Positions 1-46,452 of a stretch of DNA of 46,452 bases are shown here, one piece after another. Source of the DNA: a virus; IMG/VR virus record IMGVR_UViG_3300049933_000058, positions 1 through 46,452 of that record; one strand, written 5' to 3'. The notes under the pieces were generated by a model that was given only the letters and a program-made list of their open reading frames with translations, did no database searches and was not told where the DNA came from. Positions within the stretch are counted from its first letter, which is position 1; each line of letters begins with the position of its first letter. The translations under genes and the position numbers were made by a program.

Positions 1-127
1 GTATCAACACTATACCTGTGTCTACAAGGTTGGCTATGGTGCTGATGATAATGGTTTTACCCTCGTCTCTCATCAGGTAGCCAGACTGCTCACAAAGGCG
101 CTGTAACAGTTTATAGTCACTCAAGCC
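1..127. repeat. Terminal direct repeat (left copy), identical to 46326..46452
   Basis: Bases 1-127 match 46326-46452 exactly. This implies a circular or terminally redundant complete assembly with a unique length of 46325 bp. Confidence 0.95.
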
Positions 128-1264
128 ATGCTGGTCTATATGGTCGTAAGTTACATCAGTAGGAGCCTCCCACTTCAGAACACCCCCGTGGGACTTAGTT
201 ATCTTTTCCGCCAACTGCTTTAGAGACAACTTACCCTCTGTTTTAGTACGTTGCCTCCTAGACAGCTCAAAACCTATCCCCAGACCTGTTAACTCGGTTT
301 TACCCTCTGATAGCCCGTGTGTGCCCTGATGGTAGTACTCAAAACTCACATCATCTATTGTCACAATGAGTTTGTTACCCTTTACGACAGCTTGCGCTGT
401 AGCAGCGTTACCTGTGTCAAGCCCTGTAGACTCTGGAGTAACCTTAGGGGCTACAGCCCCACCGCCGGCTTCCGCTATAAGCGCTGCTGTAGGTGCTCCT
501 TCCCACTTGGCGAAGGCTTTCAACCACCTAGGCATCTGAGAGGGCACAATACCATTAATAACGCGCCTTGAGTTGTAGATGTCCTTTTTACCACCGCCTA
601 AATAGGCAGACATCTTCCTCCCGGTAAAGAGACCATCACGGCACCCTACAGCCATAATACGGGCAGCTATAGCAGGGTCTGCCACATAGTCTGGGTTAGC
701 AATAAGGTCTACATTAAGGCGCTTAGTCCACTTGGCAAAGTTAACCCTCCCCGTCATTTGAGCGAAACCTCTACCCCTAAACTTGTAACCGTCACCTGGC
801 TGGGTGTTACCGATGTCCCTCCTACCTTCATAACGGTTGAAATAGGAGCGACTACCCTCTTCTACCAAGATACGCCCCATGTCTGTCTCATGTTCAGCCA
901 CCGCCAACAGATAGGTGATATGTAACGGGTCTGTCAACCCTGCTGCCAACCCAGCCTTAACAATAGCTAACTGAACTGACTTCTTATCCCGCCCTACGGT
1001 GCCAGGTGGCACACTACCACCACTATCTGGTGTTACACTGCCAGGTTCCATTGGAGGGCTCTCAGGCGGCTCTATAGACTGTATACCACCACTTTTAAAG
1101 GTGTGGTTAATAACCCTTTCAGCTATAAGGTGTCCGGGGTCTGCCACCACCACTCTCACCGCCGAGCCTTGCTTACCCTGTCCAAGTGACACCACTAGCT
1201 CTGTGAGACGGTCACCAACACTCCACTCCTCTAAACCCTCTAGTTGTACTGTTGCTCTCAACAT
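1..1264 (-). CDS. Tail hub / tail-associated lysin, N-terminal part with GH19 muramidase-like domain. Same ORF as 45379..46452 across the circular junction.
   Basis: The minus-strand ORF is open from ATG 1264 to the window start and is in frame, through the 127-bp overlap, with 45379..46449. My translation contains AEHETDMG ... GDGYKFRGRGFAQMTGRVNFAKW, a GH19 chitinase-like / phage lysozyme signature. The whole protein is about 736 aa. Confidence 0.8.
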   Translation of the reverse strand, partial: MLRATVQLEGLEEWSVGDRLTELVVSLGQGKQGSAVRVVVADPGHLIAERVINHTFKSGGIQSIEPPESPPMEPGSVTPDSGGSVPPGTVGRDKKSVQLAIVKAGLAAGLTDPLHITYLLAVAEHETDMGRILVEEGSRSYFNRYEGRRDIGNTQPGDGYKFRGRGFAQMTGRVNFAKWTKRLNVDLIANPDYVADPAIAARIMAVGCRDGLFTGRKMSAYLGGGKKDIYNSRRVINGIVPSQMPRWLKAFAKWEGAPTAALIAEAGGGAVAPKVTPESTGLDTGNAATAQAVVKGNKLIVTIDDVSFEYYHQGTHGLSEGKTELTGLGIGFELSRRQRTKTEGKLSLKQLAEKITKSHGGVLKWEAPTDVTYDHIDQHGLSDYKLLQRLCEQSGYLMRDEGKTIIISTIANLVDTGIVLI

Positions 1265-1268
1265 GTTA

Positions 1269-1493
1269 TCACAAAGTGTATGTGTCCACTAACTGACTAA
1301 GGAAAGGATGTGTTCTCATCTTTTGTAGGAGTGCATCTAGAGTTGGTGCTTGGCAATGCACTTCTGACCCTATGAGCAAGTTATAGGAACATCCCACCCC
1401 ACTTCTAGATATCATTTGGCATCTGTAAACTAAACATGGGTATATATGCCTAGACAGCCTACCCATAGCTTCCAACTCAGGGTCATCTCTCAT
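1269..1493 (-). CDS. Hypothetical small protein upstream of the hub/lysin gene
   Basis: The ORF track gives 1269..1568. I prefer the internal ATG at 1493, which follows AAGGAG (GATAAAGGAGTTGATATG). The stop lies 4 nt before the hub gene start. Confidence 0.5.
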   Translation of the reverse strand: MRDDPELEAMGRLSRHIYPCLVYRCQMISRSGVGCSYNLLIGSEVHCQAPTLDALLQKMRTHPFLSQLVDTYTL

Positions 1494-1528
1494 ATCAACT
1501 CCTTTATCTATACTCAGGGACGCTGCAA

Positions 1529-1610
1529 CCACACTCACACCTAGAGATATCTCCCTTGGTGTTATCACATTATCACCACCCTAAAGATATCTAGTTGTGT
1601 GAGTGTGTTT
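1529..1610. promoter_or_regulatory. Divergent control region with inverted arms flanking TGTTATCACA plus TTATCACC
   Basis: Left arm is CACACTCACAC-CTAGAGATATCT and right arm is AGATATCTAG-TTGTGTGAGTGTG. The GATATC sites are at 1546-1551 and 1586-1591, 40 bp centre to centre. The region lies between minus gene 1493 and plus gene 1650. Confidence 0.6.
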
Positions 1611-1623
1611 AATGAGTTATAAT
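1595..1623 (+). promoter_or_regulatory. Sigma70-type promoter for the 1650 gene
   Basis: TTGTGT (1595-1600), a 17-nt spacer, then TATAAT (1618-1623), 27 nt upstream of ATG 1650. Confidence 0.6.
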
Positions 1624-1649
1624 AGGGAGAGACGAGATGGGTTAAAGGT

Positions 1650-2432
1650 ATGAGCATTAAAACGATACCATTCAGAGACGATGCCAGCTTTTTGGAAGAG
1701 GCCATGGCTAAGGCTAAAGAGTTAGGAACCAACTTAACCCAAGTCATGAGGACTCAACTAAGACAGTGGCTAGGTATGCCTGAGGATACCAGAACTCTAG
1801 ATACTGTAACGGGTGCTGCTGCCGAGGTTATGATAGCAGATGGTACTTGCTATAACTGGTCTGGTAAAAAGCGTATAAACAGTATGCTACCTGTACACGT
1901 TGTAACCCACGGTAAGTTATGGCTGGTAGACCGTACTAAGAACTACTCACACAAGATACTCAGAAGTGTGTGTGTGCTACCTCAGTGCATTATCAGCACT
2001 GTTGGAGAGGCTAGGGGTGACCTTGTACCAAAACTCCTCGACCTTACCTCAGATGACCTTGTAGACCGTGTTGCTAACCTATTACAAGTTGAAGCAATGA
2101 CCTGGTTTCAGGAGATGCACCATCGTCAGCAGAGCTATGTTATTGATGCTGCTCTCAATGGTGACACCCTAGAACAACTCATAGACTACTATGCCCCTAA
2201 ACCTGTTATCACAGAGGTCATAGAACCACAACCAGAGGAGCCACAGGAGACTGTTATCACAACAGACACTAAGAAGCCTGAAGCCAGAGACAAGCAACTA
2301 CGGAAGCGCTACAGCATCAGTGCCGATGAGTGGCACGCTAACCTATCCACCTGGAAGAGAGAGGGTTTAAAGACGGTTGACGGGTTGGTGTGGCGCTTTA
2401 TCCGCTACTCTAATATGTGGTTAGCCAGTTGA
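1650..2432 (+). CDS. Putative ribbon-helix-helix (Arc/CopG-like) DNA-binding regulator with a long C-terminal extension
   Basis: The N-terminus IKTIPFRDDASFLEEAMAKAKELGTNLTQVMRTQLRQWL fits a beta-strand plus two-helix RHH pattern. It is the first gene after the divergent control region. Confidence 0.6.
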   Translation: MSIKTIPFRDDASFLEEAMAKAKELGTNLTQVMRTQLRQWLGMPEDTRTLDTVTGAAAEVMIADGTCYNWSGKKRINSMLPVHVVTHGKLWLVDRTKNYSHKILRSVCVLPQCIISTVGEARGDLVPKLLDLTSDDLVDRVANLLQVEAMTWFQEMHHRQQSYVIDAALNGDTLEQLIDYYAPKPVITEVIEPQPEEPQETVITTDTKKPEARDKQLRKRYSISADEWHANLSTWKREGLKTVDGLVWRFIRYSNMWLAS

Positions 2433-2482
2433 CAATGCCCACCTAACAGTGTTAGCGTCAAGTTAACGTTGTAGGAAAGAGT

Positions 2483-2863
2483 ATGTCAAACCTTGCTAGA
2501 GAAGCCGCGATACGGGATAAAATAGCCTCACAGCTTAGCAATGCTGAGTACTGTAAAACTGAGTATAGGATACCCTTAAACAGCACAGGGGGTGGGAGAC
2601 GCCGTAACCGTTCTATGGATGTCTTTGTGCAACATGAGTCTATAAAATATATTATAGAAGTTAAACACGCACCTAAGTACACTCAGGCTATAGGGCAGTT
2701 GATAGCCTATAGGGCATTACACTGTCAAGACTGTAGACTGGTAATAGTTTTATATGGTACACCCGCAGAGATAGCGGAATATAAACCTGAGTGCCAAAAA
2801 GTATTGACATCACTAGAGGTATCGAATAACCTTAAAATGGTACTGATGAGCGAGTTAGGATAA
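2483..2863 (+). CDS. PD-(D/E)XK nuclease-fold protein (putative)
   Basis: MDVFVQHESIKYIIEVKH gives a D...E-x-K arrangement after an N-terminal helix (EAAIRDKIASQL). Confidence 0.5.
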   Translation: MSNLAREAAIRDKIASQLSNAEYCKTEYRIPLNSTGGGRRRNRSMDVFVQHESIKYIIEVKHAPKYTQAIGQLIAYRALHCQDCRLVIVLYGTPAEIAEYKPECQKVLTSLEVSNNLKMVLMSELG

Positions 2864-3018
2864 TGACACAGACAGAGCAATATTACATCAAAGGCAACAT
2901 CAACGCTAGACAGACGTTACAGCGCTTCATCAAAGCGGGTGCCGAAGCTAGCCTAGCCTATTCACAGCCCAAACAACAGTTTGTTATCACAGTGACCTAT
3001 AGTATCAGGGAGCGTTAA
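2863..3018 (+). CDS. Small hypothetical protein (51 aa, below the ORF-track cutoff)
   Basis: Its ATG overlaps the previous stop (TAATG). My translation is MTQTEQYYIKGNINARQTLQRFIKAGAEASLAYSQPKQQFVITVTYSIRER. Confidence 0.4.
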   Translation: MTQTEQYYIKGNINARQTLQRFIKAGAEASLAYSQPKQQFVITVTYSIRER

Positions 3019-3021
3019 ACA

Positions 3022-3240
3022 ATGTTACCATCAACTATAGAAGAGTATTTAACCACACTGGATGAGGTAGCCCTAAGCGCCCTCTCCAATGAGTGTGAAC
3101 AATACTACACATCCAGCACCGCCCCGCTTAATAGTACTGTTAGAGTGTTATCACAACGTTACTTAGGGTCAAACACCCACATAGGTTTTGTTGCAACATG
3201 TTTGGCAGTATGGCGTCATATAGCCCGTAAAGGAGTCTAG
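3022..3240 (+). CDS. Hypothetical protein
   Basis: 72-aa ORF packed tightly after the previous gene. Confidence 0.5.
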   Translation: MLPSTIEEYLTTLDEVALSALSNECEQYYTSSTAPLNSTVRVLSQRYLGSNTHIGFVATCLAVWRHIARKGV

Positions 3241-3566
3241 AGAAGCCACTCTAGCTTCTTTATTATTTCCTTAGGTTCCAAGCCCTCCAAGCCTTTAATA
3301 GCGCTGTCGAGGGCTTCTAACTGTTTGAGGATAGGCGCTCTAACCTTGCCAAATAGCTTATCTATCTCTTTATTAGCCAGTCCTGTTAAGTCTTCAGCAG
3401 TGGGCACCTTTACACCAAACTGACCAGCAATGTCAATACCTTTCTGGACTATGGGCGGAAAAGTGAAGCCAGATATTTGAGGCTGGATATCAAGAACTTT
3501 ACGGAAGTCAGACACCTTACCAGTAGCCATCTTGGCAGCGCGCTCTATAGTATTAACGAAGCTCAT
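3237..3566 (-). CDS. Hypothetical protein
   Basis: The ORF track gives 3237..3674. The internal ATG at 3566 (MSFVNTIERAAK...) avoids overlap with the divergent plus gene at 3652. Confidence 0.5.
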   Translation of the reverse strand: MSFVNTIERAAKMATGKVSDFRKVLDIQPQISGFTFPPIVQKGIDIAGQFGVKVPTAEDLTGLANKEIDKLFGKVRAPILKQLEALDSAIKGLEGLEPKEIIKKLEWLL

Positions 3567-3651
3567 TATAAAGACTGTGTAAAGAAGTGGGCATTTGAAA
3601 GGAGACGATGTTAGAATAGGTGAAGACAAGAGAAACAAGGAATAAACCCTC

Positions 3652-3891
3652 ATGACATCCCAAAGCTCACTCAACCTAGTCGTAGAAGTCAGACAGTTCT
3701 CAGGTGCAAACTGCTATGTGGTTTCCCCCGTAACCGCTCCGGACTTCTTCACAGGCGGTACTGACATCATGGTACATTCTGACACTCGAATGATGACCGG
3801 GCGCTTCTACTCTATGACAGTTCCTTTACAACCGGACTACCAAGGTGTCTATGATGCCACAGATGTTATAATGATGCCACAGAACCGATAG
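3652..3891 (+). CDS. Hypothetical protein
   Basis: 79-aa ORF followed by an intrinsic terminator. Confidence 0.5.
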   Translation: MTSQSSLNLVVEVRQFSGANCYVVSPVTAPDFFTGGTDIMVHSDTRMMTGRFYSMTVPLQPDYQGVYDATDVIMMPQNR

Positions 3892-3913
3892 ACATTGTTA
3901 TAACAAGGCTCCC

Positions 3914-3943
3914 AACCCCACCTAACCAGTGGGGTTACTTTTG
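3914..3943 (+). terminator. Intrinsic terminator
   Basis: 8-bp stem AACCCCAC / GTGGGGTT with a 7-nt loop, followed by ACTTTTG. Confidence 0.7.
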
Positions 3944-3952
3944 TGCTATAAT
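3944..3952 (+). promoter_or_regulatory. Extended -10 promoter TGcTATAAT
   Basis: TGCTATAAT lies 30 nt upstream of ATG 3983. Confidence 0.55.
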
Positions 3953-3982
3953 ATCGTTATACAGTTATAGAAGGTTGGAGTT

Positions 3983-4528
3983 ATGGACTATAGGAAGCCG
4001 GCAATGTTATCACAAGAGGAGTGGAGAAGAGGCTATGACCTCTGGTTAAGAAGTGGTTACACCCTAGAACAGGTAGGTAGGCACCTGGGGTTACGTCCTA
4101 ACAGTGGTCGGAGTGTGTCAACATATCTCAATAAATATTTTGGCAGGGGTGCGACAGACCCTATAGCCAACAGCTTTGTGAGGTCGATGGCTGAGGACTA
4201 TCCAGGTGAGCCGTGGGTGGCAGGGTTGGAACCGGAGGATAACCGGGGGTCTGGGAGGTTTATGACGATATCCGTAGAGCGTGGTTTAGCCACTAAGGGG
4301 ACGGCTAAACTGGTGGGGAACCGTTCTAATGAGATGAAGTACCGGATAGCTTACCAACAGTCTCTAAGACAGTCCTACGACCCGTGGGAGCAGTTTGAGC
4401 CTAAACCTTATAGCCTGCTGATGTTCACACTGGTTTTTAACGCTATTATCCCATTGTTAGAGTTGTTACTGAGAGGTCAGAATAGTGGCGGTATTCAACT
4501 ACAAAGCAATGTTATCACGAGTGACTGA
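3983..4528 (+). CDS. HTH-containing protein, possibly the DNA-recognition component of the small terminase
   Basis: HTH-like segment GYTLEQVGRHLGLRPNSGRSVSTYL. It sits directly upstream of the terminase genes. Confidence 0.5.
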   Translation: MDYRKPAMLSQEEWRRGYDLWLRSGYTLEQVGRHLGLRPNSGRSVSTYLNKYFGRGATDPIANSFVRSMAEDYPGEPWVAGLEPEDNRGSGRFMTISVERGLATKGTAKLVGNRSNEMKYRIAYQQSLRQSYDPWEQFEPKPYSLLMFTLVFNAIIPLLELLLRGQNSGGIQLQSNVITSD

Positions 4529-4811
4529 GTTTGGGGGTGACCCTCTACAACTCATGGAACAGGCAGAGGAGATAAGGTTGGCATCACTAAGTGAGGGTGT
4601 ACTCACCGAAAAGATATCGGTAAAGGATGGGGTGTTAGAGGTCAATGAGCGTAACCCCCAGACCGCCTTAGCAGCAGTCCGTTTAAAGTTTGACCTAACC
4701 AAGTGGTTGACAGTTCAAACCGAAGCTAACCAGGAGGAAAACACCGAGTGTAGGCTTGTTATAACAGGGTTGGATATGACGCCGCCGAAGGAGATACAAC
4801 GTTATGGGTGA
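4485..4811 (+). CDS. Terminase small subunit-like protein
   Basis: Its stop overlaps the large terminase start (ATGGGTGA). Size and position are typical. ATG 4509 is an alternative start. Confidence 0.5.
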   Translation: MAVFNYKAMLSRVTEFGGDPLQLMEQAEEIRLASLSEGVLTEKISVKDGVLEVNERNPQTALAAVRLKFDLTKWLTVQTEANQEENTECRLVITGLDMTPPKEIQRYG

Positions 4812-6132
4812 CTTGGTACTGACACCCCACCCTAAGCAGTGTGAAGTAATGAACAGCCGTGCCAAGGTGACGATGATAAGGGCGGGGCGACGGTGGGGTA
4901 AGACTAAGTTAGGTCAGTACCTCAGCATCCTTTGGTGTCTCAACTGGCGAGAGATGCTCCTTAGGAAGGGCTGGGATATGGAGGGGACATGGGCTGATGG
5001 GCATAAACCTGTGAACCTTGTGACAATGCCTACAGCAGTTATGGCTCGTCAAATATGGTTTGAGTCTCTCTATAGTATGTTATCACAACACCCTTTGGTA
5101 GCAAGTATCAATAAGCAGTCAATGACTTTTAAGTTTAAGGGTGACCGGCCTGACTTGTTGATAAGGGGGGCTAACGATGCCAATGGTGACCGCTTACGCG
5201 GGTTAAAAGTCATGGCACTGTGGGTAGACGAGGTACAGAACGTTAGACAACCTGTGATAGACCGTGTGTTGATGCCAGCAATGTCCGACTTACCCTTTAG
5301 TCAAGCCTATATGACGGGGACACCTCTTGGTAAGAGTAATGTCTTCTATAGACTGTGGCAACGTGATAACGGGGATAGCACCCGTCAACTAAACTACCAC
5401 TTTCCTACTGAAACTAACCCCTACTTCCCTAAGGATGAGTTAAGAGAGTATAAACTGATACTACCCCCGTCTGTTTACAGGGAGGAATATGAGGCGACCT
5501 GGGAAGACACCCCCGGTGCATGGTTCACCAGTCTGGATGAGGACAACCTCACAGACGAGTTACCGCCTGACTGGGAAGAGTGTATTCTAGGGGTTGACCA
5601 CGGCGACATCAACCCAGCCCATATTGTGATAGTTCGTTACAAAGACACCTGGATATATGTTGATGGGTGGCAACCCAATAACACAGCCGTTTCGGATGGT
5701 GAGGGGCATCAGTTTAAAGCATTGCCGATACCTGAGTATGAACAAAACGACTCCTTAGTGCAACTGGCTAAAAACTGGGACGTTACAGAGACCCGGTGTG
5801 ACCCTGCAAGACCAGCCAGAGTATTAGATATTCGTATACTGGGCAAAGAACAGCGTCTAACGGGGCTACAGAGGTCGGTAGCGGGTTATAACAAACAACT
5901 GGATGGCATCTCCCAGATGCATAACTTAATGGCTCAGAAGCGCTTGTTGTTTTACCGAGGGCAGAAGGCAGGCGGTAACACTCTAGACGGGCAAACCTTA
6001 TATGACCTGTGTAAAAGTTATCACAAGAAACTTGACCCTGATGGTAACCCGTTACCTATAGAGGCACCCGGTCAAAATAGCCATGCCATAGATGCTCTAA
6101 GGTATGCCATAGCGCGTCAAACTACCCGATAG
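4804..6132 (+). CDS. Terminase large subunit
   Basis: Walker A-like RAGRRWGKTKLG and Walker B LWVDEVQ. The C-terminal nuclease region carries acidic motifs (GVDHGD, HAIDALRYA). Confidence 0.85.
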   Translation: MGDLVLTPHPKQCEVMNSRAKVTMIRAGRRWGKTKLGQYLSILWCLNWREMLLRKGWDMEGTWADGHKPVNLVTMPTAVMARQIWFESLYSMLSQHPLVASINKQSMTFKFKGDRPDLLIRGANDANGDRLRGLKVMALWVDEVQNVRQPVIDRVLMPAMSDLPFSQAYMTGTPLGKSNVFYRLWQRDNGDSTRQLNYHFPTETNPYFPKDELREYKLILPPSVYREEYEATWEDTPGAWFTSLDEDNLTDELPPDWEECILGVDHGDINPAHIVIVRYKDTWIYVDGWQPNNTAVSDGEGHQFKALPIPEYEQNDSLVQLAKNWDVTETRCDPARPARVLDIRILGKEQRLTGLQRSVAGYNKQLDGISQMHNLMAQKRLLFYRGQKAGGNTLDGQTLYDLCKSYHKKLDPDGNPLPIEAPGQNSHAIDALRYAIARQTTR

Positions 6133-6379
6133 AATGCCAGTCCCCAGGGTCATTGATACATGAGGTTATATATGCTAATAGTACCTTTCTAGTACACTGA
6201 TATAGTGGCTCATGATACTGTTCTATACCCATTGCTATCTGGTCTAAAACATACAACAACTTAAAAGCCTCTTCATAGCAGCCTGCATCAGCCAGGAAGG
6301 CTACTGTTTTGAAAGCACCTAGTAACTTTATCATGTCCCCTCTATATACCCTTAAAAACTGTCTTATGCTTACCTCCAT
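6122..6379 (-). CDS. Possible small antisense-oriented gene between terminase and portal
   Basis: The 85-aa ORF fills the roughly 200-nt gap. Its ATG at 6379 sits 5 nt after a TGTGATAACA copy. No other support. Confidence 0.3.
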   Translation of the reverse strand: MEVSIRQFLRVYRGDMIKLLGAFKTVAFLADAGCYEEAFKLLYVLDQIAMGIEQYHEPLYQCTRKVLLAYITSCINDPGDWHSIG

Positions 6380-7910
6380 AACTTTGTTATCACAACTCCA
6401 CAGTCACTACAGTTACTATAGGGGTGCTTGGCAGACTATCAAAGACCTTAGGGAAGGGTTTGTCACCATAAGTGCTAAAAAGGAACGCTATGCACCCCAG
6501 CGGATAGGAGAGGAGCCCGAAGTCTATGCTAACCGCCTATCCTCCCTCAGTTACACTAATATCCTAAATGAGAACATCCACCGTCTAGCCTCTATCCTAA
6601 CCTCTACCCCAGTCAACCTAGAGTACACCGATACCCCTTTTTGGGATGAAGTCCTCAAACGCTTAGATGGTGCTAATATGAGCCATAATGACTTTATATA
6701 CTCCATCTACACCGACTTACTCTACTATGGTAGAGTCTGTATTGCTGTCGATAACCCTGTTATAACAAGTGCTGCAAGGTCACGACTAGAGTTTATAGAA
6801 GGTAGACAGTACCCTAGGGTGACTCTGTTTAACCCACTGGAAGTCATCAACTGGGGGGATGACTGGGTGATGACCCTACAGATAAATGAGGTTAACCAGC
6901 CGCTACAACCTAAGGCTATTTATGCTACCTGGAAACTGTGGACTCAGGACACTATCACAACTTGGTCTACTGAGGTCACAATAAACATTGACAATGTGAT
7001 AACAATGGTTAAAGTGGGTTCAAAGTGGTACTCACCTGAGGATAAAAGAGCAGTGTTACAAGGTGAGACACTAGAGCATGGTTGGGGCGGGTTGCCAGTC
7101 ATCAGACGTACTTTAAATGATGAGAAATGGGTTGGTGGTGCCGTCTATCCTAAGGCGTTGCAACACTTCAACATAGAGTCATCATGGACATGGGCAGGGC
7201 GTTATGCTGGCATTATACAGCGTGTCTTTATACCCTTAGCTCCTACTGCTAATGATAACCCTGCCTTACTTCTAGACCCACCCGACTATTCAGAGATGGT
7301 TAGCGACAATGCCCATGTTCTGATAGGGCAAGGCTTCCAGTTCGTAGAAACTACCGGAACAGCTATCACCACTTTAGGGGGACAGTTAGAAGCTATTAAG
7401 AACGATGTCAAAGACACTGTGAACATTACTTTTGCTTCGGGTGCCCCTGTTGAGCAGTCAGGAGTGGCTAAAAAGGTGGATATGCTACTCCTACAAAACG
7501 CCTTAACCTCCTATGGCTACCTGGGTACTGAAATAGATGAAGAAGTGTTAAGCACCATAGCCATGGTAGCAGGGACAGATGAGCCTACAGTTAAAAGCAA
7601 CCTGAGCTACTCTCTAGAAGACGCTACGACTGCCTTAGACACTGTGGATAGGGTTCTACCTCACGCTGAAAACGTTGCTCCCGTAACCCTCAGAGAGCTA
7701 TATAAGAAGTTACAACACCTATTACTACCTGATGTTCCTGACGAGATAAAAGAGGAGATAGACGCTGAAACACCCACCTTTGAAGACGAACCAGAGGCGG
7801 GTGAGGAGGAAGAAACCGAAGAAGACCCAAGAGGGCTGAAAGAACGCCTTATGGAGTACTTCAACCTAACTGAGGAGGAAGCTGAAGAAGTGCTACAGGA
7901 GAGCGAGTAG
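6309..7910 (+). CDS. Portal protein (putative)
   Basis: About 520-530 aa, follows the large terminase, and has a strongly acidic C-terminus. The start is uncertain (TTG 6309, ATG 6333 or ATG 6366). Confidence 0.6.
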   Translation: MKAPSNFIMSPLYTLKNCLMLTSITLLSQLHSHYSYYRGAWQTIKDLREGFVTISAKKERYAPQRIGEEPEVYANRLSSLSYTNILNENIHRLASILTSTPVNLEYTDTPFWDEVLKRLDGANMSHNDFIYSIYTDLLYYGRVCIAVDNPVITSAARSRLEFIEGRQYPRVTLFNPLEVINWGDDWVMTLQINEVNQPLQPKAIYATWKLWTQDTITTWSTEVTINIDNVITMVKVGSKWYSPEDKRAVLQGETLEHGWGGLPVIRRTLNDEKWVGGAVYPKALQHFNIESSWTWAGRYAGIIQRVFIPLAPTANDNPALLLDPPDYSEMVSDNAHVLIGQGFQFVETTGTAITTLGGQLEAIKNDVKDTVNITFASGAPVEQSGVAKKVDMLLLQNALTSYGYLGTEIDEEVLSTIAMVAGTDEPTVKSNLSYSLEDATTALDTVDRVLPHAENVAPVTLRELYKKLQHLLLPDVPDEIKEEIDAETPTFEDEPEAGEEEETEEDPRGLKERLMEYFNLTEEEAEEVLQESE

Positions 7911-8246
7911 GTAACCCACAGCAATGAGTCCACAGCGCATATACCACGGCGCTGTCAGTCTCCTCTCTAATACCACTGCTACCATACCCCCTATAGTGTA
8001 TGTTATAACAAACAGTGTTGAGGCAATGAGTAGGTAACCACCCATACTGACAGTAAAGGCGATGGTAGCGGTGTAGAGGATACCCTCTAAGAGCAACGCC
8101 TCAACTCCGCCACGGGGCGTCAACACACCTTCCCATACTTCCACATAGGATGTGAGAGGCCGTTGTTTATTGCCCTCTAAAGCTAGGTTGCGGGTCTCCT
8201 GTGTGAATGGAGTTGTGTTGGTAACCTGTATCACTGGTTTGCTCAT
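7893..8246 (-). CDS. Membrane protein with about 3 hydrophobic helices (holin candidate)
   Basis: Hydrophobic stretches LLLEGILYTATIAFTV, GGYLLIASTLFVITYTIGGMVAVV and GLIAVGYLLALL. Confidence 0.5.
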   Translation of the reverse strand: MSKPVIQVTNTTPFTQETRNLALEGNKQRPLTSYVEVWEGVLTPRGGVEALLLEGILYTATIAFTVSMGGYLLIASTLFVITYTIGGMVAVVLERRLTAPWYMRCGLIAVGYLLALL

Positions 8247-8373
8247 CTGTCAATACCTCTATAAACCACTGTATCTGACGGGTTGCCCCTATTAACTGCC
8301 CTATGATAATGATACTCATTCCTAAGGCTATGATAGTGTCCTGTCTCATGAGAAAGGGTGAGACACCTTTCAC
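8167..8373 (-). CDS. Small membrane protein (one TM), overlapping the next gene
   Basis: TM-like IIALGMSIIIIGQLIGA. It overlaps 7893..8246 by 80 nt, so one of the two starts may be wrong. Confidence 0.35.
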   Translation of the reverse strand: MKGVSPFLMRQDTIIALGMSIIIIGQLIGATRQIQWFIEVLTDEQTSDTGYQHNSIHTGDPQPSFRGQ

Positions 8374-8403
8374 AGCGCCCCACCCTCTATTCTAACACTT
8401 TTA

Positions 8404-8955
8404 TTAAGTGTTTAACCAACGGCTTAGTTTACCTTGATAAAGCTCATGAACACTTTTAAAAAGTGATAACATAGTATGGTCGTTATCCAACATTTGCTTC
8501 TTATCACACGACTTCCATATGTCCCATTGTAGGCGGTCGGATGATAGTTCTGTACCGCGACGACTTGAAACCCATAGCCCATATATTTCATGACATGCCA
8601 AGAGGTCAGCCTCACGTGCATTCCTACAGTCGTCAAACACCGGTACTAAACCGTAAGCTTGGCATTGTGATAACAGTCTCTTAGTTTCCTCTGGCACTTC
8701 CGAGTCACCCTTACGTTCGTGATAGCGCTTCACCATCAAGTCTAAAAAGGTCTCAGAACCACGTTGGAAGGTGGGCATAGACTTCATACAACGATGCTCT
8801 AACAGCCTTTCAGACAAAGCAAAGCTCTCCTCCAACTCTCTCTTCATCGGTCTGGCAAACTTTGAATGATGGAGACGGTCATCCAACATTGTTAGCATTG
8901 TTGCAACAGTTCCTTTACCAGCCCCGGACGCCCCAAACACTGATATTATCTTCAT
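8404..8955 (-). CDS. P-loop nucleotide kinase-like protein (dNMP kinase candidate)
   Basis: MKIISVFGASGAGKGT carries a Walker A motif at the N-terminus. The start ATG 8955 overlaps the upstream stop (ATGA). Confidence 0.5.
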   Translation of the reverse strand: MKIISVFGASGAGKGTVATMLTMLDDRLHHSKFARPMKRELEESFALSERLLEHRCMKSMPTFQRGSETFLDLMVKRYHERKGDSEVPEETKRLLSQCQAYGLVPVFDDCRNAREADLLACHEIYGLWVSSRRGTELSSDRLQWDIWKSCDKKQMLDNDHTMLSLFKSVHELYQGKLSRWLNT

Positions 8956-9143
8956 TCTTCCACCTCTGTTTGGAAGTCTATCCAGTGTGCTGACGAGTCT
9001 GTACCACCGCCCCACAACGTTATGTAGGTGCCATCACTAAAGTAAAGAGTAAACCCCTCCGAGTCATTCTCACATACTGTTTTAACATCCACTATAGTTT
9101 TACCTTGCACCGACTCCTTCAGGAACTCAGCTTCAAATATCAT
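8952..9143 (-). CDS. Hypothetical protein
   Basis: The internal ATG at 9143 follows AAGGAG. A TGTGATAACA copy sits just upstream. Confidence 0.5.
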   Translation of the reverse strand: MIFEAEFLKESVQGKTIVDVKTVCENDSEGFTLYFSDGTYITLWGGGTDSSAHWIDFQTEVEE

Positions 9144-9203
9144 TGTCACAACTCCTTTGTGATAACAAGTAGGGTAGAGCCTTGTGACCATACCCGGTGA
9201 GCT

Positions 9204-9512
9204 TTACTGATGCAGTCGAGCGTAGCTAGGGAAGGAGTTAAACAGCGAGGTAGCGAATAAGTTACCTAAACGGTACTCTCCTTCGGTTTGGACGTGGGTC
9301 ACTACAGCCGCTTGTAGGGTCAAGAACAACGCCTCAGGAACGCCCACATAAAGGTAGGTAGCCCCGCCATGGAACTCTACTAACACTGCGTTGATAACAG
9401 GGAAGGAAGGGAGTTGAATAGAGCCAAACTCGACACGAGTAAAGGCTGATGACCGGACAACATAGTAGTTAGAAGCATTGTAGTTGTTGTTGATGTCTTG
9501 TGCGTTAGCCAT
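9204..9512 (-). CDS. KTSC-domain-like protein
   Basis: LVEFHGGATYLYVGVPEALFLTLQAA resembles the KTSC pattern (F..G..Y.Y..VP......L). ATG 9512 is preferred over the TTG at 9536. Confidence 0.45.
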   Translation of the reverse strand: MANAQDINNNYNASNYYVVRSSAFTRVEFGSIQLPSFPVINAVLVEFHGGATYLYVGVPEALFLTLQAAVVTHVQTEGEYRLGNLFATSLFNSFPSYARLHQ

Positions 9513-9657
9513 TTGTCTGTGTTCCTTTTCTTTCAATACATCTATTATTCACCCTTTCTCAAACTATTGCATGAGTATTTATACCTAGTTAACCAACAAA
9601 GTGTCACAGTGACAGTTATACTACTCAGTCCCTGTATAACTATATGAGTAACAAGTG

Positions 9658-10338
9658 ATGGATATTCTGGATACCCTGTTACAGGCTAAAGAAGCATACC
9701 GCAACACTAGAGACCTCGTGGGGAAGGTCACTGGCATCAGTATTGCCCCGGTTTATCAGGTGTTCCCTGACGATACGGTGACAGTATTGCTGCCTGAGTC
9801 AGGAGGTCGTAGCGCTTCACCTAAGCTCTATAGAGCGCTACCCGGTAGAGGGTTAACTTACCCTGCGATGTCTCCAGGTGACACTGTGGCTTATGGCTTT
9901 ATTGAGGGTAATGCCAACAAGGGTATTTACTGGGGTATCCTCCACAACGCCCTCAACCCCTCTGCCGACCTCGCTAACTACTCCTACCAACTCGGTAACA
10001 CCAACTCGGTTATCACAAATACCTCAGTATCACACTATGTGGCAGATATTGAAGACCCGTCCAAACCTAGTGGTATTGTTATAACAGAAGAGGGTGTGAA
10101 GGTTGAAAAGAAAGGTACCGTTGGGGCGTCCCTAACGGTGCTAGATGGTGTTATAACAATACAATGTGGCACTACAACCTTTGTGTTTAGTCAAGGGGGT
10201 CTGTCAGTAACAACATCAGGTAGCGGTGGTAGCTTTGCCCTCAGTGGTGTTGAGTCTGCTAGTATTAACGGCTCTCAAATAGCTACCCTGGGGGCTATCG
10301 ATACCGATGGAGACAACCTAGTCGATAAAGGTTGGTAA
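9658..10338 (+). CDS. Baseplate central spike, gpV-like
   Basis: PGDTVAYGFIEGNANKGIYWGIL fits the gpV OB-fold motif. It is followed by gpW- and gpJ-like genes. Confidence 0.65.
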   Translation: MDILDTLLQAKEAYRNTRDLVGKVTGISIAPVYQVFPDDTVTVLLPESGGRSASPKLYRALPGRGLTYPAMSPGDTVAYGFIEGNANKGIYWGILHNALNPSADLANYSYQLGNTNSVITNTSVSHYVADIEDPSKPSGIVITEEGVKVEKKGTVGASLTVLDGVITIQCGTTTFVFSQGGLSVTTSGSGGSFALSGVESASINGSQIATLGAIDTDGDNLVDKGW

Positions 10339-10501
10339 CCTGCAAGCTAATGCCCAGACCACTGTTATACCATGGTGTTCACTGTGTATTTCCAATGGGT
10401 ATTTATCCCCCACCGGCGCAAAACATAGAGGGTAGATACACCAACACCCTAGCCAACCCTTCTCATCATACGAGTTACACACAACTATTATCTCTTCCAT
10501 T

Positions 10502-10840
10502 ATGGCTACCCCACTATATCCTTTATCAATAAGAAATGGTGATATTGTTATCACAGAAGACCCTGTGAGCATTGCCAAGGATGCTATTGAGTCTTGTATC
10601 AGGACTAAGGTCGATGAGCGAGTGATGAACCCGGACTATGGTAGAACAATAGAGCCATTCACTGCTATAGGTGACTATGGCTCTATCGCCCGGTCTTTAA
10701 GACGCTCGGTTGAATATGGCACAAATGGTTACAGCATGGCTTCCCTCTCCTTCCTAGTCTACCCTAGAGACAACATAACCGCGGCTGACATTGGCTTTAC
10801 TGTGGAAGATACACCCCAAACGCTCACAACTGAGGTCTAA
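10502..10840 (+). CDS. Baseplate wedge protein, gpW/gp25-like
   Basis: IAKDAIESCIRTKVDERVMNPDYGRTIEPF fits the GPW/gp25 family pattern. Confidence 0.7.
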   Translation: MATPLYPLSIRNGDIVITEDPVSIAKDAIESCIRTKVDERVMNPDYGRTIEPFTAIGDYGSIARSLRRSVEYGTNGYSMASLSFLVYPRDNITAADIGFTVEDTPQTLTTEV

Positions 10841-11079
10841 ATGTATTGGTCAGAAGGGGCACCCTCGGCTAAGTCGCAGGACGCTTTCCTAACCATTGTA
10901 TCAGCATCAGGCGTACCATAACCGGGGTAGCTAGGGGAACGATAGTAAGCGATGTTTTTCACCGCCATATTGTGTTTATCCCGTTCTGCTTGGGTGAAAG
11001 TACGCTTAGGTCTTACATCCTCCGGTTCTGGGACACTGCTACCCAACGGCGCACCGTTTCTACCTAGACCTCTTGTCAT
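10837..11079 (-). CDS. Hypothetical protein inserted in reverse orientation between gpW and gpJ
   Basis: The internal ATG at 11079 (MTRGLGRNG...) follows AAGGAG. The ORF track gives 10837..11181. Confidence 0.5.
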   Translation of the reverse strand: MTRGLGRNGAPLGSSVPEPEDVRPKRTFTQAERDKHNMAVKNIAYYRSPSYPGYGTPDADTMVRKASCDLAEGAPSDQYI

Positions 11080-11202
11080 AATATCACACTCCTTATAAAC
11101 AACACGGAGAGGCGTTAACCTGCATCCTAAAACTATTATAACACCCTTCTCTAATAGTTGCCATATCCCCATATAACACACTCACACTTTTTGTTAACAC
11201 TT

Positions 11203-12375
11203 ATGTCCCAGATACCCAGAGTTACCCTTGACCCTGCCAATGATGAAGAGCTACTACAAGAGTGTTACCTTAGATGTTACAACGCCTCTGATGGTCGCAT
11301 CAACGACTTCAGAGACAGTAGTGTAGTCACGGCGCTCTATGAAGGGTTTGTCCATGCTCAAGCTAACCTCTTATGGTACCTAAACCAACTACCAGAAGCG
11401 GTCGCCTTCGAGGTGATGCGGTACTCTACCCAGGTGGAGCGCTCTGATGGCACCCCTGCCAAGGGTGTCCTATTCTTCCAACTGGAGTCCCCACAGGCTA
11501 CAACCTTCCTCATAGACACTTCCTACACCATACCCTACCAGGATACATACTTTACCCTGGATGCGCCCCTGGTTATCCCAGCCGGAGCCTATGAGGCTAG
11601 CGGTGCTGTTACCTGTGCTAGAGTCGGTACCAAATATAACTCAGCACCCTTTGGTATTGTGATAACACAAACGGGTATAACCAACCTAGCCACTATCTAC
11701 AACCTAGAGCCGATATCCGGTGGCAGTGACCTGGAACCTCTGGAAACCACCCTAGGACGGATGCAGAGGGTCATTAGACAACGTTCTACCTTAGTATCTG
11801 CCAAACAGTATGAGGATAGGGCTGTGGAGCTTTTGGGAGGGGGTAGAGCGCTAGCAGTGCCACTCCTAAGCTCTAACAGGCTAGATACTGCTACCGGGCA
11901 GGTTCACATGTTCTTATTGGGTAACGATGGTAAAGCCCCTAACACTGCTACCCTGTCTGATATCAGCTCTACCCTTACTTCTGAAGGCTTCGTTGCGGCC
12001 TATTGCTGGGCTTCCCCAGTAGAGTTTACTGACCTTAACACTGAGTTTGTTATAACAGTGTCAGCAGTGTCACAAGAGTTAGCAACCTTGTTGTATCAAG
12101 CTTTACAAGAGCTTTACAGTCCTTTACTGTATCCGTTTGGTAAGGGGGTGTCAGTACAGGACGCCATATACAAGTTAAGGTTGGCTGATGATAGAGTCAC
12201 CCAAGTATTTAGTGCCCTTATCAATGGTAACTCCCTCGACATTGCCCTGCCATACCGTTGGTCGCTACCCTTCCTCCGTAGTGTTGTGATAACACTGGTA
12301 GATGGTGTTAACTCAGTGTCTTATACCTTTGGTAGTAATGAGGGCTTAGTAGAAGGAACGGGCTTAGATGAGTAA
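11203..12375 (+). CDS. Baseplate protein, gpJ-like
   Basis: About 390 aa downstream of gpW. ATG 11203 (MSQIPRVTLDP...) is preferred. Called from size and synteny. Confidence 0.6.
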   Translation: MSQIPRVTLDPANDEELLQECYLRCYNASDGRINDFRDSSVVTALYEGFVHAQANLLWYLNQLPEAVAFEVMRYSTQVERSDGTPAKGVLFFQLESPQATTFLIDTSYTIPYQDTYFTLDAPLVIPAGAYEASGAVTCARVGTKYNSAPFGIVITQTGITNLATIYNLEPISGGSDLEPLETTLGRMQRVIRQRSTLVSAKQYEDRAVELLGGGRALAVPLLSSNRLDTATGQVHMFLLGNDGKAPNTATLSDISSTLTSEGFVAAYCWASPVEFTDLNTEFVITVSAVSQELATLLYQALQELYSPLLYPFGKGVSVQDAIYKLRLADDRVTQVFSALINGNSLDIALPYRWSLPFLRSVVITLVDGVNSVSYTFGSNEGLVEGTGLDE

Positions 12376-12385
12376 ACAACTCGTG

Positions 12386-13129
12386 TTAGAACTCTCTATC
12401 CTCATCATCGTATTCCTGGGACTCGTCTTCTTCACTGGCTGGGTGAGTCATGCGATACTCTATCAACTCCCACTTACCTAGCGGAGATAAACCTAGGATA
12501 TCCGCCTCAGCCTCACCACAAGGCTCATATTGGATATAGGGTCTAAACGCGTTCATTAGCTCTTGTAGCGTTGCTTTAAGCTGTCCATCAAAAGCTTTCA
12601 GATATGTCCTAGACTTCCGTAGGTACTTAACCCACACCGTGTCAGCTTCCGCCGAAGCTCTTTCCACATCCTGCCCCAAACCGTCTATACCTATCGCCAT
12701 GAACTTATGGAAGACGTTATCCGCCCTCTGTATGGTCGCCTTAAGGGTGTTAGGGTGTTCACGGGTGTATATAACCTCGTTAATGTTACCACCCGCCATA
12801 CGGCAAGGCAGCACCCCCTCAGAGTCTCTTACTGTGGCAGCTTTCCCCCAATGCACAAGGGTGTTAGTGAACCGTTTAGCAGCACCCAACCACAGCCTGT
12901 GAAGGTGTCTAAATATGGTATACTCCCGCTTTGACAGCGCTGCTAGGTCACAACCAACCTCCCCTAGGAAGTCCTCTAACTCACTACACAGTGTGTCATA
13001 GTCCTTATGCCTCAACGCCTTCAACCCATCCCGCACAGCCTTTGACAGCCGACTGAATGGCACTAAGGAACGCTCCGGGAACTGTTGCGGCAAGTCTGGG
13101 TATATTTTATGAAGTAGTGTATTAACCAT
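12386..13129 (-). CDS. Hypothetical protein with acidic C-terminus
   Basis: 247-aa ORF. It lies directly downstream of the tRNA-like end of candidate ncRNA C. Confidence 0.6.
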   Translation of the reverse strand: MVNTLLHKIYPDLPQQFPERSLVPFSRLSKAVRDGLKALRHKDYDTLCSELEDFLGEVGCDLAALSKREYTIFRHLHRLWLGAAKRFTNTLVHWGKAATVRDSEGVLPCRMAGGNINEVIYTREHPNTLKATIQRADNVFHKFMAIGIDGLGQDVERASAEADTVWVKYLRKSRTYLKAFDGQLKATLQELMNAFRPYIQYEPCGEAEADILGLSPLGKWELIEYRMTHPASEEDESQEYDDEDREF

Positions 13130-13152
13130 CGTTGTAGTATTGTGATAACAAG

Positions 13153-13394
13153 AGCTAAACCAGGACTCGAACCCAGTAACCTCATTATAGCTTGGATAGG
13201 GCTATGGCAGAAGTTAGTCACCTGACTATAGCAAAGTTGACACTCCACTCTAAAGTTAGCCACACCACCCTGTAGCTTTCTCTGGAGTATGAGTTGCTTA
13301 GTTCACTCTCAACCGGTTAGGGTGGTACCTAGTATCCTGTGCTTTCAGCGTGTCTTGCCTGTCTTTCCAAGCTGTCAGTGCCATTCCTGAACAC
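13153..13394 (-). ncRNA. Candidate structured RNA C, ending in an acceptor/T-arm minihelix
   Basis: The minus-strand promoter AAGGTGTTATAAT (-10 at 13401-13406) matches loci A and B. The RNA 5' end AGAGTGTTCAGGAATG resembles B (GGAGTGGTCAGGAAAG). The 3' end is AGCTATA-ATGAGGTTA-CTGGG-TTCGAGT-CCTGG-TTTAGCT. Only one spurious-looking ORF overlaps. Confidence 0.45.
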
Positions 13395-13539
13395 TCTTTT
13401 ATTATAACACCTTTTAAAGGTGTTATGGTGACCTTTGGGTAGTTGCTTCAGACGTTCTCCATCCGGTCTCCTTTATTATAGCACTCCTTACAGTCTAGTG
13501 TGTTATAACAATATCACGAAACATAGTTTTAGAAAGGTA

Positions 13540-13568
13540 TTGACGAGTGTAGGGATGGTTGTTATAGT
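13540..13568 (+). promoter_or_regulatory. Sigma70-type promoter
   Basis: TTGACG, a 17-nt spacer, then TGtTATAGT, upstream of ATG 13603. Confidence 0.65.
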
Positions 13569-13602
13569 AGGTATAACGAGAGAAAGAAAAGGACTAAACC
13601 AG

Positions 13603-13782
13603 ATGGATAACAACTACGAGAACGAGTATAACCAAGGTTATGAGTTAGGTTATGAGGAGGGCTACCAAGCGGAGGACTTATCTACTGAGGTTCCTGACCA
13701 GTCTGGATGGTCTGTAGGACAGTGTCAAGCGTTCAACCAAGGGCGTGAGGACGGTGAAGCTCAAGGTGCTTCCGACTGTTAA
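13603..13782 (+). CDS. Small acidic Y/E/N-rich protein (59 aa)
   Basis: The internal ATG at 13603 lies downstream of the promoter, and a strong terminator follows the gene. Confidence 0.5.
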   Translation: MDNNYENEYNQGYELGYEEGYQAEDLSTEVPDQSGWSVGQCQAFNQGREDGEAQGASDC

Positions 13783-13804
13783 AGGAGTGTCATAACAAAG
13801 TATT

Positions 13805-13831
13805 AAGCCCTCTGTAACAAGAGGGCTTTTT
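13805..13831 (+). terminator. Intrinsic terminator
   Basis: AAGCCCTCT-GTAACA-AGAGGGCTT followed by TTTTT. Confidence 0.8.
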
Positions 13832-13864
13832 AGTGCCGTGACACGGTGTAGCATTGTTATAACA

Positions 13865-13996
13865 CTAGTGCCAGACACAGACACCGTTTTTATGAGGGGC
13901 GACCCTTTTACAAACAGGACAGTGTTGGCGAGTCATCTCTGGTTCTTGGGGTTTGGTGACGTTGTCTACAAACCCTTGGTTCTTAGGTCTAGGCAT
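13865..13996 (-). CDS. Possible 43-aa Cys-rich (zinc-ribbon-like) peptide
   Basis: MPRPKNQGFVDNVTKPQEPEMTRQHCPVCKRVAPHKNGVCVWH. The ATG at 13996 lies just downstream of a GATATC-(TG)n element. Confidence 0.35.
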   Translation of the reverse strand: MPRPKNQGFVDNVTKPQEPEMTRQHCPVCKRVAPHKNGVCVWH

Positions 13997-14013
13997 AACG
14001 TTAAGGCATAGTC

Positions 14014-14113
14014 TACACAGTGAGATAGTAGTAACCACACACACACACACAAAGATATCTCTTGTGGAGAGTAGGTAGCACTGCTCACAACTTAGATATC
14101 TAATAGTGTGTGG
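14014..14113. promoter_or_regulatory. Second divergent pair of (CA)n-GATATC / GATATC-(TG)n elements
   Basis: GATATC sites at 14054-14059 and 14095-14100, 41 bp apart. The left arm TACACAGTGAGATAGTAGTAACCACACACACACACACAAAGATATC is nearly identical to 35221-35258. Confidence 0.55.
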
Positions 14114-14131
14114 GGTGGATGAGTCCCCAAA

Positions 14132-14159
14132 GTAAAACCCCACCGTTTCCAGTGGGGTT
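14132..14159 (-). terminator. Intrinsic terminator after the PP-loop gene
   Basis: 8-bp stem AACCCCAC / GTGGGGTT. The minus strand reads through the stem into TTTTAC. Confidence 0.6.
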
Positions 14160-14186
14160 ACTCAGGTGTGGTATTGTTATAACACC

Positions 14187-15173
14187 CTACTCTAGTCTTT
14201 GGTGTTCAGAGTCTATCCAGGACAAGGGGTAAGTGGGAGGGTATGAGCCTTTGTCAAGCAGGGTATTAACTAGGTCTATTTCAGGTTGGCGGATAAAACC
14301 GTCTAAGAGCATTGCTGGGAAGTAAACACTCATTTCTTTCCAAACAGCCCTCCTAGCTTCGATATGGATAGCGCCTGGCATAGGGTCGCCGCTTTTTAAG
14401 AACCTTTTGGGTGCGTTTATTCTCACAGCCTCCCTTAGTTTCTCTATTAAACCTCGCACACCTAACGTATACTCTGGCACTATCCCCTTATCTACATTCT
14501 CCTGTATCCGTTTTGCAACTACTACCGGGCAATGGAAACACCCCATTCTTAGACTTCCTGTTTGTGACTCTGCTATCTCATACATATCCATTATGTTATC
14601 ACAACACCCTTGGTATAATATACCATCGATATACATTGTGATATAGTCCCATACATCACAGTTACCCCATTCGCTAATAGGTTCTAAGCCGTTGCTCAGG
14701 TCGGATAAGCCACACTCGCCGTCTCTACAGTCTTTAATACGCTTATCCCTTTTACTAGACTCTCCTAAGTGTACCCCCGTTAAAGCAATACCTGGTATTG
14801 CTTTCATAGGTCTTACTTTAAGGTTATTGGTACACCATCGGTTGCGGTAGGTAGGTACAGGGTAACCTAGCCCAAACTGAGTAACCCAGTAACTACGGGT
14901 GATATCCGGCTTGGTCTGTATAAACTCCACCTTACCTTTACAAGCCTCCTTAACACAGTCTATCAGGTGATATAGCTTATTCACCTCTAGCCCCGTATCT
15001 GAAAACACTACCTTTACATTTAGAGCCTCCCCCCTTAACTCACACCATTTTAGGTAAAGTGCCAATAGCACATGACTATCTTTCCCACCCGAAAAAGCCA
15101 ATAAGTATTCTTTATCCTTGGGTAGAGCATCTAACATGTTATAACTGCGCTCTATTTTTGCTTCTAAGTTCAT
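14187..15173 (-). CDS. PP-loop ATP pyrophosphatase of the PAPS reductase / DndC-like family
   Basis: LLAFSGGKDSHVLL (SGGKDS PP-loop), NRWCTNNLKVRPM (PAPS reductase/DndC-like), and Cys motifs CRDGEC and CFHC. Confidence 0.7.
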   Translation of the reverse strand: MNLEAKIERSYNMLDALPKDKEYLLAFSGGKDSHVLLALYLKWCELRGEALNVKVVFSDTGLEVNKLYHLIDCVKEACKGKVEFIQTKPDITRSYWVTQFGLGYPVPTYRNRWCTNNLKVRPMKAIPGIALTGVHLGESSKRDKRIKDCRDGECGLSDLSNGLEPISEWGNCDVWDYITMYIDGILYQGCCDNIMDMYEIAESQTGSLRMGCFHCPVVVAKRIQENVDKGIVPEYTLGVRGLIEKLREAVRINAPKRFLKSGDPMPGAIHIEARRAVWKEMSVYFPAMLLDGFIRQPEIDLVNTLLDKGSYPPTYPLSWIDSEHQRLE

Positions 15174-15207
15174 TACCACTGTCCCACTACAACATCCTTA
15201 TTATACC

Positions 15208-15768
15208 ATGAAACTATCTAGTTGGCGACCTCTTATTAAGACTTACTTTAACACACTTCTAAACCCGTCAGGGTGGTATGTGGACACCCCACCCAACTAC
15301 ATCGCCCGTTATGCTACCCTACCTCCTATGGGTAATGTCTCATTTGAGTTTAAACCTCCCTATGAGGTTGTTGCAACACTGTCACAAGAGCTTTATTACT
15401 TCGAGAGGGTGTCCACAGAGCAGTGGCATACGATACCCCTACAGTATTATGAGGGTTTGTATGGACAGGTGGCATATACACTGTTGACGGACTCCAAAGG
15501 GTTACACCCGGATATCCTCAGCCTTAGCTTCTCTGAGTTTGGTAGGCAGGAGGAGATACCAGTTGCCACAGAGATGCTAGCAGATGGTTGGTTAGTCTCC
15601 CTACGATGGTCATTCAAGGTCAAGGTGTTGTTAACCCCAGAAATAGAAGACTCGGCAGTGCCTATCACGAGCATCACTACCGAGCTTTGGACTAACCTAT
15701 TGAATGATAACAGTTTTACAGAACAGTACAGGGAGTTGGATACTGTTATCACAGAGTCCTTAGTATAA
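15208..15768 (+). CDS. Hypothetical protein, possibly tail completion or neck given its position before the sheath
   Basis: 186-aa ORF. No motif recognised. Confidence 0.55.
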   Translation: MKLSSWRPLIKTYFNTLLNPSGWYVDTPPNYIARYATLPPMGNVSFEFKPPYEVVATLSQELYYFERVSTEQWHTIPLQYYEGLYGQVAYTLLTDSKGLHPDILSLSFSEFGRQEEIPVATEMLADGWLVSLRWSFKVKVLLTPEIEDSAVPITSITTELWTNLLNDNSFTEQYRELDTVITESLV

Positions 15769-15839
15769 CTGAGTGCAAGTACCTCTACTTAGTATGGTGT
15801 GACCTTGACAATAGAGGTCAAGGGTATTGTTATCACAAG

Positions 15840-16061
15840 CTACCATACTCCTGTGACAATGTTCTCCAAGTTCGTTACAGGGTTTGTGATAACGACTTCA
15901 CTACCGCCTCTCGTTCTAGCCATGTAGTCTTTACCGTCTAAGGAATAAACATAGAAGCTTACTCCTTTATATACACCTGGATGGAGTGTATATGACTTTG
16001 TTGATATGGGTGTTAACCATTGTAACCCTGGTAGTTGACTGAGTATTTGGAGCGTATTCAT
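15840..16061 (-). CDS. Hypothetical protein (reverse-oriented insert)
   Basis: 73-aa ORF between two plus-strand structural genes. Confidence 0.4.
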   Translation of the reverse strand: MNTLQILSQLPGLQWLTPISTKSYTLHPGVYKGVSFYVYSLDGKDYMARTRGGSEVVITNPVTNLENIVTGVW

Positions 16062-16124
16062 CTGTTTGACCTCAAAGCAATAACTCTATTATACACTATC
16101 TCACTTTGTAGCGTCAATATTTAT

Positions 16125-17579
16125 ATGGTTTATTCTTTTAAGACACCCGGTGTTTACTACCGGGAGACTACCAGAGGGAACATCGCCACCGCCCTACAAG
16201 CCCACGACCGGGTTTATATGCTCGGTTACAGTGCCACGGGCGTTAAGGGTGTTCTAACAGAGGTTTTAAGCCCTCTTGACTTCTTCACCAAGTTTGGTGC
16301 CAGCAACTCTACCAATAGTGTGAAACTGTTCTTCGCACAACGTTGCAACAAGCCTTTATACTTTCTTAACACCCCTATCAGGTCTAGCTACACGGTGGAT
16401 ATCCCTACCGTAACAGCTACTAACACTTATAGTGTAACAGTGGGTGGGTTAGCACTAAGCTATGTTGCAACAGCCCAAGACACTGAAACCACAGTGTTAA
16501 CAGCGTTAGCAGACAAGGTTAACACATCATTGGCTACAGCGGCAGACATGGTGGTAGCAGGTGTGAGTGCAGTGCTGAGGGTTAACCAAGGTACTGCGGT
16601 CACTTCAGGGAGTGGTGTCACTTTGGGTGTGGTGTCTACACCCACCTATCCTACGGCTATGGATGTCATTCGGTCATTGGATGTCATGCCTAAGCGGTTA
16701 GATACAGGCTTCTTGTTAGCGCCTGAGTACTTCCAGACATTCACCAGTCAAACCGACCGGACAAACCTAGCCAATGAAATGATAGCCTTCTGCTCTGACC
16801 CACGTAGACTCTGGGTAGCACTTATTGACCCAGGTGCAGCAGTGGCTGAAGGTACTGTGGGTGATGTTATCACAGAGAAGGGTTTACTCCAAGACCCCCG
16901 AGGACATGGTGCCCTGTACTATCCTTATTGGGTGGATATTGCAGGTAATAAGGTACCCCAAAGCGCAGCGGTGGCGGGTGTTGCACTCCGGAGACAGAAC
17001 CAAGAGGGCTTTATCCAACCCCCGGCTGGTGTTGAATACCCTGTATATGGTGTTAACACCCTCACTGTCGATGTTAATGACCTGATGCAAGACATTTTAA
17101 ACCCTCAGGACATTAACTGTGCCAGAGTGTTTTTAGGTGACTTTGGACGTGTCATTTATGGTGCTAGGACACTGTCACCCAACCCCTATGTTCAGTATGT
17201 CAGCCAGAGGGTTGTATGTAACGTTCTGGGTAGAACGCTATCCGATGCGCTCAGAACCCTTGTATTGAGTACTGTGGATGGTAACGGCCTGCTCTTTAAC
17301 CGGGTCTACCTGACTGCTGTAGGGGTGTGTGAACGGCTGAGACTAGCCGGAGGGTTATATGGTGCCACAGCGGCTGATGCTTACCTTGTTGTTTGTGATA
17401 ACACCAATAACTTACCGGATGACCTACAGAATGGCATTGTGAGGTGTTTAGCGGCAGTTAAACTCAGCCCGGTGTTAGAGTTCCTAGATGTTAACGTTGT
17501 CACAACGTCCCTAGGAGAGGTGTTCACAGAAGTAGCCGTGAAGGACACGGAGGCTGATACTGAAGGTACAGAAGAATAA
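16125..17579 (+). CDS. Tail sheath protein
   Basis: The N-terminus MVYSFKTPGVYYRETT is typical of sheath proteins. It is about 484 aa and is followed by the tube gene. ATG 16125 is preferred over 16035. Confidence 0.8.
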   Translation: MVYSFKTPGVYYRETTRGNIATALQAHDRVYMLGYSATGVKGVLTEVLSPLDFFTKFGASNSTNSVKLFFAQRCNKPLYFLNTPIRSSYTVDIPTVTATNTYSVTVGGLALSYVATAQDTETTVLTALADKVNTSLATAADMVVAGVSAVLRVNQGTAVTSGSGVTLGVVSTPTYPTAMDVIRSLDVMPKRLDTGFLLAPEYFQTFTSQTDRTNLANEMIAFCSDPRRLWVALIDPGAAVAEGTVGDVITEKGLLQDPRGHGALYYPYWVDIAGNKVPQSAAVAGVALRRQNQEGFIQPPAGVEYPVYGVNTLTVDVNDLMQDILNPQDINCARVFLGDFGRVIYGARTLSPNPYVQYVSQRVVCNVLGRTLSDALRTLVLSTVDGNGLLFNRVYLTAVGVCERLRLAGGLYGATAADAYLVVCDNTNNLPDDLQNGIVRCLAAVKLSPVLEFLDVNVVTTSLGEVFTEVAVKDTEADTEGTEE

Positions 17580-17616
17580 TGAGTGTTATAACAATGTCAC
17601 AGGAGCGTAAAGACGT

Positions 17617-18060
17617 ATGCCAAACCTAAAACCACTGACTAAACAACGCTGGGTTATCACCGTTAACGGTGGTGCTACTAGCCTTGTGTTTGATAAACTG
17701 ACCGGAGCCGGTGCCGAGTGGAGTCAAACCGACTTCAACGACGGGGTGACAGGGCAAACCAAGGTTGCTCTAGGCTTCCTTAAGAACGCCAACGTCACGC
17801 TCTCAAAGACTGCTGACGAAGAGACCGACACTGCTCTCAGAGACTGGCTTAAGACCCAGTTAAGCAATGGTAACACCCCTTTCGATATGTCTTATCAAGC
17901 GGTGAGCGTCAATAAAGCAGGAGACCCGGTAGCTAGCTATGCACCTATTACCTGTACACAATGTACTATAGCCAGGGTGAAATACCCAGAGGTAGAGCGG
18001 ACATCCTCAGACCTCGCTATGTGGGAAGTAGAAGTCGTCGTTAACGGCGACATCATCTAA
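17617..18060 (+). CDS. Tail tube protein
   Basis: 147 aa, immediately after the sheath gene. Confidence 0.65.
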   Translation: MPNLKPLTKQRWVITVNGGATSLVFDKLTGAGAEWSQTDFNDGVTGQTKVALGFLKNANVTLSKTADEETDTALRDWLKTQLSNGNTPFDMSYQAVSVNKAGDPVASYAPITCTQCTIARVKYPEVERTSSDLAMWEVEVVVNGDII

Positions 18061-18094
18061 CCTGTTATCACAATACTATAGAAGGACTAGAGCA

Positions 18095-18379
18095 ATGTTA
18101 TCACAAGAGTATCAACCGAAAGTCAATGAGAAGAGGCAAGTTGTAGGGGTGCTACCAGGGGGTGTGGAGTATTGCCTTCGCCCTCCTACCAACCGAGACC
18201 TAATAGCCATTGAACAATGGGCTTTAGAGTCAGGCAGTAACATTGATAAACAGCTTCATATCTTCAGCCATCTAACCTCCCCCCGTATCAGTTACGAGGT
18301 ATTGCTAGACCTGGAAGGCGAGTCTATGGAGGTGATGGGAGCAGCCCTTGACCTCTTTCCAGTTTTCAGTAAGGTTTGA
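18095..18379 (+). CDS. Tail assembly chaperone (gpE/gpG-like)
   Basis: 94 aa, between the tube and tape measure genes. Confidence 0.55.
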   Translation: MLSQEYQPKVNEKRQVVGVLPGGVEYCLRPPTNRDLIAIEQWALESGSNIDKQLHIFSHLTSPRISYEVLLDLEGESMEVMGAALDLFPVFSKV

Positions 18380-18566
18380 CGGTGAGGTTTGGTTTGAGTT
18401 AGAGGGTAGGAGTTTCACCAGAGACTCCTTACAACGCGCTCTAGTCTACGCTAATAAGGGTGTTATAACAACCACCCTTTTTTCTAATATCCCCCTATGG
18501 CAACTTATAGAAGTCCTAGAGTTCAGCTCTGAGTATTACTCGGAGTGTTATAACAATGAGCTATGA
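18348..18566 (+). CDS. Overlapping downstream frame of the tail chaperone (frameshift extension or separate small gene)
   Basis: It overlaps the previous ORF by 32 nt in the +1 frame and ends at the tape measure start. Confidence 0.45.
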   Translation: MTSFQFSVRFDGEVWFELEGRSFTRDSLQRALVYANKGVITTTLFSNIPLWQLIEVLEFSSEYYSECYNNEL

Positions 18567-20352
18567 TAATACAGTTAGTTTTCTATTCACGGCGACCGAC
18601 CGCGTAACCCGTACTGTCAACAACATCAAGAGCAGTATATCAGGTCTGACTGGTAGCGCTGCCCCTGGTGGTGTTGGCGGTGTGGCGGCTTCCTTCCTGG
18701 GTAACTTAGGCAGTAGCGCTGTGTTGGGTGGCATATCCCTTGCTACTCAGGGTATACAGAGAATGACCGGTGCTATGAATGACGCCGTATCAGCTCAAAC
18801 TGCCTTCATCACTACTGCATCAGGTCTTGGTAACTCCCTAGGAGTGCCTATGAAAGAGTCTAAAGCTCTACTGGAGACCCTACAGAAGGACTTAAGCACG
18901 GTAGCAGCAGTGCTACCGGGTGAAAATAAAGACTACCTAGCCGTGTTAAATATGCTCTCTGACACTGTTGCAACAGGGTTTAAGGGGGATATAGAGGGCT
19001 TTAAGGGTGCTATCCTAGACATAACCAAGAGGACAGCAGCGCTCGGTAGCACTATACCGGGTCTGTCCGGTGAAGCCTCAGGGCAGACTATGGAGATGCT
19101 CATGAATGGTAACACCCTCACAAGCCTCAAACGTCTAGACCTATTCCAAAAGAATGCACCCCTTAAAAACGCTTTAGAGCGTGAGATGAAGGCAGCTAAC
19201 CTAGAGGATAAGAACTGGACAAGGGCGACCTTAAAACAGCGTATAGCGGTCATACAGAAGGCGTTAAAAGCCACTGCCACTGATGAACTGTTCAGCGAGT
19301 TTCAAGACACGGCTGAGTCATTGATGCAGGGCATGAAGAACGCTATCTTTGATATGCAAACCGGCGTGTTCGGGTTTATGAGGAGAGTGGGTAGCCGTGA
19401 AGACCGAACTGTGCTAGATGCCTTCACCGAAGTATTGAAGCGTATCAGAACACTGGGCAGTGCCGGCAATAGGTTGGCGAGGGCGTTAGGCTTCTCCTTT
19501 GACCCTATGGAGACGCTCATAGACGTTATGGATGGTGTTAATAACTTCCTAGGTAACATTGCCTACCAGTTGGATATAAGCCCCCCAGAACTCGCTGTGA
19601 GCAACGTTATAGGCTTTATTGGTGAATGGGTCTCAGGTATGTTTAGCAAGGCTGTGGAGGGTGTCAAAGGCTTAGATAGCAGCTTTCTAGGTAAGGGCGT
19701 AGATATGATAGGACACTTTGTAGGTAATATTAACTGGACAACTGTCGGGAGACTACTTGGCAACACTGTGTGGAAGATGCTTATCGGGCTTGTGAGAGCT
19801 ATACCAAACGTCGCTATAACCGTAGGTAAAATAGCTGTAGGGCTTGTCCAGATAGTATCTGGGTTTGTCATAGGTGTTGTGGAAGGTATAGGCCAAAGCC
19901 TTTACAACCTATTTCTTAAACCCATAGTTGACTTCTTTAACCGAATGCGCGCTTGGTGGGATAAGCTCAAGTCATCTATGCCCAACCTGGGTGGTGTCGG
20001 TAACGCTGTGCAAGCGGTTGCTAACGTTGTCACAAACCCTGTAGGAGCTGCTATAAACCTAGGTAAGAAAGTATTAGGGATAGGTGATAACAAAGACAAA
20101 CCGCTCGCCCCCGGTCAGCCCCCGGTTAACGCGGATAAGGTGAATGCTGCCAACAAGGTAGCCAGCCCTATCAAACCGGTGGAACCGGTTAAGACAGTAC
20201 AGAAGACAGCCTCTAACAACACTCAGACCAACACCATCGCTGGGTTGACCATAAACGCGGCTAACGCCGGCACCCCTCAGGAGATAGCCAGCGTCGTTAT
20301 TGAAGAGTTAAACCGCCAACTCAACTTCAAAGTAGCTCAGCAACTAGCCTAG
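18556..20352 (+). CDS. Tape measure protein
   Basis: 598 aa, Gly/Ala-rich with hydrophobic segments, after the chaperone pair. Confidence 0.75.
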   Translation: MSYDNTVSFLFTATDRVTRTVNNIKSSISGLTGSAAPGGVGGVAASFLGNLGSSAVLGGISLATQGIQRMTGAMNDAVSAQTAFITTASGLGNSLGVPMKESKALLETLQKDLSTVAAVLPGENKDYLAVLNMLSDTVATGFKGDIEGFKGAILDITKRTAALGSTIPGLSGEASGQTMEMLMNGNTLTSLKRLDLFQKNAPLKNALEREMKAANLEDKNWTRATLKQRIAVIQKALKATATDELFSEFQDTAESLMQGMKNAIFDMQTGVFGFMRRVGSREDRTVLDAFTEVLKRIRTLGSAGNRLARALGFSFDPMETLIDVMDGVNNFLGNIAYQLDISPPELAVSNVIGFIGEWVSGMFSKAVEGVKGLDSSFLGKGVDMIGHFVGNINWTTVGRLLGNTVWKMLIGLVRAIPNVAITVGKIAVGLVQIVSGFVIGVVEGIGQSLYNLFLKPIVDFFNRMRAWWDKLKSSMPNLGGVGNAVQAVANVVTNPVGAAINLGKKVLGIGDNKDKPLAPGQPPVNADKVNAANKVASPIKPVEPVKTVQKTASNNTQTNTIAGLTINAANAGTPQEIASVVIEELNRQLNFKVAQQLA

Positions 20353-20564
20353 AGTATTTGTGATAACGCCACCACGTCACATCGTTCACCACTCTTACTT
20401 CCGATGACAACCGCCGCGTAGCCTTTGCCACGTTCTACCACACCTTGGTAATGGTTATTAACAAAGTATTCAGCCCTATAAACGCTCTCAGAATACTTTA
20501 ACCACTGTCCAAAGGTCACACGGCAGGGTAACACTGCCGGTACAAACTCTGTTAAACTAGACAT
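20349..20564 (-). CDS. Hypothetical protein
   Basis: 71-aa ORF. Confidence 0.4.
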   Translation of the reverse strand: MSSLTEFVPAVLPCRVTFGQWLKYSESVYRAEYFVNNHYQGVVERGKGYAAVVIGSKSGERCDVVALSQIL

Positions 20565-20607
20565 AGACTTTAAGTCCTCTACTTTCCTTCCTCTCTATCA
20601 TAACACT

Positions 20608-20796
20608 ATGACTAGACTTCAACCATCAGACTTAACTATCGGTAACGTCTACACCATCATATTTCCTAATAAGAGGGTAGCCACGGCTGAATACAGCAGT
20701 AATGAGGGTAACGCACTATGCTTTACCCTCACTGATGGTTATGTTGCAACAATACCACTAGATGGGTGGCGATACTGGGGTGTTGAAACTTTCTAG
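20608..20796 (+). CDS. Hypothetical protein
   Basis: 62-aa ORF. Confidence 0.4.
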   Translation: MTRLQPSDLTIGNVYTIIFPNKRVATAEYSSNEGNALCFTLTDGYVATIPLDGWRYWGVETF

Positions 20797-21077
20797 GTGA
20801 GCAGTGGCATAAGTACCTTGTTGGCTTTAGGTATTGGTGTGACTTCTACCATCTCATAGCCTTCTAGGTTTAAACAGGCAGCATAGAGGTCAAGGTTAGT
20901 GGTGTTGTAAGGGTCTCCTAGAGTATGCCCATAGTAACCCTGACTCATTGATAATGCATTCAAGGTATAAACATCCAAAGGTTCATACTCAGGTTCTACC
21001 AACTTATCAGGCTCATTGTGTGGTGTTGTGATAACAATATTAAGGAGGTTATCAAGGCGTTGAATATTTATGACCAT
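20793..21077 (-). CDS. Small protein coupled to the HExxH protein (immunity/inhibitor candidate)
   Basis: 94 aa. Its start overlaps the end of 21068..22270. Confidence 0.5.
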   Translation of the reverse strand: MVINIQRLDNLLNIVITTPHNEPDKLVEPEYEPLDVYTLNALSMSQGYYGHTLGDPYNTTNLDLYAACLNLEGYEMVEVTPIPKANKVLMPLLT

Positions 21078-22270
21078 TGGTTTATTAGTGTTCCTACGGT
21101 GAAGTGGTATAAGTCAGGGTCTTGACGGTAGAGCGTTGCCATGTTTTTAGAGGTGGTAAAGTCCTGTAAACCCATAGATGTTACTTCTGTCCCTACCTCC
21201 TTGAAACCGTTGTTATAAACTTTACCTATATATGGTGAATGGTATTTGCCAGGCAATGCTAGCTCATCTTCGCTATAACCCTCCATCCGTTCGGGTTTAA
21301 GTGAGAAAGCTCTATCATTACGCCATGAGATAGCAGCATCAAGCTGCTTACGGTTGTCTTCTTCCCAAGCGTGACCCGCCTCATGATAGGTTACAGTCCT
21401 ACTATAAAAAGACTTATCACCTACATTAAAGTAACCATCGTCTGTGTTAAAGTAAGGTCTATCTTTTTTGTAGCCTATTGTTTTAATAATGCCGTTACCC
21501 GACGTTAACTCATACAAGTCGGCAATATCTTTTTTAACTTTGGCTGCATACTCATTATCGAGGTTGTCAACCTTAACCTTGCTAGCTAACACCTCAGCCT
21601 CAGAACGGCTAATACGGCTATTAGCTCTTAGGTTACTTAGCAAAGTCTCATGAGCTGCTGACTCTAGCTCAAGTTGTTTAGAATACGCCTCATCTTTCTC
21701 CTTTACCTTTTTAGCTAGTTTGTTTATTAGTTTCTGTCTCTCCTCAGGCGTCCTAGCTGTTGCTACTCTCTTCAATAAGGCGTTACCCTCTTCCTTTAAC
21801 TTATCGACCCTGGCTGATAACTCCACCACCTTTGGGTCTGTTTTTATAAACTGTTCTGTATATGCCTTCCCAGCCCTTACAAACTCCTTAGAGCTGTATG
21901 CCTTCGGCTTGTCTACCACTTTCTTATACCGAACTTGTGATAACAAGTTCTCCTTCCATGAGTCTTTACGGTTTCTATAGCTGGTAGGTTGGCTCACCCC
22001 TGCCTTATTGGTTAACTTCCTTAGGTCTGATAAGTTCATCTTATCCAGTTCCTTGGTCAGCTCTCCCAAACTCTTAGAGGTTAGACCCTTACTATTAAGC
22101 AGGCTAACTAACTTAGTAGCCTGCTTTGATGAGAGTTCCTTCTCTATTCGCTTACGTTCTTTGCCAACGTTATGTTTAACCTGTACTGCTTTCGCGCCCG
22201 GTGTCCCCTTGCTAGCAAACCTCCCTTTGGCGTCTCTATAATATGTTCTAGTTACCGTCTTCCCAGCCAT
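21068..22270 (-). CDS. Modular protein: basic/coiled-coil N-terminus shared with 22568..24010, plus a C-terminal HExxH zincin-like domain
   Basis: Carries TVTYHEAGHAWEED. Its N-terminal RDAKGRFASKG ... KERKRIEKELSSKQ parallels RKGNGQFNGS ... RERDRIKAELSQEQ in the paralogue. Confidence 0.6.
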   Translation of the reverse strand: MAGKTVTRTYYRDAKGRFASKGTPGAKAVQVKHNVGKERKRIEKELSSKQATKLVSLLNSKGLTSKSLGELTKELDKMNLSDLRKLTNKAGVSQPTSYRNRKDSWKENLLSQVRYKKVVDKPKAYSSKEFVRAGKAYTEQFIKTDPKVVELSARVDKLKEEGNALLKRVATARTPEERQKLINKLAKKVKEKDEAYSKQLELESAAHETLLSNLRANSRISRSEAEVLASKVKVDNLDNEYAAKVKKDIADLYELTSGNGIIKTIGYKKDRPYFNTDDGYFNVGDKSFYSRTVTYHEAGHAWEEDNRKQLDAAISWRNDRAFSLKPERMEGYSEDELALPGKYHSPYIGKVYNNGFKEVGTEVTSMGLQDFTTSKNMATLYRQDPDLYHFTVGTLINQWS

Positions 22271-22303
22271 GTTAAAACAAAGTGTCTATAACGGGGGACT
22301 GTG

Positions 22304-22564
22304 TTAACTAGGTTCATCTAGTTGGGCAATGTCTATCTGGGCATCGTCAGACTGGTCTGCCCAGTTAAACTCGGCTTCTGAACCATCTGAGAAAGTGATG
22401 AGAAACCTAGCGTTACCCAAGTCGTTAACAGGGTCAAAGTCTAACATCCGGTAAGAACCGTCTGAGGCCACACCGTCATTATAAAGGATAACCGGGGCAT
22501 CCTCATCCAACTTTGTAGTGTCAACTTCTACCTGGTTTCCAGACTGGTCTACTAACGTTAACAT
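22304..22564 (-). CDS. Small acidic protein following the LHH-motif protein (immunity/inhibitor candidate)
   Basis: 86 aa, D/E-rich, starting 4 nt after the stop of 22568..24010. Confidence 0.5.
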   Translation of the reverse strand: MLTLVDQSGNQVEVDTTKLDEDAPVILYNDGVASDGSYRMLDFDPVNDLGNARFLITFSDGSEAEFNWADQSDDAQIDIAQLDEPS

Positions 22565-22567
22565 ATT

Positions 22568-24010
22568 TTACTTACTCGCTCTTAGTACTTTATTATTCAT
22601 TATACTGTTAAACTCATCAGGAGTCAACTCACCTCGCCTCAGGCGTCGGTTCACCTCACCGGCTACGGCGTGAGCGTTCTGCCGGTGCCATTCACCCCAA
22701 TAACTATCCCTCACGTCGTTATGATACTCTCTACCCTCAGTTAGACCATACTCAGAACCACTCTTAGACTTGTCTGGTAACCCAAACTTCACAACCTCAC
22801 CCGTATCAGGGTGTATCCCCTTGGGGTGGTTTAAGTCATAATAGTGTGGCGAGGTTAGGTCATGCAACCCACCCGGTAACACTACATAGGCGCGCTCCTT
22901 CTGGCTAGCAGCAGCTATCTCATACTTACCGTGGGGCGTCGGTCTCAACAGTTCTCTTGACTGTGCCTTAGCCTCCTCCAGGCTTATCTCGCCAGCTTCA
23001 TACTTCTTAACAATGCTGTCCAATGGCACCTTAGCCCATTGGTTAATGTGGTGAAGCTGTGCCTGCCCGTACTGACCAGGCTTGCCCATTCTACTCTCGT
23101 CAGGCAGTCTACCCCAAGAGTTAGCGTTCCAATAGGGTGCTGGCGCTTTCAGCCCCTTGTCATGGTTTTCCACAAACCTCATAGCTGTAGCTAACTCACC
23201 TATTAGCTGCTCATTATTTAGGTTACGGCTTATTTTAACATTGTTTGGCACACCTAAAACCGTTTCACCCTTGTGTATCATAACACTCCGGTTACGGTTT
23301 AAACTTTCACCACCAACCTCATAGTTATACTCCTTCTTACCTCTAAAGGTAGTATCTTTGTATTGGCCGTAGGTCTTACCCTCCCATATCCTAAGACGCT
23401 TACCCTCTACCTTAAATGAGCCTTCTTCTATGGGTGCCCTGTCAGGTTTATTCGCTTTAAGCCTTGCCTCTGTGGCTACAAGGGGTAACAACTCAGCCTC
23501 ACCAAATGCCAACGGTTTACCAGCGTTGAACTTCTTCTGAGCCTTTCTAGCTAGGCTCATCAGTTTCTTATCTGCCTTCTGGGTCTTAAACTGCTCATTT
23601 AGTTGGATAGCAGTCTTCTGTTGCTTCTCTAGGATACGCAGGTTAAAGGCGTCTAACGGGTCAGTAGTGCCCTTCCTAGCGGCTTCCTTCATCTTCTTCT
23701 TAAGTGCTGTAACCTCTTTCTTTAGGTTCCTAGCCTGTTCACCATACTTAAGAGAGCGCGGGGCTGACGGTTTAGCCAGCACACCCCCCAACCTTTTACG
23801 TTGCTCCTGTGACAACTCAGCCTTTATCCTGTCTCTCTCCCTAGCCACTTTAACAGCACCTAACACACTGCTGGAGGCCGACTTAGCGCCATTCTTCCGG
23901 GACACCTTAGCTGTTTTCCCTGACCCTACAGAGCCATTAAACTGTCCGTTACCCTTCCTTAAGTACTTCGCAGCTTCTTTAACCTTACTCCTAGATACAT
24001 TCTTAGGCAC
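22568..24010 (-). CDS. Modular protein: shared basic N-terminus plus a C-terminal LHH-motif region (possible HNH/EndoVII-fold nuclease)
   Basis: AQLHHINQW followed by LPGGLHDLTSPHYYDLNHPKG. GTG start per the ORF track. Confidence 0.5.
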   Translation of the reverse strand: MPKNVSRSKVKEAAKYLRKGNGQFNGSVGSGKTAKVSRKNGAKSASSSVLGAVKVARERDRIKAELSQEQRKRLGGVLAKPSAPRSLKYGEQARNLKKEVTALKKKMKEAARKGTTDPLDAFNLRILEKQQKTAIQLNEQFKTQKADKKLMSLARKAQKKFNAGKPLAFGEAELLPLVATEARLKANKPDRAPIEEGSFKVEGKRLRIWEGKTYGQYKDTTFRGKKEYNYEVGGESLNRNRSVMIHKGETVLGVPNNVKISRNLNNEQLIGELATAMRFVENHDKGLKAPAPYWNANSWGRLPDESRMGKPGQYGQAQLHHINQWAKVPLDSIVKKYEAGEISLEEAKAQSRELLRPTPHGKYEIAAASQKERAYVVLPGGLHDLTSPHYYDLNHPKGIHPDTGEVVKFGLPDKSKSGSEYGLTEGREYHNDVRDSYWGEWHRQNAHAVAGEVNRRLRRGELTPDEFNSIMNNKVLRASK

Positions 24011-24030
24011 TACTGACTCACTATAAACTA

Positions 24031-24039
24031 TGTTATAAT
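24031..24039 (+). promoter_or_regulatory. Extended -10 promoter TGtTATAAT
   Basis: TGTTATAAT lies 27 nt upstream of ATG 24066. Confidence 0.5.
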
Positions 24040-24065
24040 GAGACTATGTCTAGCTTTAACCTCCT

Positions 24066-24287
24066 ATGCAAGTCTTGGTTACCTCTATCTACTCTGACCC
24101 TGCAAGCCCTCAGGGTGATATTTACGTTGTTACTCATAATAGTGACCACCACCCAAACCCCATGAGCATTAAAGCTGAGGCACCTTTACAACGTGGCGCT
24201 CGCTACGATGTTACATTGCCCCACCCAGCCATTTGTCAGCGTCTCTACGATGGTAACCACTACCCTGTTGCAACAAACATACAATGA
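24066..24287 (+). CDS. Hypothetical protein
   Basis: 73-aa ORF after the promoter. No clear RBS. Confidence 0.4.
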   Translation: MQVLVTSIYSDPASPQGDIYVVTHNSDHHPNPMSIKAEAPLQRGARYDVTLPHPAICQRLYDGNHYPVATNIQ

Positions 24288-24514
24288 TAAAACATTACCT
24301 ATTAACCCAACCTCTTGTTACAGCAGAGTTACTCGCCGCGTCCAATGCCGTAGAACTGCCATTCAGGCTTGTTACAGGTGATGACTTCCTAGGAAGTGAT
24401 AAAGTCCTATACAGTTAAAACCTGCTTAGTCACCTCTTTCAACGGAGAGACCGTTATTGTCACGTACCTCCAAACAGTCAAATAACTCTGTTATCACAAT
24501 GACACAGTAGTACT

Positions 24515-24539
24515 AACCCACCCTTGAGGGTGGGTTTTT
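24515..24539 (+). terminator. Intrinsic terminator
   Basis: AACCCACCC-TTGA-GGGTGGGTT followed by TTTTT. Confidence 0.8.
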
Positions 24540-24547
24540 AATAGGGG

Positions 24548-24576
24548 TTGCAACTTTTGGAGAAAGGTGTTATATT
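24548..24576 (+). promoter_or_regulatory. Promoter of RNA A
   Basis: TTGCAA, a 17-nt spacer, then TGtTATATT. Its AAGGTGTTATAnT context is shared with loci B and C. Confidence 0.7.
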
Positions 24577-24582
24577 AGAGAA

Positions 24583-24899
24583 GTGGTGAGAGAGCCACAG
24601 TGGTGTGATAGGTCAGAGTTTGCGAACACCCTTCGGGGTTACTAACCACTCAGGCTATGCTGCTAAGGCTCTCAAACCGTAAACCAAACCTGGCTTCTAA
24701 CTGGTGGGGACATCAGACTGAGGCCAACAACGACACTACCAAGTCTCTAACAAGGTAACAAACAGCACACAGCTTCAATGGAGACAAGTCTCCTGCCTGA
24801 TATGAAGTGTTAGTGGCACTCATAGTAGCCCTAAAGTCACCCGTCCTGATGAGTCAGGCCAAAGGGATAGGTGATAGAGGGGCACCGCTATGGGTTAAC
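24583..24899 (+). ncRNA. Candidate structured RNA A (about 320 nt), fused at its 3' end to tRNA-Ile
   Basis: No credible ORF. The first ~90 nt align with RNA B. A C(UUCG)G hairpin lies at 24628-24639. The RNA ends at the mature 5' end of the tRNA. Ends are approximate. Confidence 0.6.
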
Positions 24900-24972
24900 G
24901 GTACTATGGCTCAATGGTTAGAGCAGCTTCCTTATAAGAGGTTGGTTATGGGTTCGAGTCCCATTAGTACCA
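24900..24972 (+). tRNA. tRNA-Ile, anticodon UAU (reads AUA)
   Basis: Hand fold: GGTACTA-TG-GCTC-AATGGTTA-GAGC-A-GCTTC-CTTATAA-GAGGT-TGGTT-ATGGG-TTCGAGT-CCCAT-TAGTACC-A. Total 73 nt, with a 7-bp acceptor stem and a canonical T loop. Confidence 0.85.
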
Positions 24973-25001
24973 CTCTGTTATCACAATACTACGACCACCA
25001 T

Positions 25002-25023
25002 CCCACTATAACAAGTGGGTTTT
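25002..25023 (+). terminator. Hairpin plus T-run after the tRNA
   Basis: CCCACT-ATAACA-AGTGGG followed by TTTT. Confidence 0.5.
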
Positions 25024-25028
25024 ACTGT

Positions 25029-25478
25029 ATGAAATATGACTCTAACCTGTTCTTTATCACCGCTCTCAGAAGTCGCATCTCTGTTATAACAAATGCTGCA
25101 TTGGCACTAACCTGTGTGATAACAGGTACACTGACTGAGGCTGAGGTACCTAAAAGGGTGCTGTACGGTGTGGCAATGGCTAGTAGCTTCAATGGACTCT
25201 TAGCCTTAAAGTCTCAGGAGGCTCACCAGAAGGCTCAGGAGGACGTTGCTGATATCAGTGACCAAGTTAGGACTAACGACATCTACCAGCGGTTACAGGG
25301 TCATGGAGAGGGTACTGACTTATCAGGGCAAGTCTATAACTATCTTGTAGACCAGTCAGGGCAGGGTAAAACCAAGGATGAGATGCTCAGGTCACTTCAC
25401 ACAGACCGTGCCAAAGCCCTACAACTTTGGCTAGAGCTAGAGCAACGCTATGGCAAAATACCCACAGGAGACTTCTAA
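25029..25478 (+). CDS. Hypothetical membrane-associated protein
   Basis: The ORF track gives 24807..25478, which runs through the tRNA. I truncate it to ATG 25029 (MKYDSNLFFITAL...). The N-terminus has hydrophobic segments. Confidence 0.55.
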   Translation: MKYDSNLFFITALRSRISVITNAALALTCVITGTLTEAEVPKRVLYGVAMASSFNGLLALKSQEAHQKAQEDVADISDQVRTNDIYQRLQGHGEGTDLSGQVYNYLVDQSGQGKTKDEMLRSLHTDRAKALQLWLELEQRYGKIPTGDF

Positions 25479-25500
25479 CTCTGTTATAACAAAGTAATGT

Positions 25501-25536
25501 AACCCTCCCTAGCTAGTATAAGGAGGGTTATTTATT
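25501..25536 (+). terminator. Intrinsic terminator
   Basis: AACCCTCC ... GGAGGGTT followed by ATTTATT. Confidence 0.6.
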
Positions 25537-25598
25537 GGCGTAGGTCTCTGTTTACACTCACCCACTTTATGGTGTCAGCACTATAGTACTGTTAACAC

Positions 25599-25793
25599 TT
25601 AGTGAGGTGGTAGTGTTGGCAGGTCTTTGAGCATTAGTTTACCAACCAACTCAGTGTATAGGGTGACCGTGATGAGGTGTTGCTCAAACAGTTCTATTAA
25701 CACTGCTTTAGTCTGGTCTGGTGACATATCCCTGACCATCAGTTTAAAAGACTCTAGAGTTAGTTGCTTCTCTAGCGGTAACTCGGTAGTCAT
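25599..25793 (-). CDS. nblA: NblA-like phycobilisome degradation protein
   Basis: ELPLEKQLTLESFKLMVRDMSPDQTKAVLIELFEQHLITVTLYTELV aligns with the NblA pattern (Anabaena NblA as I recall it: ELSLEQQFSIRSFATQVQNMSHDQAKDFLVKLYEQMVVREATYQELL). Length 64 aa. Confidence 0.75.
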   Translation of the reverse strand: MTTELPLEKQLTLESFKLMVRDMSPDQTKAVLIELFEQHLITVTLYTELVGKLMLKDLPTLPPH

Positions 25794-25894
25794 TGGTTAA
25801 CTCCACTCACTAAGTGTTAACACGAGATGGTGTCACCCTCTAAAGCATTACCACCAACACTTCCACCAAAGTGGTGTCACTTTGTGTGAGTGTG

Positions 25895-26104
25895 TTAGAT
25901 AATGGTGTTGCCAGGTTTGAACCTGTAGAACTCATCCTCAGGAACGTTGGTGGTAAGCTCTCCTCGAAACCAACACCCAAACGGCAAGGTGTTATCACAA
26001 TGTACCCAGTGTTTAATGGGTGGGGTACCGTCCTCTCTATCTTGCTCTAAGAGGTATTTAGCTTCAGGGCATCCAGGGTCTATGGTCAATACTCTATATT
26101 TCAT
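25895..26104 (-). CDS. Hypothetical protein
   Basis: 69-aa ORF. Its ATG directly abuts a TGTTATAACA copy. Confidence 0.5.
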   Translation of the reverse strand: MKYRVLTIDPGCPEAKYLLEQDREDGTPPIKHWVHCDNTLPFGCWFRGELTTNVPEDEFYRFKPGNTII

Positions 26105-26111
26105 TGTTATA

Positions 26112-26138
26112 ACAAAGCCCTCTGCTCTAGAGAGGGCT
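26112..26138 (-). terminator. Hairpin between the capsid gene and the next gene
   Basis: 8-bp stem AGCCCTCT / AGAGGGCT, flanked on both sides by motif copies (26105, 26156). The T-run is weak. Confidence 0.45.
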
Positions 26139-26170
26139 GAGAGTGCTTATTAACTTGTTATCACAAGGTA

Positions 26171-27208
26171 TTAGGGTGTCCCTAAGTCTGTAATAATACC
26201 TAGTTGTTTGCGGTTGTGGTACTGCAACTGTGGCATAACATACATTTCAAAGTTGTATACCGCTGAGTTGTTGCTCGGTAACTGTGCCATATAGAGGACA
26301 AACCCTCCTAGACGGGTTGCAGCAACTATCTTAGCCTGTGGGGTCATTGCTGACATCTGCCCCTGACCTTGGAAAAGGAAGCTGTAGAGCTTCATATAAC
26401 CCGTGTTCAGAAACAACATAGTGTCACTAGGACACTGAGGGTCAACCACCATCTCTCTACCCATGTAGGAGAACTCACCACGACCTAGGTCTACGTTGGC
26501 GTCTTTCATCTCGCCACCGGAGTAGCCCACTAGCTTATCAAACTCAGCACCGTATAGGCGTTTGATAGCAGGGCTGATGATAACTAGGTCAAAGGATACT
26601 TCGTTTAAGTAGAGTGACTCCTCAAACTCATCCAGGATGGCTCTTGTCAAGGGTCGGTTAGTACCGGCGTTACCCAGGATAACCCCCGGTTTCCACACAG
26701 GGTACGTTGCTGGGTTAATAGTGGCATAGGTAGCGGCTGGGTCACATATGAGGTTCAGCCCTGCAATGCCTGACTCCGCACTGCCACCAGACTGGATACC
26801 ATTACCCGTGTATAGACGGTTGTTGAGCTTACGGCGTATCTCCCTGATGGAGTTGTCTATCTCTACGTTGAGAATGCGCGCTAAGTCTTCCGGCGCTCGG
26901 TTGTAGGCTTCACTGATGCTTACCGCATCAACTTGGAAGCGTCTATAGATACGACGTTTACCGATACGTAACTCGGCATTGATAGCATCATCGGAAGCTG
27001 TGATAGTGGTGTCTTCAACCACAGCACCTTCACCCACTGCGGTACCGTCTATTTCCACGTCCCACCCGATAAAAGTATCACTTTTATCGATAACTTCAAT
27101 ACGGTCTGTGAGGGCATCAAAGGTAGGTGCCATCTCTTTCTGAGTCTTGGCTACCCTATCGTCTAACACCTTGTTTAGCACCGGGTCGCCGAGGTTAAGA
27201 ATAGTCAT
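26171..27208 (-). CDS. Major capsid protein (putative)
   Basis: 345 aa, directly downstream of a scaffold-like gene. Called from size and position only. Confidence 0.6.
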   Translation of the reverse strand: MTILNLGDPVLNKVLDDRVAKTQKEMAPTFDALTDRIEVIDKSDTFIGWDVEIDGTAVGEGAVVEDTTITASDDAINAELRIGKRRIYRRFQVDAVSISEAYNRAPEDLARILNVEIDNSIREIRRKLNNRLYTGNGIQSGGSAESGIAGLNLICDPAATYATINPATYPVWKPGVILGNAGTNRPLTRAILDEFEESLYLNEVSFDLVIISPAIKRLYGAEFDKLVGYSGGEMKDANVDLGRGEFSYMGREMVVDPQCPSDTMLFLNTGYMKLYSFLFQGQGQMSAMTPQAKIVAATRLGGFVLYMAQLPSNNSAVYNFEMYVMPQLQYHNRKQLGIITDLGTP

Positions 27209-27283
27209 TATTTCTCCGAAATAATAATAGGTTTATAAAGTCTCTACACATTGAGACCGTGCTGTAATAGGGTGCAAGCCCTA

Positions 27284-27838
27284 TTAACCCAAACCAAATA
27301 AGCGCTTCACCGCGTCCTGTGTGTTGCCCGTGTTTTGTTGGCGGGGTTGTTGACTGGGTTGTGTACCTGTCCCAAACTGCCCTGTAGGTGCCTTTAACAG
27401 GTGTTGACCGAAAGGTGTGGCAAAGAAAGCATCTACCCGTTCCTGTAGGGTCTTACCATCTTTAGAGAGCCATTTACCTTCTACCAAGTCCATGTCAGAA
27501 GCCATCAGTCCCTTCACAATGTTTTCGGTCTCAACAGGGAAGGCTAGTTGATAACGAGTTAACTCTGCTTTAAACGAGTTATCATAGTTTTGTTGACGCG
27601 CTGTTTTAGCCTCTAACTCCGCCTTTTCGGCCAGTTGTTTCTCTAGCTGGGCAATACGCTGTGTTAGGGTGCTGGCCGGTGTTTCAGGTTCCGTAGTGGT
27701 TGGTTGGGTTGTAGCTTTTAACCGTGCTTCCACCTGTTCCATAACAGCGTCTGAGAAGCCTTTAAACATTGCTTGGAGGTCTCCAGCATCCGGTTGTTCT
27801 GGCTGTTCAGGTTGTTGTTGTTGTTGGTCTTCAGACAT
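27284..27838 (-). CDS. Scaffolding protein (putative)
   Basis: 184 aa with a Q/E/P-rich N-terminus and a coiled-coil-like centre (LAEKAELEAKTARQQ), upstream of the capsid gene. Confidence 0.5.
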   Translation of the reverse strand: MSEDQQQQQPEQPEQPDAGDLQAMFKGFSDAVMEQVEARLKATTQPTTTEPETPASTLTQRIAQLEKQLAEKAELEAKTARQQNYDNSFKAELTRYQLAFPVETENIVKGLMASDMDLVEGKWLSKDGKTLQERVDAFFATPFGQHLLKAPTGQFGTGTQPSQQPRQQNTGNTQDAVKRLFGLG

Positions 27839-27841
27839 TAG

Positions 27842-27850
27842 TGTTATAAT
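27842..27850 (+). promoter_or_regulatory. Extended -10 promoter TGtTATAAT
   Basis: Diverges from the scaffold gene, 29 nt upstream of ATG 27879. Confidence 0.5.
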
Positions 27851-27878
27851 GTTAGTGTATTCAATAAGGGACGCTGTT

Positions 27879-28064
27879 ATGGTTATCTATACCTACACAA
27901 TACCTAACCAGTGGAAGACTAAAGTACAGTCTTTGAAACCAGGCTTAACTCGTTATATCCGCTATGGTGACACCTACCAAGCCACTAACGAAGCAGGTTT
28001 GAGAGAGTTAGTGGCTCTCTACAGACAATGTGGTAAAGAGGTTGAAACGGGTTACCTAGAGTGA
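27879..28064 (+). CDS. Hypothetical protein (61 aa)
   Basis: Internal ATG of ORF 27669..28064. The upstream part of that ORF is antisense to the scaffold gene. Confidence 0.45.
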   Translation: MVIYTYTIPNQWKTKVQSLKPGLTRYIRYGDTYQATNEAGLRELVALYRQCGKEVETGYLE

Positions 28065-28096
28065 CACCATCCCTAGTTAAACACTAGGGAGACTAG

Positions 28097-28813
28097 ATGG
28101 AAGCTACACTAACCAACATTAAGAAGCCTGAGGAGGTCATTACTTTTAAGGTGCCACCCCAGAAGATAAACCGAAGCTTCCAGTCCGAATATACGAAGCT
28201 GTCGGTATTAGCCACAGCACAGCCTTTACTCTGGTATCAGAACAGTGTTACAACACTGTCTTTACCAGGGTTATTGCTGTTTGGTGAGGGTACTGGAAAG
28301 GACATAGCACTACTTGAGCAGTGGACTAAACCCATTGAAGGCGAACTCGAACCGCCTACGCTTAAGTTTAACTTTGCCCATATTGACTTACCGCGAGTCA
28401 AACTAGAGTCAGCAGAAGTTGTAGAAGATATGTGGGTAGGCGGTGCCAGCCCTACCCGCGCTGAGGTGTCCCTCTCTCTCCTACTCTACCCTGAACCTCC
28501 CGTTGTTAAGACCGCTCCAATACCTAAACCCGAAGGGACTAACGTTAAGCTCTCGCCACCGGAGCGGTTGAAATATATACAGGAGGTGTTGAAGAAGGTT
28601 AAGGCAGACCCTAAATATAAATACAAACAGGGTGACGTGGTGGCTATAACGGATGTCAATAGGGTGACTCTTAATGATAAGGATATAGGGGCGTTAACGG
28701 ACTTTGTTACTCTAGATAAGAAGCATACACCCCCTACGGCAAAGGAGGCACCTAAAACGGCACCCCCTACTAAGCCTGACGTTCAAACTGGTAAGTCATC
28801 ATCCAAGGTCTGA
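28097..28813 (+). CDS. Tube-fold baseplate/hub protein (tube initiator-like, contractile injection system family), tentative
   Basis: ITFKVPPQKINRSFQSEY ... LSLPGLLLFGEG ... PPTLKFNF ... SPTRAEVSLSL resembles the conserved N-terminal tube-like domain. Confidence 0.4.
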   Translation: MEATLTNIKKPEEVITFKVPPQKINRSFQSEYTKLSVLATAQPLLWYQNSVTTLSLPGLLLFGEGTGKDIALLEQWTKPIEGELEPPTLKFNFAHIDLPRVKLESAEVVEDMWVGGASPTRAEVSLSLLLYPEPPVVKTAPIPKPEGTNVKLSPPERLKYIQEVLKKVKADPKYKYKQGDVVAITDVNRVTLNDKDIGALTDFVTLDKKHTPPTAKEAPKTAPPTKPDVQTGKSSSKV

Positions 28814-29245
28814 TGAGTCATCCTCTTCTAAGACTTCAAATAGTGGTAACCTATTCTGGGGTATACCCGTTTGGTAAGACCTAACCTCAATGAGTAGGCC
28901 ACGGATGAGTTTAAGTTTAGAGTCCATCCTGCCAAGGGTTTGGGCTGTCTTTACATCTTCTTCGCCTATATGTTTTATCGTGTCGTTGAGCTTCTCTTGA
29001 ACAACACTATTAGCCCTTGTACTTTGTGATAACGTATCCAAGAGGTCATTGTGACGTTTAATAAAGCCAGCTATAGACTTACGGGAGAACCACCAAACCA
29101 AGATAATGGCAAAGATGACCGCCGTAGAGCCTTGGGCTACCTTATCCAACATAGACCAAGCTAGACTGTTTAAGTCACGGGGGACAGGTTGAGTTTCAAT
29201 GACAGTAACAGTGTTAGGGGTGTTTATTTGTGGCATTGTTGGCAA
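28799..29245 (-). CDS. Single-pass membrane protein with a coiled-coil tail
   Basis: TM segment STAVIFAIILVWWF. Confidence 0.5.
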   Translation of the reverse strand: MPTMPQINTPNTVTVIETQPVPRDLNSLAWSMLDKVAQGSTAVIFAIILVWWFSRKSIAGFIKRHNDLLDTLSQSTRANSVVQEKLNDTIKHIGEEDVKTAQTLGRMDSKLKLIRGLLIEVRSYQTGIPQNRLPLFEVLEEDDSSDLG

Positions 29246-29549
29246 TATCCTTTATACTGCTTATAAGCTTGTTGCAACGGGTTATGTCTCCTTGAGTAAA
29301 ATGGTATGTTAACTCAAGCATGTTGGCTAGTAGCTCGTTACCTATAAGCCCCCGGAGTTTCTGGATATCCCCTTCCTCAAACTTACTTAAAGTAGGGGCT
29401 GTAACAACAGGTATCTCAGGGTTGTCTGGGGGTTTAATAGGGTCTACCGGGCTATCAGGGGGTGTCTCAGACATTGTATAGCCCTGTGGCAGCTCTACCC
29501 ATATCTCCGACGTTCCTACAAAAGAGCCTTCATAGTAGATATAAAACAT
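29214..29549 (-). CDS. Hypothetical protein downstream of the fiber gene (fiber chaperone candidate)
   Basis: 111-aa ORF starting 5 nt after the fiber gene stop. Confidence 0.5.
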   Translation of the reverse strand: MFYIYYEGSFVGTSEIWVELPQGYTMSETPPDSPVDPIKPPDNPEIPVVTAPTLSKFEEGDIQKLRGLIGNELLANMLELTYHFTQGDITRCNKLISSIKDIANNATNKHP

Positions 29550-29553
29550 ATTC

Positions 29554-31023
29554 TTAACCTAAAGGTACAAAGTTACGAAGTGTTAAGGTGCCTGCTACTG
29601 CTGCCAGAGGTGTTGCTATGACGTTGGTGTTAACAATGCTTTGAGCCCAACGTCCGCCTAAGGTACTAAAGGAAGCACCTTGACCGGAAGGTGACCGTAT
29701 GGTGGCAGCACCTGCCAAGGGTATAGTCCAAACACCACTACCATCTACCGTGGCACCTTGGTTAACCTGTATACTCGAACCGAACAGTCCTGCATCCAGC
29801 CTTAGAGTAGCCCCGGTTAAGTTATAGTTAGGTGATGTAATAGCTATAACACCCCCTGAACCAGGGTAACCCCCACCTGCCCATGACTTATCAACGTTGG
29901 ATACAGTGTTACCACCGTTACCGCCCCTGACATCAACGGTGCCTGTGAAGTTAACACCGGCTAGTGAGGATAACCCTACAAACCCCCCACTGCCACCGGA
30001 AGACCCATAGATAACACAGGAAGTACCTACCGCTAAGAACCCTGGTGTGGTGTTTGTAGGGCTTCCTGTATAGGAGTAACCCGCGCTACCATCTGAACCC
30101 TTACAGCTTATGGTACCACTACCAGAGATAATACCCGCAGCTTCGATACTAACACCGCCACCACCTTTACCACCCGCGGCAGTCCTTACAAAGGTTGAAG
30201 TATTATACGTCAGTGTTTCACCTGACAGTCCACCACTACCATAGGGTTGTATACCCCATCCATACACGTCACCTCCACTACCCAGACCTCCTCCTCTCTG
30301 ACTACCTTGTGATAACAGGGCAATGTGAGCAAAGGCTAAGGATGAACCACCACTGCTGAGTGGGTTGACTAATAGTGTGCCATCTATAACGACGTTTCTA
30401 GAGGCGTGAAGGCGTAACCACCCCGGAACAGTAACTTGAACCCCGGAGGGTATAATGAAGTCTCTACAGTGTATCAGGCCGCTTGTGAGGTCTGTATTGA
30501 TGTCACAGATAATGTCTGTGTTATTCACACCCCCGAAAGACCTAATAGAGGCAGCACGGGGTACAATAGACCTTATACCTATGTTCCTCAGGTCTGATAC
30601 GCTACTTATAGAGCCACCGCTAGTGACAACCCTGGCTATAGGGTAGCAAACCACAGGCAAGGATGTGCTATGAGTTATGACACCAGATAGGTCTATATGA
30701 ACAAAACTAGTGGTGTTGTTAGGTAATGTTAGGTTAACAGAGGTCTTACTAACCAGTGAACCATCTGTTAATGCTACGACACCAGAACCTACATTTACTG
30801 TTAAACCTGATACTATTGTTGTAACAAAGGCATTTAGTACCGATGCCACTCGTGCTTTAATGGCGGAGGTGTCGTCACTCAACTGTGTGTCTGTGATACC
30901 CGGATGGTTACCGAGCAACGACTGGTCTAAACTGTCACCAAACTGCTGATGATAAGCGAGATAAGCTACCTCTGGTGTGAATATCTGACCGTCTACGAAA
31001 GGGACATCGGGGAAAGTAGTCAT
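29554..31023 (-). CDS. Tail fiber / receptor-binding protein (Gly-rich)
   Basis: 489 aa with Gly/Ser-rich repeats (GGGLGSGGDVYG, GGKGGGG). Adjacent to the collar-domain fiber gene. Confidence 0.55.
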   Translation of the reverse strand: MTTFPDVPFVDGQIFTPEVAYLAYHQQFGDSLDQSLLGNHPGITDTQLSDDTSAIKARVASVLNAFVTTIVSGLTVNVGSGVVALTDGSLVSKTSVNLTLPNNTTSFVHIDLSGVITHSTSLPVVCYPIARVVTSGGSISSVSDLRNIGIRSIVPRAASIRSFGGVNNTDIICDINTDLTSGLIHCRDFIIPSGVQVTVPGWLRLHASRNVVIDGTLLVNPLSSGGSSLAFAHIALLSQGSQRGGGLGSGGDVYGWGIQPYGSGGLSGETLTYNTSTFVRTAAGGKGGGGVSIEAAGIISGSGTISCKGSDGSAGYSYTGSPTNTTPGFLAVGTSCVIYGSSGGSGGFVGLSSLAGVNFTGTVDVRGGNGGNTVSNVDKSWAGGGYPGSGGVIAITSPNYNLTGATLRLDAGLFGSSIQVNQGATVDGSGVWTIPLAGAATIRSPSGQGASFSTLGGRWAQSIVNTNVIATPLAAVAGTLTLRNFVPLG

Positions 31024-31027
31024 GTTA

Positions 31028-32446
31028 TCACACTCCTGTGTATATTATAGAGTTAAGACCTAAATAAGGCGGTAGGTTAGGGTGTGGCAGACCACCACCT
31101 GTATTAGCTATAGCTCCCAAACCATCAGCGGAAGCTGTTCTATTACCAGCAATATTAGTCAGACCACCAGTTGGTGCTATGTTGGTATGAGCTATAGCAC
31201 CATACCCACTCCCAAAAGACTCACCTATACCCGTTACGTTGAAACCGTGCACTGAGATGTTATGGCGGTGAGAGGGTATTTGAGTGCTATCCAACGTCAC
31301 TGTAGCAGCCCCGCCACCACTGGCCAACAACACCCCCGGCGCTCTATTAGCATTAACACCACCCATACCATCAGGTGTTAACATGAACCGACCCCTAAGG
31401 TCAGGTATCCTAAAAGTCCCTGCTGCCTCACCACCGGTGTTATAAGTTGTGCCTAACGCTGCAAACAGAGTGGCATAAGTAGTTTGTGATAACACTCTAC
31501 CATCACAGAAGACCCAACCCGTGGGCGCTGATAATAAAGCTGTTGTGACAATAGTACCAACAGGTATTAATGCTTTAGATACAGTAGTGATAAGGTTTTG
31601 AACCCATGCCGTAGTAGGTATCTGAGAACTGCTATCACTTTGTGTGGGACTTGTAGCTCTTGTAGGAGTACCTAAAAAGTTAGGACTAGTTAGTGGCGCT
31701 AACCCCGCTACTGTAGAAGCTAAGGCATATTGCTGTAAAGCATCATATACTGCGTTACGGGAGGGCGCATCTAGTTGCCCATCCCAGCCAGCATCTAACG
31801 GGCTATTATTACCAGTTGTCCCCGCCCCGATATCACCCTTTGACGCTATTTGTTGCCAGTGGGTTGTAATGTTTGGCAGAGTGCCCTGAGACCTATCAGG
31901 ATAATAGTAGAGATAACTCCCCCCACCCCAGTTTACAACGTCCCCTCTGCTATACCATGCCAATGGGTCATAAGCACCCCTAGAGACGAATAAGTTTTGT
32001 TGCAACCTTGCCCAAAATGTATCTTCATTATAAAGGCGTCTGACTAACGCCGAGATGGCGGTGTCTAAGTTGTCTCTGTTAATACCCGACTGCTTAGCTA
32101 GTTGGTTAAAGGATATAGGCGTCAGACTTGCAGGTACCCTGGCATAAAACTTTGGTATCAGCGGAAAGTCTGACGTTGTTATAACAGGTTCACCTGTATC
32201 AGGGTCTGATGTGGTAACCGCGTCATAGTAGTAAACCTCAAAGGAATAGGTTACATAGTCCGCGTCAGAGGTCTCTAGAAGGAGGTTACAAGCACCATTA
32301 ACAAACTCCACACGCCCCGTCAGGTTGGTGATGCTCTGGGCTTCTGTGTCTTTCATTAGCCATGAGTCTACCCCTACCAGGATATAACCTGACAACGGGG
32401 CACCTATGCTGTTTCTGAAGTCACAAGCTATTGTGGTCTTTGGCAT
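31028..32446 (-). CDS. Tail fiber protein with phage tail collar domain
   Basis: PTGWVFCDGRVLSQTTYATLFAALGTTYNTGGEAAGTFRIPDLRGRF matches the tail collar domain pattern. Confidence 0.7.
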   Translation of the reverse strand: MPKTTIACDFRNSIGAPLSGYILVGVDSWLMKDTEAQSITNLTGRVEFVNGACNLLLETSDADYVTYSFEVYYYDAVTTSDPDTGEPVITTSDFPLIPKFYARVPASLTPISFNQLAKQSGINRDNLDTAISALVRRLYNEDTFWARLQQNLFVSRGAYDPLAWYSRGDVVNWGGGSYLYYYPDRSQGTLPNITTHWQQIASKGDIGAGTTGNNSPLDAGWDGQLDAPSRNAVYDALQQYALASTVAGLAPLTSPNFLGTPTRATSPTQSDSSSQIPTTAWVQNLITTVSKALIPVGTIVTTALLSAPTGWVFCDGRVLSQTTYATLFAALGTTYNTGGEAAGTFRIPDLRGRFMLTPDGMGGVNANRAPGVLLASGGGAATVTLDSTQIPSHRHNISVHGFNVTGIGESFGSGYGAIAHTNIAPTGGLTNIAGNRTASADGLGAIANTGGGLPHPNLPPYLGLNSIIYTGV

Positions 32447-32465
32447 TGTTAACTAAAGCGGTATA

Positions 32466-32474
32466 TGCTATAAT
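32466..32474 (+). promoter_or_regulatory. Extended -10 promoter TGcTATAAT
   Basis: 27 nt upstream of ATG 32501. Confidence 0.5.
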
Positions 32475-32500
32475 GGGACTATGTTATTAGGGTATATAGT

Positions 32501-32707
32501 ATGGATGATGTATCAGCACAACTTATACAAGAGTTTGAGCAGCGCTTAGCCACTGCCACGGAATATTCACAACGTCACGCCAGAAAGTTTGCTCAGCAGT
32601 CTGTAGCTAAAGCTGTAGAGTATCTTAAGTTATGTGAAGCTGGCCAGAGACACCGAACGTCGGTTCTGGTAGACCCTCACTACAGCTTCCAACCGCCTAT
32701 CGGTTGA
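32501..32707 (+). CDS. Hypothetical protein
   Basis: 68-aa ORF. Confidence 0.45.
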   Translation: MDDVSAQLIQEFEQRLATATEYSQRHARKFAQQSVAKAVEYLKLCEAGQRHRTSVLVDPHYSFQPPIG

Positions 32708-33089
32708 TATGCCCACTGACGATGACTGTGAAGTATAAGGCGTCACGGTCATCTAGGTAACGGAACTCAGCCGCTCTACCTGAATATTTACCATCTGAGC
32801 CCTTAACAGCATTAATAAGGTAACGACCACGCGTTAACAGAGTGTCTGGGTATTTAAACCTAGGCACTTCTTTTATTTGGTAGTCTGTCGCCAACACCTT
32901 AATAGACGCTGTGTTGAACTGCTCTAGCTGCTGTGGTGTCACCCTCACCAACTCCGGTGTAGGCACTATCAACACCTGTTCCCCCGTTGGTGATAACAAT
33001 ACTACATCTAACCTACGGGGGTCTCCAAACTTGGTGTGAAGTGCCCCTAGCTTATAAGTCTTATTGGCTATTTTGGGTATAAGTTTCAT
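32697..33089 (-). CDS. Hypothetical protein, likely a head-tail joining or tail completion component
   Basis: 130 aa, directly downstream of the gp10-like gene. Confidence 0.5.
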   Translation of the reverse strand: MKLIPKIANKTYKLGALHTKFGDPRRLDVVLLSPTGEQVLIVPTPELVRVTPQQLEQFNTASIKVLATDYQIKEVPRFKYPDTLLTRGRYLINAVKGSDGKYSGRAAEFRYLDDRDALYFTVIVSGHINR

Positions 33090-33101
33090 AGAGCCTTGTT
33101 A

Positions 33102-33449
33102 TCACGTCTTGATAGCATTGTAACCAACCCGCCTTAGATAGTAGTCCTTAACCCTTGGTGCAACCGCTGTCGCCATAGGTCTTGCCCTCATGAACCGGGT
33201 GCCATACTCTACAAACCCGGCGTAGGGCGTCTTGTTGGATAGGGTGAGTGAGTTCAAGTTATCCGTCACCACCCAGTTAGAAGCCAGTCTACCAGTCCTC
33301 ACCGGTGTTGCTGCTCTTAGTTGCTCCTCAGCGTAAGCCTTAGCCTCTAGCGCTGCTCTCCTCATCACAGGTCTAAGGCCGTCTAACACATTACTGTTGA
33401 GCTTTATCTTTACATCTACGGTAAGACCAACACTTCGCTTCTTAGCCAC
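33102..33449 (-). CDS. HK97 gp10-like head-tail connector protein
   Basis: TPVRTGRLASNW ... YAGFVEYGTRFMRARP fits the HK97 gp10 family pattern. Confidence 0.55.
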   Translation of the reverse strand: MAKKRSVGLTVDVKIKLNSNVLDGLRPVMRRAALEAKAYAEEQLRAATPVRTGRLASNWVVTDNLNSLTLSNKTPYAGFVEYGTRFMRARPMATAVAPRVKDYYLRRVGYNAIKT

Positions 33450-33527
33450 TCACACACCTCCTGTTAACTACCTTGAGACTGTGTAGGCGTTATCACAATA
33501 CCACGCTAAAGTTGGTTTACCAACAGG

Positions 33528-33557
33528 GTTGTCACTTCTGGGAAAGGGTGTTATACT
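33528..33557 (+). promoter_or_regulatory. Promoter of RNA B
   Basis: TTGTCA, an 18-nt spacer, then TGtTATACT, in the same AAGGGTGTTATAnT context as loci A and C. Confidence 0.65.
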
Positions 33558-33563
33558 AAAGGA

Positions 33564-34068
33564 GTGGTCAGGAAAGAGCGGTGTGAAAGGTCAAGGTTTC
33601 TGAACCCTCCTCGGAGTTACTAAGCACCTAGGCAATGCTACTCAGACCGGGCTACAACAACATAAAGTAGGAAGGTGACCCGAACGTTTCACCAGTGTAG
33701 CGTCACTTAAACCGCCAAAGGAAGCTAGTTGGTAGGCTAGCAACGTTACTACACTGTGCAGTAGCTATTGAGAACCATTCGGCGGCAGTGTTCCGGTAAC
33801 ATAGTCAGAAGGAGTTGTGAGCGGTACTCACATCTGCACCCTCAGGTTAACGGGCAACAAGTCAGTGTGGTAGCTGACAGGGCTAACGCCCTATACACTG
33901 GGAAAGACTAGGCTATCGTCTACAAACCTGAACACTCGGTTACAGCCTACGGGCTAGACACTATGGACTGAGTTATTAAGGGCTGTAGCACTCTATAACC
34001 GCCTTATCCGACCGTGGTAGTGTCCGGAACGATAGGGAGGGTTAGGAGGGCTATGGCTGTAGGCTAAT
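33564..34068 (+). ncRNA. Candidate large structured RNA B (about 500 nt)
   Basis: No ORF of 60 aa or more lies anywhere in 33450-34146. It has its own promoter, its 5' ~90 nt align with RNA A, and it ends at a tRNA-like element. Ends are approximate. Confidence 0.6.
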
Positions 34069-34125
34069 GGCAGTTCTGGCGACAGGACGTTGTAAGACCT
34101 GGTAGGTTCGACTCCTACAACTGCC
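34069..34125 (+). ncRNA. Truncated tRNA-like element lacking a D arm
   Basis: GGCAGTT ... GTAGG-TTCGACT-CCTAC-AACTGCC gives a perfect 7-bp acceptor stem and T arm. The 26 nt between them can form only one imperfect arm (AGGAC-GTTGTAA-GACCT). Confidence 0.6.
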
Positions 34126-34146
34126 TTTGTCAATAAGGAGTCACTC

Positions 34147-34356
34147 ATGCCCATTTATAAGGACGGTTATAGCACCTACTCAATAGAGGGTTTGGAAGTA
34201 AAAACTAGTCCGCGTAGTCAAACCATAACTATAGAAGGTGTAACGAGGGAGGTAGCGCGGTATGGTGAGTTATGCCAATACCTTTACCTTGTTGAGAACA
34301 CTGCCGAATATAAGTCTAAAGACTGGAGGAATGATATTGAGAGGTTTTTAAACTAA
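34147..34356 (+). CDS. Hypothetical protein
   Basis: 69 aa. AAGGAG lies 6 nt before the ATG, and a terminator follows the gene. Confidence 0.65.
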   Translation: MPIYKDGYSTYSIEGLEVKTSPRSQTITIEGVTREVARYGELCQYLYLVENTAEYKSKDWRNDIERFLN

Positions 34357-34382
34357 AGCCTAAAACCTAAACATTACATCTC

Positions 34383-34408
34383 ACCACCGTTCATACCGGT
34401 GGTTTTCT
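34383..34408 (+). terminator. Intrinsic terminator
   Basis: ACCACCG-TTCATAC-CGGTGGT followed by TTTT. Confidence 0.7.
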
Positions 34409-34449
34409 GTTGTTATCACAAAGTCACAACACAGTGGGTAGCATTGTTA

Positions 34450-35043
34450 TCACACGCTGAAGAGAGGTTCACCGAGGGCTGAGAAACCTAGGTAGAAGTA
34501 CTCATAGGTTACTTTGGAGGATATGACACACGGTACAAAGTTGGTGCGTGTTCTTTCAGCTTCCTTAAATAGTCTACCGTTGCGTAGGTACTTCAAAGGG
34601 ACTCGGATAAACAGTTTACCCTTAGGGGTGTCCATGGTGCCAGGGAGTGTAAAGGGTAGCTGTAGACTCTTGGCTGTCCAGATACGATGCTCCACACCTT
34701 GTGTAGACAGTACTAACCCTAGTATCTGTTGTTGTCCTAAACCACCCCACACACTATTAGATATCACTATCAGCGCGCGTTTAACCTCAGGTGTCCATAG
34801 AGTATCCCAATACTCCGCTGACCAACCATTCAGCCATCCAAGGTAGTCTAGCCACTCCACAGGACATACAAGGGGGTCGAGGCGTTGATAAAGAGTCTCC
34901 AGTAGTGTCTTTGTACGGGTTAGGAACTCATCAGGCTGGGTTAACAATGCCTCTACATCTGGGTTGTTTTGGTAACCGTCACGGGGTAACCGGAGGAACA
35001 CCGGGCGGCCTTTATCCCACGGCGTAGAATAGGCGTTAGACAT
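34450..35043 (-). CDS. Phage tail protein I (P2 gpI-like baseplate protein)
   Basis: WLDYLGWLNGWSAEYWDTLWTPEVKRALI ... GLGQQQILGLVL fits the tail protein I pattern. Confidence 0.6.
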   Translation of the reverse strand: MSNAYSTPWDKGRPVFLRLPRDGYQNNPDVEALLTQPDEFLTRTKTLLETLYQRLDPLVCPVEWLDYLGWLNGWSAEYWDTLWTPEVKRALIVISNSVWGGLGQQQILGLVLSTQGVEHRIWTAKSLQLPFTLPGTMDTPKGKLFIRVPLKYLRNGRLFKEAERTRTNFVPCVISSKVTYEYFYLGFSALGEPLFSV

Positions 35044-35047
35044 AACT

Positions 35048-35069
35048 TACACACACACTATTTGATATC
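35048..35069 (-). promoter_or_regulatory. GATATC-(TG)n element just upstream of the gpI start
   Basis: The minus strand reads GAGATATCAAATAGTGTGTGTGTAAGTT-ATG. Confidence 0.45.
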
Positions 35070-35085
35070 TCTTCTTATAGGGGAC

Positions 35086-35115
35086 AATAAAAACCACCCT
35101 AGCTTCTAACCAGGG
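35086..35115 (-). terminator. Minus-strand intrinsic terminator
   Basis: CCCTGG-TTAGAAG-CTAGGG followed by TGGTTTTTATT. The G-U pair makes the hairpin strand-specific. Confidence 0.6.
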
Positions 35116-35220
35116 CGGGTATCGAGTTAAACCTATATCGCTATAACTTAGCGTTAATGGTTGTAGTAAGCCATATTAACTCGTTCTGAGAGGGTTATCC
35201 TTGAGTGCTAGAGCTAGGTT

Positions 35221-35258
35221 TACACAGTGGGATAGTTACACACACACACACAAGATAT
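35221..35258 (-). promoter_or_regulatory. GATATC-(TG)n element, near-duplicate of 14014-14059
   Basis: TACACAGTGGGATAGTTACACACACACACACAAGATATC. Confidence 0.5.
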
Positions 35259-35283
35259 CAGCCGTGGTTGTCCCTGAAAGCCA

Positions 35284-35421
35284 TTAAGACCTAAACAGGA
35301 CACGTAATACCTTTAGGGTTGTGTCAATGTCCTCAACAGTTAACCCCTCGGCCTCAAGGTCTGAGGGGTATTGTTTTAGGGGTTCAATAAGGGTAATGAG
35401 CAATGTCCCCAACTTAGTCAT
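35284..35421 (-). CDS. Possible 45-aa ORF (below the track cutoff)
   Basis: My translation is MTKLGTLLITLIEPLKQYPSDLEAEGLTVEDIDTTLKVLRVLFRS. No RBS seen. Confidence 0.25.
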   Translation of the reverse strand: MTKLGTLLITLIEPLKQYPSDLEAEGLTVEDIDTTLKVLRVLFRS

Positions 35422-35449
35422 ATAACTATATAACCATAAAGTGATACAC

Positions 35450-35812
35450 TTAGAGACGGTGTTCTAGCATATCCATGAGCATGGTGTAGCCTAGCTCTAA
35501 CCGGACAAGACGCTCTGCGTTGAGCCAGAGCGTTGCTCTAGTGGCTATGGTATCTAGCCCATATAGGTTAACAGACAGCGTTATAGAGTCGTCTACAGCA
35601 TCTATATAGCCAAGGTGTAGGGAGGTTGACCCGGTTTGGATAACGTTTAGTCGGTTGATATACTCAAGGTAACCCTGTGGGTCAATATCATTGTTATAAC
35701 ACTCGTACCAAAGGAACTTAGCGGAGTTAACAGGGCGATGGGTGTAGACAGCAAAGGGTACTTGCCTGGGTTGTTGTAACAAAACTGCATGGGTCATGGT
35801 TAAAATGTACAT
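35450..35812 (-). CDS. Hypothetical protein
   Basis: 120-aa ORF. ATG 35797 is an alternative start. Confidence 0.55.
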   Translation of the reverse strand: MYILTMTHAVLLQQPRQVPFAVYTHRPVNSAKFLWYECYNNDIDPQGYLEYINRLNVIQTGSTSLHLGYIDAVDDSITLSVNLYGLDTIATRATLWLNAERLVRLELGYTMLMDMLEHRL

Positions 35813-35816
35813 TAAG

Positions 35817-35825
35817 TGCTATACT
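35817..35825 (+). promoter_or_regulatory. Extended -10 promoter TGcTATACT for the replication module
   Basis: 30 nt upstream of ATG 35855. Confidence 0.5.
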
Positions 35826-35854
35826 TGTATTATAGCATTAATGGAAGTAGTCTA

Positions 35855-36847
35855 ATGGAACGTAAAAGCGCTGTAGTGATAGATGTATCAACCACTACAT
35901 ATTGCTTAGTGTCTGTAATGAATGAGTTATGGAACAGGTTGGAAGAGCGCCAAGACGAGTTTGAAGGGTTTAAGGAGTGGGAGCGAGCTCGGCGGCAAGT
36001 GTGGGAGAACGTGCTCAGGGCAGAGTTAATGGAGTTACTAACCCTTGACTGGTTGCGGCCTTATGTTGAGCTTAACGACCCTGTGGTGTTCCTGGCCTAT
36101 GACTGGAAAGACGAGGTTAATGAGTATTGGCGTCACCAATGGTTACGTAACCTCACACCACTACTGCCTACAAGGGCATTGAAGCGTCGTAAGAGGGTGT
36201 TTAGTAGCCCTGATGACAAAGTGGGTAAACTAGTTTCAGAACTGCCACCGGAGGCCATAGCATATAAGGGTGGTAGAGACTACACCCAGAACGATATGAA
36301 CCGTTTAAAAAGAGCAGTTTTAGAGGTGTTGAGACCTTTAGGCGTGACCCACCTTAGGCAGCGTGGGTATGAAGCTGATGACTTCATGGCTACTGTTGTT
36401 AAGGTAAATGAAAGCCTACCGGATGAACAACAGCGCGATGTGGTGTTGTGTTGTAACGACTCAGATATACTGGGACTCGTCTCAGACAGGGTAACATGGT
36501 TTGACTTACCAAGGCAGCACAGACCCTTAGTGAGGGCTAACCGGGAGGATATAAACAAGTGGCGTACTGAGGTTAAGCATCAAACACCGTTGGAACGTCC
36601 TTCTGATATCTGGGTTGAGAAAGCCATCTACGGTGACACTGCTGATAACCTACCTCCAACAGGAGACTTAAAACTAACGTTACCTGCTATTGACTTGTTA
36701 AACCCACCTGAGGAGCATCGTTTATGGGAGTCATACGAGCATAAGAACACTATCAGCCAGGCTCTATTAGGCTCACAACGTTGTTATAACAATATCACAG
36801 GAAGGATGTTGATGAGTAAAGTTAACGTTATCAACGTCTTTAAATAA
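35855..36847 (+). CDS. 5'-3' exonuclease / flap endonuclease (FEN, PIN-like)
   Basis: VVIDVS, GYEADDFMATVV, CCNDSDILGLV and IYGDTADNLP are the typical acidic FEN motifs. ATG 35855 is preferred over GTG 35816. Confidence 0.75.
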   Translation: MERKSAVVIDVSTTTYCLVSVMNELWNRLEERQDEFEGFKEWERARRQVWENVLRAELMELLTLDWLRPYVELNDPVVFLAYDWKDEVNEYWRHQWLRNLTPLLPTRALKRRKRVFSSPDDKVGKLVSELPPEAIAYKGGRDYTQNDMNRLKRAVLEVLRPLGVTHLRQRGYEADDFMATVVKVNESLPDEQQRDVVLCCNDSDILGLVSDRVTWFDLPRQHRPLVRANREDINKWRTEVKHQTPLERPSDIWVEKAIYGDTADNLPPTGDLKLTLPAIDLLNPPEEHRLWESYEHKNTISQALLGSQRCYNNITGRMLMSKVNVINVFK

Positions 36848-36869
36848 GTGGTTAACTCTGGTTAAAGGG

Positions 36870-36878
36870 TGCTATAAT
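36870..36878 (+). promoter_or_regulatory. Extended -10 promoter TGcTATAAT
   Basis: Followed by the leader GAAAGGGTGAGAAGGAAACAAAC. Confidence 0.5.
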
Positions 36879-36921
36879 GAAAGGGTGAGAAGGAAACAAA
36901 CTAACCACAAAGGCCAAACTA

Positions 36922-37896
36922 ATGTTTAACAGCGATATTATCGAGACTAAGGTTCGTAACACTAAAGGGTTGTTCGCTAAACTTTCCAACTACCCAGGTG
37001 GCTATGAGGTACAGCACTCCTCACCCTTTGGCGTTAAGTTGATGGGTGAAGAGCATATCGAGCAGTTACGAATGTTGGCTGAGGCTTATAGTCTCAACTT
37101 TGATGAACTCGGTTTTACCTACACTATCAAGTGTTATGTGAAGGCTGGTAAAGACGTTATTAAGGTGTACCAACCTCGTCTTATTCTGAAGAAAAACACC
37201 TGTCAGTTGCAGTGGGGAAACGTAGCTAAGCCGTTGGCTGAGTTGGCTAAACTGGCTGTGGGTGAGGATGCAGACTTATTCATCACACCACAGGTGGTGA
37301 AGGGTGACAAGTACACCAAGTATTCTATCATTATAGGTACTACTTACGGAGACGTGCCATATCCTCTGTACCCTCGTGAGGGTTGTGAGCCTAACTCTGC
37401 TCAGTTAAGTAAGTCGGTTAAGTCTGGGGAAGGCTGGTCAGCCATTATGGAACGTCCGTATCCTACAGACCTGAAGACACTCGTAAGTCAGGCTAGTCAG
37501 ACGTTTGAGTTTGACTTGGTAGGATACAGCGTCTCTACCAAGACTGGACAGAAGAAGGATGGGGGGTCATTCACGGTTGATGAGCTTATTCTAGAGTCGG
37601 CTGAAGGCGACTTCTACTCAACAAAGAATAACAACTCCATTAACTCCAAAAACATTCGTTACTGGGGGGAGCAAGTTTCAGAAAACAACCCGGTTCATGT
37701 TGTTATCAGCTATTCAGGGCAAGGGGACTATCAGGGCAAGAGTTACACCCAATGGGATGCAGTGTTTACGCCGTTAAACCAAGCTGAAGATACGTCGTTG
37801 TCTGACTTGTTGGACTTGGGTGACCCGATGGCTGATGCTTATGGAGAGGTTGACGATAGTAATACTTTGGAGGATGAGCTGTCTGAGTTGGTTTAA
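36922..37896 (+). CDS. Possible ssDNA-binding protein
   Basis: Acidic C-terminal tail (DDSNTLEDELSELV), located between the exonuclease and helicase genes. Inference from context only. Confidence 0.35.
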   Translation: MFNSDIIETKVRNTKGLFAKLSNYPGGYEVQHSSPFGVKLMGEEHIEQLRMLAEAYSLNFDELGFTYTIKCYVKAGKDVIKVYQPRLILKKNTCQLQWGNVAKPLAELAKLAVGEDADLFITPQVVKGDKYTKYSIIIGTTYGDVPYPLYPREGCEPNSAQLSKSVKSGEGWSAIMERPYPTDLKTLVSQASQTFEFDLVGYSVSTKTGQKKDGGSFTVDELILESAEGDFYSTKNNNSINSKNIRYWGEQVSENNPVHVVISYSGQGDYQGKSYTQWDAVFTPLNQAEDTSLSDLLDLGDPMADAYGEVDDSNTLEDELSELV

Positions 37897-37922
37897 GTCA
37901 AAGTGAGATAAATAAAGAGGGT

Positions 37923-37941
37923 GGGTGAGAACTCACCCTTT
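37923..37941 (+). terminator. Hairpin plus short T-run
   Basis: GGGTGA-GAAC-TCACCC followed by TTT. Confidence 0.45.
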
Positions 37942-37942
37942 G

Positions 37943-37951
37943 TGCTATGAT
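37943..37951 (+). promoter_or_regulatory. Extended -10 promoter TGcTATGAT
   Basis: 28 nt upstream of ATG 37979. Confidence 0.45.
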
Positions 37952-37978
37952 GGATGTAATATTTAGGAGACTGGACTA

Positions 37979-39856
37979 ATGGGAACACTAGGGTATAAGA
38001 GAGTAACTGGAGGTGGCGACCTTGGGAAACAGTTGGAAGGGACTAAACCTAATAGTGTCCGTGCTGACAACGATGAGCAGAGAGAGCGTGCGCCCTATGT
38101 GAGTATGAGGGAGTTGTTACAACAACTCCAAAGGCAGTTGATAGCTAAGGGTTGGAAACTGCAACCCACGTTAGGAGGTGACTTTGCTGGGTTTAATGTC
38201 TATGTTAGTCAGTCTCCAAACAGCGCTCTTATGTTGAATGCACCGGGTTTTAAACATTGGGTGAGAGTTAAGCCTGACGATGCCCGTATTGAGGGCTTTC
38301 TAGAGCGTGTGCTGGCTATAGCTAACTCAGCCCGTATGGAGTCAGATGATAAGACGCTAGCAGCGCAATGGACAGCTATTGCTAAGAGCTTCATAGACCG
38401 TCCTAAGGATGGGCGTAGCGAAGTAGCTATGGCGGCTATGGGTTTGAGTGACGGGCAACTACAGCGCTCATTAAAAGGTGCCAAGGACTGTTATAAGTTT
38501 GTACCCCCTGTCGAGTGGTTCCCTGAGAACGTACAGCAAATAGATGTGCCTAAACTATTTGAGACGTTAATGCCAGAGGCGGAGGCGGAAGCCTTGATGC
38601 TGATGTTGGGTAAGACCCTTCTAGGTAACCCTGGAAACCCTACGAGTGAAGGTGTGGTACCTGATACTAAGTTTGCTGCTTTAAGTGTCCTTATAGGGTT
38701 TGAGGGTGGCGAGGGTAAGAGTTCGCTGATGTCGGGTTACCTAGGTACAGCGATGGAGTTACTAGGGTACGATGTGGCTACTATTGACCCTGAGAGCAAC
38801 CGTTTCAGTAACTTATGGGTTGTGTCAGACTATGCGTATTGCGACGAGCTAGATGATGCAGCTCATCAGCGACTACTGACTCAGTGGGCATTGCTCAAGT
38901 CTGTGGTGTCAGGTCAGAAACGGGTGTTAGTGGAAGCGAAGGGTGTTCAGTCATGGGAGGTTAACCCTACAGCACAGCCTTTCTTTAGTTCTAACAACTA
39001 TAGCGACACCTGGTTACAAAAGAGTAACGGGGGTATGAGGCGGCGTTATTTCCCCCTACAGTGTTATGGGGCAGAGGAGTCATCGGTAATATTTGGAGAT
39101 AACTGGAAGAGGGGTCGTATTGCCGAGTTATGGCAACGTGAGGCGGCTAAGCTAGGTGTAACGGTTCAATGCTTATCTGCAAGGGTGTTACGCTACTGCT
39201 TAGACCTCTACCTAGACGTTTGTGGCATTGTTATCACAGACAGTCAGATAATGTTTAACTGGGAGACATCCAGGTTGGAGAACCGGATGCAGGAGTTGAG
39301 AGCTAAGTTCCGTATTAACGTAGATATGGAACATGGTAAGAGGTTGGTTGATGCGATAGAAGCCGTGTCTATGGCAGCTATAAAGACCATAGAAAGCCGT
39401 TATCAACCTATGGTGATGGAGAGGCTACACAAACTAACACTAATGCCTAAAGCCTTACACACTGTCATTGACATATGGCGTATGGAGGAAGCCTTGCCTG
39501 AGAGTTTAAAAGCAATGTATCTAGAGGACATCAGCCCTAACGTAAGGCAAACTTGGGATAGTCAAACAGATAGGTTACACCAGGATATTCTCTCTTCCGT
39601 CAACCCGTCCAAGGTATGGGAAAGACTTATCGAGTGTCTGACTGTAAAAGGTAAGGAATGGCACTTTCAGAAGAGCATAGCTTCCTACTCAGTTCGTTGG
39701 AACACTAAGTTAATGACCCTAAGACACAAGTTAGAAGCGTTGCCACAGTGTGATGTAGACACACTGCCAGAAACCACTTATGGTTATCTAAAGGAGTTAG
39801 GCCAACAGATACTAGTAGTGTTAAATATTGTTAACCCTCCTAGAAGAGGTCGTTAA
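37979..39856 (+). CDS. SF3 (D5/P4-type) helicase, possibly a primase-helicase
   Basis: Walker A GFEGGEGKSS, Walker B YAYCDELDD and motif C FFSSNN. The N-terminal ~230 aa are unassigned. Confidence 0.7.
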   Translation: MGTLGYKRVTGGGDLGKQLEGTKPNSVRADNDEQRERAPYVSMRELLQQLQRQLIAKGWKLQPTLGGDFAGFNVYVSQSPNSALMLNAPGFKHWVRVKPDDARIEGFLERVLAIANSARMESDDKTLAAQWTAIAKSFIDRPKDGRSEVAMAAMGLSDGQLQRSLKGAKDCYKFVPPVEWFPENVQQIDVPKLFETLMPEAEAEALMLMLGKTLLGNPGNPTSEGVVPDTKFAALSVLIGFEGGEGKSSLMSGYLGTAMELLGYDVATIDPESNRFSNLWVVSDYAYCDELDDAAHQRLLTQWALLKSVVSGQKRVLVEAKGVQSWEVNPTAQPFFSSNNYSDTWLQKSNGGMRRRYFPLQCYGAEESSVIFGDNWKRGRIAELWQREAAKLGVTVQCLSARVLRYCLDLYLDVCGIVITDSQIMFNWETSRLENRMQELRAKFRINVDMEHGKRLVDAIEAVSMAAIKTIESRYQPMVMERLHKLTLMPKALHTVIDIWRMEEALPESLKAMYLEDISPNVRQTWDSQTDRLHQDILSSVNPSKVWERLIECLTVKGKEWHFQKSIASYSVRWNTKLMTLRHKLEALPQCDVDTLPETTYGYLKELGQQILVVLNIVNPPRRGR

Positions 39857-39857
39857 G

Positions 39858-39866
39858 TGTTATAAT
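39858..39866 (+). promoter_or_regulatory. Extended -10 promoter TGtTATAAT
   Basis: Followed by the leader GAAGGGAAACAAG-ATG. Confidence 0.45.
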
Positions 39867-39891
39867 AGTCGTAATGTAGAAGGGAAACAAG

Positions 39892-40446
39892 ATGAAGTCA
39901 CATTACGACCAAGAGGGTTTTAGGGCTGAGGAGATGATAACTAGGTGGTTGGCTATGACTGGCTACCTAGTAAAAACCTCAACATGGCAGGAGGATGTCA
40001 AGGAGGACATTGACATCTGGGTGAAGGGAAGACAGTTTACTCATTGGACATCAGTCAGCATCAAGAGCCAAGCCGTAGGCATTGTCTATGGCACTCTGGG
40101 GTTTGAGTTGGGTGGCACTCGTGGGATGGGATGGTTCAATACGGGCAAAGCTGAGCAATATCTTATCATTCGAGACCCACAGTTTATACCCAAATGGCGG
40201 TTAGATATCCTAGGCCAAGTGCCTATGACGTATCAGCCAAAGTTTATCTGGTTGCCTAAGCAAAGGGTTCAATACCATCTAGAGAGTGTGGGTTGGGCTT
40301 ATAAGAGAGGGTTGAGCCCCGCTGTTCTAGCGAGACAAAATGGCAGGGACGCTGTGAGTGGCTACCTCTATTGTAAAGATATATTAAAGAGGTCAGACAT
40401 AGAGGTGTTACCGAGAGGTTGGTGTGCTATGGTAGAGGGAGAGTAA
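39892..40446 (+). CDS. PD-(D/E)XK nuclease-fold protein (putative)
   Basis: GFRAEEMITRWLAMTGYLV ... EDIDIWV ... VSIKSQ. Confidence 0.45.
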   Translation: MKSHYDQEGFRAEEMITRWLAMTGYLVKTSTWQEDVKEDIDIWVKGRQFTHWTSVSIKSQAVGIVYGTLGFELGGTRGMGWFNTGKAEQYLIIRDPQFIPKWRLDILGQVPMTYQPKFIWLPKQRVQYHLESVGWAYKRGLSPAVLARQNGRDAVSGYLYCKDILKRSDIEVLPRGWCAMVEGE

Positions 40447-40457
40447 GAAAGTAAACA

Positions 40458-43151
40458 ATGTACATCAAACCCCTGTCAGAAGCTTTACACCAACGTCTTT
40501 TAGGGCGTCCACCCCAGCCTGTGGCACCTCAAGACGTTAGACGGATAGCTCAGTACATCGCCCGTTTCTTTCCCGACGGTGTAGAGGATAACTCTAAAGT
40601 GGTAGAGTTACCACTACCGAAGTGGGCACCCAGTCAACAACAGTTAGACAAGGATATAGAGGCATTGGCAATGCCTTGTATTAGTCAGGTGTTAGCCTGG
40701 ATGGATGTTGACAGACTGGTAACTCCTCATAACTGGCAATGTCCTGTAGGTTGGTCTCAATGGGCAGGTGAACAATGGGTTAGTATTGAACAGCCCCCTC
40801 CCGGCTGTTATATGCTTGACATTGAGACTGTACCCGTAGAGTGGAGACATTTTAGTGCAGGCGGTGACCCTGAGCCGACATTGTGGGCACCTGTTTGTAG
40901 CATAGCTGTAAGCCTAACTGATGTTTATGTTTGGAGAGCAGACCACCGTGGCGGGTTAGAGGACTTAGACCTGCTTTACCCAGGCGTGGACGGGGTAAGC
41001 ATAGGTCATAACATCGGTTATGACCAGAGTTACTCACTGCGGGAGCATGTCTCCCACTTTGACGACTGGTCACAGCGCCCGATGGCTGTAGACACAATGG
41101 GTCTCTGGATGGTCACTAGAGGTCATTGCAACCAGCAGAGGGCGTTAGTTAACTTAGAGGACGGATGGCAACCAGCGTGGACAGACGAAACCACAGGGGC
41201 AAGCCTAGTTAATGTCTATGAGTTCTATTTCAATGAACCTCTGGATAAAGGGGTGCGTGATAACATTGTCAAACAGGGTTGGGAGTTCGTTAGGAACAAC
41301 TACCCCACAGTACTGGAGTATTGTTATAACGATATTGTAGCGTGCGCTCAGGTGTTTCAAGCGTTGATGAGGGAGTGGATAGAGGCCAACACATACCAGG
41401 GTCAAACCCAATGGCTCACACTGTGGTCGATGATGCTCCTTAGTCAGTCTTGGTGCCCATTAGACGAAGACCTGGCACCGGACTACTTCAATAACGCTGA
41501 GGAGCATTACCAAAGCATTAAAGCAACATTATCACAAGACCTATTAAAGTCTGCTGACGATGTTATAACACACTTTGAACAGTTGTTGTCGTACCATTGG
41601 GATAGTGAACCGGATGCTATCAACTATGCTCTAACAGTAACCCAGTCTGGGAAGAAGTACTGTTACGTCCTATGGGAGGGCGAGGAAGACCCCACAGAGA
41701 GAGAGTTACAGCTTATTCACTCCTTAGACTGGACGCCTGCCTTAACCGGTAAAAATAAAGGTGTTGCTGCATGGTATCGCGGGCTTCTTAAGAACTGCTC
41801 CATAGGGTCTAAACTGGCACCTATTATCATGGGTTTCACCTGGAAAGGTTCACTCTTATACTACAACGACTCTGTAGGATACCATACTTGTGATAACAAG
41901 GGTAATGTGACAAAGGTATCTAACCCTGACAAGCGTGGTAAGCCAGTGCACTCGATGTTGATGAAAGGTTTTAAGGATGACGCCCGGTTATCGGCTATAA
42001 CACCAATATCAGAGGGTATCCTTAAAAAGGTTCATTCTACGTTAAACTGGGTTAGCCTAAGGAAGCGTGTTGCAGGGTTGCACGCCTACGACCTAGAGGG
42101 CTACCCCGTATTTAAAGACCAGTTAAGACCTTGGGGTACGGTCACCCGGCGTTCCACTAGTAGTATCACCCAAGTTCTACCTAAGATGGACAAGTATGGG
42201 TGTGTGGGCGCTAACGTTAGGGCATTGTTTAAGCCACCTAGGGGGATGAGGTTCATCACGGCTGACTTTGACTCACAAGAGCTACTGTTGGCAGCAGAGT
42301 TAGGAGACGCTATCCTAGAAGCCTACAAAAGAGTGGGTTACCGAGGTTCAACACCTTTCAGTATCAGTTGCCATATTGGGGAGAAAGAGAATAAGACAAC
42401 CCCCCACTGGCTGTTATCACTGAGCGCTCAAATAGACTACACTCTAGCCAAAAACATTGGCTACGCTGTTATCTACGGTCAGTCTGTAAACGGTTCGGTT
42501 GACTACTTCCTGATGGCTAACAAGGATATGAGTCAGTCGGAAGCCTTAGAAAGAGCTACTACCACACACAACAAACAGAAGGGTGTCAGAGACCGTGCTA
42601 GCGGGTTATATTACAACGGCGCTGCCAGTCCCACTTATAACAACTTAAACCGCCTTGTGGCCTCTCCCGACCCCCGGTCACTACTCTCTCATCAACAGAT
42701 GAGCAAGGCTTTATCACAAGCTAAGGGGGACTTTGTGACAACAAAGCAGAACTGGTTTATCCAGGAAGCCGGGTCTTCGATGCGTGACCGTCTCGTGGTG
42801 TACTCGTGGTACTTTATGCAACGTTATAACATCAGTGGTAGGTTGGTTATGACGGTTCACGACGAAGCATTGCACTGTGTGGTAGAGCATCAGGCTGAGT
42901 TGATGGCATACATATTGCAACTGTCACATCTGTATATAACAGCCTGGAAAACAGACCGGCTAAACCTAGATATCCTACCCGCAGGACAGTCCTACTTTTC
43001 ATCCGTAGAGGTTGATACCAGGTGGCGTAAGTCGGTAACTGCTAACCCTCCCAGCACCCCTGATATGCCCGATACGGTGTGGGAGCCTGGTTATAGCCTG
43101 AACCCATCAAGGCTTACAGCCTTGATAGAGTCTGGAGCTTTGGTCATCTAA
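40458..43151 (+). CDS. Family A DNA polymerase with 3'-5' exonuclease domain
   Basis: Exo motifs YMLDIET, GHNIGYDQSY and YCYNDIVA. Pol motif A ITADFDSQELLLAAEL, motif B LAKNIGYAVIYGQS and motif C MTVHDEALH. Confidence 0.9.
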   Translation: MYIKPLSEALHQRLLGRPPQPVAPQDVRRIAQYIARFFPDGVEDNSKVVELPLPKWAPSQQQLDKDIEALAMPCISQVLAWMDVDRLVTPHNWQCPVGWSQWAGEQWVSIEQPPPGCYMLDIETVPVEWRHFSAGGDPEPTLWAPVCSIAVSLTDVYVWRADHRGGLEDLDLLYPGVDGVSIGHNIGYDQSYSLREHVSHFDDWSQRPMAVDTMGLWMVTRGHCNQQRALVNLEDGWQPAWTDETTGASLVNVYEFYFNEPLDKGVRDNIVKQGWEFVRNNYPTVLEYCYNDIVACAQVFQALMREWIEANTYQGQTQWLTLWSMMLLSQSWCPLDEDLAPDYFNNAEEHYQSIKATLSQDLLKSADDVITHFEQLLSYHWDSEPDAINYALTVTQSGKKYCYVLWEGEEDPTERELQLIHSLDWTPALTGKNKGVAAWYRGLLKNCSIGSKLAPIIMGFTWKGSLLYYNDSVGYHTCDNKGNVTKVSNPDKRGKPVHSMLMKGFKDDARLSAITPISEGILKKVHSTLNWVSLRKRVAGLHAYDLEGYPVFKDQLRPWGTVTRRSTSSITQVLPKMDKYGCVGANVRALFKPPRGMRFITADFDSQELLLAAELGDAILEAYKRVGYRGSTPFSISCHIGEKENKTTPHWLLSLSAQIDYTLAKNIGYAVIYGQSVNGSVDYFLMANKDMSQSEALERATTTHNKQKGVRDRASGLYYNGAASPTYNNLNRLVASPDPRSLLSHQQMSKALSQAKGDFVTTKQNWFIQEAGSSMRDRLVVYSWYFMQRYNISGRLVMTVHDEALHCVVEHQAELMAYILQLSHLYITAWKTDRLNLDILPAGQSYFSSVEVDTRWRKSVTANPPSTPDMPDTVWEPGYSLNPSRLTALIESGALVI

Positions 43152-43243
43152 TATAAAGACTCTGTAAAGCTTTGTAAACCCCCTTGCCAACAGGTGAGGG
43201 GTTTAGCTATAGTAGGTGTAATGAAAGAAAAGGAAACAAACCG

Positions 43244-43936
43244 ATGCCCCGCTACACGATAAAGTCAGCCACCGCTAAGTTTTCAGCATATGGCACAGTC
43301 AACATTTATAAGAATACAACGGTCACTGCCACCAACACCAATAATATGCTTATTGGATGGTACTACCTCAGATATTCTGATGAGTTTGGCTCTGTTAACC
43401 TTTGTTCACAAACCCTCGTCGGGGTAGTTGAGCATGACACAGCAGAGTTTGAGGCGTTGTCAGAGGGTTACGGCTTCTGTAACCTCATTCAGCGTCTTGA
43501 GTCCGGTGTTACCCTCCCTTATTTATCACAGGGGTACAGCTTCCAATACGCCGAGAACGGAGCTGTCACTGTATTTTGCCCAGATGGGTCTACCTTCACC
43601 CTACCTTACCTACTCGTAGCCTTAGAAGCCATAGACCTAGGCTTCTACAACTTGGGTCAGTCATGCCCTGTCGAGTACCATTACAGCCCGGTTGACGAGT
43701 TTGGCTACCAAGAGGTTGTCTGTATCCCCCAGACTGGTCTATCAGAAGCTTTAGAACGTGACGACCAACTCTTGTTATCACAAGGCTACAACCCTGAGAT
43801 ACACTGGTTAGCTGGTGATAAAGTGCTAACACTAGACGGTGACCGCTTTGTGGGTAACATCGGTGAACCATATTACCAACCCGCCTACCTGTCCGAGTCT
43901 GAGTTCTATAAAGACGCCCATCTGATGGAGTTCTAA
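43244..43936 (+). CDS. Hypothetical protein
   Basis: The internal ATG at 43244 follows AAAAGGAAACAAACCG. Confidence 0.55.
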   Translation: MPRYTIKSATAKFSAYGTVNIYKNTTVTATNTNNMLIGWYYLRYSDEFGSVNLCSQTLVGVVEHDTAEFEALSEGYGFCNLIQRLESGVTLPYLSQGYSFQYAENGAVTVFCPDGSTFTLPYLLVALEAIDLGFYNLGQSCPVEYHYSPVDEFGYQEVVCIPQTGLSEALERDDQLLLSQGYNPEIHWLAGDKVLTLDGDRFVGNIGEPYYQPAYLSESEFYKDAHLMEF

Positions 43937-44003
43937 CCTCACGGGGTGGCCTTCCACCCCTCTACAATGCCCCGTAACCAACCTTAGACCGGAGTTAAGA
44001 CAA

Positions 44004-44381
44004 ATGATAGTCTCAGCCATTAACAACAGCTACAGCGCCTTACAGACAGCTTCTAGATGGTATTGGTCAGCACAGACTCAGCAGACTCTTTCCAACACTG
44101 TTCAAACCATTGCCGAGGTCTTCACCACACTCCTACTAGTGTTATCACAAGTCTACACAGACTATGTAACCCTTCTAGACATCTGGTTAACCCCCGGTTG
44201 CGACACTGAGACCTTTGTTATAACAAAGTTGATAGAACCACAACAACTAGACTGGCGAGACGTTGGTGGGATGTTACAAGCCGACTGTAGCTTTGTGATA
44301 ACATGGTTAGGGTTTACTTTAGGCGACCTGAGCCACGGTGTGACAGAGCTGTACTATCGAGTAAAGACGGTGTTAACATGA
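44004..44381 (+). CDS. Hypothetical protein
   Basis: 125-aa ORF containing three motif copies. Confidence 0.5.
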   Translation: MIVSAINNSYSALQTASRWYWSAQTQQTLSNTVQTIAEVFTTLLLVLSQVYTDYVTLLDIWLTPGCDTETFVITKLIEPQQLDWRDVGGMLQADCSFVITWLGFTLGDLSHGVTELYYRVKTVLT

Positions 44382-44623
44382 GTGAGCCAGATGCTACAGG
44401 GTGTTATCATGAGCCTATACACAAAGAAGTAGGCAAGTCTAAGTTAGTCAAAGTCAAGAGGGTTAGAAAAGCAATGAACTTCCAAACTGATGCTGAAACA
44501 CTGATGGCACTTGGGTTTAGAGTTGAAAGAGAAGACAGTTATGTTTATGTAGACAACAAAGGCTATATCATGACTAAAGGCTATACGCTAGGGCATCTAT
44601 ATTATCTACCGGACTGGGTGTAA
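44378..44623 (+). CDS. Hypothetical protein
   Basis: ATG 44378 overlaps the previous stop (ATGA). The ORF track starts earlier, at 44303. Confidence 0.5.
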   Translation: MSEPDATGCYHEPIHKEVGKSKLVKVKRVRKAMNFQTDAETLMALGFRVEREDSYVYVDNKGYIMTKGYTLGHLYYLPDWV

Positions 44624-44702
44624 CATGGTTTATTGGATGCTTGTTATAACACTTTGGTACTGCACACTGAGCATTGTGATAACACTGATAGGAGTTTAAC
44701 TT

Positions 44703-44858
44703 ATGTCTTACACTGATGGTTGGTATAAGTCACATGAGCTTTACCAGAACAATAAGATAATAGGTGCTGCTTTTTATGCTAAGTTGTTACTATGGGGCGG
44801 TGAGTACAGCGAATATGACCAAGGTTTTAAAGACGGTTGGGAACACCTAACGATATGA
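44703..44858 (+). CDS. Small hypothetical protein (51 aa, below the track cutoff)
   Basis: AGGAG lies 8 nt upstream. My translation is MSYTDGWYKSHELYQNNKIIGAAFYAKLLLWGGEYSEYDQGFKDGWEHLTI. Confidence 0.45.
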   Translation: MSYTDGWYKSHELYQNNKIIGAAFYAKLLLWGGEYSEYDQGFKDGWEHLTI

Positions 44859-44871
44859 TGTCAGTCTTTTA

Positions 44872-45309
44872 CTAGATGAGAGAGACAGCCTGAAAGGGTT
44901 GTCTCCTTTGTTTGGGGTAGTACTTATCCTTTAGAATAGGAGTGTCGATGAGGGTGGCTAGTTCATGGAGTGTCCTAGAGGCTTCTATCTTGACCATAGC
45001 CGAGCCACGTCCGAAGTCCAGGGTAAGTTGTCCCACCTGGTTAGCCATCGCCGTAGAGGTCATATCGCGCAGTTGTAGCTCCCAATACTGTAGCCAAGCA
45101 ACCAAGCGGTGTACCTGAACAATACGGGCGTCTGAAGCCTCAACCCGCGTGTCTCCCGAACCGGTGTGGCGGTTCTTGTACCGGAAGCTGTAGCCGAGCC
45201 AGGGGTATACATCTATGGTAGTGGGTAACCAACTGTTGGGGGGTATCTCTAGGGGCGTCCCCTCGGTAGGGTCAATAGGGTAGTCTGTACGGGTAATATC
45301 GGTGGTCAT
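44872..45309 (-). CDS. Hypothetical protein downstream of the hub/lysin gene (tail/baseplate candidate)
   Basis: Internal ATG at 45309 (MTTDITRTDY...). Confidence 0.5.
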   Translation of the reverse strand: MTTDITRTDYPIDPTEGTPLEIPPNSWLPTTIDVYPWLGYSFRYKNRHTGSGDTRVEASDARIVQVHRLVAWLQYWELQLRDMTSTAMANQVGQLTLDFGRGSAMVKIEASRTLHELATLIDTPILKDKYYPKQRRQPFQAVSLI

Positions 45310-45378
45310 AAGGGTTATAATAGGTGTTATAGAGAGATGGAGTAGCGCTGATGAAGACTTGCACAAAATGTCTGGAAA

Positions 45379-46452
45379 CTAAGGACTCGATAACGCCTTA
45401 ATGGTTTCACCCTTTTTAGGTATCCTCAGACCGAGCGCGCTAGTGTAGTTATAGGTTCCTCCACCAGATGACCGATAGGTGTTGCCTTGTAACCCAGTAA
45501 TATCAATGTGAAGATGCACCCCTGTAACCTTACCTGTAGCGCCTTGCTTACCTATTAACTCACCTCTCTTAACCTGTTGACCCATCCTAACTAAGCGCGC
45601 TGATAGGTGCATGTATCTGATAATGCTACCATCAGCGTGTTTTATATTGATACAGGTACCACTGCCAGCAAACCCACAGACCACACCGTCTTGCATAGAA
45701 TAGACAGGTGTCCCCTCACTTGCCGCGATGTCTAGACCGATGTGGGGGGAAGTACCAACGCTTCTTATTTGGTTCTGAGTAGAGGTGACCGTGCCATTAG
45801 TAGGCCAAACGTAACCCTGTCCTGTTGGTGGCTGTGGTGGTGTTTCCCCATTGGATACCCCTCCGGGTACCGAGTTATCCAAAACCTCTACAGGGCTGTA
45901 TACATTGAGTGTGGTGGTACCCTCTCTCAGGTTATGCTCTACCTTATCAATAGCCCATATCCGTGATAACACCCCTGGTAAACCCTCTGTGATAACAGTA
46001 AACAATGGTGCTAGGGTTAGGGAGGTCTTAGACAACGGGATAACAAAGGTAGAGGGTAACCCCTTGAGGCGCTTAGTACGGGCAACCTGTGTTGCAACAG
46101 TAGCTTGTGACTCCGGTGCGACCGTGGCTTGTTTGTTGTCTGACTTTGCCCCCGTAGCTGCTTTGTCCTTAGCCTTGTCAATATCAGGTGACTTAGCCTT
46201 AAAGGTGCCAGTAGCCGGTTCTAACTCTGTCTTCTGCTCTGTTTGGACAACACTCCTACCCTCATCCTCAGCATCGTCACCCAACGCCTCATCCTTGATA
46301 TCCCACTTCAACAGGTTTAGACCCGGTATCAACACTATACCTGTGTCTACAAGGTTGGCTATGGTGCTGATGATAATGGTTTTACCCTCGTCTCTCATCA
46401 GGTAGCCAGACTGCTCACAAAGGCGCTGTAACAGTTTATAGTCACTCAAGCC
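45379..46452 (-). CDS. Tail hub / tail-associated lysin, C-terminal part with M23 peptidase domain. Continues into 1..1264.
   Basis: M23 metallopeptidase motifs HIGLDIAA ... GVHLHIDI at the C-terminus. LSDYKLLQRLCEQSGY is weakly gpD-like. The ORF is open to the window end and continues at base 1264 via the overlap. Confidence 0.8.
   Translation of the reverse strand, partial: GLSDYKLLQRLCEQSGYLMRDEGKTIIISTIANLVDTGIVLIPGLNLLKWDIKDEALGDDAEDEGRSVVQTEQKTELEPATGTFKAKSPDIDKAKDKAATGAKSDNKQATVAPESQATVATQVARTKRLKGLPSTFVIPLSKTSLTLAPLFTVITEGLPGVLSRIWAIDKVEHNLREGTTTLNVYSPVEVLDNSVPGGVSNGETPPQPPTGQGYVWPTNGTVTSTQNQIRSVGTSPHIGLDIAASEGTPVYSMQDGVVCGFAGSGTCINIKHADGSIIRYMHLSARLVRMGQQVKRGELIGKQGATGKVTGVHLHIDITGLQGNTYRSSGGGTYNYTSALGLRIPKKGETIKALSSP
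46326..46452. repeat. Terminal direct repeat (right copy)
   Basis: Identical to bases 1-127. Confidence 0.95.

Follow-up and report, generated by a model that had tools for sequence, protein, structure and literature searches.

A candidate structured RNA family with a tRNA-like 3' module in a cyanophage-like virus genome

Genomic context of locus B

The DNA analysed here (the window, 46,452 nt in full) begins and ends with the same 127 bases (positions 1-127 are identical to 46326-46452), which indicates that it represents a complete genome of ~46.3 kb; the sequence corresponds to JGI metagenome contig Ga0500145_0000071. This genome encodes tail, baseplate and neck proteins, a capsid protein of the SU10 type and a primase. 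The closest database relatives of its DNA polymerase are the polymerase-gamma-like enzymes of cyanophages, and its tail protein is most similar to those from phages of filamentous cyanobacteria, the nearest cultured phage being Leptolyngbya phage Lbo402-yong5, whose tail protein is 38.7% identical but which shows no synteny. The window genome is cyanophage-like, and a scan of 30 of its ORFs revealed no integrase. An NblA gene is present in a close relative of this phage.

The phage group represented by the window is missing from the viral contigs of IMG/VR, and isolate phages in GenBank match it only distantly. Searches of IMG/VR with the tail protein, both as a single sequence and as an alignment, revealed no relatives, and those with a gp10-like protein found only distant, irrelevant loci. 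Previously, a survey of viruses based on IMG/VR reported 10,006 candidate structured RNAs (PMC10690425); the phage group of the window is missing from the database underlying that survey.

The interval 33450-34146 of the window contains no ORF of 60 or more amino acids, the two longest being of 47 aa (33768-33911, plus strand) and 53 aa (33993-34154, minus strand), and no ORF is conserved across the homologues of this locus (designated locus B). A first-pass annotation of the same DNA had described the interval as ORF-free and as encoding an RNA, a reading that the discovery of a protein-coding gene in it would have refuted; no such gene turned up.

The cassette is bracketed by two copies of the genome-wide motif GTTATCACAA, at 33489-33498 (plus strand) and at 34412; the motif is also found upstream of the equivalent cassettes of the related contigs L083, L085 and L115. 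Between the two copies, the locus B unit has one promoter and one terminator, both on the plus strand. The sigma-70-type promoter (33529-33557) comprises a -35 element TTGTCA (33529-33534), a 17-nt spacer and the -10 hexamer TATACT (33552-33557) preceded by TG at 33549-33550, with 10 of 12 positions matching, and a transcription start near 33563-33564 is inferred from it. The first-pass annotation had correctly recognized TTGTCA and TG-n-TATACT, but had given the spacer as 18 nt. By its own score, this promoter is at chance level (one consensus match in 1.2 kb versus 1.3 expected in shuffles). It was accepted as real on the grounds of its recurrence, since a 32-nt promoter block is repeated with two mismatches at a second locus of the window (locus A, 24546-24577; zero repeats expected), and a TTGaCA-N17-TGnTATAnT promoter is present at the equivalent place in every relative.

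At the other end of the unit, a ribosome-binding site AAGGAG (34135-34140) precedes the ATG (34147) of a 69-aa ORF (34147-34356, plus strand; 34135-34356 with the ribosome-binding site), as the first-pass annotation had noted for a downstream gene with a strong ribosome-binding site. An intrinsic terminator with a 7-bp stem and a T tract follows on the plus strand at 34383-34410 (stem-loop 34383-34403). The product of the 69-aa ORF has no match in Pfam or PHROG. The same slot holds an unrelated 76-aa ORF in L083 and no ORF in L115, where the same terminator lies directly 3' of the tRNA-like element. The 69-aa ORF is variable cargo, inferred to be co-transcribed with the RNA. The suggestion that a tRNA-like module serves to release the RNA from a downstream mRNA could not be sustained as a conserved purpose, because the separation of the two transcripts would have no constant mRNA partner in L083 and none at all in L115.

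Related and paralogous cassettes

Relatives were identified through two flanking proteins, after which their contigs were fetched; every relative originated from a Logan, JGI or ENA metagenome assembly. ORF-free cassettes of similar build are present on 11 related metagenomic contigs, all sharing the order of promoter, several hundred nucleotides and then a tRNA or tRNA-like element. Six lineages, represented by the window, L115/116/117, L083, L114, L084 and L086, can be aligned with the greater part of locus B; the four that were aligned end to end span 508-564 nt between the predicted start and the last base of the tRNA-like element. An absence of conservation or covariation among homologues had been named in the first-pass annotation as grounds for abandoning the RNA reading, whereas homologues do exist and show conservation together with strong covariation.

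The bodies of the more distant cassettes in L087-L091 could not be aligned with locus B. Those of L087 and L089 also end in T-arm elements, and L087, L088, L089 and L091 have a tRNA-Ile(UAU) behind a short leader. A ProQ_C-like gene adjoins the cassette in L083, L084 and L086; as a protein partner of the RNA this candidate was rejected, the window having no homologue of it.

Broader searches were unproductive. A BLASTN search of 50,697 phage records, with the locus and with 20 kb of the window as queries, gave no match, and exact-pattern scans of the viral contigs of IMG/VR gave nothing. Scanning JGI metagenome contigs with an exact pattern returned 19 matches to the core of module M2 (see below), all of them chance matches without the flanking helices, and the scan of GTDB genomes returned a single chance match, in a Lonsdalea MAG.

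The window genome carries three cassettes. Locus A (24546-24973, plus strand) has the same promoter, a 5' domain of the type named M1 below, its own 3' domain and a tRNA-Ile(UAU). The promoter block and ~100 nt downstream of it recur there, and ~330 nt are free of ORFs before the cassette ends in the canonical tRNA (24900-24973, 68.5 bits). A hammerhead ribozyme at locus A, suggested by CUGAUGAG, was considered and rejected, as the A is not conserved in L085, the structure is a plain hairpin and there is no Rfam match. Locus C (13146-13411, minus strand) was located by a T-loop search (match at 13163-13173). It has the extended -10 element GGTGTTATAATA and a predicted RNA of ~250 nt ending in a T-arm hairpin, lies directly upstream of a gene for a 247-aa protein and has an orthologue in the L113 RNA, namely its 3' part.

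The tRNA-like element

A 57-nt tRNA-like element without a D arm and without an encoded CCA occupies positions 34069-34125 (plus strand). Its acceptor strand GGCAGTT (34069-34075) forms a perfect 7-bp stem with AACTGCC (34119-34125), and the T arm GTAGG-TTCGACT-CCTAC (34102-34118) has the T loop UUCGACU with a G53-C61 pair. Exactly 26 nt separate acceptor and T arm, divided between a linker (34076-34082) and a middle hairpin (34083-34101) with the loop GUUGUAA. All of these features agree with the first-pass description of an acceptor stem plus T arm with only 26 nt in between.

The element meets the canonical tRNA criteria of a 7-bp acceptor, a 5-bp T stem and a UUCRANU T loop. As a canonical tRNA it was nevertheless rejected, as it has no D arm, its anticodon arm is not conserved and tRNA finders are negative. 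ARAGORN made no call for it, reporting only the tRNA-Ile at 24900-24973 in the whole window, and the Rfam tRNA model gave no match to the element at threshold. The best Rfam match to the element is a partial one to tRNA-Sec (19 bits, E = 0.89), in which the alignment skips the D and anticodon arms, and the folding z-score is only -1.6. By these measures the element is weak by itself; taken alone, neither the promoter nor the tRNA-like element exceeds chance. An attP site or tRNA 3' fragment was also rejected, given that both acceptor strands are present and that the 30 scanned ORFs include no integrase.

The element was accepted as real because every relative has a tRNA or tRNA-like element in this slot and because its stems show compensatory changes, which affect five of the seven acceptor pairs and three of the five T-stem pairs across five lineages (strands chosen by eye). 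In L083, the slot after the 3' domain M3 contains a near-canonical tRNA-Ile(GAU) called by ARAGORN, with A33 and a score under the Rfam threshold. L086 has a 40-bit tRNA-like element with a short anticodon arm, and L114 a D-armless element as in the window, followed by a canonical tRNA-Ile(UAU). The tRNA-like elements of L085, L086 and L087 score 37-45 bits and have aberrant anticodon arms. The tRNA-Ile(GAU) of L083 and the tRNA-Ile(UAU) at the paralogous locus A provide a synteny with real tRNAs that supports the tRNA-like reading of the first-pass annotation.

The orthologue of the window element in L115-117 shares its T arm and, with hardly any difference, its acceptor. Its middle 26-30 nt are unalignable with those of the window, yet they again form one hairpin, with an unrelated 6-bp stem and a 6-nt loop in L115. 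Covarying acceptor and T stems around a replaced middle imply that selection keeps the acceptor/T-arm minihelix and some hairpin, and does not keep the D arm or the anticodon. Compared with canonical phage tRNA genes, the locus B element has the same 7-bp acceptor, 5-bp T stem and UUCGACU T loop, and a genuine tRNA-Ile occupies its slot in a paralogue and in a relative; it differs from them in the absence of a D arm and in an unconserved middle hairpin with a loop of 6 or 7 nt.

Structure and conservation of the RNA body

The RNA body upstream of the element can be divided into a 5' domain (M1), a variable central region containing a conserved module (M2) and a 3' domain (M3). M1 (33564-33648, plus strand) is one long irregular hairpin made up of P1, P1b, P2 (AGUGU/AUGCU), P3/4 and the tetraloop hairpin P5, with the conserved bulges AGGAAA and GAWAG. 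It is common to locus A, L085 and L113 and was recovered by RNAalifold from four full-length homologues. In a hand-anchored count over seven sequences, six of the eight P3/4 pairs show compensatory changes and 97% of the cells are canonical.

The central region (33649-33917, plus strand) shows only 50-62% identity between relatives and combines lineage-specific hairpins with the conserved block GGUUAACGGGCAAC. Within it, M2 (33745-33800, plus strand) has an invariant core (33758-33784; GCAGUAGC-N(3-6)-GAACCAU-NNN-GCGG) placed inside covarying helices. Nine copies were found in seven lineages, with two each in L084 and L086. The outer helix is compensatory at four of five pairs, and the loop is closed by one covarying pair. 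A kink-turn or sarcin-ricin motif, which the core (AGUA...GAA) might suggest, was rejected since the strands do not fit the consensus. As with the acceptor and T stems, the strands counted in M1 and M2 were chosen by eye.

The 147-nt domain M3 (33918-34064, plus strand) was derived by RNAalifold from an alignment of six lineages. It consists of a closing helix H1 (33918-33924 paired with 34058-34064), a branch H2/H3 and a long arm H4/H5. Across the six sequences, the 44 pairs of this model are formed in 95.8% of the cells, and 16 pairs have compensatory double changes. When the partners were slid by 1-3 columns, 27-47% of the cells were paired and only one to three pairs were compensatory, and none of 500 column shuffles attained the observed score. 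A covariance model of M3 scores 171 bits at 33912-34071 in the window and 139-172 bits across the six lineages, and gave no signal above noise when run on 16 unrelated phage loci and on the remaining window. This model did not detect locus A, locus C, L085, L113 or L087-L091. These loci share only M1 or the general design with locus B.

M3 is joined to the tRNA-like element by a single-stranded 4-nt linker, UAAU (34065-34068, plus strand). The linker between M3 and the tRNA or tRNA-like element is 4 nt long in five of the six lineages (the window, L115, L083, L114 and L086); in L084 extra sequence separates the two, and the 4-nt rule is therefore not universal. In locus A and its one relative L085, whose 3' domains are unrelated to M3, the closing helix also ends 3-4 nt before the tRNA.

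M3 of the window shares 97.3% identity with that of L115, compared with 77.6% for the adjacent gp10 gene, whereas M1 is nearest to that of L083 (90.8%). This points to a locus that is mosaic, strongly constrained or both, and the identity of M3 between the window and L115 could stem from recent recombination rather than from selection. Folded as a single sequence, locus B shows no unusual stability (z = -0.74). Single-sequence folding was uninformative for locus C as well. The independent lineages are few, only six behind M3 and seven behind M1. Within these limits, covariation supports all three parts of the body, M1, M2 and M3.

This conservation bears on the possibility that a phage tRNA cluster has decayed here and left only non-functional spacer and a tRNA pseudogene. 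Such an origin would fit an element that has lost its D arm, escapes ARAGORN and falls under the Rfam tRNA threshold while a close relative has a fuller tRNA in the same slot. However, even a permissive Rfam scan found no tRNA-like piece in the body, the body has compensatory changes and exceeds the flanking protein gene in conservation, and the acceptor and T stems are perfectly paired in two lineages with unrelated middles. Covariation has largely refuted the idea of a remnant, which we regard as barely tenable.

A second alternative is that the RNA is a long cis-acting 5' leader controlling the expression, processing or stability of a downstream element (the tRNA at locus A, the small ORF at locus B and the 247-aa gene at locus C) and is not a free RNA. 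No terminator separates the RNA from the next ORF at loci B and C, the locus A RNA directly precedes a canonical tRNA, and in L085, L087 and L114 the RNA heads or adjoins small tRNA arrays. Against this, the downstream partner is not conserved, the 69-aa ORF being unrelated to that of L083 and missing in L115, and the same M1 domain stands ahead of entirely different downstream genes. With ~500 nt and three self-closing domains, the RNA also far exceeds known bacterial leaders. A cis-acting role is thus unlikely, if still worth keeping in mind.

Comparison with known RNA families

Rfam 15 was searched at the gathering threshold with the window and seven relatives, and permissively with locus B, locus A and five relatives. 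No family matched the RNA body, even permissively (E = 5-10), and only tRNAs were found. The first-pass annotation had been unable to assign the RNA to any family and had listed GOLLD, ROOL, tmRNA, RNase P RNA and group I and II introns as the models to be run; none of them matches the body, and the absence of a known family is confirmed against this release. The GOLLD and ROOL models gave no match at the gathering threshold (window and seven relatives) and none at E values up to 5-10, and those of RNase P RNA, group I and group II introns gave none at E up to 10. Neither ARAGORN nor Rfam detected a tmRNA. A tmRNA was also rejected on structural grounds, as the acceptor is closed locally and its position 3 is a C-G pair and not G-U. 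RNase P RNA, suggested by the common words CUGAACCC and GGGUAGGCUG, was rejected for want of a model match.

The RNA might also be a highly diverged member of one of these large families. It is encoded by a phage and linked to a tRNA, and it resembles GOLLD in combining a conserved 3' region with variable sequence upstream (PMC12286853); repeats resembling H-type pseudoknots were seen by eye near the 5' end in L084 and L086. Nevertheless, no Rfam 15 model matched the bodies of locus B, locus A and five relatives at E = 10, and ARAGORN found no tmRNA; hidden membership of GOLLD, ROOL, tmRNA, RNase P RNA or the group I/II introns is in our view very improbable.

GOLLD and ROOL are phage or prophage RNAs of unknown function found near tRNA islands; GOLLD has a conserved 3' region, a variable upstream part and sometimes covalently linked tRNAs (PMC12286853). 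Recently, GOLLD, ROOL and OLE have been shown to form RNA-only cages or dimers, and the GOLLD cages have been proposed to hold the linked tRNAs (PMC12286853). These two RNAs are the closest in kind to the locus B RNA, which is likewise phage-encoded, hundreds of nucleotides long, made of several domains backed by covariation and located beside or fused with tRNAs. The comparison drawn in the first-pass annotation is apt to this extent, but does not amount to membership. The locus B RNA is smaller (~0.5 kb versus 0.58-0.8 kb), matches neither Rfam model in sequence or structure, has its tRNA or tRNA-like element as a fixed 3' terminal module 4 nt from the closing helix, and occurs in three cassettes in one 46-kb genome. 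Since it matches no Rfam family and resembles GOLLD and ROOL in kind, we treat it as a new family within a general kind that is already known, distinguished by the fixed tRNA(-like) 3' module. Judged by the contigs that carry it, the family seems to belong to a group of cyanophage-like viruses.

Phage T4 offers a different parallel. Its stable RNAs species 1 and 2 (RNAs C and D, ~120-140 nt) lie inside the tRNA cluster, are co-transcribed with the phage tRNAs, are freed by the tRNA-processing machinery and have no known function. As is proposed for the locus B RNA, they are stable phage RNAs tied to tRNAs, but they are small, shorter than the locus B RNA, and located within a tRNA cluster.

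The eukaryotic pairs MALAT1/mascRNA and NEAT1/menRNA resemble locus B in that a long non-coding RNA ends in a tRNA-like element without normal anticodon function. In MALAT1, RNase P forms the 3' end of the long non-coding RNA, and a stable structure immediately 5' of the cut protects that end (PMC8457004); a similar protection is proposed for locus B, where a helix precedes the inferred cleavage site. The mascRNA-type layout, in which a longer structured non-coding RNA terminates in an acceptor/T-arm minihelix, is met at locus B, at a spacing of 4 nt in five of six lineages. These RNAs differ from locus B in being eukaryotic and nuclear and in using a triple helix, whereas locus B is from a phage, has a plain long helix and its cleavage is only inferred. 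The Rfam mascRNA-menRNA model found nothing in 33300-34500 at E up to 10, and scored 21 bits against a threshold of 42.5 on the locus A tRNA.

Proposed function and processing

The observations comprise the sequence features of locus B, their conservation and covariation, the lack of coding potential and the synteny with tRNAs. The explanation that we favour, and consider probable without being assured of it, is that locus B encodes a large structured non-coding RNA with several domains, a member of an undescribed family, which is made as a precursor fused to a tRNA or tRNA-like element and proposed to be processed by RNase P. The transcription, RNase P processing and stability of this RNA are inferred, with no expression or processing data behind them.

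In the proposed mechanism, host RNA polymerase would transcribe a ~560-nt precursor from the strong extended -10 promoter, in the order M1, variable centre with M2, M3, 4-nt linker, tRNA(-like) element, optional small ORF and terminator. The element would retain only the features read by RNase P, RNase Z and the CCA-adding enzyme, namely a 7-bp acceptor stacked on a 5-bp T stem whose T loop fits the consensus. A cut by RNase P at 34068/34069 would free a ~505-nt RNA with a 3' end consisting of a 4-nt tail on the long closing helix of M3, and such a short tail on a long helix may resist 3' exonucleases. By analogy, the freed RNA would be a GOLLD/ROOL-like phage RNA acting during infection, possibly in connection with tRNAs.

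A constant distance of 4 nt between helix and tRNA (3-4 nt in locus A and L085) is expected if RNase P cleavage sets the 3' end of the upstream RNA, and a 3' end set in this way would account for the survival of only the RNase P determinants in the locus B element. The spacing of the closing helix may thus be taken to favour cleavage by RNase P or RNase Z and stability of the released RNA, an inference for which the 3'-end logic of MALAT1/mascRNA is the proposed precedent (PMC8457004). On the other hand, the protein subunit of bacterial RNase P binds the leader, and a helix only 4 nt from the cut could interfere with the enzyme. The first-pass observation itself is confirmed, and with the exception of the conserved release from an mRNA, its interpretation is supported as far as sequence analysis can reach.

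What the released RNA might do is less clear. It may, together with its tail, be directed at tRNAs as a decoy or handling RNA that binds, sequesters or mimics them, for example by absorbing host defence nucleases that target tRNAs or by chaperoning phage tRNAs. Many tRNA-like genes in these phages have intact acceptor and T arms and aberrant anticodon arms, and the middle hairpin of the element has been swapped wholesale between close relatives with flanks that are ~97% identical. In addition, the D loop of the phage tRNA-Ile contains AUGGUU, to which the invariant loop of M2 (GAACCAU) is complementary, and the proposal that GOLLD cages carry linked tRNAs (PMC12286853) points in the same direction. 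However, the complementarity between M2 and the D loop is a 6-nt match recognized post hoc, locus A has no M2, no defence or nuclease context was found and binding data are lacking, all of which leaves a decoy or handling role quite unlikely on present evidence.

In its most far-reaching form, the same idea would make the locus B RNA a new class of 'ornate' phage RNA, always fused to a tRNA or a minimal mimic of one and working on tRNAs, with the M2 loop docking onto D loops and the middle hairpin serving as a specificity or decoy module; we offer this as a speculation with little weight. If it were true, the phage would shield, sequester or deliver tRNAs, for instance against host defences that cleave tRNAs, and three diverged copies in 46 kb would represent a major, previously unseen RNA-based infection function in cyanophages.

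Few large structured RNAs of unknown function have been described, and new biology has followed from each new class. The family described here is new and supported by covariation, and its modular build, in which only 4 nt separate a closing helix from a fixed tRNA(-like) 3' module, explicitly connects large phage RNAs with tRNAs. To our knowledge, there is no bacterial or phage non-coding RNA for which RNase P cleavage has been established as a dedicated 3'-end strategy, and the design of locus B offers a directly testable mechanism of this kind, in which RNase P would define the 3' ends. Locus B further illustrates the extent to which a phage tRNA gene can shrink, here to a form without a D arm and with a free middle hairpin, with its acceptor/T-arm minihelix still under selection.

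Two further RNA cassettes in the phage genome

The contig carries an exact terminal direct repeat of 127 bp (positions 1-127 and 46326-46452) and therefore represents a complete genome of approximately 46.3 kb, which is circular or terminally redundant. Besides locus B, it contains a paralogous cassette, locus A (24546-24973, plus strand), with the same promoter and 5' domain. The 3' domain of locus A has its own structure, distinct from that of locus B and sharing 36 predicted pairs with the related metagenomic contig L085, and the RNA ends with a canonical tRNA-Ile(UAU), downstream of which lies a terminator.

The third cassette, locus C (13146-13411, minus strand), has the extended -10 element GGTGTTATAATA and encodes an ORF-poor RNA of about 250 nt, which is terminated by the T-arm hairpin CUGGG-UUCGAGU-CCUGG and directly followed by a gene for a 247-aa protein. 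Its orthologue in the related contig L113 is the 3' portion of the RNA adjoining the protein gene gp10. In two other relatives, L084 and L086, the 5' part of the RNA carries a tandem pair of GAGAGAACC boxes in place of M1, the 5' domain of the locus B RNA. Each box is followed by an apparent H-type pseudoknot, such as GGAGGU-AU-CCCC-ACCUUU-ACUAAAC-GGGG.

All three cassettes are flanked on both sides by copies of a 10-mer motif (for example, at 24490, 24977, 33489, and 34412), both in the window and in its relatives. The sequence GTTATMACAA occurs 63 times in the whole window versus 0.23 copies expected, and its TGTTAT[AC]ACA core is present in 86 copies in the 46 kb, on both strands, within and between genes. 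The motif is similar to the extended -10 element of the cassette promoter (TGTTATACT). Candidate roles for it are those of a regulator site, a promoter-like element or a recombination boundary.

Protein-coding genes near the RNA cassettes and elsewhere

The ORF position after the tRNA-like element is variable, with a 69-aa protein in the window (34147-34356), an unrelated 76-aa protein in L083 (10667-10897), and no ORF in L115; no family match was found for either protein. Three relatives encode a Phage_ProQ_C-like protein with a putative RNA-binding domain just past gp10, near the RNA cassette (L083, 11946-12314; L084, 12951-13334; L086, 3844-4233), which has no homologue in the window. The phage and L083 also share a gene of the PAPS-reductase/PP-loop family (window 14187-15179, minus strand; L083 7534-8523), which may have a role in DNA or nucleotide modification.

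tRNA-like genes in related phages

The invariant 7-nt loop GAACCAU of M2, a small module of the locus B RNA (core 33758-33784), could base-pair with AUGGUU, a complementary stretch of the phage tRNA-Ile D loop (24912-24920). This complementarity was noted post hoc and may be a coincidence.

Several tRNA-like genes in L085 (7661-7915), L086 (2447-2515) and L087 (618-689), all on the minus strand, reach the Rfam tRNA threshold (37-45 bits). Their anticodon arms are shortened or odd, including one with a two-nucleotide 'anticodon' according to ARAGORN. Non-canonical tRNA mimics seem to accumulate in the group comprising this phage and its relatives.
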